From Andalucia godoyi And28 (lineage: Eukaryota; Protista; Jakobida): a DNA stretch of 64,000 bases. The first letter of the stretch is position 1. Each line of letters starts with the position of its first letter. Of the stretch, positions 1 through 64,000 are shown piece after piece. The notes under the pieces are model-generated. The model was not told the origin of the DNA. It made no database searches and saw only the letters and a program-made list of their open reading frames with translations. The translations under genes and the position numbers were made by a program. The stretch covers positions 160,438 through 224,437 of the forward strand of contig VRVR01000028.1 of NCBI GenBank assembly GCA_009859145.1. Direction: 5' to 3'.

Positions 1-61
1 CGACACATACGTGTTCTTTTTCGAGTCTTTCTTTTACTTCGCTGCATAAGATCATGGCCGC

Positions 62-754
<693 letters not shown>

Positions 755-1087
755 TGTTGTTGGAAGTGAACTTTGAAGCAGAAACAGTGAATTCATGCAG
801 CAGTGCGTTTCCTCAGTGCTTAAAGAGAAGGAAACAAAACGAGAAAGAGAAAACTCCCCCAATGCGTGGGAGCATTTTCTGCCGTTTCCGTTTTCCCTTG
901 CCTAGACGAGGTTCGACTTTGTCGACGCGGCTACGAATGATTATTGTGATTCGTAAGATCGGAAGCATCAGCAGGAAGAAAAAAAGCAGCAGGAAAAAAG
1001 AAAGAGATTTACTCTGATGATGATTTTTTTCTTTGCTTTTTTGGATCACTGATCTCACATCCACGAGGAACAAAAGAAGAAAGGCAG

Positions 1088-1122
1088 GGGGCAAGGGGCA
1101 AGGGGCAAGGGGCAAGGGGCAA
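1088..1122 (+). repeat. (GGGGCAA)5 tandem repeat, G-quadruplex-capable
   Basis: Five perfect 7-mers, each with a G4 run. Confidence 0.9.
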
Positions 1123-1181
1123 CAACGACAACCACAGCGACAACCACCACCGCAGAGTGGTGGACCGACGGAAAGGCGTTC

Positions 1182-2372
1182 TTAGCTTCTGAGAAAGTTG
1201 AGCAGGATAGGATACTGCTGGATTTCCTGCCAGTTTGGCATACCGTGGCCGTAAACAAGCGTTCCTTGATGTATTCTCCTCGATGCAAATGCCTGTTTGA
1301 GCTGCGCAAACGTGACTGGTCCAAACTGCGCGTTTTCGTCGTCAAGATAAAAGAACTCGTCTCCTACGCTTGCAGTCGGATCCACAGCAACCGGTGCTGC
1401 TTGCTGCACAGGAACCGCCATTCTCATTGGCTGTTGCTGCTGTTGTGGCTGCTGGTACTGCTGCTGCTGTTGAATTGGTTGCTGCACTGCATAACTCTGA
1501 TTCATTCCGTAATTCATCTGCTGCTGCTGCTGCTGCTGCTGCTGTGGTTGGACATTTGAAAATTCCGAGTGCATATCTGCGAAAGAGTTTGCAAACGCAT
1601 CGTTTTGCGGATTTGCGAGAGTGGCCTCCACTCTTTCCTGAACCTGCTGTCGGACAGGAGCGGGCCGGCCTTGCGTCTGGACCGCAGTTGCAATAGGCTT
1701 CAGCTGCGTCGCTGCGCGTTCGACAAACTGTCCCATGAGACTCACGAGATCCGCAAATGTTGCATTGCACGCATCTGTCGTTGACGCATCAAAGATCTGC
1801 AGCGCTCCAATGACCTGCTGATTTTTCCTATTGTACGTGTCTCGCGTGGACGACTCCTTGATTCTGTACCTCTGCAGCTTTGCCTGATCGACCGTCGCCA
1901 TAGAACCTCCCGACTTGCGCACCAACTCTGCAAGTTTCGTCCGTCTTGCATCGTAGTCGAGCTGCGCGTCTCGGCGTTCGCGCATGTCCGTTCGGACGCG
2001 CTTTGCTTCTGGAAACAGGCTTCCAATCGTTCCCCCGCACTTCTGGTTCATTGCATCGGCGATCTGATTTCCAAGCTTCTCATACATGTCAGAGGACGTA
2101 GCCTTGAACGCCTGCACAAGCGGATACAGCGACGACGACTCGTCAAGAAGAACCTGCAAATCATCCGCAATCAAATGCATCACTCCAACCGTCGTCCGAA
2201 CACACCCTTCCAACGCAGCAAGGTTCTCGTACAGCCGAACCGTCACTTTCTGCCGTGCTTCAAACTCGGTCGAAAGCGCCTCAAACGTCTCATCAACCGT
2301 AAGATCTGCGCGTCCATTCCGAGCCATCAGCACCTGCTTTTGCCGACGATAAAAGTTTCGCATCGAATCCAT
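1182..2372 (-). CDS. BAR-domain protein with Gln-rich linker and C-terminal GYF_2-like domain
   Basis: N-terminal amphiphysin/Rvs-like helical region (VDETFE..., RDAQLDYD) and C-terminal FYLDDENAQFGPVTFAQLKQ...LVYGHGMPNW matching the GYF_2 pattern. Confidence 0.75.
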   Translation of the reverse strand: MDSMRNFYRRQKQVLMARNGRADLTVDETFEALSTEFEARQKVTVRLYENLAALEGCVRTTVGVMHLIADDLQVLLDESSSLYPLVQAFKATSSDMYEKLGNQIADAMNQKCGGTIGSLFPEAKRVRTDMRERRDAQLDYDARRTKLAELVRKSGGSMATVDQAKLQRYRIKESSTRDTYNRKNQQVIGALQIFDASTTDACNATFADLVSLMGQFVERAATQLKPIATAVQTQGRPAPVRQQVQERVEATLANPQNDAFANSFADMHSEFSNVQPQQQQQQQQQMNYGMNQSYAVQQPIQQQQQYQQPQQQQQPMRMAVPVQQAAPVAVDPTASVGDEFFYLDDENAQFGPVTFAQLKQAFASRRIHQGTLVYGHGMPNWQEIQQYPILLNFLRS

Positions 2373-2977
2373 TTTCTTTTCACTCTTTCTCCTCGTCTGT
2401 CGTGCACTACAATCCTATCCTATCTTACACGGTATGAACCACACGGGCTTTCGATTCTTGAGTGCAGTTTACAAATTAAAAAAAGACGGGGGAAAGTACG
2501 TGCTGAAAAAGGTGAAAAAAATGAAAAGAAAAAATGAAAAGAAAAAATGAAGAGATGAAACGACGAAAAGAAAGCCATTTGAAATGACCCCAATGGGGAA
2601 AATCCAATTGAACAAAGAATCCGGATTCCAGATGATGAAGTCGGGAAACCAGTCAACAGAGAGAAAGTCGGAAAAATAGTCTTAAAAAGCCCGAAGGAAC
2701 CTCTTCTGAGTTCTGACATTTGAGCGGCGGCCGTAGATGAATTCGACATGGCTTGATGCAGGTCAAAGACCTTCGCGTTTGTCTCTCTCTTCAGCTCGTC
2801 GATTCCAGCGGATTGGCCAGCTTCTCTGCCTTTGTTCTGCGGGTTCTGCCAGTCTTTTCGTTTCCTTTCTGTTTTCCACTTCTGTTTCAGTTAATATTTT
2901 TAATATTTTTATTATTTTAAAATTAATTGTTTTAAATTGAAAATTCTTTTTGATCTGAATTTCTTCAAGCCGGAGAA

Positions 2978-2980
<3 letters not shown>

Positions 2981-3063
<83 letters not shown>
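2981..3063. repeat. (GA)n microsatellite directly upstream of the ProRS ATG
   Basis: About 41 GA units ending 7 nt before ATG 3071. Confidence 0.97.
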
Positions 3064-3066
<3 letters not shown>

Positions 3067-3070
3067 GGAA

Positions 3071-4615
3071 ATGTCGAGTGGAAAGCAAGTGAAGAAGGAC
3101 ACGTCGCTTCTTGGAATTGATGCAGACAAACAGTCGGACTTTGGCGATTGGTACACACAGGTGATTGTTCGTACGGAGATGATTGATTATTCTGATATTT
3201 CAGGATGCTACATTCTCCGTCCGTGGTCGTTTGCAATTTGGGAGCGCATTCAGTCATATTTTGACAATCGCATCAAGACGGAGCTTGAAGTCCAGAACGC
3301 GTATTTCCCAATCTTTGTCTCGCAAAAGGCACTTACCGCAGAAAAGGACCATGTCGAGGGATTTGCACCGGAAGTTGCATGGGTCACAAAATCTGGAAAT
3401 TCTGAGCTTGCGGAACCCATCGCAATTCGTCCGACTTCGGAGACAATCATGTATCCGCTGTTCAAGAACTGGATCCGATCGTGGCGTGACTTGCCCCTGA
3501 AGCTGAACCAATGGTCGAATGTCGTTCGATGGGAGTTCAAGCATCCGATGCCATTTATCCGATCGCGTGAGTTCTTGTGGCAAGAAGGACACACTGCCCA
3601 CGGTTCCAAGGAGGCCGCAGACAAGGAAGTGCTGGATGTGCTTGAGTTGTACCGTTCGGTGTATGAGGACCTTCTGTGTGTGCCCGTTGTTAAGGGCCGC
3701 AAGTCCGAAAAGGAGCGATTCGCAGGTGCGCTGTACACGACAACAGTGGAGGGATTTTTGCCTGCCGTCGGTCGCGCAGTGCAATGTGCGACGTCGCATT
3801 GCTTGGGCCAAAACTTTGCAAAGATGTTTGGTGTCGAGTATGAGGATGAAACTGGCGGACGCTCGTTGGTGTGGCAGAATTCCTGGGGACTGACCACCCG
3901 ATCAATCGGTGTGATGGTGATGGTCCACGGAGATAACAAGGGTCTTGTGCTGCCGCCGCGTGTTGCCCCAATTCAGGTTGTGATCGTGCCGATCTACACT
4001 GCAAAGACTGCCCCGGAAGTAGTGCAGGCCATCCTTGACAAGGTGCGGTCGTTTAAGAATGCAGAGCTCAAAGGTTTAAAGGTGGAGGTCGATGACCGTG
4101 CGAATGTCACTCCGGGATTCAAGTACAACCACTGGGAGATGCGTGGTGTGCCATTGCGCTTGGAGCTCGGACCTCGTGACTTTGACAACAAGACTCTGAT
4201 GATGGTTCGCAGAGATACCGGTGCAAAGCGAGTAATTTCACTCGATGCGTTGCGAGCCGAAGTCGATGGTGAACTGGAGCAGATGCAGAAGGACTTGCTG
4301 TCAAAGGCAAAGAAAGAGCGAGACGAATCGATTATCCGTGCGGATACATTCAAGGACTTTATGTCCGGACTGGACGCACGAAAGATGGTCCTTGCCCCGT
4401 GGTGCGAGCTTGTCGAGTGCGAAGAAAACGTCAAGAAGGAGTCGTCGGAGATTTCAAAGAGGAATGCAAAAGAAAGCGAGGATGCACGAGCACTTTCTGG
4501 AGCCGCCAAGACTCTCTGCATTCCCTTTGAACAAGATGCATTGCCAGAAGGGGCGTGTTGCTTCAAGTGCGGAAAGCCTGCAAAGTCGTTAACTCTCTGG
4601 GGGAGATCGTATTGA
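3071..4615 (+). CDS. PARS: Prolyl-tRNA synthetase, eukaryotic/archaeal type
   Basis: FGDWYTQV, IAIRPTSETIMY, PFIRSREFLWQEGHTAH, ATSHCLGQNF, QNSWGLTTR and C-terminal WGRSY. Confidence 0.97.
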   Translation: MSSGKQVKKDTSLLGIDADKQSDFGDWYTQVIVRTEMIDYSDISGCYILRPWSFAIWERIQSYFDNRIKTELEVQNAYFPIFVSQKALTAEKDHVEGFAPEVAWVTKSGNSELAEPIAIRPTSETIMYPLFKNWIRSWRDLPLKLNQWSNVVRWEFKHPMPFIRSREFLWQEGHTAHGSKEAADKEVLDVLELYRSVYEDLLCVPVVKGRKSEKERFAGALYTTTVEGFLPAVGRAVQCATSHCLGQNFAKMFGVEYEDETGGRSLVWQNSWGLTTRSIGVMVMVHGDNKGLVLPPRVAPIQVVIVPIYTAKTAPEVVQAILDKVRSFKNAELKGLKVEVDDRANVTPGFKYNHWEMRGVPLRLELGPRDFDNKTLMMVRRDTGAKRVISLDALRAEVDGELEQMQKDLLSKAKKERDESIIRADTFKDFMSGLDARKMVLAPWCELVECEENVKKESSEISKRNAKESEDARALSGAAKTLCIPFEQDALPEGACCFKCGKPAKSLTLWGRSY

Positions 4616-4860
4616 TGAATCATCGTGGGAAGATGGTGAAGACGAAGAAGGATAGTGTACTGAGATGATGATGATGATGATAATCTGCGTTGGGGCGATG
4701 TTGTCGGTTTGGGAAATGAGAAGGAGAAAAGAAGAAAAGGAAAAAGGAAAGAACGAAATAAAACTCGGTGTTTTCTTTTATTTAATTAAAAAATCTTTTT
4801 GTTTTCTGTTTTTGTTTTTAATTATAATAATCACAGCCAAGTGGACAAGGTGCAGCAAGA

Positions 4861-6630
4861 TCAAGGAGTCTCGTCCAGATGATCGATGAACTCGGCGGAG
4901 ACGTCCCAGCGCGAACCCCGAGCACAGGACGCAACGTACTTGGTGAATCGCAGTGTCTTGGGCGGGCGTTCAACGATGGACAGGACATTCGGTCCTGGAG
5001 CAATGTCAATCACTTCGCTGTCGTCCTCGGAGCTGTGTGCGTCCCCCGCGTACTCCTCTGCCTTGGCTACAGCATCCAAGTCCGCGGGAACGTAGCAGTC
5101 AAAGCCGCCAATCTCCCCCTCTTTCCACTTGTTGGACGGAACCACAAATGTGAGCATTGCATCCACAATCACGTTTTCAGTAAGTGTGGAAAATGCGCCA
5201 ACAGTGTAATCAAGACCTGGACGAAACCGCCGAATCTGACCGCGAACAAACGCCAGCGAGTTCTGCGTCAGAATCGCGATCCACTTTGCAAATGCATCGG
5301 AAGTGAGGCAAGACCGGACAGACTCCAGGTGCTTTCCAACAGGTGACGTTGCCTGTGCCGTAATCTTGCCGGAGTCGAATGTAAGGAACCGCTGCAAATG
5401 AGGTGGACCAACAGCGACCCAGCCGTCAGTAACACCGGACGCATAGCTCGGCGTCCTGCCCACAATCATGTCGTCCTGCTCCCTCACAAGTGCAGCAATG
5501 GGCTTCGCCAAATCGTCTCGCAAGAAGTTTGTCAGCTGGATACGGCCCATCGTCGCAAACTGAGACGCAATGCGCTGCATGTTCTGCATTTGCAAGTACG
5601 CCGGGGACAGGAACTGCTCCAGATATTCTTGCTCACGAGGATTCAGAACAAGATCTTCTTCCTGAATACGATCGGATATTTCAATTGGCGTGCCCAATGG
5701 CTTCCACTGCGGATGTGGCGCATGCTGCTGCACTTTGCGATTGGTGATCTGCGAGAGGGTGCCCCTTTCGATCTGTGGGATGGTCGTCGGACCGTGGAAC
5801 CATCCTTGGATGGAAATCCGAGTTTTGGAAGAAGAGTACACCTCCTGGACTGAGTGAACGGAGATTCCGGGTCGAACTGGGAAGAGCACCATTGAATTCC
5901 AAGCAGGGAGAATGCTCTTGGCGGGATTCACGTCTGCAAAGAACATTCCGGCGACATCCTCTGCGACCCCGCTCGACGCTGCGCTGTTTCCTACCAAATC
6001 CGCGACCGGATGCGTTTCATACAATTCAAGCGCACCTCCATCGGCCTCTGTCCAGCCGGCGTCTGGTTCCGAAAGATAGAGAATGTACGAAACCCGTCGT
6101 GTGCTCATCCCGTCGTCATGACACAGCAAGTGGCACCCCGGTTCATAAAAATTTGCGGCACAATCAACGCGATCCGAAAGATCTGTGATCCCCGTCATTG
6201 CCGACACAAACGTCTTGAACTGACTGGAATACAGGGTGTTTCGTAACGCAATCAGCCGCGACAGCTTGGACTGCTGTTCTGCAGGAAGTTCGTCCATCAG
6301 AGACAGTTCGCCTGTCTGATGCACTTTGAAAAGATCCGTTTCCTTGAATTTCGCACTGAGCAAGTCCTGCAGCTCAGCCCGCACTCCTCGTAAAAACGAG
6401 TCTGAAAACACGTGTTCAAAGTGCGCGTGTGGATAAGGATACGAAATCAAGGGCAGCGCCGACCCCGCACACACAGTCTGCATCATACTCTCTGAAAACA
6501 CTGCATTCCCACCATCTTTCATCCTCTTTGCCGCTGGACCACTCTTCTGGTGCGATCCTCCCTCTTCTCCCTCTTCTCCCCCTGCTCCTGCTCCTTCTCC
6601 TTCTCCTTCTCCTGCTCCTGCTCGTTTCAT
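4861..6630 (-). CDS. OGFOD1: Tpa1/OGFOD1 2-oxoglutarate/Fe(II) prolyl hydroxylase (Rps23 hydroxylase)
   Basis: LLCHDD...RRVSYILYL, GGALELY, HSVQEV and RISIQGWFH, plus C-terminal domain QIRRFRPGLDYT. Confidence 0.92.
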   Translation of the reverse strand: MKRAGAGEGEGEGAGAGGEEGEEGGSHQKSGPAAKRMKDGGNAVFSESMMQTVCAGSALPLISYPYPHAHFEHVFSDSFLRGVRAELQDLLSAKFKETDLFKVHQTGELSLMDELPAEQQSKLSRLIALRNTLYSSQFKTFVSAMTGITDLSDRVDCAANFYEPGCHLLCHDDGMSTRRVSYILYLSEPDAGWTEADGGALELYETHPVADLVGNSAASSGVAEDVAGMFFADVNPAKSILPAWNSMVLFPVRPGISVHSVQEVYSSSKTRISIQGWFHGPTTIPQIERGTLSQITNRKVQQHAPHPQWKPLGTPIEISDRIQEEDLVLNPREQEYLEQFLSPAYLQMQNMQRIASQFATMGRIQLTNFLRDDLAKPIAALVREQDDMIVGRTPSYASGVTDGWVAVGPPHLQRFLTFDSGKITAQATSPVGKHLESVRSCLTSDAFAKWIAILTQNSLAFVRGQIRRFRPGLDYTVGAFSTLTENVIVDAMLTFVVPSNKWKEGEIGGFDCYVPADLDAVAKAEEYAGDAHSSEDDSEVIDIAPGPNVLSIVERPPKTLRFTKYVASCARGSRWDVSAEFIDHLDETP

Positions 6631-6737
6631 TACAATGATTCTTTTTTGATTTTCGATTCTTCGTTCCCTAATAAATTACGTTCTTTATGTTGTCCGAACG
6701 AACCAGATAAGCATGAGCATTTGGAGTCCGTTGATTT

Positions 6738-7535
6738 CTACAGCTGCTGCGGAAGACGAGGACGAAGGTTGGACCACGGACTGGACGGCAATGAGACGGC
6801 GATGGCATCTGCATGCTGGGCCTGAATTGCATTGTCGACGGTGTTTTCGCCTTGGTTTTTGACGTGTGAGCATTGTGCCAATTCTCGCACTCGACGGCAC
6901 AACTGTGTGAGATAGTCGTCCTTGTTTGTCACGCCAAGACGGACCATTGCGTCGTGCAAGAGCTCGAGGTACTGGATGTTTGGACCGGACTCACCAACTG
7001 CCCGCGCGATAATCTGTGCCTCCTTTTCGAGCTCCAGTGGGCCCACGTAATGCGGATTGTTCGAATGTGCCGAGAAGAACACCACATTATGGACCGTGAC
7101 AAATGACGATGATGATGACGATGACGGTAGCAAAGGAGGTGGTGCGTCTTGCGTCAAAACACCATCGCAGGTCTCGATGGAAGGCCGCAAATGGTTTGTC
7201 CAGTCCAAATTGCAATCCAAGTGGTGTTTTTCACAAAGCACGGACACAAACTGTTCGTTGTAGCCAGCGCGCTCACGGAACCGCAAGTATTCCAAAACAG
7301 CTGCCTCATGCTCCGAGGGAACGACATACACAACTCCCCACACTTTGTCCTCTTCACTATCGGTTTCCAGTACGGTTACGACTAGACCAGGGAACTCTTC
7401 GTTTCCGCGGTGAATGGGATCCGATTGCCAGAACCTTCTTTTGAATTTCGGAAGAAAAGCAGCAAACTTATGCGTGTGGATCAGATGTTCCGACGGCCGA
7501 AATATCAGCGATCCATATCCAAAAACCAACATCAT
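6738..7535 (-). CDS. CHAC: ChaC glutathione-specific gamma-glutamylcyclotransferase
   Basis: VFGYGSLIF, RRFWQ...HRG...PGLVVT, LRFRERAGY and GESGPNIQYL; likely ATG at 7535. Confidence 0.93.
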   Translation of the reverse strand: MMLVFGYGSLIFRPSEHLIHTHKFAAFLPKFKRRFWQSDPIHRGNEEFPGLVVTVLETDSEEDKVWGVVYVVPSEHEAAVLEYLRFRERAGYNEQFVSVLCEKHHLDCNLDWTNHLRPSIETCDGVLTQDAPPPLLPSSSSSSSFVTVHNVVFFSAHSNNPHYVGPLELEKEAQIIARAVGESGPNIQYLELLHDAMVRLGVTNKDDYLTQLCRRVRELAQCSHVKNQGENTVDNAIQAQHADAIAVSLPSSPWSNLRPRLPQQL

Positions 7536-7687
7536 TATTAAACTATACCCCAGCAGCAATAGCAATGATAAAACAACAGCAATCAAACAGCCCGACGACA
7601 ACGACGAAAAAGCTTTAAATAAAATACATAAAAAAGAGGAAGAGCACGTTAAGACCTCAACTGCACGTAAAGATGATTGGAAATTGA

Positions 7688-8129
7688 CCGCTGATTAATA
7701 ACACGCCATTGTCATGCATACGGAAGGAAGTACACATAAACAGACATGGTCAATACTGGCCGACAGTAGCACGTTTTGTTTCACAGGAATTCATGCTTAC
7801 GCACGCTCGGCCAGAATTCAGCCGGTGACACAGGCTCCGCATTTTCGACACTCTTTAGCGCAGCATCCGTAGCCATCTATTCTATCATTCGTTCTTTTTG
7901 CAACGTTTGTTCCATAGGGCGACCGAGTATCGCGAGCGGCGCAAGCAAAGTGTCTGCATGTCCCGCGTGTAGCTCACAGATTGATCGAGATTGGGAACGG
8001 AGCGCGGAACATCTATCTGAAGAATGCCGTGAGGTGTGTTGGGAGCCTATCCCCTTCCCGGCAACGAGATGCAAGTTTGAATATGTATATCTACGAATAG
8101 ACATGCATGTTCAGTGTATAGTGTAGGCG
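7688..8129 (+). repeat. Dispersed element family A, copy A1 (23-nt insertion at 7807-7829)
   Basis: Collinear and highly similar to 25800-26214 and 34702-35138, and to the reverse complement of the ends of 51094-51527. Confidence 0.92.
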
Positions 8130-8191
8130 ACTAACAGGACCATCCTTATTGAGTGTGCTATTCTGTTTACGTTTATGATGTACTATGTTGA

Positions 8192-8626
8192 TCATTGTTC
8201 GGCATCTGTGTCCATTGGAGAAGGTACGTCCAAGGGTTTTTCGGAGACGACGGTTGGTCCTAAGGCCCGGAGTGCCGCCTGTCTAGAGACGACTTTCTTC
8301 GAAGGGACGATGTCTGCAAGGAAATCAAGCTCCGAGTGCCGCTTAACGGCAACTGCAACGTCCGCATAGCTCATAGTCTTGCGCGACGTCGCCTTCGTCA
8401 CATCGGCTGCTCGCTGCGAAAGATGCACAAGAAAGAGCTCTGCGCAGCGAGTCGTCAACCATAATGCATCGTGAGATATTACCTTTGTGTCGGGATCGGC
8501 CTTCATGATTCGCTTCACTCGTGCCAGCGGAAGCTCTGTTTTGTATCCAAGTGACCCGGCCGCCGATGTCGATGCAGAGGCAGATGCTGCGTCCATTGAG
8601 CTCATTTTTCTCACTCTTTCGCTCAC
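8192..8626 (-). CDS. H2A-like histone-fold protein (POLE4/CHRAC1/NF-YC family)
   Basis: LPLARVKRIMKADPD...AELF...RKT.SYADVA...LDFLADIVP. Confidence 0.9.
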   Translation of the reverse strand: MSERVRKMSSMDAASASASTSAAGSLGYKTELPLARVKRIMKADPDTKVISHDALWLTTRCAELFLVHLSQRAADVTKATSRKTMSYADVAVAVKRHSELDFLADIVPSKKVVSRQAALRALGPTVVSEKPLDVPSPMDTDAEQ

Positions 8627-9036
8627 GAGTTGTGCTGTTCTTGGACTCTCGCCTCGGATGTGTAATGTTCAGAATATCTCTTTCCTTTCTCCAGAGAATA
8701 AAAAGCGTCTAAATGAAATGAAGTAATTCTGTATATGTACACACACGTAAAACAAATGATTAAATAGAATTTTTTCGACATTAAAAGGCCGGGATGTGAG
8801 GACGAGGACCATGACGAGGACTGGCGGGAAGGTTGAGTACACACACTCAAACTGCTCAAGTGGCGGCTCCGTTCTTGCACCCCGAGCATGCTGATGATCG
8901 TGTGGTAGGATTGTGTTGGCTCTTGCGCGTTGCTGGTTTGCGCGTTGATGAGTTGTGCGGTACTAATACGACGAGGTTTTACTGGCTTGTGTAAAAGAGG
9001 AATAGAGGTTGTCAGGGTTCGAGCGGAAAGAGAAGA

Positions 9037-10047
9037 ATGCTGAATATCGATACTGTGGATCAGATCGTTCGGTCGTCCGTAGTGCTGCTTCTTCCTCCTT
9101 CTGAAAACAGCGACTTTTGGTCTGAAGTGCTCTATGCGTCGTTGGACATTACAAAGCTATTCCGGTCCATTTTTTTGAAACGAAAGCATCTGATACATGT
9201 GCATTCGCTACAGGTACATCTGATGCAGCTCGGGAGCATCTCGACAACATCGCCCGTTGTGTCGATTGCGTCGCTTCGTGAGCACAGCCGGTCGATTTGG
9301 GGACATATGGGCATTTCGCAGCTTGATCTGTCGCGATGGACGTTGCTGCTTCTTGATGCAAGTCAGGTGTCACTCGAAATGGCCATCGGGAGATGGAAGG
9401 GAGAAACGGCTCGGTGGACTGGATGTGTCGCCATCGAAAGCATCCGGTCGCTGTGCAAGTACATTGTTGCGAAGCATGGAATCAAGTGGGACAGCGATTC
9501 CATTTCGCAGTTAGACGGCCCGGATGAAAAACATATTGGGAATAGAAATACGAATCGAACAGGAGTTGCCGAGGACAATGATGCTGAAGGACAATCTGAA
9601 GAAGGAGAAGAAGGAGTGACCGATGCGTATCTCGCGGAAGCTTCCGATGCTGCTCGACAACGGGTGCTGACTGTCCGGTTGCTGAAACGAACATCGAAAT
9701 CTCTAGATGCAACGTGGCTTCAGAATAGAAATGTAAGACCGGCGCACAGGGTCATGCCTGGCGACCTGTTTGCGATTCTTAGACCGCTTGTCTATGCGGC
9801 ATCGCTGCTATGGCTGCGACCGTCGTTTCGGGCCTTGCTTGTGTCGCTAGCCATGGATCTTCTTTCCGATCTTTCTCCAGGGTTCCTGCGCTCACGATTC
9901 GAGATAATGCGATATCTCGTCTATCTCGTCCGATCGCCAATCTTTGAAAAGGTCGTCAAGCGTCTCCTCGACAAGGTCCGCGTTGGCCAGTGGGTCGACT
10001 GGGCTGTGTACATGCAATCGCACTATTTTTACACTGCGCACACGTGA
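9037..10047 (+). CDS. PEX16: Peroxin Pex16
   Basis: SEVLYASL, SLEMA...RW..CVAIESIRSL, YLVYLVRSPIFE and C-terminal YFYT, all Pex16 hallmarks. Confidence 0.82.
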   Translation: MLNIDTVDQIVRSSVVLLLPPSENSDFWSEVLYASLDITKLFRSIFLKRKHLIHVHSLQVHLMQLGSISTTSPVVSIASLREHSRSIWGHMGISQLDLSRWTLLLLDASQVSLEMAIGRWKGETARWTGCVAIESIRSLCKYIVAKHGIKWDSDSISQLDGPDEKHIGNRNTNRTGVAEDNDAEGQSEEGEEGVTDAYLAEASDAARQRVLTVRLLKRTSKSLDATWLQNRNVRPAHRVMPGDLFAILRPLVYAASLLWLRPSFRALLVSLAMDLLSDLSPGFLRSRFEIMRYLVYLVRSPIFEKVVKRLLDKVRVGQWVDWAVYMQSHYFYTAHT

Positions 10048-10170
10048 TGAACATATAGTACAAGAGACAGGAGACCGAGGGAAAAAAAGGAAACACGAAC
10101 AGTTTATATATAATAATTTTAATTTAAAATAAAAACACATATTAAAAAACATATGATAAATAGCTGAATG

Positions 10171-10563
10171 TTACTCGACAGACATTTGGATACCGGAACC
10201 AAATGCCCATATTGCGATGGCAAATGCAGCTCCGTACACCAAGCATCGCGTCCTGCACTTAGCCCCCAGTTTGTCGACCTTTCTGTAGAAATCGATCGGG
10301 TCAATGGACAGTCGATCTCTCATCAGAAAGAATACGGAGAAAGAAGCGAGTGAGAGAATGGCGACGATCGGGACAGTTCCGGAGAACAGCAGCGAAGAGA
10401 GCATGAAGCACAGCAGAAACGGCTCGAACTTGAGAGCAGGAGTCAGCCGACAGCTCAAAATGATTGGATCCTTGTCCAGCAAAATCGACCATCCGATCAG
10501 ATAAGAAAAGAAGAGAGCCGTCGACGAACACAACGCACATATCGAAAGCAAAACTGGATACAT
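10171..10563 (-). CDS. Divergent cornichon/Erv14-like membrane protein
   Basis: 130 aa with three hydrophobic segments; DPII.SCRL.P and IDPIDFYR match cornichon patterns. Confidence 0.55.
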   Translation of the reverse strand: MYPVLLSICALCSSTALFFSYLIGWSILLDKDPIILSCRLTPALKFEPFLLCFMLSSLLFSGTVPIVAILSLASFSVFFLMRDRLSIDPIDFYRKVDKLGAKCRTRCLVYGAAFAIAIWAFGSGIQMSVE

Positions 10564-10973
10564 CGCAGACTATGACGGCGATGATGATCCATTCAGAATG
10601 CAGGATATAGATGCCGTACTCTTCTCTCTCTATCTCTCACAGACACACACACACACACACACACGCACGCATACGCGCACGCACGCACGCACAGACATGA
10701 ACATGCGCAGACCTTGCCAAAGCACTCGGCCAAAAGGAGGCGCTTTTTTAATTATTGGACATTATTGTTGTCTGCAGCATCAATCGCAAGCATCACCTCA
10801 CGCTGTTTTCGCAGCCTTTCCTTTTGAAAACCCCGCGAAACCTCCATCGCCCACTCTTCCTTATGAAGAATGCCCGAGATCGCGAGCAAGTGTGTGCGTG
10901 AGAAGCGTCGCGGAAAGAGAAAACAAAAAGAAGAAGAGAAAGAAAGAAACCAAAGAGGATATAAGACGGGAAA

Positions 10974-11222
10974 ATGTCAGTTCTTACGCTTTCGAATGCT
11001 GGACAAGTCGTGTCCGCTACAGGAGACTTTTCGGACGAGACTGTGCAGTCCAAGACTGCGGCTGCGGTGTTGAGACTTGTGCTGGATGCCGGGATCGTCC
11101 TTGAGCAGTCCGGAGACCTTAATCCAAAGCTTGATCATCTGCGGGTCTCGGGAGATGGGTTCGATGTTGTGGTTGCTGTCGGCGGAAATCAAATCATTGC
11201 GCAAAAGGTCAACAAGGAATAG
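10974..11222 (+). CDS. LAMTOR4: Ragulator subunit LAMTOR4-like roadblock protein
   Basis: VLTLSNAGQVVSATGD...TAAAVLRLV...LRVS...VVVAVGGNQIIAQK resembles LAMTOR4. Confidence 0.65.
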   Translation: MSVLTLSNAGQVVSATGDFSDETVQSKTAAAVLRLVLDAGIVLEQSGDLNPKLDHLRVSGDGFDVVVAVGGNQIIAQKVNKE

Positions 11223-11663
11223 TTAAAATGAAGAAGCAAAAGAAAGCAAAACATGCCGAGTATCGTTATGTGGGTTTCCTGTCTTCCTTTCCTCTTTTCT
11301 CTTTCTCCTCCTTTGTTCTTTCTTGGGAGTAACAGTATTGACATGCGTGCTCTCTCAGCGAAAGTCGGATTTGCTACAACGGTTTCTTTATCTTCGTTGT
11401 GCCAAAGACGTTCAGGAGTGGGGAAGTGAGAACTGGGCACAGGAGAGGACTTTTTCCAAATCAATCAAGAATGCCGTAGGATTGTTTCCGGTTTCCCCAC
11501 TTTCCAAAATTCAAGTTCACAGAACCCACCCTCCTTTTCCAGCGTTTCACTCACATACATACATACACACGTACACATCAGCCGAGGAAGGAAGAGCGAG
11601 GACGATGAGACGCAGAGGACGGGAGTTCAGTATAATATCTCTGTTGTTGTCGTCGTCATTGCT

Positions 11664-14600
11664 GTGCTGCTTCTTGTCGCAGCCGTCCAATTCGCTACAT
11701 GTATAGTCGCTCTCACGCTCGCGGACAAGGCAAACAGCGGAGGGCAGGGACCACCATGGTCCCTGCAGTCAGCAGACAGCTCCATGCACATTCCGTTCTC
11801 CGTGATAACAAATCAAACGGCCTCGGTATGGTTAATTAGTGTTCAGTCGCATCAGGGGCTAGTGAAATGGAATGGAACGACAAACAGTGCGGTGTCGTAC
11901 AAAGTGGCAGGTGCCGTAAACACGTACGCATCGTGGCTGTTGTTCACTTGCACCCAGCCTGATGTGAACATCACGCTTGGTGGTCTATATGTACACTCAG
12001 CGAGGTCTACTCCATTCAATGTGTCGATCGCGGTGTATGCGACATCGTTGGCAAGCGTCAGTGATTTCATTTGTTTCCATCCAGTGACCTCGCATTTTTA
12101 CTCTTATACTGTTGCGCCAAATAGTTTCAGTTCAGCAGATGCTGCTGCATCATCGATGACCATGACGGGGATGACGGGCTACCTGGCTACTATCAACACA
12201 CACGATGAGCGCAATGTCACCAGTGCCTGTCTCAACCAGCATGGGATCACTACAGATACTTGGCTGGGATCTCAGGCTGATTATTGGACCAGTGCCTCGA
12301 GTTTTAAGTACTCCTGGGCCGAGCCCGAAGGATTTGTCGTCTATTTCAACAATTCCTGTGGGGGCCTCGGTTTCTGCGGTCATTGTGCAGCAACGAATTC
12401 GTATAGTTGCTGGAGTTCCGGAGAACCGAACTCAGCTGGAGGTGTTCGGTACGTAAAGAGCTCGGGAGTGTGGGTTCTACGGTGTGGGTCCGCGACAACG
12501 GCCAGGCCATCGATGGTGGAATACGGCGGGCCTCTTTCGGGTTATCCAACTTCTTACATCTCGACGGCAAAGGTCCGGCTGTCCCTCAACGTGCAGCCGT
12601 TGCAGTGTCAGCCCGGAACCGAAGTGAACTTCGCAGGCACAAGCTGCATTTCTTGTTCTGGATTCAACTATTCGACAAATGGCGGTGCCTGTGTGCCTTG
12701 TGCTGAGGGCCATCAGCTGAGCGTCGGCCGCACAAACTGCACCCTGTGTCCTTTCGGGAAATATTCCAACACTTCAACGCAACTAAACTGTGTGTTTTGC
12801 GCGAATGGAACACAACCCGCTGCTTCAAGAGAAAGATGCGTGGCCTGCGCATCTGGGCAGTTTAGCAGTCCTGGCCTCGGTGTTGTGAACTGCACACGAT
12901 GCCCAAACGGCACGCAAGTCCGTCAGGGTTTTCATGACTCATGCCTCGAGTGTCCAACTGGATCGTATTCAAATGCCTCGACGCAAGGAGCATGTCTTTT
13001 TTGTCCTGCAGGAAGGACAAATTCCAGCGACCACTCGACCTGTTTGTCATGCGCAGGAAATCAGTACTCGAATGCGACCAATGGGAATGTTTGCATGTTC
13101 TGTCCCCCGGGATCCCAGCCATCGGCCGATTCTTCGCGCTGTGCACAGTGTCCGAGTGGGCAGTACAGCAACGCGACATCCAGCTTTGCGTGTCAGCCGT
13201 GTCCCCCGGGATCCCAGCCGACGCCTGATCATGCGGCATGCGTTTCATGCCCCGTTTATCAGTATTCGAATGCATCGACGGGATTTACTTGCCGAAACTG
13301 TTCCCAAAATGAAGTGGCAACAGTGTCGTTTTGTCATTACTGTCCTTCAGGGAATGCATCCAGCTGTGCGGTTTGTGGTGACGGCTTCGGATCGTCACCT
13401 TCTGGAAGTGGGTGCGTGGCATGCTCGAACGGGACATTCTCGAATTCGACGACCGGCTTTCAATGCAGTCCGTGTGCGAGTGGCTCGACCAGCACGGATG
13501 GCATTTCTTGCACACCATGCACACCCGGTTTTTTCTCCAATTCCTCGACGAATTTTCAATGCGAACAGTGTCCGACAGGGTTCGACTCACCCAGTGAAAA
13601 CCGGAGCGCTTGTTCAGAATGTGCTCCCTTGCACTTTGGATCATTTTGTGCCCTGTGCCCAAGTTGTCTAAATGGCGGAATCTGTGCAGATGGAGTCTTG
13701 AACAACGGAACATGCTTATGTGGTTCTCCATTTGCGGGCGTCGTTTGTGATTCTTGTGCAGCCAACTTTTACGGATATCCGAGTTGCGCTGTATACTGTC
13801 ATGAAGATACCACATGTTCCGGGCACGGATCCTGCGTTGCGACTTCCGGACATTGCAAATGCGCAAGTGGATGGACCGGTACGGGATGTTCGGTTGCAGT
13901 CTCTGCAGCTGCTGCGACTGTGGAGCCACCCTCGTCTTCCTTGGTGGGTAATGTCGTGCAGCCCGGAGTTTCGGAATCAGTTGGGAAGGTTGGGGTTGCA
14001 TCCTCGGCGGCATCCGGGCCGGGAATGGTTTTCCTCCTCGGTAGCATGGAACTTATCACCAGAATGTCCTATATCAACGCGAATTACCCGGTGTGGTACG
14101 TGAAATTCTGCGAAGGGATGATGATGCCGATGTCTTCCTGGACGTTTCCGATTTTGAACGGCGGGATTGCCGTCCCGTCGTTACTAGGATATCCAGCAGA
14201 AACTGTGAATTTGGAGAGTGATCCCAATCTGGAGATTGCCGCTTTGGATCAGGTGGGCACATATGCTTGCCTGGCGGTTCAAACTGTAATCATTTTGTTG
14301 TTTACCGCTTTTGCACTCGCAGCAGGCTTTACACTTGTATACATGGTTATCTTTGTGGTAGCCCTCCTGTGTAGAGTGACTCTGTGGAAATCCATTCCGA
14401 GAGCGGAACAGATGAGACGAAAGGCAGCAGCGGTCTTGCTGTGTCGCTGTGTTTTCGGGTCCTTGTTCTTCATGCTGTATTCTTCCATGTGCCTCCCGCT
14501 CTCTGTAGCCGTATTGAATAGCTTCACCAGCTTTTCGGATTCTCGTCCGGTTGTCGAGCAGGTTTTCCTCGCCGCTTTCATGACGCTGTACTTTGCGTCG

Positions 14601-15428
14601 ACAATCTTTCTTTGGATGCCGCTTCTCCGCTGGTCCCAGAGTCAAGTTGGAACAGCTCGATCCGCTTGCTTTGCGTTCTCTGGATACAAGGACAGCCGAA
14701 GTTACTGGCCGTTCTTCTGCATGACGCTCACCGTGCTCGACGTTCTGGTGATTACCCCGGGAGTTGGTTTGAGGTGCGAAACGCAGCTACCGATCCTGAT
14801 TATTATTGCTCTTCTGCGTATGCTCGGTCTTGTCACGCTCCGTCCACATCACTCGCTACGCGATGCGATCATTGACGGCTGCGTTTTCTTTTTCGACTTT
14901 GCGCAGTTAATTTGCGTTTATACTTTCAAAAACGCCCCGGAACGCAGCAATTCCACCGAGCTTGCAGAATTTTGCCTGGTTCTCGCAGCTTGGCAGATGG
15001 CCACCGTCCTTGCTATCACAGTGATTTCTCTCGTTGACGTTATCATCAACCTTGGAAAGGTTCTGGTGCGCATCCTCCGCATATTTTTCTCTGGCGTTCG
15101 TCGAAGGAGTACGTCGGCAACGAAAATGGAAAATGTTGACAGCGCACAAAAGGATGTTCTGCTTGAGCTGCGCCCTCTCTCATCACTGCGGCTCTTTCCA
15201 GCCTTCTCATCTCACAAATCGTCGACGTCACGCTTACCGCAGTTGTCCAAAAGTTTTCTCGAAAGGGTCCGACCAGCAGCAGCAGCAGAGGTAGCAACAC
15301 CTTCTGCCTCGTCACGTGCCATGCCGCCAGTACCTCCCTCTAATCCTCTTCCGTGGATCTTTCATTCCCACTCTCTTTCTCCGAGTGCGAAGCCGCCGAC
15401 TTTTCCTGACAACGGCAAATCGGACTGA
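11664..15428 (+). CDS. Large cell-surface receptor-like protein: signal peptide, C-type-lectin-like module, Cys-rich GCC2/GCC3 (ephrin-receptor-like) repeats, EGF/laminin-EGF, multi-pass membrane domain
   Basis: GYLATINTHDE...W..GEPN, repeated C..CP.G.YSN.T...C units, CLNGGICADG...C.C and about 7 hydrophobic helices after MSYINANYP. Confidence 0.85.
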   Translation: MLLLVAAVQFATCIVALTLADKANSGGQGPPWSLQSADSSMHIPFSVITNQTASVWLISVQSHQGLVKWNGTTNSAVSYKVAGAVNTYASWLLFTCTQPDVNITLGGLYVHSARSTPFNVSIAVYATSLASVSDFICFHPVTSHFYSYTVAPNSFSSADAAASSMTMTGMTGYLATINTHDERNVTSACLNQHGITTDTWLGSQADYWTSASSFKYSWAEPEGFVVYFNNSCGGLGFCGHCAATNSYSCWSSGEPNSAGGVRYVKSSGVWVLRCGSATTARPSMVEYGGPLSGYPTSYISTAKVRLSLNVQPLQCQPGTEVNFAGTSCISCSGFNYSTNGGACVPCAEGHQLSVGRTNCTLCPFGKYSNTSTQLNCVFCANGTQPAASRERCVACASGQFSSPGLGVVNCTRCPNGTQVRQGFHDSCLECPTGSYSNASTQGACLFCPAGRTNSSDHSTCLSCAGNQYSNATNGNVCMFCPPGSQPSADSSRCAQCPSGQYSNATSSFACQPCPPGSQPTPDHAACVSCPVYQYSNASTGFTCRNCSQNEVATVSFCHYCPSGNASSCAVCGDGFGSSPSGSGCVACSNGTFSNSTTGFQCSPCASGSTSTDGISCTPCTPGFFSNSSTNFQCEQCPTGFDSPSENRSACSECAPLHFGSFCALCPSCLNGGICADGVLNNGTCLCGSPFAGVVCDSCAANFYGYPSCAVYCHEDTTCSGHGSCVATSGHCKCASGWTGTGCSVAVSAAAATVEPPSSSLVGNVVQPGVSESVGKVGVASSAASGPGMVFLLGSMELITRMSYINANYPVWYVKFCEGMMMPMSSWTFPILNGGIAVPSLLGYPAETVNLESDPNLEIAALDQVGTYACLAVQTVIILLFTAFALAAGFTLVYMVIFVVALLCRVTLWKSIPRAEQMRRKAAAVLLCRCVFGSLFFMLYSSMCLPLSVAVLNSFTSFSDSRPVVEQVFLAAFMTLYFASTIFLWMPLLRWSQSQVGTARSACFAFSGYKDSRSYWPFFCMTLTVLDVLVITPGVGLRCETQLPILIIIALLRMLGLVTLRPHHSLRDAIIDGCVFFFDFAQLICVYTFKNAPERSNSTELAEFCLVLAAWQMATVLAITVISLVDVIINLGKVLVRILRIFFSGVRRRSTSATKMENVDSAQKDVLLELRPLSSLRLFPAFSSHKSSTSRLPQLSKSFLERVRPAAAAEVATPSASSRAMPPVPPSNPLPWIFHSHSLSPSAKPPTFPDNGKSD

Positions 15429-15583
15429 AGCCTCATCTGCTGCTCGGCGTCTTCATGATGATGATGGTTCTCCCCCCTTTTTTTCTTTTTCTTTTCCTTC
15501 TTACGCAAGGAGTTTCCGTTTGCTAATTTGCAGTCATTGTTGTCGTTGCTGTTATTATCTAAGCATATCTTTTGGTTTAATAA

Positions 15584-16045
15584 TCATGATAAGCTAAAAG
15601 GTGACAGAAGCATCTGCCCAAGGCCCATCCCAGACACAAGATGTACAATCAGTGCCACAAGGTAGAGCAACGTCAGCGCAATATGACCGAGCATCCAGTA
15701 CAGGGAATCCTTCTTCCACATTGAGATTCTGCGGAAAACATCAATGGGTGCAATCAGATAGCTCTTGTGCAAATATCTTCTTCCGTTGTACACCGTGATG
15801 GGAATGTTCACAAGGAAAAAGAACCAATGTCCCGTGAATAGACTGATGAGCATGATTAGCGCCTGAGTTCCGTATTCAAAAAGCCGAAACAAGTTCACGC
15901 GAGAGCATAGATCCATTGGTGTCACTGCATCCTGCTCCAAGTCCGAGTATGACAACAGATAAAACAAGTTTAGGAAGGAAAGCCCTCCTGAGAGAAAGAA
16001 ACAAAGAAGATATCCAATCAACGAAGTAACCGACAGATCTGGCAT
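15584..16045 (-). CDS. CNIH: Cornichon/Erv14 cargo receptor
   Basis: SDLEQDAVTPMDLCSRVN, HWFFFLVNIP and IAPIDVFR; ATG at 16045. Confidence 0.88.
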   Translation of the reverse strand: MPDLSVTSLIGYLLCFFLSGGLSFLNLFYLLSYSDLEQDAVTPMDLCSRVNLFRLFEYGTQALIMLISLFTGHWFFFLVNIPITVYNGRRYLHKSYLIAPIDVFRRISMWKKDSLYWMLGHIALTLLYLVALIVHLVSGMGLGQMLLSPFSLS

Positions 16046-16386
16046 TTCTCTCCTCTCGCGAAAAAAGAAGCAGCAAAAGAAAAGAAAAGAAAAGATAAGA
16101 AGAAGGCAAGAAGAAAGACAAGAAGAAAGACACTGCCAAAAAAGTCTCTTCTCCTCTCTGAAGTCCAATACAGTTGAACCACGAGGTTTTTTTGTTTTGT
16201 TTTTGTTTTGCAGGAGCACAAGCTTTTGAGTGGATTCTTACCTTTTGTTTTCATCATTTTTATTAATTATTATTATTATTTTCATTTAAAACATTCTGGG
16301 TACATTTAAAATCATCGAACAGACCGTGCATGTATCCACGGTGTAAAAAGGGGGAAGCGTAGATGGTAGAGAACGAAAAAAGTTGC

Positions 16387-19215
16387 TTAGGAAGGAACGG
16401 CCTTCCCGTCATTTGTCTTTCGCTTCTTGGCAGCAAGATCGGCAGCAGAGTCCTTCTTGTCATTGGCGCGAGGAGTTCGTGGGGAAGAGTTTCCTGAAGT
16501 CTTGTGGTGAGTGACGGCAAACGAAAAGTCGCCAGCAGGGTTTCCCGTAACCGTGACATGCGAGTGGTCGAGGAGTTCTTCTGAGATCATCATTCGACTG
16601 AGCGGAGTCACGAAATGGCGCTCCAGATACCTTCGCATTGGCCGAGCTCCAAAGGCAGGCTCGTACGACTCCTTGACCACAATGGCTTTGGCCGAGTCGT
16701 CGATTTCCATCGTGATGTCGTGGTCCTTCTTCAGACGGCGGTAGACATCCTCGAGCTGCAAATCGACGATCTTGAAAAGCATGACACGGTTAAGTGGATT
16801 GAAGATGATGATCTCGTCTAAACGATTCAACAGCTCGGGGCGCAACGTTGCTCGAATTGCTTGCATCACCTTTTCACGCGTCCGGAGAGGAATCTCAGTC
16901 TGCGCTGCATCTGCCAAATTGTCGCGAGTAAGATCCTGCGCGAGATCCGCAAGATGCTCGGCTCCAATGTTGGAAGTGAACATGACCACCGCATTCGAAA
17001 AGTCGATCGTCCGCCCGTGCGAGTCCGTCAAGCGCGCTTCGTCGAGAATCTGCAAGAAGATGTTGTAGATTTGCGGATGGCCCTTTTCAAGTTCATCAAT
17101 GAGCAAGACGGTGTACGGATTGCGACGAACGGCTTCGGTCAGGTATCCACCTTCGTCAGACCGGACGTATCCCGGAGGGGCTCCAATCAACTTTGAAATG
17201 GCATGCGCCTCACTGTATTCGGAGCAGTCAATGCGGACAAGCTGCGAGCTCAGTTCTTGCGCAAGCTTCTTGGCCAGCTCCGTCTTTCCGGTTCCAGTTG
17301 GTCCAGCACACAGCATGGATGCCACGGGCTGGTTCTCACGAGAAAGCCCTGCACGGGAGCGAAGAATTGCATCGGAAATCGCATCGACTGCCGCGTCCTG
17401 TCCCACAACAGCCTTCTTCAGACGGTCTCGAAGCTGTAGGAGCTTCTCCTTTTGCGTCTTTGTCAAGTTGTCCACAGGAACTCCGGTCCAACGAGAAACA
17501 ATTTCCGCGATCTGCTGCGCGCTGACTTCTTCCTTCAACAACGCTCTTGCTTCCATCGATTGGTCGACGCCGGCCTTTTCCAATTCACTGATGCGGGCTT
17601 GCAAATCTGGAATTGCTCCGTAGCGAAGATCGGCGGCCATCGCCAGATCATAGCGACGCTCTGCAGTTTCAATGCGCTGTTGAATCTCCTCGAACTTCTT
17701 GCGGAGATTGCGAAGCTCTGTCATTCTCTGCTTCTCGACGGAATACCGTGCCTTCAGCGGTAACAGCTCTTCGTCAATGCGCGCGATTTCTTCTGTGACT
17801 GCATCCAGGCGCTTGCGGGTTGCATCAAGTTCGCTCTGAGGAAGAGCAGCTTGCTTCGTCTTGGACCCTTCGAGACCAAGTTCCTTGCGCAGCGCCGTTG
17901 CTTCAATCTCCATCTGGAACTTCCGCCTTTCGAGCGTGTCCACAATCTCTGGCTGAGAGTCGAGCTGCACACGAGTCGATGCACAAGCTTCATCCATCAA
18001 GTCGATGGCCTTATCCGGCAAGAAGCGGCCCTGGATGTATCGATGCGAAAGATTGGCTGCCGCTACCAGAGCAGAGTCCAAGATTCGCACTCCATGGTGA
18101 GCTTCATACCGTTCTCGGAGGCCACGCAGAATGGAGATCGTTGCTTCGACGGACGGTTCATTGACTTGTACCGGCTGGAATCGACGTTCGAACGCAGGAT
18201 CCTTCTCGATATGCTTGCGATACTCATCAATCGTGGTTGCTCCAATGCAGCGAAGTTCTCCACGAGCAAGCATGGGCTTCAATAGATTTGCTGCGTCCAT
18301 GGATCCCTCGCCAGTCGACCCAGCCCCAATCACCATGTGAATCTCATCGATGAAGAGAATGATCTTTCCATTCGACTTTTTGACCTCCTCTAAAATGCTC
18401 TTCAGGCGTTCTTCGTACGATCCCCGATACTGCGTGCCGGCCATCATTGCGCCCATGTCCAACGCGTAGATGCGGCAGTCACGAAGCGACTCTGGAACAT
18501 CTCCCTCCACAATGCGTCTTGCAAGTCCTTCTGCAATTGAAGTCTTTCCCACACCGGGAGCACCAACTAGCACGCAGTTGTTCTTTGTTCGTCGTGCAAG
18601 AATGCGAATGACTCTCCGAACTTCTTCATCGCGGCCAATCACAGGATCTAATTTCCCTTGTTCTGCCTGCTCCACCAAGTCGATTGCGAACTTGTCCAAA
18701 GCCTCGTAGTTTTCCTCTGCGTTTTCCGATGTCTTTCGTGCCGCCATCTCTTCGCCGAGCGCCTTGGCCTGCTTCTCAAGCTCGGAAATCGCCACATTCG
18801 CTTCACGAAACGCGTCGCCAAGAATATTTCCACTCGCTTTTGCCTCTTTGCACAGCGCAAGAATGATATCGTCGATTGCAATCTTGGAAGCGGTCGTCGC
18901 TTGCTTTGCACCGCCCTCTGCTTGCGATCCCAGCGAACTCAGAATCCTCGAAAATGCAGGAGACGAACTTGGCTGTGGCGCAGGCTGCTGCGATGTTATT
19001 TTGGAAAGTCTGTTGGAAATTGCACGGTCCAACATGGCTGGATCCGACCCAATCTTGCGAACTAACGATCGTCCAATTCCCTCTGGATCAGAAAAAACCG
19101 CATGCGCAAGATGCAGCGGCGTCACTTCCACATGCCCTCTTTGCTGGGCTAGTTCCACAGCTGCACCAACAGCCTTTCGGGCTTTTGCAGTGAGTTGCTC
19201 AGCATTAAATACCAT
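16387..19215 (-). CDS. HSP104: Hsp104/ClpB disaggregase
   Basis: [29 protein letters not shown], middle coiled coil, [12 protein letters not shown] and FGARPMRR. Confidence 0.97.
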
Positions 19216-19648
19216 CTCTCTTGTTGTCGTAGCAGTAGTAGCAGTAGTAGTAGTTGTTGTTGTTGCTGGAAAAAGCAGATGGAACGAAGAATGACAATGC
19301 TGATTGTAAAAAGTCTTTTCTTTTCCCTCTTTGTTCTTGTGATTATAATTAAAAAAAAGAAGAAGTTGTTGTTCTACGATGCGTATAAGAAATCTACTCT
19401 CTTATGCTGAAATTTGAATGATTTGAGAAAAAGACAAAAGAAGAAGAAGAAGAAAAAAAGGGGGAAAAAAGGATGGAAAAAGAGAAAAGAAGAAGAAACA
19501 GCAAAAGAAAAATGCTGAAGAGAGGCAAAGTTCGATTCCAGGCTTTTTATATCTTAGGAGAAGAATAAAACAAAAAGTGAGTTGTTGCTTAGGAGAGATG
19601 CTTACGTCGACAATATGGTACGTCATATTCCACCTCACCACCTTGTCG

Positions 19649-19662
19649 TTGTGACGTCACAA
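19649..19662. promoter_or_regulatory. 14-bp palindrome TTGTGACGTCACAA (CRE/ATF-like core) in the HSP104-EXO1 divergent promoter
   Basis: Perfect palindrome; GTGACGTCA recurs at 28262-28270 upstream of the Zn2Cys6 gene. Function is inferred. Confidence 0.4.
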
Positions 19663-20016
19663 AAACACGACGAATTAGGTTGTCCGTTCCAAAAATATCT
19701 TTCCCCCCCCCCCCGCTCAAATGGGAAACGGATGCATCAAATGGAGCAAGCATCAAGTGGTCTTTGGTCGAGCGCTGTCGATCGCGCCAGATTGCCATTT
19801 GGCGGGCAAGCCTCTAACCAGTTTTTTTAACCGCGTTTTTTTATTTCTCTCATGAATAACGATAATAATAATTCTTTTTTCATTCCTTCAACATTTCATT
19901 CCTTTATTTTAAAACAAATAATATTATTATTGCGTTTTTCGCAAAGAAGCCAGTTTTCTCGTGAAAATTTTCACCTTTTATTATTCTTGTTCTTCTCCAC
20001 TTTTCCACTCTTGCAC

Positions 20017-22122
20017 ATGGGTGTGACTGGACTGCTGAAGGTCCTGTCTCCGATCACGGACTTCACAAAGATATCCGAGTTCAAAGGGAAGCGAATTGCA
20101 ATAGATGGCTATTCGTGGCTTCACAAAGGATCGTACGGATGTGCGCTGGAGCTGTGCAAGAATATTCCGACAAACCAGTTTGTGAACTACTTTGTCTCCC
20201 GGCTGAAGCTTCTGCACGATTTTGGGATCACCCCTGTTGTTGTATTTGATGGAGATCGGCTTCCTTCGAAAAAACACACCGAGGAAGAGAGACACAAATC
20301 GCGATCCGACAATCTGAAAATGGCGCAGATTTTAGAGGAAAAGAAGCAGATGGCGCAGGCCATTGAGTTTTATCAAAAGGCTGTTGATGTAAGCCCGCAC
20401 ATGGCGCACAAGGTCATCCTGGAACTTCGAAAGCGAAATATTGCATATGTTGTGGCTCCTTACGAAGCCGATGCCCAACTTGCGTTCTTGGCAAGAGAAG
20501 GAATCGTGGATGCAGTCATTACCGAGGACTCCGACTTGCTAGCATATCAGTGTCCGGAGGTTATTGTGAAGCTTGGAAAAACTGGCGAGTGTCAACGAAT
20601 TGCTTACAGGGATGTCTCACAAAGCGCAAAGTCGCCCTTTTACAGCTTTACTGCCGTGCAGCTTGTGCGCATGTGCGTGCTGGTGGGGTGCGATTATCTC
20701 GCCAATGTGCATGGTGTGGGAATCAAGAAGGCCGAGCGCTTGGTTCGCGATCAAAGATCGATCGATCGAATTGTAAGAGCTCTGTCCATTACTCCAGGAG
20801 TTACCGTCCCTCCAAACTATGCCGCCGAAATGGAACGAGCAGAACTCACATTTGCACACCAATGTGTTTTTGATCCGCGGATTCGCAAGACTGTTCATTT
20901 AACTCCAGTTTCGCAGAGTGTTCTTGAAAGAGACATTGGCAAAGATCTTGATTTCCTCGGAAAGCTGCTCGATGATGATGTGGCCGGCGCCATTGCCGAT
21001 GGCTTCATGGATCCCGTTTCCAAGGAAATGTTTCTCATGCCCGTTTCTACCTCCGAGGCCTCAAGAAGCGTCGATAAGGAAAACATCGCGCCGAACCGGC
21101 AGACTGCAGGCCCCGCTGTCAAGAAGGTCCTATCTGCAACCTCGTTTTCGATTGAACGATTTCTGTCGTCGAATGCAAAATCCGTGGAAAATCAAGCGCC
21201 GTCGGCCAACAAGATCCTCGCTCAGTCAAAGGCCGCTCCCGTTCTGTCTGAGCGATCCATCGTGCCTCATGTGCCGGAGCCGAAGCCACTCAAAAAGAGT
21301 CGATTTTTCGGTGGTTCTCCATCTGCAGCATCACAGATTTTTGTTCCTCAGCACCCGTCTCCACGTGCAGCTGCAGGTGACGTAGCGCTTGCTCGCCCGA
21401 CAACTCCAATCCGTGAAGAACGACTGGCCCCCTCGGAGGGGTGTTCAGTGGAAGCACCTGGAGATCAGGATGGACCTCGCAACGAACTGTCAAGCATCGA
21501 GCTGTCGTTGTTGGATGACATGCTGGAGGAGGAAGACTTTTTCATCGAACACGATGAAACTCAGCTGATGAAGGTGCCCGATGTTCTTGTGCTATGCGAT
21601 AACAGCAATGGAGCCCAAAGTCTCGATGACGGTTGCGCGAGCCGCCCCGGGTCTGTCTTTCTTGAAGAGGCGGATGCGGAAGGTACTACGAATTTCTTTG
21701 CAGAGGACGAAGAAGAACTTCGTCCATCGGCTTCTGCAAGTTCCACTGTCGACGAACAGCGAGCGGCAAGTATTGTTCCGAACAATGCGCCGTCGCAGGC
21801 AGCTACGCAAGGATCTAGAATCGGTTCTTCGCAGGATTTTGGACTGCTGGTGATGAGTTCTCGACCCGCATCGGCCCCAGCATCTGCGTCGCATGCTTTT
21901 CAGAAACGGTGGATTTACGATACACCGAAAGTGAAGGAGCTTCCCGCAGGCGACACCAGCATCAGCACTCCGCATGCAGTGTCAGTGTTGAAGGAAGAAT
22001 TCGACGAGGTGGATGGCATTCTTTCACAGATGCGAGAGCGGCACAAGCGTATGCGTCTTCACATCAGTTCTATTCTCTCGCTTACGCAGCACGTTTCAAT
22101 TCCCGAGATGCATCCGTCGTGA
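20017..22122 (+). CDS. EXO1: Exonuclease 1 (XPG/FEN1 family)
   Basis: MGVTGLL, AIDGYSWLHKG, VFDG..LPSK, APYEADAQLA, TEDSDLL, GCDYL and MIP-box-like KSRFF. Confidence 0.96.
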   Translation: MGVTGLLKVLSPITDFTKISEFKGKRIAIDGYSWLHKGSYGCALELCKNIPTNQFVNYFVSRLKLLHDFGITPVVVFDGDRLPSKKHTEEERHKSRSDNLKMAQILEEKKQMAQAIEFYQKAVDVSPHMAHKVILELRKRNIAYVVAPYEADAQLAFLAREGIVDAVITEDSDLLAYQCPEVIVKLGKTGECQRIAYRDVSQSAKSPFYSFTAVQLVRMCVLVGCDYLANVHGVGIKKAERLVRDQRSIDRIVRALSITPGVTVPPNYAAEMERAELTFAHQCVFDPRIRKTVHLTPVSQSVLERDIGKDLDFLGKLLDDDVAGAIADGFMDPVSKEMFLMPVSTSEASRSVDKENIAPNRQTAGPAVKKVLSATSFSIERFLSSNAKSVENQAPSANKILAQSKAAPVLSERSIVPHVPEPKPLKKSRFFGGSPSAASQIFVPQHPSPRAAAGDVALARPTTPIREERLAPSEGCSVEAPGDQDGPRNELSSIELSLLDDMLEEEDFFIEHDETQLMKVPDVLVLCDNSNGAQSLDDGCASRPGSVFLEEADAEGTTNFFAEDEEELRPSASASSTVDEQRAASIVPNNAPSQAATQGSRIGSSQDFGLLVMSSRPASAPASASHAFQKRWIYDTPKVKELPAGDTSISTPHAVSVLKEEFDEVDGILSQMRERHKRMRLHISSILSLTQHVSIPEMHPS

Positions 22123-22218
22123 GACTTGAGGATCGCACTTCCACGTACCGCTCTTTCCAAATGATTTGTCCTTCTTTCTAGGTAGTCGATCGTGTACAAT
22201 AAACATTCCTTGAATAGG

Positions 22219-22220
<2 letters not shown>

Positions 22221-22268
<48 letters not shown>
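22221..22268. repeat. (CA)n microsatellite between the convergent EXO1 and P5CR 3' ends
   Basis: 24 CA units. Confidence 0.97.
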
Positions 22269-22269
<1 letters not shown>

Positions 22270-22287
22270 CGCGCAGAAACGTGCAGA

Positions 22288-23169
22288 CTACTTGGGCTGG
22301 CCAAGATATTTGGACTGCATGGTAGCGCAATAGACAGCGTTCATGATCGTTCCTCGGAATGCGCCCTTTTCGAGTTCGTGAACCCCCGTTATCGTGGTTC
22401 CTCCTGGAGAGCAAACACTATCCTTCATGACTGCCGGATGCTGACCCGTTTCTTTGAGCATAGCGGCTGTTCCCAACACGGTTTGAACCGCCATCGCTAA
22501 AGCCACATCCCGAGGCAGTCCGGAGCGCACACCGCCATCTGCAAGCGCTTCGATAAACTCGCAGACATACGCAGGCCCCGAACCAGACAGCCCTGTTACA
22601 GCATCCATGTCCTTTTCCGCAACTCGAAACACTCGGCCAACAGCTCCCAGAAGCTGCTCGACAACGGCTGCATCGTCCGCCGAACAGTCTTTTCCCAGAG
22701 CATATCCGCTGCTGGATTGTCCAACAAGACAAGCAACATTTGGCATGACTCTCACACATCTTGCTTGTTTGGAAATGCTTTCTTCCATGGTGTTGATGGT
22801 GATTCCCGCAGCAATCGAAACAACAAGCTTCTTTTCACGGTTCTGAGAATTCTCACACTCGGGAACGGTCGACTGAATAGTCGTCAACACACTCGCCACA
22901 ACATCGGGCTTCACAGCAATAATAATTACATTCGAGAACAAAACAACGTCTGCTGCAGATCGAAAGGATTGAACACCACTGCATTCTTTGCACAACTGCG
23001 CAGACCGTTCTGTGCTCGGCTCATAAAAGCAAATATCTTCTGCTGCAGCGATTTTCTGTGCCACAAACCCACGCATCATCGCGCCTCCCATCGCACCTCC
23101 GCCCAAGAAGCCTACCTTCATTTCCTCCAACGCCACTCTCACAGCGGATGATAATTTTCCTGATATCAC
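22288..23169 (-). CDS. PYCR: Pyrroline-5-carboxylate reductase
   Basis: GFLGGGAMG, IAVKP, VSIAAG, RVMPN, GLSGSGPAY and VCSPGGTTI; alternative ATG at 23121. Confidence 0.97.
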   Translation of the reverse strand: MISGKLSSAVRVALEEMKVGFLGGGAMGGAMMRGFVAQKIAAAEDICFYEPSTERSAQLCKECSGVQSFRSAADVVLFSNVIIIAVKPDVVASVLTTIQSTVPECENSQNREKKLVVSIAAGITINTMEESISKQARCVRVMPNVACLVGQSSSGYALGKDCSADDAAVVEQLLGAVGRVFRVAEKDMDAVTGLSGSGPAYVCEFIEALADGGVRSGLPRDVALAMAVQTVLGTAAMLKETGQHPAVMKDSVCSPGGTTITGVHELEKGAFRGTIMNAVYCATMQSKYLGQPK

Positions 23170-23280
23170 GGAAAATCTTCAATCAATGCACGTGCAAGTG
23201 TACACATGCACACACACACATATATATATATATATGTATATATATGCAAGCAACAAAAAACGAAGGCTGCAATACGTACA

Positions 23281-23752
23281 GCCGCTGCCACTTAATGCGA
23301 TATGCCGAAGTAGTCTAAAGCACACGAAAACAAGCACACTGCCACGCGCCATGCGCATGCGTTTGTTATCTTAAGCAGCTCCGTCACACGATGCCCGATT
23401 CGTTTCGCCCCCATTTTGATCATGAAGTCCCTATAAACACACGCCGCCGCGTTGCATTCTCGCACAGCGACGCTCACGACTTATTTTTATTGTTATTCTT
23501 ATTGTCCGTGCAACGCACCATGCACGTCACGCCCGCAACGCTGCGCAGGACCTGTGACAATCTCCACCGCCGCCGGAACGATCGACCGCGATTGGAACGG
23601 CGCGCGCAACATCTATCTTAGGAACGTCTCTCATGCCGAGGGGCGTGTGGGGGCCTGCCCCCCTTCCCAGTCAATGCCATGCATGTTGCTGGGTTGCAAC
23701 ATCGATTATGGGTGATCAGCGCTGATCATCCGTGGTTAGTGCGCAATGTAGG
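23281..23752 (+). repeat. Dispersed element family B, copy B1
   Basis: Near-identical to the reverse complement of 59975-60439; its 3' ~170 nt is homologous to the family A 3' core. Confidence 0.92.
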
Positions 23753-23947
23753 AGCGCAAGCCCGCAGTCTCTTGTCTGCAGAACAAAGAGAAACGAGGGT
23801 AAAAAGCCACAACGAGGACGACAACAAAGAACGAATCATACAAACCAATCATTTTACGCACTGCTCCGCGGGCTATGTAATTAATAAGATGGGAGTTCAA
23901 AAGGTCTAAAGGGTGCTGACGGAGAGGGCATTCCGGATCACCACAGC

Positions 23948-25600
23948 TCACAGCCCGAAACGACAGCGTTCCACAAACACCTGTGCTTGTTTTTCTCGCT
24001 GCTTTTCAAACTTGCGGAACAGTGTGAGATCGACAGAAAGCGATGGATCCGAAGTCAAGCTGAGTGCATGATCCAAAGTCGTATCGCGTTGGAACTTCCT
24101 TCCATAATGGAAGGTCTCGAAGAAGTCCATGCTCTTGCGAAGCGAATTGCTTGTTTTGGATCCCGATCTTCCTCTGTGCTGCTGCGGGTGCGCGGAAGCA
24201 GGTAATGAAGCTGTCAAAGATGCACTCCGCGTGTGACCGCTGGACTGCCCTGCGACTGCTTTTTGAATGCAAATCTGGACGTCAACGCCGCGTCGTTTGG
24301 TCGGTCCAGTTCCCAGCGCCCTCTCGAAGTCGATGTATGACTCAATCTGCAGCGCCCTTTGAGAATTATCGGACGCTTGTTTTTGGTCCCGCATTGTAAG
24401 ACACTCCTGCGCCTTTGTGTACATCTTATCCACGAGTACCGCTCGAAACCGAGGCCAGCAAAGCAGTCCCACCACAAACTCATCCTTGGTTACAGAATCG
24501 CTAGACTCAATCACGGACAACTCTGCATACGAAACAAGTTCCAAAAACCCACGGAGCCCATTCCAGTAATTGGCAACATCTTCTGCATAACACGGAACGG
24601 TAAGCTGCAAATCCTCCAACAAGTTCAGAAGATCACTTCGCGCGATCCTGGAGACCGGGTACTTCTTCAACCCACTATCAATCGCTGTCCATACACCGCA
24701 AAGGTAGTCCTTCTTCACCAGTTCCAAGTGCTGAGACAATGTCCAAGGAAGATCAGACATCCGCTTCGGAACCCTTCCTGCTGATGGCGGGGTTCCTCTG
24801 AAAACCTCTGCATGCTTCTTCTTTTCTGCTTCGATGCTCCGCATTTCGCGCAGTCTCTCATCTTCTGCTTGCTGCTTTCGCAGCTTCAATACATAATCGT
24901 CCAATTCTGTAACCGTCTGTGTCTTTTCAGGAGCTTCCGACACCGGCTCAAAGCGTTCTTTGTGCGCTCCAAAGGCTGTTTTAGGAATTTTGCGAATTCC
25001 ATACTTGATTTGCGCCTTGTGCCGCTCCTCTGCAGTTACCAATCTCTTATCAAGCATGTGGAGATTTGGAAAGCTGTAAATGACAAGTATCCTGTAGTTG
25101 TTCTCGTTCGCCATGTCATTCCCTGAAAAATCAGCATCGTAAAGAACATTCCTCAAGTGCTTAATATACGACAATTGCCTTTCCATGTCTTTTAGCTTGT
25201 TGTTCGACACGTCCAACAGCTCAATGTGATTCAAGAACTGCAGGGAACCGGCAAGAGTGGTGAGCTGATTGTTCCCAGCGTAAAGATGCTTGATGCGAAA
25301 TGCACCTGCCTCCATCGGATTTGGCTTGGAAGTGACACTCATAGACTTCCACGCATTGACATCGGGCACCAATCCATCGATCTTTGCGAGCAGATTGTTA
25401 TTCACCCACAATGTTTCGAGATTGGTCAGCGCGCTCATGTTTGGATGCAGATATTTCAACTGTCGTTTTGATATATGAAGCTCCGTCACACGCACAGGAA
25501 GATCATGGATCGCATCATAAGGATCTACCGTGTCGTGGATAACCTGGTCTTCTTCCGACGCGTACATGGCTTTCGAACGTCGACTGCCCGTAGCGCACAT
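23948..25600 (-). CDS. Leucine-rich-repeat protein with LRR-cap (LRRC72-like) and uncharacterised C-terminus
   Basis: LETLWVNNNLL, HLYAGNNQLTTL, LDVSNNKL and cap YRILVIYSFPNLHMLDKRLVTAEER. Confidence 0.85.
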   Translation of the reverse strand: MCATGSRRSKAMYASEEDQVIHDTVDPYDAIHDLPVRVTELHISKRQLKYLHPNMSALTNLETLWVNNNLLAKIDGLVPDVNAWKSMSVTSKPNPMEAGAFRIKHLYAGNNQLTTLAGSLQFLNHIELLDVSNNKLKDMERQLSYIKHLRNVLYDADFSGNDMANENNYRILVIYSFPNLHMLDKRLVTAEERHKAQIKYGIRKIPKTAFGAHKERFEPVSEAPEKTQTVTELDDYVLKLRKQQAEDERLREMRSIEAEKKKHAEVFRGTPPSAGRVPKRMSDLPWTLSQHLELVKKDYLCGVWTAIDSGLKKYPVSRIARSDLLNLLEDLQLTVPCYAEDVANYWNGLRGFLELVSYAELSVIESSDSVTKDEFVVGLLCWPRFRAVLVDKMYTKAQECLTMRDQKQASDNSQRALQIESYIDFERALGTGPTKRRGVDVQICIQKAVAGQSSGHTRSASLTASLPASAHPQQHRGRSGSKTSNSLRKSMDFFETFHYGRKFQRDTTLDHALSLTSDPSLSVDLTLFRKFEKQREKQAQVFVERCRFGL

Positions 25601-25799
25601 ATCCCTCTACTGCAATGAATAGGAAAACGAAACGGAAAGAAGACAATGAAAAAATAAATTAATTAATTAAATAAAAAAAAACTCTGCTCAAAGAAATTTT
25701 TACTCTGGAGTATTGTGTGACGAAACGAAGCAACGGCAAACAATGTACGACCGCTACTGGAAAGATCCTGTCTGTTTTGGCTTTGTTTGCTTGTGCGGT

Positions 25800-26214
25800 G
25801 TTGAATAATAACACGTCATTGTCATGCATACGGGAACTATCCATAAACAGACACGGTCAATACTGGCCGACACTAGCACGTTTGTTTCACAGGGGAATTC
25901 GTGCTTGCGCACGCACAGGCTCCGCATTTTCGACTCTCTTTAACGCAGCATCCGTAGCCATCTATTCTATCATTCGTTCTTTTTGCAACGTTTATGCCAT
26001 AAGGCGACCGAATATCGCGAGCGGCGCAAGCAAAGTGTCTGCATGTCCCGCGTGCAGCTCACAGATTGATCGAGATTGGGAACGGAGCGCGGAACATCTA
26101 TCTGAAGAGTGCCGTGAGGTGTGTTGGGAGCCTATCCCCTTCGCGGCAACGGGATGCAACACTGAATATGCATATCTACGAATAGACATGCATGTTCAGT
26201 GTATAATGTAGGCG
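25800..26214 (+). repeat. Dispersed element family A, copy A2 (no insertions, closest to consensus)
   Basis: Aligns end to end with A1 and A3. Confidence 0.92.
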
Positions 26215-26349
26215 CAATGCATACATTCCGTCAAAAAAAGACGAGAAGAAAAATGCCTGCGGAACATCTGAATCTCAAAAAATGGGTTAAATTGGGAACT
26301 GCAATTTCATTACTGGGGGAGGTACTGGGGGAGGATGGCTGGGAATCAG

Positions 26350-27990
26350 TTATGAGCGCTGTTCTTGATACTGAAAGGGAGGATTCTGAGAGGAAGCCGC
26401 CATGGTTTGCAGCAGCAGCTGTTGTTTGAGCATGGAAATGATTTCGGAATGAATTTGTGGCAGATGGTCTGTCTTTGAGGGCAGATGCAGAGGGATGATT
26501 TGGCCGACAAAGTAGACTGGTTGTCGATGTGCATCGCGGATGGCACGGACTGCAAAGATGCACGGTATCTCCGTACCATCACGCCTGACAAATAGCCCAG
26601 GATTTTCAATGTGTACGTCGTCTCCCGAAAATGCAAAAGCCAAGCAAGAAGTTCTTCTCAGCAGTGCTTCACGCTGTGGAAAGAGCTGTGGCCAGAAAAT
26701 GCGGCCGGAAAGCAATTCTTCCTGGGAGTATTGCAGACACTCGCAAAGAGCAGAGTTGACGTGCAGGAACCCCCATAAACACCAAATCGCCTGACCCACG
26801 GGTGCTGATTGGTACAGATCCACAAACGACGGTGTATGCGAGTCTGCATTGGCGGATGCAAGCAACCCCAGGCTGCTCATACTTGCCATTGGATCGGCCG
26901 GCAAGAAATTTGAGTGTCCCGAAATGCAGGGAAATGAAGAAGCGAGCGTCGCATTCGTGGCTGCCGGCATCGACACTGGAGCTGTCATTGTCATTGCCGC
27001 TGTCGTTGGAGTTGAAGAGACGTATGGTTGGCTGCTTGGCGCTGCCGTATTCAAGACGGACGAAGTGATACCTTGCATCGCTCCCTGTGTCGCATACGAT
27101 GTTGCAGTGCTGACATCCCCACCATACACAATTCCTGAAGTGTCCAACGTGGAGGGGGTAGGGAACATGTTTGAAAAAGGCACGACGGGTGCTTCCATTT
27201 CCATGGTGTGTGCAAGATACGATGCCTCGTGTCGAAGGTTTCCAACACGCATCTCCAGTCCAGACGGCGTGTATATATCATCGAGAGAGTCTGGAAGTTG
27301 CAGTGCAAGCCCTGTCGACGAAATACTGTGTTCCCAGTTCACGGCTCCCCCGCTCTGCTGCGATTCATTCATACTCATTCCGCCGCCGCCGCCAATGGAG
27401 CTTGACGTGCGACCAGCCGGAGGTTCCTGGCGAGGCATAGGACGTGGGCGAGTAGATTGTGGAGGCATCGCACACGAATCTGCAGCAAGCTGCATTGCTC
27501 GTGCCGAATGCGGAGCCCATGCCGAGGCAGCAGCAGGATCTGCCGCAAACGGATCGGAATGATGTCCAACCTGCAAAAACTGAGAATACCAGTCTCTTTT
27601 CCTATTCAATGCAGACGAAACATCCGTCGTGTTACATTCAGAAGCAGAAGCAGAAGCAGAAGCAGCAGCAGAAAACGAAGAGTCTGGAACGGCCCCATTG
27701 GACAGCAGAAAACCCTCGCTTTCGATAACTTTTCGAGGTCTTCCGCGTTTCTTCGGCTCGCCGTACACACATTGACTTGCGATTCCCATCCGAATGCATC
27801 GCGGACAAGGCAAGCTGTCGCAAACGCACTTTTTGTGAGACTGTCGACACGGCGCACAAGCCCGTCGAGACAGATCTTTCGAATCCGATTTGCCAACATC
27901 TTCTCCTTCCCCATCTTCTCCATCGAGCTTTGAGTCGTCCTCACTTCGATCATCGTCCGAGAACTCCTCTGCGGGCAGAGGACTGATCAT
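26350..27990 (-). CDS. Zn(II)2Cys6 transcription factor with C-terminal PAS domain (ERT1/RDS2-like)
   Basis: C-x2-C-x6-C-x6-C-x2-C-x8-C (CAPCRQSHKKCVCDSLPCPRCIRMGIASQC), then KKRGRP; PAS-like VNSALCECLQYSQEELL...FVRRDGTEIPC...YFVGQIIPL. Confidence 0.88.
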   Translation of the reverse strand: MISPLPAEEFSDDDRSEDDSKLDGEDGEGEDVGKSDSKDLSRRACAPCRQSHKKCVCDSLPCPRCIRMGIASQCVYGEPKKRGRPRKVIESEGFLLSNGAVPDSSFSAAASASASASECNTTDVSSALNRKRDWYSQFLQVGHHSDPFAADPAAASAWAPHSARAMQLAADSCAMPPQSTRPRPMPRQEPPAGRTSSSIGGGGGMSMNESQQSGGAVNWEHSISSTGLALQLPDSLDDIYTPSGLEMRVGNLRHEASYLAHTMEMEAPVVPFSNMFPTPSTLDTSGIVYGGDVSTATSYATQGAMQGITSSVLNTAAPSSQPYVSSTPTTAAMTMTAPVSMPAATNATLASSFPCISGHSNFLPADPMASMSSLGLLASANADSHTPSFVDLYQSAPVGQAIWCLWGFLHVNSALCECLQYSQEELLSGRIFWPQLFPQREALLRRTSCLAFAFSGDDVHIENPGLFVRRDGTEIPCIFAVRAIRDAHRQPVYFVGQIIPLHLPSKTDHLPQIHSEIISMLKQQLLLQTMAASSQNPPFQYQEQRS

Positions 27991-28737
27991 CGTTATCAGG
28001 TTGCGAACACCCTGCACGGAATAACAAGAAGCAAGGAAAACCAATCCAAGAATGCGTCCCGACTCTTGTCCGAATTCTCTTTTACGATAATCAAACCCGT
28101 TTTCAACTCTGGTGTTGTATCATTTTTTTTTTTACGAATGTTTTTTCACAAAATAAATAATAATAATTAATATCTAGTAATTAATTAACTTTTTTTCCCG
28201 TGCTTCATTGAGAGGAGCACCAAGCGTCTTTGTCCCAGCCGACGCAGGTCACACAGTATGCGTGACGTCAGCACAATGTTTCAACCAGTTGTTTGGCACT
28301 GGAGCGAGAAACTTGAACGGATCGCGCAGTATCAGAGCTCAAGAGCATCGCCGGCGTCCTGAGTCTTTGATTCAAAGTACCTATACTTTCAGAGCTTGTG
28401 GCATGGGTCGTTCACAACAACAACAACAACAATAACAATAACCACTGCTACAAAATACTAACAACCAAAGGTGTATTGCCGTTGTTCATGTGGTGGATGT
28501 TGTATATTCTATCGTCCAATGTTTTTCAGCTTTCTCGGAATGCACCGTTTATTTTGGAAATTTATTTTTTACATTTCAAGAACGGGAGGGGAAAGGAGGA
28601 CGGCGTTCTTGGTTGCAGTGAAGCAAGTCGATTTACATCATATTTACATTCTTTTCTCATTCTTTTCTCAATATCATCATTTCTTAAATTATTATTTTTT
28701 TTTCTTTTGCAGTTCGATTGCCTGAAAAGTGGGACAG

Positions 28738-29331
28738 TCAGTCTTGCTCAATTTCAAGCTGCTCACCCAAAGGAGGTTGAAAAAACGAAAGCGACGCTCG
28801 CTGCTTCGGCAGTAATTCTGCAAATACACTGCGGACCAGCTTCCGCATCAAGCTGGGTACTTGACGTGCGCCAGAGCAAGATGCTGCTTCCATCTTGCTT
28901 CTCACGCTGGAATCTGCAGCGTCATCACCGCCGCTTTGTCTCTCATGGCAACTCTTTCGCATTCGAATGTCTGGTGGTACGACATCCTGGGCAAGCAGAG
29001 AGGAGATTCGACAAGCGGGTGGCTCAGACGGCCATGAAACCAAAATCCCAATGTATATTGCGGTGCGACAATCTGATGGTTCCAGCGCATTCTGTTTGTC
29101 ACCCTGGTCGGTGCGATCAGACGGTGGCGCCGCAATGGTTCATGATACGTAAACGGCAATGTGCGCGACCGAGTAAGCTTTCTGCTGTGCTGTTTTCGTC
29201 CTTCTCCGCAAAACCAAAGTACTACAGTCCAGCTCGGATGCGGTGGGACTGTGACGTGGGGCGGGGGCACGGCGTTGGAGGTGCCTGCCCAAAGAACCGA
29301 ATCCGATGGGGTCCAGAACGTCGTCCATCAC
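28738..29331 (-). CDS. Putative orphan gene of about 198 codons interrupted by one in-frame TGA (29140-29142); possible 45-nt intron
   Basis: ORFs 29140..29331 and 28738..29043 are in the same frame, separated only by this TGA; no recognisable homology. Confidence 0.3.
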
Positions 29332-29904
29332 TGACGTCTGAGCACGATCGTTAAATAAATGCCCCCTGGCACCACCAGATGCTCACAATCGAAGTGGCCC
29401 CTGCTTGTGAACACATCGCACGAAGGAGCAGAGCGTCGGTTCGGGTGCCATGGCACTCGAACAACTTAATCGTTACTTTTCCGGTGACGATTGTTTATCT
29501 GAGCAAATCTGGCGAAGCCTTCCTCCTTGTGCGGTCCGGCCTGTGCGCACCGTTCTAACTTCTTCTCAGACGTTTTCTCCCAATCGGGGGGTTCCCTAGT
29601 CACGGATGATTCTGGCCGGGCCGTGCGGAACCGGCGACTTGCGAGCTGTAGGGAATTTCGCCTTCACAATTTCCCTTTTCTCATGGCTGCTTCTTCGGGG
29701 GACCGCATCTTGTTGAAACAGCATCTTCCGTGCTCCATTTGGCCTCCCCCTCCGTTCTTACACCTCTCCCTCCCCCCAAAGTGCCCACCCCTGCCGGAGC
29801 CGTCGCTGTTTTTTCTCCAGGTTTCTGTTTTTTAATGTCAGAGATGCTGGTTAAACTTTTTTTGTTTTGTGTTGCTGTTGCTGCCGTTGCTGTATCGTCT
29901 GGAA

Positions 29905-30630
29905 ATGTTTCATCGATCTGACATGTCCACAATGTCTTCTTGCGCACCATCGTTTCCCACATTCTCAAACGCCCTTTCCCGATCGTGGCTGGTCCCCCCT
30001 GAGTCGATGCTGTTCCGATCCATGCCGAACTGCATGCTGCTACCATTCTCCGGCGCTGACAGTCACAAACAACACTGGACAGCAGAAGAAGAGCATGCGT
30101 TCGTCCGAGGCCTGAGCATCTATGGGAAGGGCTCGTGGGCCAAAATCGCCGGCATCATCAAGACTCGCACCGCTGTACAAGTCAAGAACCACGCAAAAAC
30201 TTACTTTTCTCGACTCAGTAGCCCGCGGCGGACTTCCGCAAAGGGGCTCCGTCATCTGGTGAACCGAGTCGCCTCTCCTGACAGATCCAAGAGCTCCAGC
30301 TCTGGCAACTCGCCTATGCCATCAAAAGTAACGTTCGAGTCTCATCTCGATCTCGATCTCGATCTCGATGTCGAGCTCGATCATGAAATCTCGGCAGACC
30401 ATGATACGGCGTCACCTACACAAACGGATATTCTGGTCGCAGAGTCATCCAAGTGCTCCGTGCCACAAGGCTGCTTCACGAACAGCAGCGATCGCGCTGC
30501 GACCGCGGAGTCCAATGCTGCGGCCGTGCTACCACAATTCTTTTTCGAGACTGCTCAGCCATTTCTCAAGTTGGATATCAACTCTGTCTTGTCTTTCTTG
30601 TCTTCGAATTCAACTTGTACATCGTGTTGA
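29905..30630 (+). CDS. Single-repeat Myb/SANT (SHAQKY-like) transcription factor
   Basis: WTAEEEHAFVRGLSIYGKGSWAKIAGIIKTRTAVQVKNHAKTYF; start codon uncertain (29905 or 29923). Confidence 0.9.
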   Translation: MFHRSDMSTMSSCAPSFPTFSNALSRSWLVPPESMLFRSMPNCMLLPFSGADSHKQHWTAEEEHAFVRGLSIYGKGSWAKIAGIIKTRTAVQVKNHAKTYFSRLSSPRRTSAKGLRHLVNRVASPDRSKSSSSGNSPMPSKVTFESHLDLDLDLDVELDHEISADHDTASPTQTDILVAESSKCSVPQGCFTNSSDRAATAESNAAAVLPQFFFETAQPFLKLDINSVLSFLSSNSTCTSC

Positions 30631-30860
30631 TCTGTGTTGTTGATCTGTGTTGTCTGCATAGTCTGTCCATACTTTGTACCTATCTAGTATCCTTACAATC
30701 TGTATTGGTTTAGTCTCCAGGGCTATATATTTTTCCTGTGGGTCGTACCAATGTTTCACCGTCCCGCTCACCCTCCCCCACGCCTGATCGATAAAAGAAC
30801 GCGACCATTTGTCGAAATGTTCCTATCGCATGATTACTTGGGCTTTATATACAGTACATC

Positions 30861-33608
30861 TTAGACTGATTCTTTCCAGTCGGGCAGATGGTGGACCTTG
30901 ATGTCCATACTTGTAGACGAGATGTGCATGCTCGAGATCAAACCGTCCAAGTCACTGTCTTGCTTCGTCTGTGGCACATTCATTGCCAGCCGAGGCACAG
31001 CTTTCTCAACCGGTCGTCGGTACCCGCCGCCAGACGGAGGCCTCCTTGCGCTTGCCGGTCGACTGTGAAGCGGTCCACGGTTCGAATCCGGGCGTTCATA
31101 AAAGTAGGTGGACCCCACGGAAAGCACACCCCCCAAAGGAGTTCCTTTTCTCGGAACCGCTTCCCACGCATCCAGTGCCCTCTCCTGAGACTCATCCTCT
31201 TTTGAAGGAGCGGCGAACAGTTTCTTATTCACTTCATAGGCCGTCGGTCGGTGCGCTTTCCCGTCAATTTCCAACATGATTTCTACGTTTGACGCCGGCC
31301 GTTTGTACCCAAAGTCTCTTGGCTGCATCTTGGAAGCCACGCCCCCCATACTGCGAGATTGGGACTTTGTAGGAGGAGACTGTCGCAGTGCCGGGTTCTC
31401 CCAGGCCGATCGCCTCGACACTTTCACCTCCCGATCTTCCTCAGAGAGCAATCGGATATTGGAAACGAAGTGCTTGGCATTCGGTTTTGATCGTCGCTGC
31501 TGCGCATCTGCAGCAGACCACGGTTCCAAGTCATGATCGTAAAGACCGTGGGAACTTCCAGAAGACCGAGACGACTCCATGTGAGTGTTCTTCAGGCGGT
31601 GACTCGTCGCCGCAGCGCAGGAGTTTCCACCGATGTCCAGGTCCTTTTCAACGTCTTCTGCATCGTTGCCCCAGACCGAAAAGCCCCTCGGACGCACACC
31701 GCCCTCACCAGATGACAATGATGAGGCATCTGAACGATCCTCATCGCCCTGACGGCTACTCGACCCGCCTTCTACGTCCTCAAAGTCATCGCCCCAAATG
31801 GAAGGACGCTCAAATTTCTTACCACGATCTTCAGATGCATGCGACCGAACGGACGGCATCCGATCACCATGATCACCATCGTCTCCGTCAAGAACAAACT
31901 CTGTGGCCCCAGTAACATGCTGCTGTTCAAGACCACCTTCAACATCTAACACATCATCCCCCCAAATACTGGACCCTCTTGCCTCCCCACACCCAAACAA
32001 GGCACTCCCCTTGTGACGCATTGTCTTTGCAAAGTCGGACTGAGGTTCGGTAAGTCGAGGAGGCGACGCAAGGAGCGGCGAAGTCTTGGGCTTCGAATCC
32101 GTCAATTTCCAGGAGGGCACCGGCTCAGGTCCCTGGCTTCCAACATCACGCCTTTCAATTTTCTTCAGCAGTGGGGTTTCTTGGCCTGAAAGAGACCGCT
32201 TCTGAGCGGCTGACCGTGGACGGGCCGATTTGGTGCTTTTCGGTTTGTACAGGTCTGCAGTGTATCCTGCAGACGACTCGGCGCGTTCTCGGTGCTTGCG
32301 TTCCGTGGAGGAGCCAGGTTTTGAGTACGGGTTATTCAGTGAAAACGCAGTAGAACTTCTCGCAAGAGCCGACGAAACAATCTTGCGGACCATATGCACC
32401 GATTCCATGGACGGCAGTTCCGGTTCGTGAACGACTGGTCGCACAGTGCGGTTCACAGAAGCCGGGCGGGAAGAATGTGGCATCGCGCGAAAGCCGTGAC
32501 CGACCGATTGAGCATCTGTTCGTTCATGCAAATGTTGCACTGCAGACGCAAACCTTGACGTTGACGTCGCGATCGAGGAGGCGGAGGCGGAGGCTGAATG
32601 TGGTTGGATGTGCTGCGCAGTTGACAAGTTCTTCATCAGTATCTTGAAGCGCGACGATGGGCTGACCATCCGACGTTTCTCCACTTCATCCTGCGAAGCC
32701 GCCGATCGCGGTTGCCCCAAATCATCTGGATGGATATCCGATTCGAAAATCTCCGTCGGATACTCTCCCTTTTCCTTTGCCAGCACACGAGCACTATGAA
32801 TGTCGAACTGTTCCGAGTTGCTCGACCTATCGGTACCTGCGATAATCACAGCATCATTGAGGTCATCATGAGCCGCTGCCCGAGAGTCACTGTCTTCCTC
32901 GGGAGACTGCGGGGGCATATGAAGCTGCGATAGTGCAATGGACGGCACAAAATGGGTTCGGGAAGGAGAAACCGCAGACTTGCGAAACCTGTCCTTTTCC
33001 ACTACTGTGTCCATTCCTTCCACGGTATGCAAAGAACAATTCACTGGGGAGTGCCGATCAACAACAGCATCCGCCTCCACATCGTCGTGATCATCCAAAA
33101 TTCCAGAATAGTCGATATTTTCGTCTGCATTCGTTCCAGGGCGATCCAACATGTCTGAACTCTCATCGTCGTCGTCGTCGTCCTCCTTCTCATCATCATC
33201 ATCATTGTTGTTGTTGCTGTTATCGTTAGTACGGTCATGGTCATGGTCATGGCCAGATCCAGTGTTCCAGAAGACTCCGCTGGAGGAGTGAAACGCAGAA
33301 CCGGCACCGTCAGCAAGCGCAGAGACTGGAATTCCAACAAGCATCAAAGATTCGAACGGGTCTTGGACCTGGGTCTTGGCCAGTTTGGTTGCCCCGGTTC
33401 TCTTATCCAAAGGCAGCGAATCGTGGTTGTCCACATGCGATCTTCCAAATGCAGAAGAAGGTCGCTCCTTCTTATTCTTTCCGCTCGACGACGAGAGTTG
33501 CAACGATGTTGATCTTCCATCTGAAGCAGACGGTCGATATGTTCGTCTTCCGCCACCGCCACTGCTGCTACTGGAATGGAAGCCATTATTCTGAATGTGA
33601 TGACCCCT

Positions 33609-33644
<36 letters not shown>

Positions 33645-34079
33645 ATTCTGATTCTGGTTCTGATTCTGGTATCTGGATGCGGATTCAGAGTCCGATGCTT
33701 GGTTGGTTAGTGACTTAGACTGCATAATCGCAGACAATGATTGCGACGCAAGAAATTCTTGCAGCTTCGCTTGATCTTCTTTGGTATTTCGCCGTTTTGA
33801 ATTGGGCTTTGAAACTAAGGATTGGCCATCATCACGCGTATCTTCTTGCGAGTCCTTCTTGCGATCAAATCCTTTCCGAAATCTCGCAGAAATCGGCCTC
33901 GGAGGAACTAACCAAACAAGAAGCAAAATACGAAAAACGAAAAAAAAATATAATAAACAGAATGGTTAATCAATTAATCGTATCATAATAAGAAAAACGA
34001 GGTAAGCAAAGGAGACAAAAATGCACTTCCAAATTTAAAAAAAGGACGAATAAACAGACGAAAACATACGCGTAAACAT
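30861..34079 (-). CDS. Large low-complexity disordered protein; exon 1 34079-34070, intron 34069-33908, exon 2 33907-30861
   Basis: 1021-codon ORF with (NQ)n, (HD)n, poly-D and repeated S(I/V)WGDD motifs. ATG TTT ACG C|GTATGT...pyrimidine tract TTAG|TT CCT CCG joins in frame (MFTLPPRPISAR). Confidence 0.75.
33610..33670 (-). repeat. Coding hexamer repeat (CAGAA(C/T))n encoding (NQ)n
   Basis: About 10 TTCTG(G/A) units on the + strand, inside the ORF. Confidence 0.85.
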
Positions 34080-34303
34080 TCAAGCCCCGGCCTCCTGTTT
34101 TGGTTCGTTATCAATAGTATAAATACGAATATAAATGCAGATATTCTCTTTTTGCAGATCTTTATTCTTCAGAAAGCCACGATTAGCGCAGCGCCGATCA
34201 AACGATCGAAGGCTCTTCTTATTGGAAGCCCCCATGCAGACGGGTTATTTGAGAATTAATAACGTCCTGTTTTCCAAAAAGAATTGTCTTTCCTTTATCT
34301 ACA

Positions 34304-34460
34304 GCCGCTTGCCAAAAACAAGAATCATGGTTGGTCATCATCGGCGAAGCTGTCACCGAAGACATATCCAAAGCCACATGCTTCTTTGATTTTCATTCAT
34401 TTAGGGACGAACACCAGCTCTTCAATGCAGACTGCTCTGCACCAGAGATGCGTCGCAATC
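34304..34460 (+). repeat. Degenerate dispersed repeat family C, copy C1
   Basis: Shares blocks aagctgtcaccgaa.aca.atccaa(a)gccacatg and cacca.ctcttcaatgcaga.tgct with 62720-62859; an extra block 34618-34648 matches 62955-62984. Confidence 0.75.
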
Positions 34461-34701
34461 ACGGGTTTCTTGGTTCTCGCTCTCTTCAGGCATGGCCGAT
34501 TTGTGTTTTTCGGGAAGATCCCTCTTTGGAGCCATGCGATGTTTTGTCTCTGATGAAAGACGCTGCTTGAGGGTTCGATTATGAAAAACAAACAGAAAAT
34601 AGTAGAAAGAAAAAATAGTGAAGAATGAAAGAAATTCTAGCCTTGGCTAACGTGAGACAATAGCATTGTTTGATGTTCAACGTTGATACGCAAAGCTGTG
34701 A

Positions 34702-35138
34702 GCCGCTGAATAATAACACGTCATTGTCATGCATACGGGAGTATGCATAAACAGACACGGTCAATACTGGCCGACACTAGCACGTTTGTTTCACAGGGGA
34801 ATTCGTGCTTGCGCACGCACAGGCTCCGCATTTTCGACTCTCTTTAACGCAGCATCCGTAGCCATCTATTCTATCATTCGTTGGTTTGGTTTTTTGGTTT
34901 CACTTTTTGCAACGTTTATGCCATAAGGCGACCGAGTATCGCGAGCGGCGCAAGCAAAGTGTCTGCATGTCCCGCGTGTAGCTCACAGATTGATCGAGAT
35001 TGGGAACGGAGCGCGGAACATCTATCTGAAGAATGCCGTGAGGTGTGTTGGGAGCCTATCCCCTTCCCGGCAACGAGATGCAAGTTTGAATATGCATATC
35101 TACGAATAGACATGCAGGTTCAGTGTATAATGAAGGCG
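34702..35138 (+). repeat. Dispersed element family A, copy A3 (20-nt G/T-rich insertion at 34883-34902)
   Basis: Aligns with A1 and A2. Confidence 0.92.
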
Positions 35139-35403
35139 TCGGAGAGGAGAGGAGAAGGGGGGTGGTTTACATTGTGCGTGTGTCTTTGAAAGAACTTGAA
35201 GTTGAGTTTTCTTTCTGGCGCACGCACTTCGTTTCGAACAGAGGTTTTTGTTTTTGTTTTTGTTTTTGTTTTTGTTTTGAGATTCTGTGTATAACAACAC
35301 TGGACAGCATTTTCGACTCATTTGGATGCGGTTGTGAGTGAGTTGCTTGGTAACGGAAAAAAAAAAAAGAAAAGAAAAAAAAGAAGCCGATTCGCGAAGA
35401 GAC

Positions 35404-38400
35404 ATGGTACACGATCGTGTGTTTCGCGTAAGAGGCAACGACGACGATCACAACAACAACGAAAATCAAAACGACAATGAAAACGAAAATGGTGAGGAGG
35501 AGCAAGACGGGGTGCACCTTTTGGCAGACGCAAGCAGGTATGCCACCGGGAGCAATGGCAGTGGGAATGGGAATGATGCTACCGCGAATCGGCCGGCATC
35601 GGTTGGCGAATCACTGCCGTTCCGTGTGATTTCTGCAGAGGATGCTTCTCGCGAATCTGTGTTTGTATTGTGCAATTGGCTGCGGACGGATTCTGTAAAA
35701 GGACTGTCCGTGGAAGAAGCCGTCAGGAGATTTGGGCTGTTTGGACCAAATATCCTTCCCGGCGACACTCCGATCCAAAAATCGTTTTTCCAGGTTCTTC
35801 TAAAGGAGATGCGAGAGCCAATGATTATTCTGCTTCTGTTTGTTGCCATCTTGTATTTTGCACTGGAGGAAATTGGCGAGGCGTTGTTTGTCAGCATCAT
35901 CATCGGTGCAGTGATATGCATCGAAGTGTGGAATGAAAGACGATCAAAGGCCGCGGTTGATTTGCTGCGGTCCACAGTGAAGCCCATGGGGATTGTTCGA
36001 CGAAACGGTGCGTTGATGAAGGTGGAATCATCTGAAATTACAATCGGAGATGTTTTGGCTTTGAAGGCTGGGCAGAGGTTAGCTGCAGACGTCAGACTCA
36101 TTTCTTCATCGGGCCTGGAAGTAGAGGAGTCACTGCTGACCGGAGAATCCGAGCCGATTCCAAAGTCCGCGTCCTCTGATGCTACGTTGGATGCACTGCA
36201 GGGATATCCCAATGGCTTGGACTCGAGAATTGATTCTTCGTTCTCGGGCTACGTCCCTCGAAATGTCCTGATTGCCGGTTCCTCCGTCGTCAAGGGATCC
36301 GGGGTGGCAGTCGTGTATGCAATAGGCGGCTCTACAAGAGTGGGCAAACTTGGAAAGTCCCTGGATGACGTCTCCAAACCAAAAAAGACACCGTTGCAAA
36401 AAGTCATGAAGAAGTTCGCCTTCCGATTCTCTTTGTGCGCCGTGTCGTTTTCGGTGATCGTTTTCTTCGGTTTGCTGTTCTTAACAAACGCATCTTGGAA
36501 GGTGGCGCTAATTTCGTCACTGAGCCTTGCGTTCGTGACAATTCCCGAGGAGCTACCATTGCTGATCAAATCCGTAATGGCAGTCGGGGCATATGCACTG
36601 TCTAAGAGCCACCACATTATCATGAAGCAAGTGCAGTCCGTGGAGGCAATTGCTTCCTGCAGTGTTCTCTTTTCGGACAAGACCGGTACTCTCACCAGAA
36701 ACAAACTCAGCCTTGCAAAAGCCGTCACGTTCAGAAAGGCATTTGATGTACCGGAATTTTCAGTTGCGTCCCCACGCGGATTAAATGCTGCGGCTTCGGA
36801 AGAGATTGCAAAATCTGTCGTGATCGATGCGCGCGTTCCGACTGGCTCTTTGCTGAATGCATGGGGGTTTTTGTCCTCCGACTTGAGTTACCTCATGGCC
36901 CTGCTTGCTAATGAAATTTCAACCAGGGATGCGCAGTTGCAAGATCCATTTGACGATGCCGTATATGCGGCACTCCAGTCGACGTCGTCTCCGAACGATG
37001 TTTCTTGCGACTCCTTGCTGTCATCTCTGAGAACTGTGGTTGGGACAGCGGACATCCCACCTGCAGTTGTTTCCCAATACGAACGTCTTCGCGGGAAGCT
37101 GCTCGCATTCCAGGATTCATCTCCACAGTCTCCTGGAAAATCAGACTCGGAGACCAGCCTTTCTGCTTCACTTCTGATTAAAGGAGCTCCAGAAGATGTG
37201 GTTTCGAAATGTGGGCGGCTTCGCACAGAGAGCGAAGGAGATATCCCCTTAAGTTCTCATGCAAAGGCCCTGATTTTGTCGTACGTCTCGTCTCTTGCGG
37301 GTCGAGGATTTCGTCTCATCGCCCTCGCCCAGCAAGATACTCGATTTCCTCTGCACCTTGACGTCCGCGTAGATAATGGAGCATTTGTGGGCTCGGAAGA
37401 AAGTGTGACGGACTTTATCCGGGATCATTGCCAGGACGGGTCGTTTGTATTCCTGGGATTTCTGATGTTTGAAGATCCGCTCCGAGAAGACGCTGCAGAG
37501 GCCGTGGACTGGATCCGTTCCGCGGGGATTCATGTCGTTGTCGTGTCGGGTGATCATTCGCGCACCGTGCAGTCCGTGCTTGGCACACTGGTTAAGCAGC
37601 CTGAGAGACATGCTGATCTGTCTGTCCTCACCGAAGCTGGAATCGGGCCGTTTGTACTGGATTGTTTCTCAGTTCTGCAGTCATACTCTACGCACTCTGG
37701 AGATACGGAAATGTCGTTCAGCACGTTTCTTAGCGACTATCTTTCGCAGGTTGTGAATGCCTTGAAAGATCGGGTTTCTGGGTCTTTGCACCAAGTGACG
37801 AATGGCAAAGGGGCGATTGTAGGTGTCGCCAGGGCCACGCCCGATGTCAAGTTGTCGCTGCTGCGAATGCTGCGAGACGGCCAGCATCGAGTCATTGTTG
37901 CGGGGGATGGGCTGAACGACGTGCCTTCGCTGAAAGAAGCGGATGTCGGCATTGCCATGGGACTAAACTCAGCGGACCTTGCCAAGGAGGTGGCTTCGGT
38001 CGTTCTCGCAGACAACAATATCTGCGCCGTTGCAGAATCCATTCGTGCGGGTCGTCGGTTGTATGTCAATCTATTCAAAGCAATCACATTCTACCTGGCA
38101 GCCAAGATTGCAATCGCGTTTGCTTTTGCGATTTGTATAGCCGCTGGAGTGGGCTCTCCGTTCCACTCGACTCATCTCATCATTGCAGAGGCATTCATGG
38201 ATGTCGGTGCTTCTCTGTCCTTTCTGTTCATGCCCATCGATCCATCGTTTGCTCTTCGCGGACCACATGTATATCCTGTTCTTTTCCAAGTCAAGTTTCT
38301 GGGGAAAATAGTGGCGGCGTGTGCTTTTGGCTTGTTCTTTACAATTATATTCTCCTTCATGACTGGGTGCAATTTTGATGCTTCGCGCTGTCGATCTGGA

Positions 38401-38766
38401 GAGGGACAGGAACGAGCGCAGTCTGCTGTTTTCCTCGGATGGATGATCGTCCATGTACTTGCAGCTCTGGTCATCGCGCAGATCGACTCACCAATTACAT
38501 TTCGCTTTTCTTGTAACTTCCGCAGCATGCTTTCCGTTTTTCAGGATCCTGTGTCGCGGGCTGGGTATCGAAACTGGGGCCTCTGGACTCTCACCGCCGT
38601 GTTGTTTGTCTTTGCAGCGTTTGTTCTTCCATTCGTTTCCACCTTTCTTGCTCTGACGGCGCTTTCACTTGGCCAGATCGCTCTTGTATTTCTATTCGTG
38701 GCCCTGGGATGCCTGGTCGTCAGCACGGCCCGCGTCTTTTTTCACCAAGAATGGTATCTGTCGTAA
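35404..38766 (+). CDS. P-type cation-transporting ATPase (type II-like, PEELP subfamily)
   Basis: ESLLTGES, TIPEELP, FSDKTGTLT, LIKGAPE, FEDPLR and GDGLNDVPSLKEADVGIAMG. Confidence 0.95.
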   Translation: MVHDRVFRVRGNDDDHNNNENQNDNENENGEEEQDGVHLLADASRYATGSNGSGNGNDATANRPASVGESLPFRVISAEDASRESVFVLCNWLRTDSVKGLSVEEAVRRFGLFGPNILPGDTPIQKSFFQVLLKEMREPMIILLLFVAILYFALEEIGEALFVSIIIGAVICIEVWNERRSKAAVDLLRSTVKPMGIVRRNGALMKVESSEITIGDVLALKAGQRLAADVRLISSSGLEVEESLLTGESEPIPKSASSDATLDALQGYPNGLDSRIDSSFSGYVPRNVLIAGSSVVKGSGVAVVYAIGGSTRVGKLGKSLDDVSKPKKTPLQKVMKKFAFRFSLCAVSFSVIVFFGLLFLTNASWKVALISSLSLAFVTIPEELPLLIKSVMAVGAYALSKSHHIIMKQVQSVEAIASCSVLFSDKTGTLTRNKLSLAKAVTFRKAFDVPEFSVASPRGLNAAASEEIAKSVVIDARVPTGSLLNAWGFLSSDLSYLMALLANEISTRDAQLQDPFDDAVYAALQSTSSPNDVSCDSLLSSLRTVVGTADIPPAVVSQYERLRGKLLAFQDSSPQSPGKSDSETSLSASLLIKGAPEDVVSKCGRLRTESEGDIPLSSHAKALILSYVSSLAGRGFRLIALAQQDTRFPLHLDVRVDNGAFVGSEESVTDFIRDHCQDGSFVFLGFLMFEDPLREDAAEAVDWIRSAGIHVVVVSGDHSRTVQSVLGTLVKQPERHADLSVLTEAGIGPFVLDCFSVLQSYSTHSGDTEMSFSTFLSDYLSQVVNALKDRVSGSLHQVTNGKGAIVGVARATPDVKLSLLRMLRDGQHRVIVAGDGLNDVPSLKEADVGIAMGLNSADLAKEVASVVLADNNICAVAESIRAGRRLYVNLFKAITFYLAAKIAIAFAFAICIAAGVGSPFHSTHLIIAEAFMDVGASLSFLFMPIDPSFALRGPHVYPVLFQVKFLGKIVAACAFGLFFTIIFSFMTGCNFDASRCRSGEGQERAQSAVFLGWMIVHVLAALVIAQIDSPITFRFSCNFRSMLSVFQDPVSRAGYRNWGLWTLTAVLFVFAAFVLPFVSTFLALTALSLGQIALVFLFVALGCLVVSTARVFFHQEWYLS

Positions 38767-39241
38767 TCATTTTTAAAAACATCACACAACCCTCTCCATC
38801 TCGTTAAAACTTTTTTTTCGTAATAGTACCAATTAGAACCAATTCGTTCTGATGCAGTGCGTCGCAGGCAAGGGCGGGGGGCAAAAGATTGTCATCTGTC
38901 AGCGGATGTCAGTGTTCCTTGGATGCATTCATCCACTGGCCACTCGAACTCGAACCCAGAGCCCAAAAACAGTCTCGTCTTGAACCTTGTGTCTCGGCGT
39001 GGCAGATTTTGAATCCTCAGTCAATTTGAAATTCCCTCTTTTCTTTTATTTATTGGTTTTTTCCTTTCTTCTCTTTTTCTCATTCTCTTCTTTCTTCTTT
39101 CTGTTTCGCTTGAACCTTTGGTTTTTCTCTCCCACTCCCCTTTTATTTGTTCTATTCAATATTTTTTTGTTGAAAGAAAGGTTCTTAAAAAAAAGAAAAA
39201 GAAAAGAAAAGAAAACAACGACAAGGACAAGTGACGACATA

Positions 39242-41080
39242 ATGACTCGGAATGTTGCGCCTGCTCGTTTTGAAGACACAATGACTAAGACACTGTCGTC
39301 ATCACCTGTCGAAGCATCACCTTTGATGATGTCGACGTCTGCGCGGACTACTGCTGCTGCGTCTACTACGCTTCAACAACCTGCTGCCGGTGGTGGATCT
39401 GCTGCTGCGTCGGCCAAGCTGCATAATGTCGTCCATGGGTCAGATGTGGACTTTATTGATCTTGAGGATACTGGAATCCATCTTCTCAACATTCTGCGGA
39501 ATCCGCCTGCTGCACTTCTGTATGAGCATGCGCTGCGGTATGAAAGCGAGTCTGTTCTTACTGCAACGGGGGCTCTGTCAGTTCGATCTGGTGCAAAGAC
39601 GGGTCGCTCGCCAAAGGACAAGCGCATCGTGAATGAGCCGTCCACTGCTGGAGACGTGTGGTGGGGTCCGGTGAATATCAAGCTCGACGAGGCGTCCTTC
39701 ATGATTAATCGTGAGCGTGCAGTGGATTATCTGAACACTAGAGAGCGCCTGTATGTCGTTGATGCGTTTGCCGGATGGGATCGCAAGTACAGAATCAAGG
39801 TTCGCGTGGTGTGTGCTCGGGCATACCATGCGTTGTTCATGGAGAACATGTTGATTAGACCGACTGCGGATGAGCTGGAGACGTTTGGAGAGCCGGACTA
39901 TGTCATTTATAATGCCGGGCAGTTCCCCTGTAATCGGTTTACAAAGGGAATGACGTCGTCAACATCAGTTTCGATCTGCTTTGACCGGCGAGAGATGGTC
40001 ATTCTGGGAACGCAGTATGCTGGAGAGATGAAGAAGGGTGTACTCACGATCATGATGTATTTGATGGCAAAGCAGGGAGTTCTCCCATTGCATTCATCTG
40101 CGAATGAAGGCGCCGATGGTTCCGTCACGCTCTTCTTTGGATTGTCGGGAACGGGAAAGACAACGCTTTCTGCAGATCCGCATCGTGCACTCATTGGAGA
40201 CGACGAGCACGTGTGGACAGAAGACGGCGTGTTTAACATTGAGGGCGGGTGCTACGCAAAGTGTGTGGGCTTGTCTGCCGCGACCGAGCCCGAGATATTC
40301 AACGCCATCCGTTTCGGAGCTGTGTTGGAGAACATCGTCATGGATCCGCACTCCAGATTGGTGGACTATGACAATATTTCGTTGACCGAGAACACTCGTG
40401 TTGCATATCCGCTCGAGTATATTCCGAATGCAAAGATCCCGGCGGTCGGTGGACATCCGACGAATATTGTCATGCTTGCGTGCGATGCGTTTGGTGTCTT
40501 GCCGCCAGTGTGCAAGCTGACGCCCAGCCAGGCCATGTACCACTTCATCTCTGGATACACTGCCAAGGTTGCCGGTACAGAAGTTGGCATTACGGAGCCG
40601 ACTCCCAATTTCTCTGCCTGCTTCGGTGAGCCGTTCCTTGTTTGGCATCCGACAAAGTATGCTGAAATGCTTGCAGACAAGATGCGCCTGCACGACACCC
40701 CGGCGTGGCTGGTCAACACTGGTTGGTCTGGTGGATCGTATGGAGTTGGAAAGCGCATGAAGTTGTCCATCACGCGCGCCATCATTGATGCGATCAACGA
40801 TGGTACACTTGAGCAGCAAGAGTTTGTCCAAGAGCCTATCTTTGGCATGTGGATCCCCAAGACCTGCCCGAAGGTTCCTGCCGAGATTCTCAACCCGCGG
40901 AACACATGGGCGAACAAGGAGCAGTATGATCGCACTGCTACCAAGCTTGCAACCATGTTTGTAGTGAACTTCAGGAAGTACCAGGACAAGGCGTCCACGG
41001 AACTTCTCGATGCAGCTCCCAAGAAGATCGATCTGTCCCTTGTTGACGAACATGATCTTGGCGGTGCGGCAATGGGATAA
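39242..41080 (+). CDS. PCK1: ATP-dependent phosphoenolpyruvate carboxykinase
   Basis: [52 protein letters not shown] and ENTRVAYP. Confidence 0.98.
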
Positions 41081-41517
41081 AAAGAATGTGATATTCTTTT
41101 TTTCTGGCTTGCTGAACGTCATGTGTTGTGTGTTGTGTGTTGTGTGTTGTGTGTTATGTGTTCTTGTTCCTCCGTGTCTGGAGGAATCCAGGCGAAAGAA
41201 GAAGAGAAGGAAAACTAGTACGAAATTGTGTTCGAAATCGAAAATCTCGCAAGGAATCGAAATGTGTGATATCCACGTATGTATCGGAATCCGAAAGAAT
41301 TTGTGTTTGTGGCGTGATCGTCATTTTGTTGTCTCTGTCGTTGCTCAAAAATGATGTTGCTTCAGTAAAGAGAATGGTTTGATTGCCAGTTCATCCCACA
41401 TCACGTCTCTCTCTCTCTCTCTCTCTCTTGTGTGTGGCGTCAAGAAGGCACCGAGGGTTGCATGAAGGAGAAAGACAGAAAGAGAGAAAGAGATGTGTTT
41501 TACTCGGTGAGTTGTGT

Positions 41518-42546
41518 TCAGGTGGGAATCGCGGAGCCATGAGGAAGACGCTCTGCATGGTCGAGCAGATCATAGTGGCCTGGTCGGTACATCAAGTTCA
41601 CAGAGACACCCTCGAATCCCTCACGGAAATTGATACTTTCAAAATCGTACGTATTGACTTGGCCTGGTGTGCCATCCAGATACTCGACGTGCACTTTGAG
41701 ACACGGTACGGCTTGTACAAACGCTGAAAGTTGGACATGATCACCCTCCTTTCCCATCGGCTCGACCTCTGTCGCGCAGAAATCGGCCATTGCATAGAAT
41801 CCTTCTTGCAAAAACGGCATAAAGTCATCCGCATTGCTGCGCAGCGTAGCCGATGTGACGAAGCGCGTCCAGGACACAATGTATTCGGAAAACCCTTCCT
41901 GATTGAACAGCTCTTCCACCGCAACCACAAAGTCTGTCTTGGAAGCAAGTACCTGGTCAATTACGTCCTTCACACAGTCAACCATATCCTCTGCTGCAAA
42001 AGACGGGAACCCAGCCGCAAGAAACACATCCAATGTGCTCTGCACAAAGTCCCTCAACAGCACCAAATGGCCTTCTCCTCGCTGTGCCATCTGCTCAAAA
42101 ATCGAAAACGCAAGCGACCGATACATGCAGTTTCCGTCCGATCGAATCTGTCGATACCTCGGAAATCGCTGTGCAATCTTCAAGCTCTTTGCGTAAAATT
42201 CAGATCCCGGTTTGTAAGTTGCTGAAATGGACGACGAAGCAAGCCGCTTGCTCACAAAGGGCTGTCCTAACGAATGCGACCGTATCTCGTGCTGCTGACG
42301 ATCATAATCATCGTATGAATACGCAGATGCAGAAGACGACGAAGACGCCGAGGAACTCCCAGCGTGTGAGCGCAGGTTGTTGTTCAAATCACCACCATCA
42401 TTCTTTTGGTTGTTGTTGCTCTTACTATGACTACTACAACTATCATTATCACTGCTGCTGCTGCTGGCACTACAATGACTGCTACGATTATGATCCGTGT
42501 TATGGTCCGTATTGGAGGCATTGTGTTTGCTGGAATTGTTGCTCAT
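41518..42546 (-). CDS. OTUB1: Otubain deubiquitinase (peptidase C65) with Ser/Asn-rich N-terminus
   Basis: YRQIRSDGNCMYRS, EVEPMGKEGDHVQL, VEYLD and YRPGHYDLL. Confidence 0.93.
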   Translation of the reverse strand: MSNNSSKHNASNTDHNTDHNRSSHCSASSSSSDNDSCSSHSKSNNNQKNDGGDLNNNLRSHAGSSSASSSSSASAYSYDDYDRQQHEIRSHSLGQPFVSKRLASSSISATYKPGSEFYAKSLKIAQRFPRYRQIRSDGNCMYRSLAFSIFEQMAQRGEGHLVLLRDFVQSTLDVFLAAGFPSFAAEDMVDCVKDVIDQVLASKTDFVVAVEELFNQEGFSEYIVSWTRFVTSATLRSNADDFMPFLQEGFYAMADFCATEVEPMGKEGDHVQLSAFVQAVPCLKVHVEYLDGTPGQVNTYDFESINFREGFEGVSVNLMYRPGHYDLLDHAERLPHGSAIPT

Positions 42547-42960
42547 TCTTTCCGTCTTTCTTTCTGTTATTCGATCTTTGTTTAACGAAGGTGTCTCGTC
42601 CAAAAAATAAATAAATAAAGAAATAAAGAAATAAATACAATAACAAAAACAAATCAAACAGAAAACAGTAACAATCAAAGACGATCGCTACTTTAACTCT
42701 GCTTTCTTTGAGCTGAAAATTCCTGAATCTCCCCAATTGATGAAAGGTTGATGGAGTTGAGGAGTCGAGGAAAAAAGAAAAGATGCATCAATTGAGTCTG
42801 TGTGTTCTCTGTTTTCTTACAGTAGAAGATTCGACGGGACGCAGAATCGGGAAAACGGCGTTCCATTTATTTTATTTTTCATACATAAATTATACATATG
42901 TGTGTGTGTGTGTGTGTGTGCGGTTGGTGAATTGACGTGGAGAAGTGTGGTGGATAGAAA

Positions 42961-43254
42961 ATGGCGACCAAGGAAGCAGAGGCACAAAAGTCTCGATTGG
43001 ACTCGGTTCAGTCGCATGTGGATGCGGACGAGAGCTCGTCGATTGACACGGGAAGGGCCGCCGAAGCGCTCGCATCGCTCAAGCAAAGCACAAAATCAAG
43101 TGCACAACCGACAGTCATTCTCCAAAAACAAGACATCGATCTTCTTGTTTCGGAAATGGACATTTCAGAGACAGAAGCACAGAACCTCCTCATCAAAGCC
43201 GGTGGAAACTTCCAAACGGCACTTCAGTCGCTTGTTTCGAGCTCGGCTCCTTAG
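42961..43254 (+). CDS. HYPK: HYPK (NatA-associated, UBA-like)
   Basis: LDSVQSHVD...DIDLLVSEMDISETEAQNLLIKAGGNFQTALQSLV. Confidence 0.85.
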   Translation: MATKEAEAQKSRLDSVQSHVDADESSSIDTGRAAEALASLKQSTKSSAQPTVILQKQDIDLLVSEMDISETEAQNLLIKAGGNFQTALQSLVSSSAP

Positions 43255-43440
43255 CCCCAGCTCTTTCCAATCATAAATGGATTTCAGAAATCCTTTACGC
43301 AGTCGTTTAGGACTCTTCTATTTTAATAATAAAAAATAAATAACAAGCAAATAAATAAATACATAAATACATAAATATCATCCAACACGATACATCCGAT
43401 TTTTGTGTGCGTTCTTCGTGGTTTTTAATACTCGGGGAGG

Positions 43441-46400
43441 TTAACGAACAAGCTTCAACACTTGTTCTGCAATGTCGCTCATGGCGGAGTCGTGCGAGGC
43501 CGCCAACGTCTGCAGAACATCGATCAGATTTCGGAAGCAAGCAGCGGACCTGAATAGAGACAGGTTCTTCGCGTCGTATGTAAGCGTATAGTAGAGTGTC
43601 CGTACTATACGGCGTGATCGAGCACCGCGCGTGCTCAACGCTGGAAGATCGTCGCGGAGGACATCGTTGAAAATGGAGAGCTTTGAATGTTCAAGGATCA
43701 CGGAGTGCGTAGACGGATAGATTTGAGCCGCGAGTTGGATGCAAAGAGCAGCCTTTTCTGATATCGGCTGATCATACAACGCATGCGACGAAAGAATGTC
43801 CATGAAAACTCCCACTGCGGACTTCAGTGGCTTGTTCTTTTCAATGCTCAGCTGCACAAACTTTTCATACTCGGCCGCTGCACTTGCGGCCTGTCCTTGC
43901 TGCTGCTGCTGCATGATTGCTTGGGAACACTGGTACATGAGGGTGGAAGCGAGCTCCAGGACAGGATCCAGGAAGTCTTCCAGTTCATTGTTCCACGCTC
44001 GTTCCAGCGATTTTGCAACCTTCCCAGGCAACTCATGCTTCAAAAGAAGCGACCGATCTACATCCTCCGATTGCACGATCTGCACAAACAGTCGAATAAG
44101 ATGAACATTGTGGTTGCGATGCGAAACATCAAGATAAGAAAGCAAAATCGGCATGATTTGCAGACGCACAAGCACCGATACCATCGCTGGATTTGCTTCG
44201 ACGAGCAGTGTCAGAAACTTAATACCATACAACGGAGTTGGTTCGGCGGCCTCGAGTACACGCTCAAACTGAGGAAGAATACTGCGGACCACCAGTTCAT
44301 TAATCCGCCGCGTGTTGGTCAGTTTCGGCTGCATCGCATCATACACGTTTGAAGACGGAGACAGGTACACCTGGAAAATGTCCATGATTTTCTTGAGCGC
44401 AAAGAATCGCACATCGTCGTGCACCTGAGCAGTCTGAGAGAGGATACTGATCAGTGCAGGAAGTAGGGTCCCCAGAATCGAAGTTTTCCAAGAAACAACA
44501 ATCTCTGGATCTTTGGTTACCTGCTCCAGGACCTGGAATGCAACGTGAACCTTGCGCAGAGCGGAGCCTGCCGGAGAGACCGACTCTGCAGATTGGAAAA
44601 AGCACGAAAGCGATTCAACCATATCCATGTCGAAGATCCTCTCCAAAAACAGTCTGCATTCTGCAAGTCTACATAAGAATACACTGTACTGCTCGAGTTG
44701 GTCATCGGTGAAAGACATCTGCTCCTTAAACAGCTGCAGTGCACACTGACGGCCGCGATGAACCAGTTGACCAACGACCAAATCGACAACCTCGGTAAGT
44801 TTCTTGTCCTTCTTGTCCGACGCGAGCTTTTCGATCGTAAGTGTGCACTTTTGCGCAATGGTAGACAGCGAAGACACATCTTGGATCGGCTGCTTGGAAT
44901 CTGACCTATCCGACACATTCAACAGCAAGACATGCAAATGGCCCACGGCCTTGATGCGAATAACCGGTGACGAGTGCATCATCAACCTACTGAGCGAAGC
45001 CGCATGTTCTGAAAAGCCCATTTGCAACAGCTGAGACGACCAGAAGGCACCTTTGGACGACAGACAAGCAGCGTTGACAATGTTGAATGCATGTTGCTGA
45101 ACGCCAACAACGGAGTCGTCCATCAGTGACGCAACCCTTTTCAATCCGACTCTCACAACAACGGCATTCGCAAAATCAGTTGAGATGCGGGACATGCGAC
45201 CCACCGTCGAAATGACCGTGGCCCGCAGCAGCTCAAGACCGGCAGCGGATAGATCGTGCGTTCCTTGACTTTGTGATCCTGAGAAAAACGGCACGGCAGC
45301 ATTCACAATCGCATCACTAGCAAACAATCGAGAAAACTCGCGGTTCTCTGTACACACGTTCTCAAGAACCTTCCACGTGTAAAGCTGAACAATGCCATCT
45401 TCCGTGGGGCGCAGACATCGGATCATCGCAGAATGGCATCCCTTTGGGATTGCCCACGCGCTTGCAGCATTGTCCGGGCTGTCTTCCTGCTGAGAATTCG
45501 CGATGACGTAGAAGCACAGTTCCCCCATGCATGCCATCGCCCGTCTCCTGACCTTGTTTTGATGATCAGAGCACAGCTCGGCAAGGGTCTGCAGAATCTG
45601 CGAATCTTGCAGCGCGGAATCAATGAACGTCGCATACCGAATCACCAAACCCATTATTGTGCACAGTCGGGAGCGGATTGTGGACGATTTGAAGGCCTTC
45701 AGAACCTTCACAAAGAGATGCATCAACGAAGAATTCACAATCAAGTTTGCCGAGCGAGAATCTGTGCACAATGACTGAAAATACGTCAGCATGTTCATCT
45801 TTTCGGACAAGTTTGTCTTTCCGGTAATGCACCTGTAGATCTTGGTTAGGAACGTTTCGATGTCCGGTGTACTCAGCGCCAGGAGTTCACTGACAGAGTA
45901 CGGTTGGACGGGAAGCATCTTGGGATCAAAGTCCGTCTCATCTGGTTTTTCAATCTTTGGATTTCCCACAATTGGTCGCACCGTGTTGTCGTGCTGTCCG
46001 AACAAGATGCGATCGAGGGATTCTGGAACTGGCTGATGTGCCACCTTCTGCAGGTTATCCAATTCCAAAGCAGCTGACTGCGGCCTTTTGAGCACAGCAG
46101 ATTTCTTCAGAGACGCACTGGAGCCTGGCTGTTGCGACGACGTCTGCTGATGCTGCGCCACATTGGATTGGATGCGCTGCTGCGGCTGATCATCCTCCAG
46201 CTGTTCCGAAGCAAACTCTTCGTCCTCGGTAGGAACATCGGACGATTCGTCAGACGACGCCACCGCAGACGCATTTCCAAAGTCAATCGCTGTGTTGGAA
46301 TTCATGTCAAGCACCTGCGAAGCTCGCAACGCCTTCATGACATTCTTATCCAGCGATGCTCGAGTAAATTTGGAAGTAAAATATTTTGAAAACTCTTCCT

Positions 46401-47223
46401 TGAATGGGTACTCGGGCATGTCGAGAGCTGCGGGGACAGCAGCGGTGGAAGCGCTCCAGAACGGATGTCTCAGCAACTCGGGCCATTTGATCCGAGCGAG
46501 CGGATTCTTATGCAGCAGTCTCTCCAGCAAATCCTGGAAACTGTCTGAGAACCCCGGAGGCAATTTTGGAACGGGATCATCCAATATCCGAGACGCCAGT
46601 TCCTCGAAATTGTTCGAGTAAAACGGTGTTTTCCCGACAGCCAGTTCATACAACAAGCAACCAAAGGCCCAAAAATCCGAAGCTGTTGAAAAATAAACCT
46701 GCGCGTCGAACAGCTCAGGAGCCATGTATGCAGGAGTGCCCTTAACCGATTGACCAGACGCAGCATTCAGCTTTGCATTTGCGAACTTTCTCGCAAAGCC
46801 AAAATCTGCAAGCTTCAAAATCCCAAATCCATCGACGAGTATGTTCGATGGTTTCAAATCGCAGAGCAGAACGCCTTGAGAATGCACGTACTGAAGCCCC
46901 GTGAGAATATCGACGCCTAGCGTTCGAACCGTGAATTCCGGCAAATGTCCATCCTGCAGCAGCAACGACAGCACATCGCCTCCCGTGCACAGCTCCAGCA
47001 CAAGCCAAATGTGATTTGTTGTTTCGTACCACTCAACAAACTTTAAAATGTTTGGATGCCGAAGTGGATACAGGATCTTAACTTCAGATAGAATCTTTTC
47101 CTTGTTCTGCGCCTTGTCCACAGACTTGATTGCGTAGTACGAAACGGTGCTTTTCTTACGGCCCTTGTACACTACGGAATGCGGTCCACGTCCGATTTCC
47201 CCATAAATCTGATAATTATTCAT
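43441..47223 (-). CDS. ULK4: ULK4/RUNKEL kinase-like protein with ARM/HEAT repeats
   Basis: MNNYQIYGEIGRG.HSVVYKGRKK...YAIKSVDK, HPNILKFVEWYETTNHIWLV, LCDLKPSNIL and C-terminal helical repeats. Confidence 0.92.
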   Translation of the reverse strand: MNNYQIYGEIGRGPHSVVYKGRKKSTVSYYAIKSVDKAQNKEKILSEVKILYPLRHPNILKFVEWYETTNHIWLVLELCTGGDVLSLLLQDGHLPEFTVRTLGVDILTGLQYVHSQGVLLCDLKPSNILVDGFGILKLADFGFARKFANAKLNAASGQSVKGTPAYMAPELFDAQVYFSTASDFWAFGCLLYELAVGKTPFYSNNFEELASRILDDPVPKLPPGFSDSFQDLLERLLHKNPLARIKWPELLRHPFWSASTAAVPAALDMPEYPFKEEFSKYFTSKFTRASLDKNVMKALRASQVLDMNSNTAIDFGNASAVASSDESSDVPTEDEEFASEQLEDDQPQQRIQSNVAQHQQTSSQQPGSSASLKKSAVLKRPQSAALELDNLQKVAHQPVPESLDRILFGQHDNTVRPIVGNPKIEKPDETDFDPKMLPVQPYSVSELLALSTPDIETFLTKIYRCITGKTNLSEKMNMLTYFQSLCTDSRSANLIVNSSLMHLFVKVLKAFKSSTIRSRLCTIMGLVIRYATFIDSALQDSQILQTLAELCSDHQNKVRRRAMACMGELCFYVIANSQQEDSPDNAASAWAIPKGCHSAMIRCLRPTEDGIVQLYTWKVLENVCTENREFSRLFASDAIVNAAVPFFSGSQSQGTHDLSAAGLELLRATVISTVGRMSRISTDFANAVVVRVGLKRVASLMDDSVVGVQQHAFNIVNAACLSSKGAFWSSQLLQMGFSEHAASLSRLMMHSSPVIRIKAVGHLHVLLLNVSDRSDSKQPIQDVSSLSTIAQKCTLTIEKLASDKKDKKLTEVVDLVVGQLVHRGRQCALQLFKEQMSFTDDQLEQYSVFLCRLAECRLFLERIFDMDMVESLSCFFQSAESVSPAGSALRKVHVAFQVLEQVTKDPEIVVSWKTSILGTLLPALISILSQTAQVHDDVRFFALKKIMDIFQVYLSPSSNVYDAMQPKLTNTRRINELVVRSILPQFERVLEAAEPTPLYGIKFLTLLVEANPAMVSVLVRLQIMPILLSYLDVSHRNHNVHLIRLFVQIVQSEDVDRSLLLKHELPGKVAKSLERAWNNELEDFLDPVLELASTLMYQCSQAIMQQQQQGQAASAAAEYEKFVQLSIEKNKPLKSAVGVFMDILSSHALYDQPISEKAALCIQLAAQIYPSTHSVILEHSKLSIFNDVLRDDLPALSTRGARSRRIVRTLYYTLTYDAKNLSLFRSAACFRNLIDVLQTLAASHDSAMSDIAEQVLKLVR

Positions 47224-47752
47224 TGCACTCGAAAGGCTAAAGTAGTCATGCAGTGACTCTGAGCAAGGGACTGTGTGAGCGAGTGAGAGAACCGAAGCCA
47301 AGTCTGAACGCACGAAACATCACACACGCTTGTTTATTTCCCAACCCAGGAACGTAGCTGGTGTCCTGAAAACCCTTGTGATCTCGACAAAAAGCCAGCC
47401 ATCGCCCCAGCATCAACCATCAAGCCCTCTCCTCCAGAATCAAACCCATGCATCCTCAAGCATCAAGCATACCTGTTTTGACAAGCTGACTGCTGTACCG
47501 CCCGCCACTTTCCGTTACGCGGGTCTCTCAATTCCGAATTCGGGGTTCTCTCTCGTCCAGTTATTGCATGTTGATCGAACGCTCTCTTTTCTCTTTTTCT
47601 TTCGTGTTTATAATTTTCTTCTCCTTTTATTTTACTCTCCTCCTTTTTCTTTTGTCACATTTCATTTTCTTTTCCTTTGCAATTTCAACAGGAGAGGAAA
47701 AGGGAGACGTACAGAGCACAGAGAGACAGAGAGTGAGTGAGAGAGTGAGTGA

Positions 47753-47755
<3 letters not shown>

Positions 47756-47797
<42 letters not shown>
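47756..47797. repeat. (GA)n microsatellite just upstream of the CDK1 ATG
   Basis: About 21 GA units. Confidence 0.95.
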
Positions 47798-47800
<3 letters not shown>

Positions 47801-47810
47801 CATACACACT

Positions 47811-48713
47811 ATGGCGACTGCACTTGAGAGATACCGCAAGATTGAAAAGATCGGAGAGGGTACATATGGAGTTGTGTACAAGGCCGAGGATAAGGACACT
47901 GGACTTATTGTTGCGCTCAAGAAGATTCGACTTGAGAATGAAGACGAGGGTGTTCCGTCGACTGCAATTCGCGAGATTTCGCTGTTGAAGGAACTGAACC
48001 ATCCGAACGTGGTTCGTTTGCTGGAAGTTGTGCATTCAGACAACAAACTGCAGTTAGTCTTTGAGTTTCTGGACCAGGATCTCAAGCACTACATGGACCG
48101 TGCAGATGCGGCTTCGTTCACTCCGATGCTCATCAAGTCGTACATGTTCCAGATCCTGAAGGGGCTTTCGTTCTGCCATTCGCACCGCATCTTGCACCGC
48201 GATCTCAAGCCGCAGAACATGCTGATCGACCGCTCTGGTGTCATCAAGCTCGCGGACTTTGGTCTTGCTCGCGCATTCAACGTTCCTCTGCGTACGTACA
48301 CCCATGAAGTGGTTACCCTGTGGTACCGTGCGCCGGAAGTCCTTCTGGGATCCAAGCACTACTCGACCCCCGTGGACATGTGGTCCGTTGGCTGCATCTT
48401 TGCAGAGCTCGTTACGCGCACCCCGCTCTTCCCGGGAGACTCGGAAATCGACGAGCTGTACAGAATTTTCCGCATCATGGGTACTCCAACCGAGCAGGTC
48501 TGGCCCGGGTTTGACGCACTGCCGGACCGCATGGCTGCGTTCCCAAGCTGGAGACAACGAGACCTTCGCGAAATCGTGCCGGGTCTATGTGACGAGGGAA
48601 TGGACCTCCTGATCAAGATGCTGACGTATGATCCTGCTCGGCGAATCTCCGCCAAAGCTGCACTGGACCATCCGTACTTTGCGGATCTCGACAAGACCCG
48701 ATTCAACTACTAA
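47811..48713 (+). CDS. CDK1: Cyclin-dependent kinase, PSTAIRE type (CDK1/2)
   Basis: [37 protein letters not shown] and [16 protein letters not shown]. Confidence 0.98.
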
Positions 48714-49008
48714 CCGGGCTTCTTTTTCCCCGTCCTTTCACCAACCCCCATCCAAGCAGCACTTTTCAACGCAGACGTCTAAAGAAAGGAGGGGGAGGAG
48801 GAGAAGAACGGAGGGAGGGAAAAAAAAACAACAACTAACTCAAATGCTTAGTAAATGAAAAATGTTTCCAAGAAGACAGTACCCTCCACTCCGCTGATTT
48901 CAATCTTTGAAAAGAAAAAAGGAAAGGAGAATCGACTGCATGAAAAATGGTTTTCTTTTTTAAAAAGCCTATCATGAACGAACAGAGCAGAAACGCAAGA
49001 CGCAAATC

Positions 49009-50775
49009 TCACCATGCAAAGTACTCATAATGAACTTCCGACGGTGCGACGCCAAGAACCTGGTCAAGACAGCGGGCAACAATGGGAGTCATGACGGGCG
49101 GACCGCAGAACCAGTAGCTGCAGTGGGAATTGCGCACGTCAGTTTCTTTGAGAAACAAATCTCGAACAAGATCGTTTCCAAAGAATCCTTGCCGAGCGTG
49201 CTGGACCAACAACTCTCCGACACCCATTGCTTCCCGTTCGGCAGCAGTGCTCTCTGATTGCAGTTTGATCCACTGCGCGCAGGCATCCTTGACTGAGAAC
49301 AGAAGGACGACTCGGAAGGCTGTTGGATCGCGGTGATGATCCGTAAAGATACGGTGAATATCCGAGAAGAGTCTGAGAAACGCTGGTGAAAGATCTCGAC
49401 CATCTTTGATTCCCCAGATGAGAGTCGCCTTCTTTGGCAACCGGTGCTTCGGTAAATGGCGCATTCCCTCGAGCCACGACAGGAACGGAGTCACCCCTAC
49501 TCCTCCAGCAATCATCACGACATGATCGCCATGAGAAACAGCCGTGTCTAGCAGGAACGCACCGTACGGCCCTTCGACATGTACATATTCACCAACTTTC
49601 CACGACGGAACAACATTGGAGAAGCGGCCACCAGGCATCGTCTTGATCGTGAACTGCAGCGGCTGATCGGGCGCAGAGCTAATGGTGAATGGATGTGGCT
49701 CCGACCAGCCAAGTCCGACTGAATGTAGCATTGGTCGGACCACCGGAGACGCAATATCCTTTGAGATAATCGCAAACTGTCCGGCTCGTTGACCCGCAAG
49801 CGAATGCTGGCCTCGGTGACTGTCCAATGTCACTCGCGTCACATCATACGTGAGCTTCTCAACCTTTTGAATTCGTCGGATTTGATGCGTCCCCATCATG
49901 CCTGCAAGATCTGCTGTGCGATACGCCATTGTAAATGCAAAGGCGGCAATATTGGCGTAGACGGTCAGTCTCTTCATCTTGGCATTCACGGCTTTGGGCG
50001 ACATCATGGCCAATGCATGTGCATATGCGCAGAGGGTCGCAGCGTACGCAAGATAGTGCACGGGCTTCCACACCATATGTGGCAAATAGCCCTTTCGAAC
50101 TGGCAGTCGCCGCGCCAAGGCCGTGACCACAATCAACACCATGAGCCATATTGCCGATCTTCCGAGAAGCAGCCCACGCAGTCCCGTGGTCGTCGTGAGG
50201 TACGCTGCAGCCTGGAGAAGACCACCCCGCACATTTAGAAACGGGAATTGAGGAGACAGGCTCCAGTTCACAAACTTGGAGGCTTTCAGCACGCCGTGCA
50301 TCGACGCCAACCCGATCGCTGCATAACCCAACAACCGATGAAACGCAAGTGTCTTATCCAGTCCAAACGTCTTTTCGAAAACAGGAAGTCGCGCTCCGAG
50401 GATTGCCTGTGCGGTCATCATCTCCAAGGCCTGCAATCCCGCTGCATTGGAAATCGTCCTTCTCCACGGCTCACGAGACGAGGATCGCGACATCAGCGAA
50501 AGCATAAGCGATCCCACAAAGGGCGATGCAGATCCCACAAGGTACAGCTTCTTGATGAATTCATGGAAAACCCGTCTTCGCTTGATGGATCTGTGGGAAT
50601 CTGTACGGTCAAAGTTAGCCTGAGCAGGCGGCTGCGAAGACGCCACAAAATCCAGCGACTGGAACTGAGCAACGAGCTCCCGCAGCTGCGGAATCAGCTC
50701 GGAAGGGTTCAAATGGCCTGACAAGACGTGTAAGCGAGTAACGGGGCGCGAGTCTCCTGACTTTCCCCGAGGCAT
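49009..50775 (-). CDS. Ferric-reductase-like membrane flavocytochrome (transmembrane, FAD and NAD(P)H domains) with N-terminal PTS2-like motif
   Basis: FGLDKTLAFHRLLG, WKPVHYLAY, HPFTISS, VEGPYG, AGGVGVTPF, FCGPP and C-terminal HYEYFAW. Confidence 0.88.
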   Translation of the reverse strand: MPRGKSGDSRPVTRLHVLSGHLNPSELIPQLRELVAQFQSLDFVASSQPPAQANFDRTDSHRSIKRRRVFHEFIKKLYLVGSASPFVGSLMLSLMSRSSSREPWRRTISNAAGLQALEMMTAQAILGARLPVFEKTFGLDKTLAFHRLLGYAAIGLASMHGVLKASKFVNWSLSPQFPFLNVRGGLLQAAAYLTTTTGLRGLLLGRSAIWLMVLIVVTALARRLPVRKGYLPHMVWKPVHYLAYAATLCAYAHALAMMSPKAVNAKMKRLTVYANIAAFAFTMAYRTADLAGMMGTHQIRRIQKVEKLTYDVTRVTLDSHRGQHSLAGQRAGQFAIISKDIASPVVRPMLHSVGLGWSEPHPFTISSAPDQPLQFTIKTMPGGRFSNVVPSWKVGEYVHVEGPYGAFLLDTAVSHGDHVVMIAGGVGVTPFLSWLEGMRHLPKHRLPKKATLIWGIKDGRDLSPAFLRLFSDIHRIFTDHHRDPTAFRVVLLFSVKDACAQWIKLQSESTAAEREAMGVGELLVQHARQGFFGNDLVRDLFLKETDVRNSHCSYWFCGPPVMTPIVARCLDQVLGVAPSEVHYEYFAW

Positions 50776-51093
50776 ACGATTCCTCAATAACGGTCCAAAA
50801 ACACACGCAATCTTGCAGAATGCAGAAATGGAAAAAGAAGGAGAAAAATTTTAAAATAAAAGGTGACGAACTACAAAAAAAATAATAGAATGAAGAATAG
50901 AAAAGGACAATATTGGATTGCAGAAGCTGCGTAGTGCGTACTTTGAGATATTCGTTTGGGGTCGAAAATCACCCTTGTCAATTCATCATCACCACGCATC
51001 AATAATGCACTACAGTATCCCCTACGCGCAGAGTTGACCGACATTTCCTGTCGTAGTGGAGCCATACTTCCCAAGACTTTGCGGGCTGTGAAA

Positions 51094-51527
51094 CGGCTAC
51101 ATTATACACTGAACATGCTGCATATCTACGAATAGACATGCATATTCAATCTTGCATCCCGTTGCCGCGAAGGGGATAGGCTCCAACACGCCTCACGGCG
51201 CTCTTCAGATAAATGTTCCGCGCTCCGTTCCCAATCTCGATCAATCGGTGAGCCACTTTCTCAGCGTGACACGTTGTTCCTGAGAAGGGTGCATTTTTTT
51301 GATTCTGACGGCCCTGGCAGCAGGCGCTTTCGTGTCCTCAGTTGCAGCGATTGATGCACCTGGAGATACGAGATCGTGTCTTGGCAGTGCGCTGAACGAA
51401 TGATGGATGGCTACGCGCAAGCACGAATTCCTGTGAAACAAACGTGCTACTGTCGGCCAGTATTGACCGTGTCTGCTCATGTATACTCCCCCGTATGCAT
51501 GACAATGACGTGCTATTATTCAACGGC
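51094..51527 (-). repeat. Dispersed element family A, copy A4, inverted, with substituted middle (51254-51393)
   Basis: 51094-51253 and 51394-51527 match family A ends; the interior is unrelated. Confidence 0.88.
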
Positions 51528-51598
51528 ATGATTCATCTCGTCACTTCGGTTGGAGACAAGACCTTTCAGATGTCCGACGGTGCGCATTTCGGATGATG

Positions 51599-51764
51599 GA
51601 TCGGACATGATTATGGGACGGTGCGGGCAACATTTATCGTAGGTTGGGGCCTGTCCTCTTTCCCCGCCCCTTTCCGTCAATGCACAACACAGTCCGGGTT
51701 GCACCACTGGTTGATGACCCGTCGCCAGCAATGACTGTGAATGTATGATTAGTGTGCAATGAGC
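51599..51764 (+). repeat. Degenerate core-only copy (B3) of the shared A/B 3' module
   Basis: acggtgcgggcaacatttatcgtagg, tggggcctg, gtcaatgc, gggttgca and attagtgtgcaatg occur in the same order as in B1. Confidence 0.7.
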
Positions 51765-52056
51765 GCGAATTTGTAGGTTGGCGCGCGAATCCGAGGGAAA
51801 AAAATATAACTCGATGGGGGAAACACTTGACGAACGACGAATTTACGATGGGGCAACTGGGACATCAACATTCAAAAGAAAAGAAAAAAGAACAGCATGA
51901 CAGCATGCATAAGGTGTGCACGATGAATATGAGGAAAACTCTTGAGAGCGAAGGAGCAGCGAAACACGGGTGGGGTGGGCTAAAGGAGAGACTGGGGGGC
52001 ACCTCGGGGCAAGACAAAACAAACACGCACTTATGTACAGTAGCGACGAAAGGGAT

Positions 52057-54270
52057 TTACTCTTTGTCCTGCACAGCTTCCGTGCAATCCTTGTCTGCGT
52101 CATCACCATCAGCGTTGATGGTCCTCGCTTGCTGCGTCTCCTGCTTTTTGACAACCACCTTGATTCCCTTTTGAGCAGGCTCGGTAGATACAGTTTTCGC
52201 TTCCTCGTCCTTCTTGGGACTCGGTTTCCGCTTTTTGGAACGAGGCTTCGAAGCTTCCGTCTCTGAGTCGTTGTCCACGTCCCCGTCGTCGGCCGAGGAA
52301 CCGTCACCATCAAGCATCCGATCATCTGCTTCCATTGCAGCAATCATTGCAAGGTCTTCCGCAAGCTCGTCTGCTTCTGATCGACGGACGCGCGGTTTGG
52401 ATCGCGACTGTCCGTCCGATGGTCGCTGGCGTTTTCGACCTGCCTTGTCAGCAGTGGTGGACGAGGCCTCAAGCATCACTGCAACGACAGCCTCGTTTCC
52501 ATGCGACAAGGCGACTTCCAATGGACAGACGCCCTCTGCATCGGGCTTCTGTGGCGAGCCACCGAGACTGATGAATAGCCGTGCTGCGATAACGTTTCCC
52601 GTTACAGCGGCAGCAAACAACGGCTTCTGCACATCTCCGGAAATTTGCTTGCCATTTTCGCTTCCAAGAATTTGAACGACCTCTTCGGACGCGCCGTTCT
52701 CAATGGCATCTGCTACAAAATCAGAAGGAATCTTTCGAACATGCTTGAGAAGATTGCGCAGTATTTCTGGAGAATTGACAGCAACCGCAGCCTGGAGACA
52801 CACAATCTGGACTTTGCATCCACGCAGCTTGAGCAGCTCCTCCACCACGTCTCCCTTTTGAAGAACGATCGCTAAAATCAGCGCCGTAATCTCAACAGCC
52901 ATTTTGGAAGACGCTAGTGGCACCAACGTGCTGGCCTCTGCTGCTGCTTCCTCAGCATCGTTGTGCAGGTCGCCATCTGCGTATCCAATATCGCCATCAT
53001 CATCATCGTCATCAGCGTCGTCGTCACTCTCGTCGTCGAAATTGTCGCTGCTTTTCGCAGTTTGCTCCCGAAAAGCCTGCAACTGTTGAATGACATCGCC
53101 AGACAGCATCACTGTCTCGCAAAGGCCGGGATCAACGTCGCCTGCTTCTACCAGTCCAAGAAACTGCTCCACCGATCCCTTCAGAATGGTGTTGTGAAGA
53201 GTCGCCGACGGTTCGAAAGCCAGGTTCCCGGACTTCATCAGCGCAAGAATACAGGGAAGTCTCTCCTGCTCATTGACAATCGTCAGCGACTTGTCTCTTC
53301 GACGCTTTGGCACGACAACCTCCGCCATATCCACATCATCGTCCTCAGAGTCTTCGATGTCCAACTCTTCCTCTTCCTCCTCCACATTCGATGCCTTACG
53401 AACCGTCTTCGCGCGTGGCTTCTTCTCCGGCGTCCTGGAGTTTTTCTGGTCCTGCATTTTGCGGGCTTTGACTATCCTCGGCTCAGCCTTTCCCTTCACA
53501 AGCCCTCTGGGCGTCGTTGCCACCTGTTTCTTCGACCCCTGGTTGCCCGGGGATGCGGATCCTCCTTGCGCATCTTTTGGAGCAATGGACTTCACGCTTG
53601 TCTGCAACGGTTTGGCAACCGATGCAGAATTAGATTTCTGATTGGTCAGCTCACCCTCGCACTCTTCGGCGACGGTTTTCTCGTCAGCCGCCTTTTCTTC
53701 TTCGTCATCGTTGTCTTCCTCCTTTCCCTTCTGCGACACCTTTTTCGCAACGGAAAGTTTTGTCTTTGCAATTGCCGGCTTTTTGTTGTTTTTGGATTCC
53801 TCACGCTGGCGGGCATCCTCAGACTTTGATTTTGAATTTTCCTTGTCCGCTTCTTCATCTTTGGTGATTTTCTTCTCGTCCTCGTCCTCGTCCTCATGTG
53901 CATCTTCGTCCTTGACCGCCGACGCAGCCGTCTTCTTTGCAGGAAGAACAGGCTTCAAGGTCTTTGTCGGTACGTTCACTTTCCGGACAGTAAAAGCCTT
54001 CTTCACGACAGGACGCTCTTCTGAAGACTTTGGGTTCACTTCTTTTGGAGACGCAGCTGGGGATCCTGCCCCCGCAGTATCATCATCACTGACGGGTCCC
54101 TGTGCCTCTTCGGATGCAGGGTCTTTGGGCTTAGGAACTGTCTTCTCTTTCACAGCATTTTTCGCAACAGGTTCTTTGTTTTCCGTTTGAACTTTTCTTG
54201 CGGGAGCTTTGAAGGGCTTCTTTGCACCAGTGACAACAAGCTTTGAGGAATCAGCCAGGACAGTAGGCAT
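52057..54270 (-). CDS. Lys/Glu/Asp-rich disordered protein with C-terminal ankyrin-like repeats
   Basis: KPLFAAAVTGNVIAARLFISLGGSP...DAEGVCPLEVALSHGNEAVVAVMLE; 739-codon ORF. Confidence 0.75.
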   Translation of the reverse strand: MPTVLADSSKLVVTGAKKPFKAPARKVQTENKEPVAKNAVKEKTVPKPKDPASEEAQGPVSDDDTAGAGSPAASPKEVNPKSSEERPVVKKAFTVRKVNVPTKTLKPVLPAKKTAASAVKDEDAHEDEDEDEKKITKDEEADKENSKSKSEDARQREESKNNKKPAIAKTKLSVAKKVSQKGKEEDNDDEEEKAADEKTVAEECEGELTNQKSNSASVAKPLQTSVKSIAPKDAQGGSASPGNQGSKKQVATTPRGLVKGKAEPRIVKARKMQDQKNSRTPEKKPRAKTVRKASNVEEEEEELDIEDSEDDDVDMAEVVVPKRRRDKSLTIVNEQERLPCILALMKSGNLAFEPSATLHNTILKGSVEQFLGLVEAGDVDPGLCETVMLSGDVIQQLQAFREQTAKSSDNFDDESDDDADDDDDDGDIGYADGDLHNDAEEAAAEASTLVPLASSKMAVEITALILAIVLQKGDVVEELLKLRGCKVQIVCLQAAVAVNSPEILRNLLKHVRKIPSDFVADAIENGASEEVVQILGSENGKQISGDVQKPLFAAAVTGNVIAARLFISLGGSPQKPDAEGVCPLEVALSHGNEAVVAVMLEASSTTADKAGRKRQRPSDGQSRSKPRVRRSEADELAEDLAMIAAMEADDRMLDGDGSSADDGDVDNDSETEASKPRSKKRKPSPKKDEEAKTVSTEPAQKGIKVVVKKQETQQARTINADGDDADKDCTEAVQDKE

Positions 54271-54326
54271 CTTCAAGGGTTCTTTTCTTTGCCAACTTGA
54301 AAAAAGTCAAAGCTACAAGTTGAAAG

Positions 54327-54434
<108 letters not shown>

Positions 54435-54662
54435 AAAAGAGAAAAGGGGAAAGAAAGAAACTATGAAAGCGGAGAAGAAGGATTTTAAAGACACGAAATG
54501 CGAATTCCGAATTCAGACGGAAAACACGATCGAGTCTGTGGTCAGGCGGACTCACACAGTCTCCCGCCAGATCGAGATTGCGCGGGGAAATAGGGTCCGG
54601 CGCTTGAGCTGCTTGCTGCATCATGTGGGTGAGTCGTGGGTTGAGACATGGCGAGCACCGCA

Positions 54663-54735
54663 GCCTCTGTAGCTTAGGCGGTAGAGCGCAACACTAGTAA
54701 TGTTGAGGTCGTCGGTTCGATTCCGACCGGAGGCA
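54663..54735 (+). tRNA. tRNA-Thr(AGT)
   Basis: Cloverleaf: acceptor GCCTCTG/CGGAGGC, D-arm GCTT/GAGC, anticodon arm CAACA-CTAGTAA-TGTTG, T-arm GTCGG-TTCGATT-CCGAC; T-run downstream. Confidence 0.97.
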
Positions 54736-54937
54736 ATGTTTTTTGTCTCTTTCTTCATCTTCATTTTCTTTGATTTCTCGCGCTGCGGTATTGAACTCAG
54801 ACAAGCCTTTGAAACGCCAAAAAAAGAACACTGGTCATAATCGTAAACCTAAACATACGTGAAACCTGTATTACATAATCCTTGTCTCGAATAGCCAAAA
54901 AGTAACGTCAGACCACGAAGGAACAGAAAAAACTGAT

Positions 54938-56629
54938 TCAGCTGCTGCGTAGTCGCTTTGCGCTTGGGGCTGTGACTGGTACGTCATCACGGCCATCAGC
55001 ACCGCTTTTGTTACGATTGCTGCCACCATTGTCGCCACCATCAGCACCATCACCATCACCATCATCATCGTCGTCGTCGTCATCTTCTTCTTCCCAAATG
55101 TCGTAGTCATGTTCATTATCATCTCCTGAGCCACCCAGATCGTCATCCTCTGTGGTCTCCTGGCTGTCCAACTTGCTGTCGTGGATACCTAGATACGCAT
55201 CGATTTGCCGCATGCATTCTGCCTTGGCCCGTTTCCGACACTCTGGGATGTTGAATGCTGCAGACGGTGTGGTATTCTTGACACTGATGGATCGTTGCGA
55301 CGACGTCGTATACTGCGAGCAACGCTCTGCATCGCTTTCGAGATCCGCCTTCATCTGAGAATCCTCGGAGGGAAACAGAAGAACACCACTTCTGGGTCGG
55401 CACGCAGAATCAAGATCATACTGCTTGAGGCTGATCTCTTGGACAAGTTGGGGATCCTCCGCAAAATACGGATGCTGCAACGCTGACTGAGCAGTCAAGC
55501 GGTTGGCAGGATCATACTGGAGCAACCGGACAAGCAGATCACATCCAAGAGGGGAGAGCGAGTTCCGGAAGCCAAGAGAGTCGATCCACGCCATTCGCGG
55601 ATATCTCGAAAACACTGGATTGTATCCCTTCGTACTTGTGAAACTTGGCCATTCAGAAGCCGTGGGAGATCCCAGAGTGCGGAAGATTGCGTCCAGCTGA
55701 CCCAACTCTTCCTTAGCATTGAACAGCGGGATTCTTCTTACGAGCTCAGCAAAGAGGCATCCCACAGACCACATGTCTACTTCTGGTCCGTATCGCTCCT
55801 CTCCCAAAAGCACTTCGGGCGGTCTGTACCACAGGGTTACCATCTGAGGGGTGAACTGCCTGCGAGAAGCCTCGGTTGCGGACCGCGAAATGCCAAAGTC
55901 TGCAATCTTGAGACAGTCATCCTTGACGCGCAGCAGGATGTTCTGCGGCTTCAAATCACGATGCACAAGATCGTGAGCATGAAAACAGCTAACCGCGGAA
56001 ATGATTTGCCACAGCCACCGACGAACGCGATTCGGCGCCAAGCGCACACCTTTTGGAAGCCTTTCTTTCATGTAGGTATACAAATCCGTGTCGAGCAGCT
56101 CGAAAACGATCTCGATTGACATGCATGCTTGCTCTGTGTCGCGGTATGTCAGACTGTGCATTCCAGACACTGCAGAATCCGCTGCGTTCGGAGCACTACT
56201 TGGTGATGCTGCCGTCGTTGACACGGACAAGGCCGCAGAAGACGGGATAGAAATTTCTCTGGGGACTCTCGGCGGAATGTAAATATGTACAATCTTCACG
56301 ATGTGATCGTGATCAGGACACTGGTATGCCGCGGAGGCCTCTCGAAGGAGCGAAGCAGGAACTCCAAACATGGATACTTCTCGCTTAAGATCGTCTTTGA
56401 AGCACTTGATAGCAAAGTCTTCGCGTCCGGTTTCGATCTCGCGACCGCGATACACTGTGCCAAATGCACCAGCAGAAATGCGATCCAGGCGTTGAAAGCG
56501 GCGTCGCTGCGACCGATCACCAAACGATCGGCGCGTAGGAACTGCAAACGGAGTCATTGGAGAAGTCTGTGGAGTATCCGAACTGGCTGTTCGAACAGGC
56601 GATGAAAAGCTGTTCAATGGAAACGACAT
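54938..56629 (-). CDS. Divergent CDK-family kinase (PASLLRE cyclin-binding helix) with acidic tail
   Basis: [38 protein letters not shown] and VTLWYRPPEVLLG. Confidence 0.92.
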   Translation of the reverse strand: MSFPLNSFSSPVRTASSDTPQTSPMTPFAVPTRRSFGDRSQRRRFQRLDRISAGAFGTVYRGREIETGREDFAIKCFKDDLKREVSMFGVPASLLREASAAYQCPDHDHIVKIVHIYIPPRVPREISIPSSAALSVSTTAASPSSAPNAADSAVSGMHSLTYRDTEQACMSIEIVFELLDTDLYTYMKERLPKGVRLAPNRVRRWLWQIISAVSCFHAHDLVHRDLKPQNILLRVKDDCLKIADFGISRSATEASRRQFTPQMVTLWYRPPEVLLGEERYGPEVDMWSVGCLFAELVRRIPLFNAKEELGQLDAIFRTLGSPTASEWPSFTSTKGYNPVFSRYPRMAWIDSLGFRNSLSPLGCDLLVRLLQYDPANRLTAQSALQHPYFAEDPQLVQEISLKQYDLDSACRPRSGVLLFPSEDSQMKADLESDAERCSQYTTSSQRSISVKNTTPSAAFNIPECRKRAKAECMRQIDAYLGIHDSKLDSQETTEDDDLGGSGDDNEHDYDIWEEEDDDDDDDDGDGDGADGGDNGGSNRNKSGADGRDDVPVTAPSAKRLRSS

Positions 56630-56675
56630 CCTCCTCCTCCTCTTCTTCTTCTTCTTCTTCTTCTTCTTCTTCTTC

Positions 56676-56706
<31 letters not shown>

Positions 56707-56921
56707 CGTTGTTGATGATGATTGATGATGATGTTGCTGCTGTTTCTTCTTGAGCGCTGTCGGAGTTCTCAGTGTAGAATGTTCAGTATAAAATTGAAAG
56801 CCAAAATAAAAGACGTGTCTGGGTGTTTTCGCAGGCTAAAAGAAAGTACCAATTGTTAATGGGTTAGAAAGAAGGGTTAGTGCGTTGGGGTTAATCGTCA
56901 CAGAAGAACTACAATTATAAG

Positions 56922-57120
56922 AACAGCGTGAACAGCCAGCACAACCATGAACATTGGACAATGCATTGCCGAATGGTCCAGGGGGTTTCTCAGTGTTTTT
57001 TCAATCCCATCTGAAAAACACGCTGCGCGTCCAATTCTGGTTGATGCTATTTGCCTATTATGGGAAAAGGGGCGCGTATTCAGTAGGCGCTGGCGGGTTT
57101 TCCGAGTGAGAAACGCTGAT
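56922..57120. ncRNA. Candidate structured non-coding RNA
   Basis: Several complementary blocks, two of them crossing (see findings); no family motif confidently recognised. Confidence 0.3.
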
Positions 57121-57283
57121 TGCTTCTTTGATTTCTTCATTCCGTTGGTTCGTTTCTTCTACTTCTTTTCTACTACTACTACTACTACTACTACAACTTC
57201 TGCCTACTTGATTTGCACCGTGATACGTGACACTGTCCAAAACAAAACAAAAAAAGAAAAAAAGGAAAAAAAAGAAAGGAGGG

Positions 57284-58504
57284 ATGAGCAAGATCGTGTT
57301 GTTGTTTTTAGCGTGTGTGCTGAGTGGCGGAGCGTTCTCGCATGCATATGATGCATCGAGTTCGTCTGGGTATCTGTTGTGGGGAGGAAAGAACATTTAT
57401 CGCACTGCTCAGAACGATGCGAATTCGACTACGACGCTGGTAGACTTTAGTTCTGTGAACACGTACATCATGATGCTCAATGTGGATGTGCAGCAGGGAT
57501 ACATGTACTGGACTGGAAACGGAATTGTCTATCGTGCGCATTTGAACGGCCTGGCAGCAGGCTATCCGTCGAATGTCACTTCTGCAGCCGACGACAATGA
57601 CGACGGGTCAGGTTCGCCGAATTACGTGTTCTACAAGGACATGCCGGTCGGATACAGCCTTGGCTTTGATTTTGCTTCGCAGCAGATGTTTTTCGAAAGC
57701 GGCGCATGGAATGTGTACAGCATGGACTTGGTGACTCGAAAGGTTACGCTGTTGACGCAAGCACAATATCCGGGATCGGCATCGACGGGTCCGATTGCAG
57801 TGCATGGCAATCAGCTGTACTGGGCTGCGGAAGGATCCGGGCTGTTCAGCATGCCGTCGGACGGCAGTTCGTCGCCGCGATCTCTTGGAAACGTAGTGTC
57901 GTTTCCCCGCGGACTGATCGCAACCAGCAGTGCTCTCTGGGTGTCCGGCTTCATCAACAACATCGCATACGAAATCTCATTTGGGGGATCTGTGATTGCG
58001 TCGTACGGCCCAGGAACTCCCGTCACCGCCATGGGCGAGATGTGTTCGGTTGCATACGACGAGGTCTCCGGAACACTGTACGGCGGTGTTCAGTCGCAGC
58101 CGTACGCTTCGAACGCCGGGGTATGGCGAATGGATCCCAAGGCAGGCGGAGACAAGCTGCTCTTTCCATGGATTCCGCTGCAGCAGTCTTCAGACACTCT
58201 TGGAATGTGCGCAATGGCAGTTGTCCCGAACGTCGTCCCCGCGATCAAGGCTGTGTCCACCACGAAGGTCTCCAGACTTGGGAACACGGAACTGCTGATC
58301 CAAGCAGACAATGTCATATCCAATACTCAAAAGCCTACGTGTTTGTTTGGCGGCATCATTGCTGTCGGTGCGCAGTTTGTGCTCCCTGGAACAATCAAGT
58401 GTGTTGCTCCGGTTTCGCCCGTCGCTGGTCAAACTACGTTGCAGATCGCAAACTTTGATTATGGCTCCGACTATTCTGCCGCTGTCAACATTCTCTACCA
58501 GTGA
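57284..58504 (+). CDS. Secreted beta-propeller (YWTD/LDLR-like) protein with C-terminal IPT/TIG domain
   Basis: Signal peptide; repeated YMYWTG, QLYWAAE and ALWVSG blades; C-terminal P.C.FGG...IKCVAP. Confidence 0.75.
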   Translation: MSKIVLLFLACVLSGGAFSHAYDASSSSGYLLWGGKNIYRTAQNDANSTTTLVDFSSVNTYIMMLNVDVQQGYMYWTGNGIVYRAHLNGLAAGYPSNVTSAADDNDDGSGSPNYVFYKDMPVGYSLGFDFASQQMFFESGAWNVYSMDLVTRKVTLLTQAQYPGSASTGPIAVHGNQLYWAAEGSGLFSMPSDGSSSPRSLGNVVSFPRGLIATSSALWVSGFINNIAYEISFGGSVIASYGPGTPVTAMGEMCSVAYDEVSGTLYGGVQSQPYASNAGVWRMDPKAGGDKLLFPWIPLQQSSDTLGMCAMAVVPNVVPAIKAVSTTKVSRLGNTELLIQADNVISNTQKPTCLFGGIIAVGAQFVLPGTIKCVAPVSPVAGQTTLQIANFDYGSDYSAAVNILYQ

Positions 58505-58907
58505 TTCCTCTTTTCCTATTGTCGTGCTGTGCGCCAGTACCAGTTGTTGTTTACCTTGCTCTGTCTCAGTGCCTTTTTTGTATCCCACTATTTACCGTAT
58601 AATATTTTTTTTTGGTTTCCATCTTCTGTAGTCGCCCTTGCAGAACACGGAAAAAATGAAATTGATGCTTGATGCTTTCCAAGCAGTCTCCTTCGCTTCA
58701 AGCCCTTTTCTGCCTCAGACAGCGTTGTTCTGCTTGAATCCAACTATTTCTTCTGTTATGACGAATCTGCAGCATAACATTTGTTTTTTTAAATTTTAAA
58801 TTTTAAATTTTTTTGGTTTTGTTTTGTTTGTTCTGTATATACGCTATTCGTAGTTATACTTACGCGAGTGTCCGTTGGAGGAGGATCTGAGCTGGGGTGG
58901 GGGAGAA

Positions 58908-59717
58908 ATGGGAGGATTTGGTAGTTTCTTGGCGGTGTTTTCCGTGCTGATTGCGCATTCGCACATCTTGTCGATCTTGACAATGGATCAATCGTCGTTT
59001 ATCATGCTGTTTTGCACGTATTCGAAAGCAGTGCCGATTGTTATGATGGCAATTGCATCGACGTTCAAGTCACCGTATGCATTCAACACCCGCCTATGGA
59101 CGTTCCTCGCTTTGGCATGCTCTGCAGTAGGAGACGTGTTTCTGCTTTCTGCAGCCGAAGACGCGCTGATCCGAGGATTGGGTGCGTTTCTTCTTGCGCA
59201 TGTGTTTTACATATTTAAGTTTGTTGCGATCTCAAGGACGTTCAGACCGGGCTATGCATTCCTGTACTCGCTTGTTGCGGCGTGTCTGCTGTATTCGCTG
59301 TGGCCATTCCTGCCGCAGCACATGCTCCTGCCAGTCGTCGTCTACGGCTCCGTGCTCTCGCTGATGGCGGAACGAGCGGCAGAATGCTTCGGGGCGGTCG
59401 GAGCCATTGGAGGATTTCTCTTCGTTGCTTCCGATTGGATTCTTGCGACTAACCAATTTCGATGGTCCGTTGCAAATGAAACGATCCTCGGATTCGATAC
59501 GACGTCGGCGGAATTCCAAAAGTACGCCCGAGTGGCCGTCATGCTTACCTACTATGGATCGCAGTTTTTGCTCAATCTCGAAGTTCTCAGCAGCAAGAGA
59601 CATTCAAAGCACAAATCACAGAATGTCCGCGGAAAGGCTGCCTCAACAACCGCCGCGGCATCTTCGTCAGCAGCTCCCAAGCGGTCTCAGAAGGAACCTG
59701 TCCGCAAAGTCGATTAA
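58908..59717 (+). CDS. TMEM86: YhhN/TMEM86 lysoplasmalogenase-like membrane protein
   Basis: SAVGDVFLL, GLGAFLLAHVFYI, GGFLFVASDWILA and VMLTYYGSQFLL. Confidence 0.92.
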   Translation: MGGFGSFLAVFSVLIAHSHILSILTMDQSSFIMLFCTYSKAVPIVMMAIASTFKSPYAFNTRLWTFLALACSAVGDVFLLSAAEDALIRGLGAFLLAHVFYIFKFVAISRTFRPGYAFLYSLVAACLLYSLWPFLPQHMLLPVVVYGSVLSLMAERAAECFGAVGAIGGFLFVASDWILATNQFRWSVANETILGFDTTSAEFQKYARVAVMLTYYGSQFLLNLEVLSSKRHSKHKSQNVRGKAASTTAAASSSAAPKRSQKEPVRKVD

Positions 59718-59974
59718 TTCATACATTGATGCTGTTATTTATGTTCTAGGATGTGTTCGTAATTCCCCCCCTTGCTCTCTGTTTGTGGTGTTGTCCGTGT
59801 TGTGTTGCGCTTGTTGTAAAATTGGTTTGCTCCATTTCTCTTTCGTCACCATCCGTCAAAACGTCACCCCTGTGCAGGTGGCTCTATGTACGTAGGAATA
59901 CGTCTGCACCCGGGAAGCAGAAAGCAGTCCCTGGAAGCGGTTTCGAAATTCAAAACTCTCAAACACTGCCGTGT

Positions 59975-60439
59975 GCCTACGTTGTACACTAACCACGGAT
60001 AATCGTCGCTGATCACCCATAATCGATGTTGCAACCCAACAACATGCATGGCATTGACTGGGAAGGGGGCAGGCCCCAGCACGCCCCCTCGCCATGAGAG
60101 ACGCTCTTAAGAGAGATGTTGCGCGCGCCGTTCCAATCGCGGTCGATCGTTCCGGCGGCGGTGGAGATTGTCACAGGTCCTGCGCAGCGTTGCGGGCGTG
60201 GCGTACATGGTGCGTTGCATGGACAATAAGAATAACAATAAAAATAAGTCGTGAGCGTCGCTGTGCGAGAATGCAACGCGGCGGCGTGTGTTTATAGGGA
60301 CTTCATGATCAAAATGGGGGCGAAACGAATCGGGCATCGTGTGACGGAGCTGCTTAAGATAACAAACGCATGCGCATGGCGCGTGGCAGTGTTTTTGCGC
60401 TCTAGACTGCTTCGTCATATCGCAATAAGTGGCAGGGGC
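59975..60439 (-). repeat. Dispersed element family B, copy B2 (inverted)
   Basis: Reverse complement aligns end to end with B1. Confidence 0.92.
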
Positions 60440-60896
60440 TCTCTTGTGTGTTTTTGCTGTGCGTTGTCCGGTTGCTGCTTCGAAATTGAAACAGTGTACT
60501 GTGCATGCCTACCGCGTCGTACACCGGGCCGCTGATCATCGAGTTTTGTGTCTTCAGCGACCTTGAGAAATGCCCAACTTTCCCTCTCCACCCTTCGCAA
60601 CAAGATCAGATGCCTCTTCTGTCCGTTTTTTGTCAGCAGCGGACGCGAGAGCTCCGCTGGAAAAGAAACGTGTGAGCAGATCGGGGGAGGCGACTCCCAA
60701 CCATCCATCCGTTGCTGCAAGCCCCAAAACCATCAGAACAGATTTCATTTTTTTAAATAAAAAAAAGCACCCATCCTTCTTGCCCCGCCTTCCTCTTCTC
60801 TTATAGACTTGGAAAACGAAAAGAAAAAGAGCGAAAGAGAAGAAAAGCGAAGGGCTGGGGAAAAAAAAAAGAAGAAGCTGTTAATCAATCTGCGAT

Positions 60897-62657
60897 ATGC
60901 GGCGTGTCGTTGAACTTGCAGTCTTTGCGATTGCAATTCTTGTTCTTCCCTGTTTGTCAAGTGCGGCCATTCCTTCCTGGTTCGGAAACCTGCCTGCATC
61001 TTACGATCTTCGAAACACCTCGTGTTATTTAAATGCGATTCAAAACCAAGGAATCTGCGGCGATTGTTACAGTGTCAGCTCGTCGACTGTCATGTCAATC
61101 GTGCGCTGTATGGCGCAGAATGGTGTTTCTGCTCGACCTGCCGATTGGGCTGTTGTTTCATCGCAGTTTACTTCGTCAGTCGCGTATTCGCTGGGAGGTG
61201 TCGCATATCCGTGCGGCGGGGGAGATCCCTTGAAGGACATTATGAATGCGTGGGCTTCTTCTGTGCTCGATAACGGGGCCGCCAATGTGATGCTTACGTG
61301 TTCGAACAACTGTACCTACGGCTGCGATCCAAACATGCTTCCAGTTTGTCCCGAATCGCAATCTCAGACGACCACTGGATCTTCCTTGGGAGTAAGTGCA
61401 CCGTCGTACTGTACCCCATCGGCTTCTTCAGCGTACTGGTCCACGACAACGTGCCCACAGTCTACTGCTGGGACGTCGTATACATCCAACTTTTCTGATC
61501 CTGCGTGGGCGTGGGTCACGAGCGGGCAGATCAGCATTGAATACAATGGAAGCTCGTGGAGCACGTCAACGATCAGCAGCATTATGTCCGCAGTGAACGA
61601 GACCGGTGCAGTGGTCCTGACATTCGATGCTTGTGATGAGTGGCAGTCGTGGGTGCAGTCCATCTGCCCTGCGAGTACCCACGAGTGCGACAGCGGTTGC
61701 TTTACGCAGCTGAAAGTTCCTCTTTCGGGTTCCGGACTGATGTGCTACTCGTACTCGTCGTTCCCGTTGGCGACGGGATCCGTTTCTTTGGGATCCTCGA
61801 CGGTGTACTATTATGTCATCCCGACAAACACTCCTGGACTAAATGTGAAGAACGCGTTTAACGGCACGTCGTGTTCTTGCAGCGACTCGTACTCTGGACA
61901 CGCCGTGTCCATTGTCGGGTGGTTGGAAGCTGCCCCGAATACCGGACAGCCTGCGTTCATTGTGCAGAATTCGTGGGGCCCAACGTTTGGTGATGGTGGA
62001 TACTTCTACCTTGACATGGCGTCCTTTGCAAACTTCTCCAGTCCAACAGGAAGCGTCTTCCCAGTCTCTGTTTCCAAGATCAAGATGATTCCTCGCTCGC
62101 AACTTGCCTCGTATGGAACAAATGCCCTCCAGAATTCCATACAGAACAATCCACCACAATCGGTGCTGCAGTGCTTCAATGAAATGGATGCGGCTGGAGC
62201 TGCGGTTTCGACGCAAGCTCAGCTTAATCCATCCACTGGAAAGTTAGTGAAGAGCCTGCAGTTGCGGAAGGCTGGGCACCCCATCCTGCTCAAGTCCAAT
62301 GGAACGCAGTATGAGCATGTGCGCCGTTCTCTGGCAACCATTCTCGGTGCAAAGTATGGCCAGACTCTGGTTCCTCAAGGCTTGTCTTCCATAACCCAAC
62401 AGGTTGTCGGTGGTGGCAAACTGTATCGGGGAACCATTATCTGGAAGGATCTGTCTTCAGGCAATGCTTACCAAACCGTGTTTACTGCGCGCTCATCAGG
62501 AGGCCGGGGCTCCAATCTCAACGGAGGTCTTGAGATCCAAGGAGAAACCACCACCCAGGTTTCCAATATTTCAAACCAGTCTTCCGCACCGATTTCCACA
62601 ACCCTCGGAGCTCTTGCAGCGATCGCGGTTTCCTCCATGCTCGCAATGATCCTCTAA
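60897..62657 (+). CDS. Papain-family (C1A) cysteine protease with C-terminal cystatin-like region and GPI-like tail
   Basis: LPASYDLR, QNQGICGDCY, GHAVSIVGW and QNSWGPTFGDGGYFYL; QQVVG motif and hydrophobic C-terminus. Confidence 0.9.
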   Translation: MRRVVELAVFAIAILVLPCLSSAAIPSWFGNLPASYDLRNTSCYLNAIQNQGICGDCYSVSSSTVMSIVRCMAQNGVSARPADWAVVSSQFTSSVAYSLGGVAYPCGGGDPLKDIMNAWASSVLDNGAANVMLTCSNNCTYGCDPNMLPVCPESQSQTTTGSSLGVSAPSYCTPSASSAYWSTTTCPQSTAGTSYTSNFSDPAWAWVTSGQISIEYNGSSWSTSTISSIMSAVNETGAVVLTFDACDEWQSWVQSICPASTHECDSGCFTQLKVPLSGSGLMCYSYSSFPLATGSVSLGSSTVYYYVIPTNTPGLNVKNAFNGTSCSCSDSYSGHAVSIVGWLEAAPNTGQPAFIVQNSWGPTFGDGGYFYLDMASFANFSSPTGSVFPVSVSKIKMIPRSQLASYGTNALQNSIQNNPPQSVLQCFNEMDAAGAAVSTQAQLNPSTGKLVKSLQLRKAGHPILLKSNGTQYEHVRRSLATILGAKYGQTLVPQGLSSITQQVVGGGKLYRGTIIWKDLSSGNAYQTVFTARSSGGRGSNLNGGLEIQGETTTQVSNISNQSSAPISTTLGALAAIAVSSMLAMIL

Positions 62658-62719
62658 AATTCTTCATGCTTTCATTCGTAAACCACTCAAAAGCGAAATC
62701 CCTTCAGGTACACCCTCTT

Positions 62720-62859
62720 ACCACTCGCCAAAACATGAATCATTATTAATCATTGGTTAAGCTGTCACCGAAAACAGATCCAAGCCACATGTTTTTTTGT
62801 TTTTATTTATTTGGGGGCGAGCACCACCTCTTCAATGCAGATTGCTGGTCATCGCAATC
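62720..62859 (+). repeat. Degenerate dispersed repeat family C, copy C2
   Basis: Aligns with 34304-34460. Confidence 0.75.
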
Positions 62860-63188
62860 GACATATTCCACAATCGATTCAGCATTCAAAAAATGAACGT
62901 TGGAGGAAATAGAATGTGGTCGGCGGCGTTGCGCATCGCATGCGCAATTCCAAGGTGAAGAATGAAGGACTTCTGGACCTGACTCATCTCGTCCCCATAG
63001 AGTAAGAGAAACAACCGTGTTCCGTGCTCATCATCGACTGTAACAATTTTTTTTTGGCGCCCAAACGCAATCCCAAAGTGCGGGAAAAGACTATTCTCTC
63101 CACCATTTCATTACGATTCGTTTCGTTGCTTTTAAAATATTATTACCTGTGTTGATTTTTCATTAATCAAGGGTAGCTTGGCTTCGTC

Positions 63189-64000
63189 ATGACAACGGTT
63201 GAAGAACTGATCCCAAGGATATGTAAACAGGAATTTCTCCTACCCGCTTCTCGCTCAAGAGGTATGTATTGATTCATCGTTCTTTTTTCTTTTCTTCTTC
63301 TTCTTCTTCTTCTTCTTCTTCTTCTTCTTCAACAACAACAAAAAAAGAGATATTCGTCCTTCTTTCTTTGTCCTCTGTCATTTGATGGCTGAGATGGTGA
63401 TGATTTACCCTGACTACCTGGTGTGTAGAGTCGTTCGTTCTGGGGATTGATGAAGCTGGAAGAGGGCCTGTTCTTGGACCAATGGTGTATGGAGCAGCAT
63501 GGTGCCCAGAGACCTATGAACAGAGTCTTCGTCAGAAATTTGGAGTGAATGATTCGAAGCAACTGACGGAGGGTTCTCGCGACAGCATTTTGTGTTCCAT
63601 GTTAGCATCATCTGAAGCGGATGCACCGAGATCCATTTGCTGTGCAGTTCGTGTTCTTTCTCCTGCGTATCTGAGTGCCGAAATGCTTGCGCCAGATCGA
63701 ATGTCGCTCAATGAAGTCTCATTTCGTGCGGCGTTCGGGCTGCTGCGGACTGCTCTCGATGCAGGTATTCCAGTTGCAAAGGTGTTTGTGGACACGGTGG
63801 GAGATCCGGACAAGTACAGAGAAAAGTTTGAGAGAGAGTTTCTGTCCAATCCGGAAATCAAGTTTGTTGTTTCGAAAAAGGCAGATTCGCTGTTTCCAAT
63901 TGTCGGTGCTGCTTCCATCGTTGCCAAGGTCGTTCGTGACGGAATTGTGCATGACTGGCCGTTTATGGAGCCGGTCGAAGGCGCAGCGGATGTTTCCAAC
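63189..64000 (+). CDS. RNASEH2A: RNase H2 catalytic subunit (3' partial); exon 1 63189-63261, intron 63262-63428, exon 2 from 63429 to the window end
   Basis: VLGIDEAGRGPVLGPMVYG, VNDSKQL, VFVDTVGDP and KKADSLFPIVGAASIVAKV; GAG|GTATGT...GTAG|AG joins in frame. Confidence 0.95.

Follow-up and report, generated by a model that had tools for sequence, protein, structure and literature searches.

Subterminal hairpins of repeats in the jakobid Andalucia godoyi are predicted to be guide-proximal stem-loops of Fanzor2/IS607-type omega RNAs

The hairpin at positions 23709-23732 of a 64-kb stretch of DNA from the jakobid Andalucia godoyi (the stretch as a whole is called the window here) is very probably the guide-proximal long stem-loop of an omega RNA (reRNA) scaffold, predicted to stem from a Fanzor2/IS607-type TnpB element. 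In TnpB and Fanzor elements, the 3' end of the nuclease gene and the guide-RNA scaffold overlap; the scaffold stops at the right end of the transposon, and the sequence flanking that end is the guide. The hairpin lies in one of seven repeats that are best read as independent deletion derivatives, all of which keep the last stretch of their parent. The repeats have retained the left end together with fragments of the nuclease gene and the final 140-170 nt, from the RuvC-III "DRD" codons through to the right end. By descent, the feature belongs to the Fanzor2/IS607 omega RNA or reRNA, an already known kind, and a puzzling "rewritten" hairpin is thereby explained by a known mechanism.

The seven copies (A1-A4, B1, B2 and B3; Table 1) were found by BLAST of the region against the 64-kb window. 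Copies B1 and B2 share 93% identity across approximately 450 nt, and their flanks diverge beyond the borders; the left ends of families A and B differ in sequence. Copy B3 still contains the coding tail, a small hairpin, a 50-nt S-c region and an interrupted tail, and it scores 122.8 bits with a full-length RNA model (R1). The internal segment of A4 gives a weak tblastn match (E 0.44) and may retain more of the C-terminal coding sequence.

Table 1. Repeat copies found in the window and features of copy B1 (positions are those of the window)
Feature	Position	Strand	Remarks
Copy A1	7692-8129	+	family A; S-c 8075-8116, tail 8117-8129
Copy A2	25801-26214	+	family A; S-a 26126-26138, S-b 26142-26153, S-c 26160-26201, tail 26202-26214
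Copy A3	34707-35138	+	family A; S-c 35084-35125, tail 35126-35138
Copy A4	51094-51524	-	family A, different internal segment; S-c 51107-51151, tail 51094-51106
Copy B1	23281-23754	+	family B; non-autonomous, internally deleted, Fanzor2/IS607-type; borders +/- ~4 nt
Copy B2	59974-60432	-	family B; S-c 59987-60028, tail 59974-59986
Copy B3	about 51560-51780	+	third lineage, 5'-truncated, decayed; head-to-head with A4
Reading-frame remnant in B1	23520-23715	+	Fanzor2/TnpB-like, broken by a frameshift and a large internal deletion (one of each); reduced to short N- and C-terminal pieces
Candidate omega/reRNA scaffold of B1	23584-23754	+	from DRD codons to right-end boundary; position and layout as in Fanzor2/IS607 reRNA (PMC10711439, PMC11832414)
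S-a of B1	23649-23664	+	small hairpin; loop GCCUG complementary to tail UAGG(C)
S-b of B1	23666-23693	+	hairpin CCCAG..CUGGG
S-c of B1	23700-23741	+	18 bp, 6 G.U; 23709-23732 is the apical part
Tail of B1	23742-23754	+	13 nt, single-stranded, CGCAAUGUAGGAG, stops at element boundary

A sequence-only reading of the window had drawn attention to hairpins of the same size that lie at equal positions in the two families and yet have unrelated stem sequences, and its coordinates and letters were correct. Copy B1 carries TGGGTGATCA-GCGC-TGATCATCCG (23709-23732; 10 pairs, two of them G.T), and A2 carries TGCATATCTA-CGAA-TAGACATGCA (26169-26192). The description of both as 10-bp stems fits B1, but the A stem consists of nine pairs and one A.C mismatch. 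The flanking anchors GA.TAT and TG.T.AGTG are shared by A and B as described, but they pair with each other and form the base of the stem. Folding showed that the 24-nt hairpins are mere tips of a longer stem-loop, S-c, which spans 42 nt with 17-18 bp and ends 13 nt from the element boundary. These 13 nt form an unpaired tail (..AAUGUAGGCG in A2 and ..AAUGUAGGAG in B1), and the similarity between copies stops where the tail ends. The tail motif AAUGUAG is common to B1, the A copies and three giant-virus loci (L040, L032 and L106).

Further details of the hairpins fared unevenly. B2 differs from B1 as noted, by one G-C pair turned into G.U and one lost loop-closing pair, to which one changed loop base is to be added. 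A third hairpin is present in B3 at 51707-51728 and has 9 bp with a bulge, but it belongs to a decayed copy and is not a third equivalent solution: with its tail, the 50-nt S-c region makes a 76-nt stretch that folds no better than shuffled sequences (z = -0.49). The smaller hairpin upstream does covary, with GGGA..TCCC in A and GGGG..CCCC in B, and its pair 94/101 is AU in four sequences and GC in two. In A4, the 24-nt apex of S-c is exactly reverse-complementary to that of A2 and A3, and the A.C mismatch of A1-A3 has become a G.U pair in the sense RNA.

Compensation keeps the structure of S-c across lineages. Copies A1-A3, B1 and B2 and the viral locus L040 all have 55 nt of S-c plus tail; the length is 58 nt in A4, 54 nt in both L106 and L002, and 53 nt in L032. 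Between the window copies and the viral relatives, the basal stem and the tail are near-identical and the apical stem differs. Covariation was assessed in an alignment of 10 sequences (A1-A4, B1, B2, L040, L106, L002 and L032), which represent about four independent lineages, such that the figures are descriptive. In this alignment, standard pairs fill 89.2% of the cells assigned to pairs, whereas sliding the 3' partners by one to three columns leaves 30-38%; changes on both sides occur in 9 of 19 pairs, and the covariation score of 0.506, against 0.203 for shuffled alignments, was reached by none of 500 shuffles. Pair 8/38 is U.G in all 10 sequences. When the seven window copies were considered with S-a and the loop-tail pairing included, 87.5% of cells were paired, as opposed to 32-44% in slid controls. 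In a second viral clade (L010, L016 and L021), the last stem is shorter, at 11 bp, and shows compensatory changes of its own.

The full-length model R1 was replaced by a 55-nt model, R2, because R1 mostly caught the conserved coding part and its alignments of distant loci were poor. Searches of 79 viral and 80 metagenome Fanzor2 loci with R2 added no member to the set. When the viral contigs were scanned for a DNA pattern, 36 matches were returned, four of them real, and two of those four had been known before. Because MAFFT misaligned the S-a and S-b stems between families, claims about these stems across lineages are not made by column.

Complementary arms can also arise without selection, when template switching or hairpin inversion restores the match between them and thereby mimics compensation. 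The inversion in A4 is a case in point, as one event changed six positions and kept every pair, which demonstrates that palindrome-specific mutation is able to rewrite a stem in the absence of selection. As a general account of the repeats this is nevertheless very improbable. Template switching yields perfect Watson-Crick arms, whereas the stems here contain between one and seven sense-strand G.U pairs; the small hairpins covary too; and hairpin length and distance to the boundary are kept between protist and giant-virus elements. Palindrome-specific mutation explains neither the confinement of G.U pairs to one strand nor the conservation between protist and virus.

The sequence-only reading had proposed selection on single-stranded structure. 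Conservation of stem structure and not of sequence holds, both between A and B and with the giant-virus relatives, but the molecule under selection is RNA and not a single-stranded DNA (ssDNA) end of the IS200/IS605 or Helitron type. As RNA, S-c plus tail folds better than dinucleotide shuffles (z = -5.6 in A2, -3.0 in B1, -2.4 in B2 and -2.9 in A4). For the B1 segment, the free energy is -20.2 kcal/mol as sense RNA (z = -3.0), -8.6 kcal/mol as antisense RNA (z = -0.8) and -5.7 kcal/mol as ssDNA (z = -0.68, a fold equalled by 52 of 200 shuffles). The G.U pairs in the stems, from one to seven in number, are always those of the nuclease gene's sense strand, and the sense fold is better than the antisense fold in 14 of 16 sequences. 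An RNA-level stem and a DNA-level stem can thus be told apart from sequence alone by combining the strand asymmetry of G.U pairs, the fold statistics of DNA and RNA, and the protein remnants.

These results bear directly on the comparison with IS200/IS605 and Helitron end hairpins, which was suggested earlier and which did not survive. An ssDNA transposition signal, such as the Y1-bound hairpins of IS200/IS605 or the 3' hairpin of Helitrons, would account for a subterminal hairpin 13 nt from the right end, and TnpB genes do occur in IS200/IS605 and Fanzor1 genes in Helitrons (PMC3627910). This reading is highly improbable, given that the B hairpin is unstable as ssDNA and that G.U pairs, including the invariant U.G, are mismatches in DNA. 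Neither strand of the left ends of A and B carries a significant hairpin (z 0 to +1.5). The element ends, CTGAAT.../CTGCCAC... and ...GTAGG(CG), are not those of a Helitron (5'-TC...CTRR-3'), and the insertion flanks are ..CCG/ and /CG.. (the slash marking the border) rather than A/T. Finally, the remnants are of the Fanzor2/IS607 type, and the relatives that were examined carry a serine recombinase, which acts on double-stranded DNA, and not a Y1/HUH TnpA; no Y1/HUH TnpA was found in the window.

Alternatively, the hairpin could be a double-stranded palindromic site for a recombinase or regulator, with each family having co-evolved with its own protein. In A and B alike, the apex forms a good palindrome at the DNA level (TGATCAGCGCTGATCA in B), TnpA also reads the right end in IS607 elements (PMC10711439), and the left ends of A and B differ as well. 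Beyond the central 16 nt, though, the arms of B match through G.U only and make a poor palindrome (9 of 15 positions, by eye), and the strand asymmetry in folding is meaningless for a duplex. A stem whose length and U.G pair are kept across lineages while its sequence is free bears the signature of an RNA helix, and the duplex site is quite improbable.

The coding remnants point to the parent from which this RNA would have come. Every copy carries a decayed coding tail, C..C..(I)DRDWNGARNIYL(K/R), approximately 140-170 nt before the right end, and coding remnants inside the elements are solely TnpB-like. In B1, the tail ..TIDRDWNGARNIYLRN.. aligns with the C-terminal end of a profile built from 32 full-length relatives (hhalign 97.3%, E 1.6e-11); it is this C-terminal piece, ..C..C..IDRDWNGARNI.., that constitutes the remnant matching the family profile at 97.3%. 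The N-terminal piece of the B1 frame matches ANDGO_03800 and ANDGO_08534, the sole close protein matches to the repeat, both of which are fragmentary and contain the RuvC-I block LDPGVRTF; ANDGO_03800 matches the RuvC-I block of the 32-relative profile at 99.6%. Each of the B copies is down to short N- and C-terminal pieces, with one frameshift and one large internal deletion; in the A copies, what is left is a C-terminal piece, with one frameshift and a minimum of one large deletion.

When ANDGO_08534 was used as the query of an exhaustive HMMER search, 798 relatives were recovered at E <= 0.001. A Pfam scan of eight full-length relatives detected Cas12f1-like_TNB and OrfB_IS605 in all eight and the N-terminal domain HTH_OrfB_IS605 in five (Pfam identifiers of the relatives: PF12323, PF01385 and PF07282). 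Pfam on the short window ORFs alone was marginal (PF07282, E 0.11), and for this reason the remnants were linked to the family by the profile route. Among solved structures, the best match of the relatives' profile is L79 of mimivirus (ApmFz2, PDB 9b0l; E 7.6e-66), a far better match than ISDra2-type TnpB at 1e-21. These matches place the putative parent lineage in the Fanzor2 clade rather than with Fanzor1 or IS605 TnpB.

The loci that harbor the relatives are largely giant-virus contigs. At two of them (L040 and L010), a TnpA serine recombinase with MerR-HTH and Resolvase domains is encoded immediately 5' of the nuclease gene, which is the IS607 arrangement; among loci with the S-c-plus-tail module, an adjoining serine recombinase was examined, and is present, at one (L040). 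In the 64-kb window, no TnpA serine recombinase gene or remnant was detected by tblastn, as is expected of a non-autonomous derivative. An intact Fanzor2 nuclease gene was found neither within the window nor among the annotated-proteome matches.

The order of elements after the DRD codons provides a further argument for an omega RNA. First comes S-a (GGGA-GCCUA-UCCC in A, GGGG-GCCUG-CCCC in B), then S-b, the long S-c and the 13-nt tail, and 139-203 nt separate the DRD codons from the boundary across the window copies and their relatives. In family A, S-b is a 4-bp stem with a GCAA loop (A2, 26142-26153), and its counterpart at giant-virus loci is CCCGUG..CACGGG. The same order is found 3' of intact Fanzor2 genes at the giant-virus loci L040, L032, L002, L010/L016/L021, L035/L036 and L015. 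Locus L106 has the same S-b, S-c and tail, and as the module lies at the start of the fetched stretch, the gene is outside the view. Two viral loci, L035 and L036, are identical through ..GUAGCGG and unrelated beyond, which places the right-end boundary directly after the tail. In B1, the flank past the tail would be the guide.

This layout agrees with what is known of characterized relatives. The reRNA of IS607 TnpB and Fanzor2 (ISXfa1, Fanzor2) contains three predicted stem-loops along with a pseudoknot that uses guide-adjacent nucleotides (Yoon et al., 2023; PMC10711439). Approximately half of the RNA is invisible in the structure of mimivirus Fanzor2, as the long stem-loops are disordered and project from the protein (PMC11832414). 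At the gathering score, Rfam identified a single tRNA in the window, and around the elements it gave only sub-threshold matches to generic hairpins.

One of these weak matches resembles a microRNA precursor (21.6 bits, where the gathering score is 81), and a 17-18-bp stem does occur in several intergenic copies. Both would suit a precursor of small regulatory RNAs, akin to the microRNA-like RNAs derived from MITEs and unrelated to the nuclease. Such an origin is exceedingly unlikely: the Rfam score is far below threshold and typical for any hairpin, the same stem stands behind intact viral Fanzor2 genes, and the conserved tail and boundary are left unexplained.

In the predicted omega RNA, the loop of S-a and the tail form a candidate pseudoknot. 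The two are complementary in A (GCCUA/UAGGC) and in B2 (GCCUG/UAGGC), RNAalifold prefers this long-range helix, and other lineages have matches in comparable places (GAUUC/GAAUC in L010, GCUAC/GUAGC in L035 and GUUAU/AUAAC in L015). These matches comprise 4-6 bp and are non-significant for any one lineage, with shuffled tails matching them in 3-75% of trials, and B1 and A4 have lost the pairing. The mimivirus structure shows the 5' end of the scaffold supplying the pseudoknot partner (PMC11832414); by analogy, the scaffold 5' end that bore this partner may have been lost from the deletion derivatives.

From the solved mimivirus Fanzor2 complex and the work on IS607, a mechanism can be proposed for the active element. 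The stretch would be transcribed in the sense direction, and the transcript would fold into S-a, S-b, the long S-c and the 13-nt tail, whose last bases probably form a pseudoknot with an upstream loop; reading on into the flanking DNA, the transcript would acquire the guide of the nuclease. Both the tail and the basal part of S-c would touch the protein, a contact that is proposed as the reason for their conservation, including that of the invariant U.G. The distal half of S-c would project into solvent, where its helical form alone would matter, and this exposure may be why the apical stem was free to be rewritten in A, in B and in the viral relatives. The invariant U.G and the conserved tail are thus the parts of the omega RNA likeliest to contact the protein.

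A separate question is when selection acted. The earlier proposal of selection rather than neutral repeat decay holds for the compensation between lineages, but within families the copies decay neutrally. There, copies diverge by 5-10% in S-c and by 2-7% elsewhere in the element, and most stem changes are disruptive: two are wobble-preserving transitions, several break pairs and none are compensated pairwise, a pattern that gives no hint of constraint at present. The tail is mutated in A4 and B1. These uncompensated changes, along with the decay of B3 and of the tails, date the compensation to the divergence of the parent elements, when the nuclease was present. Selection on S-c therefore appears to be historical, with the resident copies apparently relics in neutral decay. 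The published A. godoyi assembly omits subtelomeric "transposon/viral-like" scaffolds (PMC7050145), so an intact parent may exist elsewhere.

It is conceivable, although unlikely, that A and B are instead a eukaryotic counterpart of the protein-less palindrome-associated transposable elements (PATEs) of bacteria, and that the omega RNAs of A and B are still transcribed and used in trans by a Fanzor2 encoded elsewhere. The nuclease would then be supplied by the omitted subtelomeric scaffolds or by an infecting giant virus, and non-autonomous elements would be parasitizing RNA-guided homing in a jakobid.

Whether as relics, the reading favored here, or otherwise, the repeats can be compared with several known systems. 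The closest characterized relative is ApmFz2 of Acanthamoeba polyphaga mimivirus (L79, PDB 9B0L), whose omega RNA accompanies a protein of the same lineage; the likeness lies in protein lineage and layout (PMC11832414). In both, the scaffold overlaps the 3' end of the gene, reaches the right end and forms long stem-loops. In contrast to ApmFz2, the window elements have no nuclease gene, and their inferred scaffold is approximately 145-170 nt long, compared with approximately 205 nt. The last 5 nt of the ApmFz2 scaffold form a pseudoknot, whereas the partner in the window elements is a candidate only. The flanking dinucleotide is apparently CG in the window elements and GG in ApmFz2. Elements of the IS607 group recombine at matching dinucleotides (PMC10711439), and the gene pair typical of IS607, a TnpA serine recombinase with TnpB, is present in giant-virus relatives; the window elements differ from these in being non-autonomous, in lacking TnpA and in residing in a eukaryotic host.

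Protein-less derivatives have precedents. PATEs of IS200/IS605 encode no protein and keep the transposon ends and the guide-RNA scaffold, as do the elements described here (Meers et al., 2023; PMC10055086). In another instance, Chlamydomonas reinhardtii was found to have 20 extra guide-RNA copies without a nuclease gene (Jiang et al., 2023; PMC10530073). In all three cases, activity would need a nuclease in trans. PATEs are bacterial and of the Y1 type, and the Chlamydomonas copies derive from Fanzor1, whereas the parent in the window is of the Fanzor2/IS607 type and its host is a jakobid. The hairpins of IS200/IS605 and Helitrons are also subterminal and close to the right or 3' end, and some Helitron2 ends have compensatory changes (PMC3627910); unlike the window elements, they function as ssDNA and have defined termini, and they come with Y1 or RepHel proteins, whereas the coding remnants of the window elements are TnpB-like.

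In the literature library that was searched, no paper links Fanzor to Andalucia. These findings extend the known hosts of Fanzor2-derived elements to a jakobid (Discoba) genome and document guide-RNA-bearing deletion derivatives in a eukaryote. The near-identity of basal stem and tail in giant-virus contigs further points to traffic of elements between viruses and their hosts.

Concerning the insertion sites, the flanking dinucleotide, as read from the occupied sites, is CG at both borders in four of six copies, and the other two have TG/CG and CC/CA. The surrounding window, whose proteins match EukProt entries exactly, is gene-dense and largely intron-less and encodes, among others, Pex16, prolyl-tRNA synthetase, a ClpB/Hsp104-like ATPase and kinases, in agreement with the compact 20-Mb genome of A. 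godoyi and its few introns (PMC7050145).

The long stem-loop near the right end of each element copy (S-c), whose apical 24 nt form the hairpin under study, was aligned together with its 13-nt single-stranded tail across ten sequences, comprising six of the window copies and four loci in giant-virus contigs (alignment A10). Columns 8/38, which belong to the stem's basal half, hold a U.G wobble that is constant in all ten, protist and giant-virus alike. This invariant pair is likely a point of protein contact. In the four giant-virus loci, the last stem-loop and tail equal those of the window copies in length. For L040, L032, and L106, the sequence of the basal stem and tail is near-identical as well (for example, ..UGUUCAAUGACUAAUGUAGCGG vs ..UGUUCAGUGUAUAAUGUAGGCG); the fourth locus, L002, resembles the window copies in length and structure more than in sequence. 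Such matching modules hint at transfer between giant viruses and this protist.

The family A copy A4 carries a different version of the apical hairpin: its 24 nt are the exact reverse complement of those in A2 and A3, and a 3-nt insertion adjoins them. Judged by sequence, the difference looks like a single inversion event of the palindrome. As a result, a G.U pair is found in the A4 sense RNA (the strand of the nuclease gene) where an A.C mismatch stood.

Coordinates of the stem-loops, element borders, and other features
Feature	Position	Strand	Remark
Giant-virus last stem-loop and tail	L040:3990-4044; L032:3981-4033; L106:69-122; L002:7677-7730		
A4 S-c with apical hairpin	51107-51151	-	Compared with A2 and A3
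Apical 24-nt hairpin, A2 and A3	26169-26192; 35093-35116	+	Reference for A4
Invariant U.G pair, window examples	23707/23734; 26167/26194		A10 columns 8/38
Left borders, A and B copies	near 7690, 25799, 34705, 23283, 51526, 60434		
A4 and B3 pair	51094-51780	A4 -, B3 +	Head-to-head
Conserved ~55-nt block	34382-34436; 62792-62846; 16186-16232		Preceded by T-rich tract and AG
Long microsatellites of the (GA)n and (CA)n types	530-645; 2981-3063; 47720-47798; 54327-54427; 22221-22268		Intergenic
Single tRNA-Thr(AGU) gene	54663-54735		Rfam or ARAGORN

At the left borders, a short similar motif precedes copies of both families, reading ..GCCG| in three of the six and ..ACCG|, ..GCCC|, and ..GGTG| in the others, and the right end is followed by CG in 4/6 copies. 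These border sequences could represent a target motif, a transposon-adjacent motif, or a crossover dinucleotide. About 35 nt separate A4 from B3, a truncated copy of a third lineage, and either may have inserted into, or beside, its partner; no further B3 coding remnants were found on the far side of A4.

Toward their left ends, all A copies share a small conserved motif that resembles a hairpin, CGGTCAATACTGGCCG; it occupies 25853-25870 in A2 and the corresponding position in A1, A3, and A4. The 'D1' family returned by the repeat search comprised nothing but the intergenic microsatellites, and the tRNA gene was the only Rfam/ARAGORN match in the window. The conserved ~55-nt block looks like an intron 3' end and exon start common to paralogous plus-strand genes.
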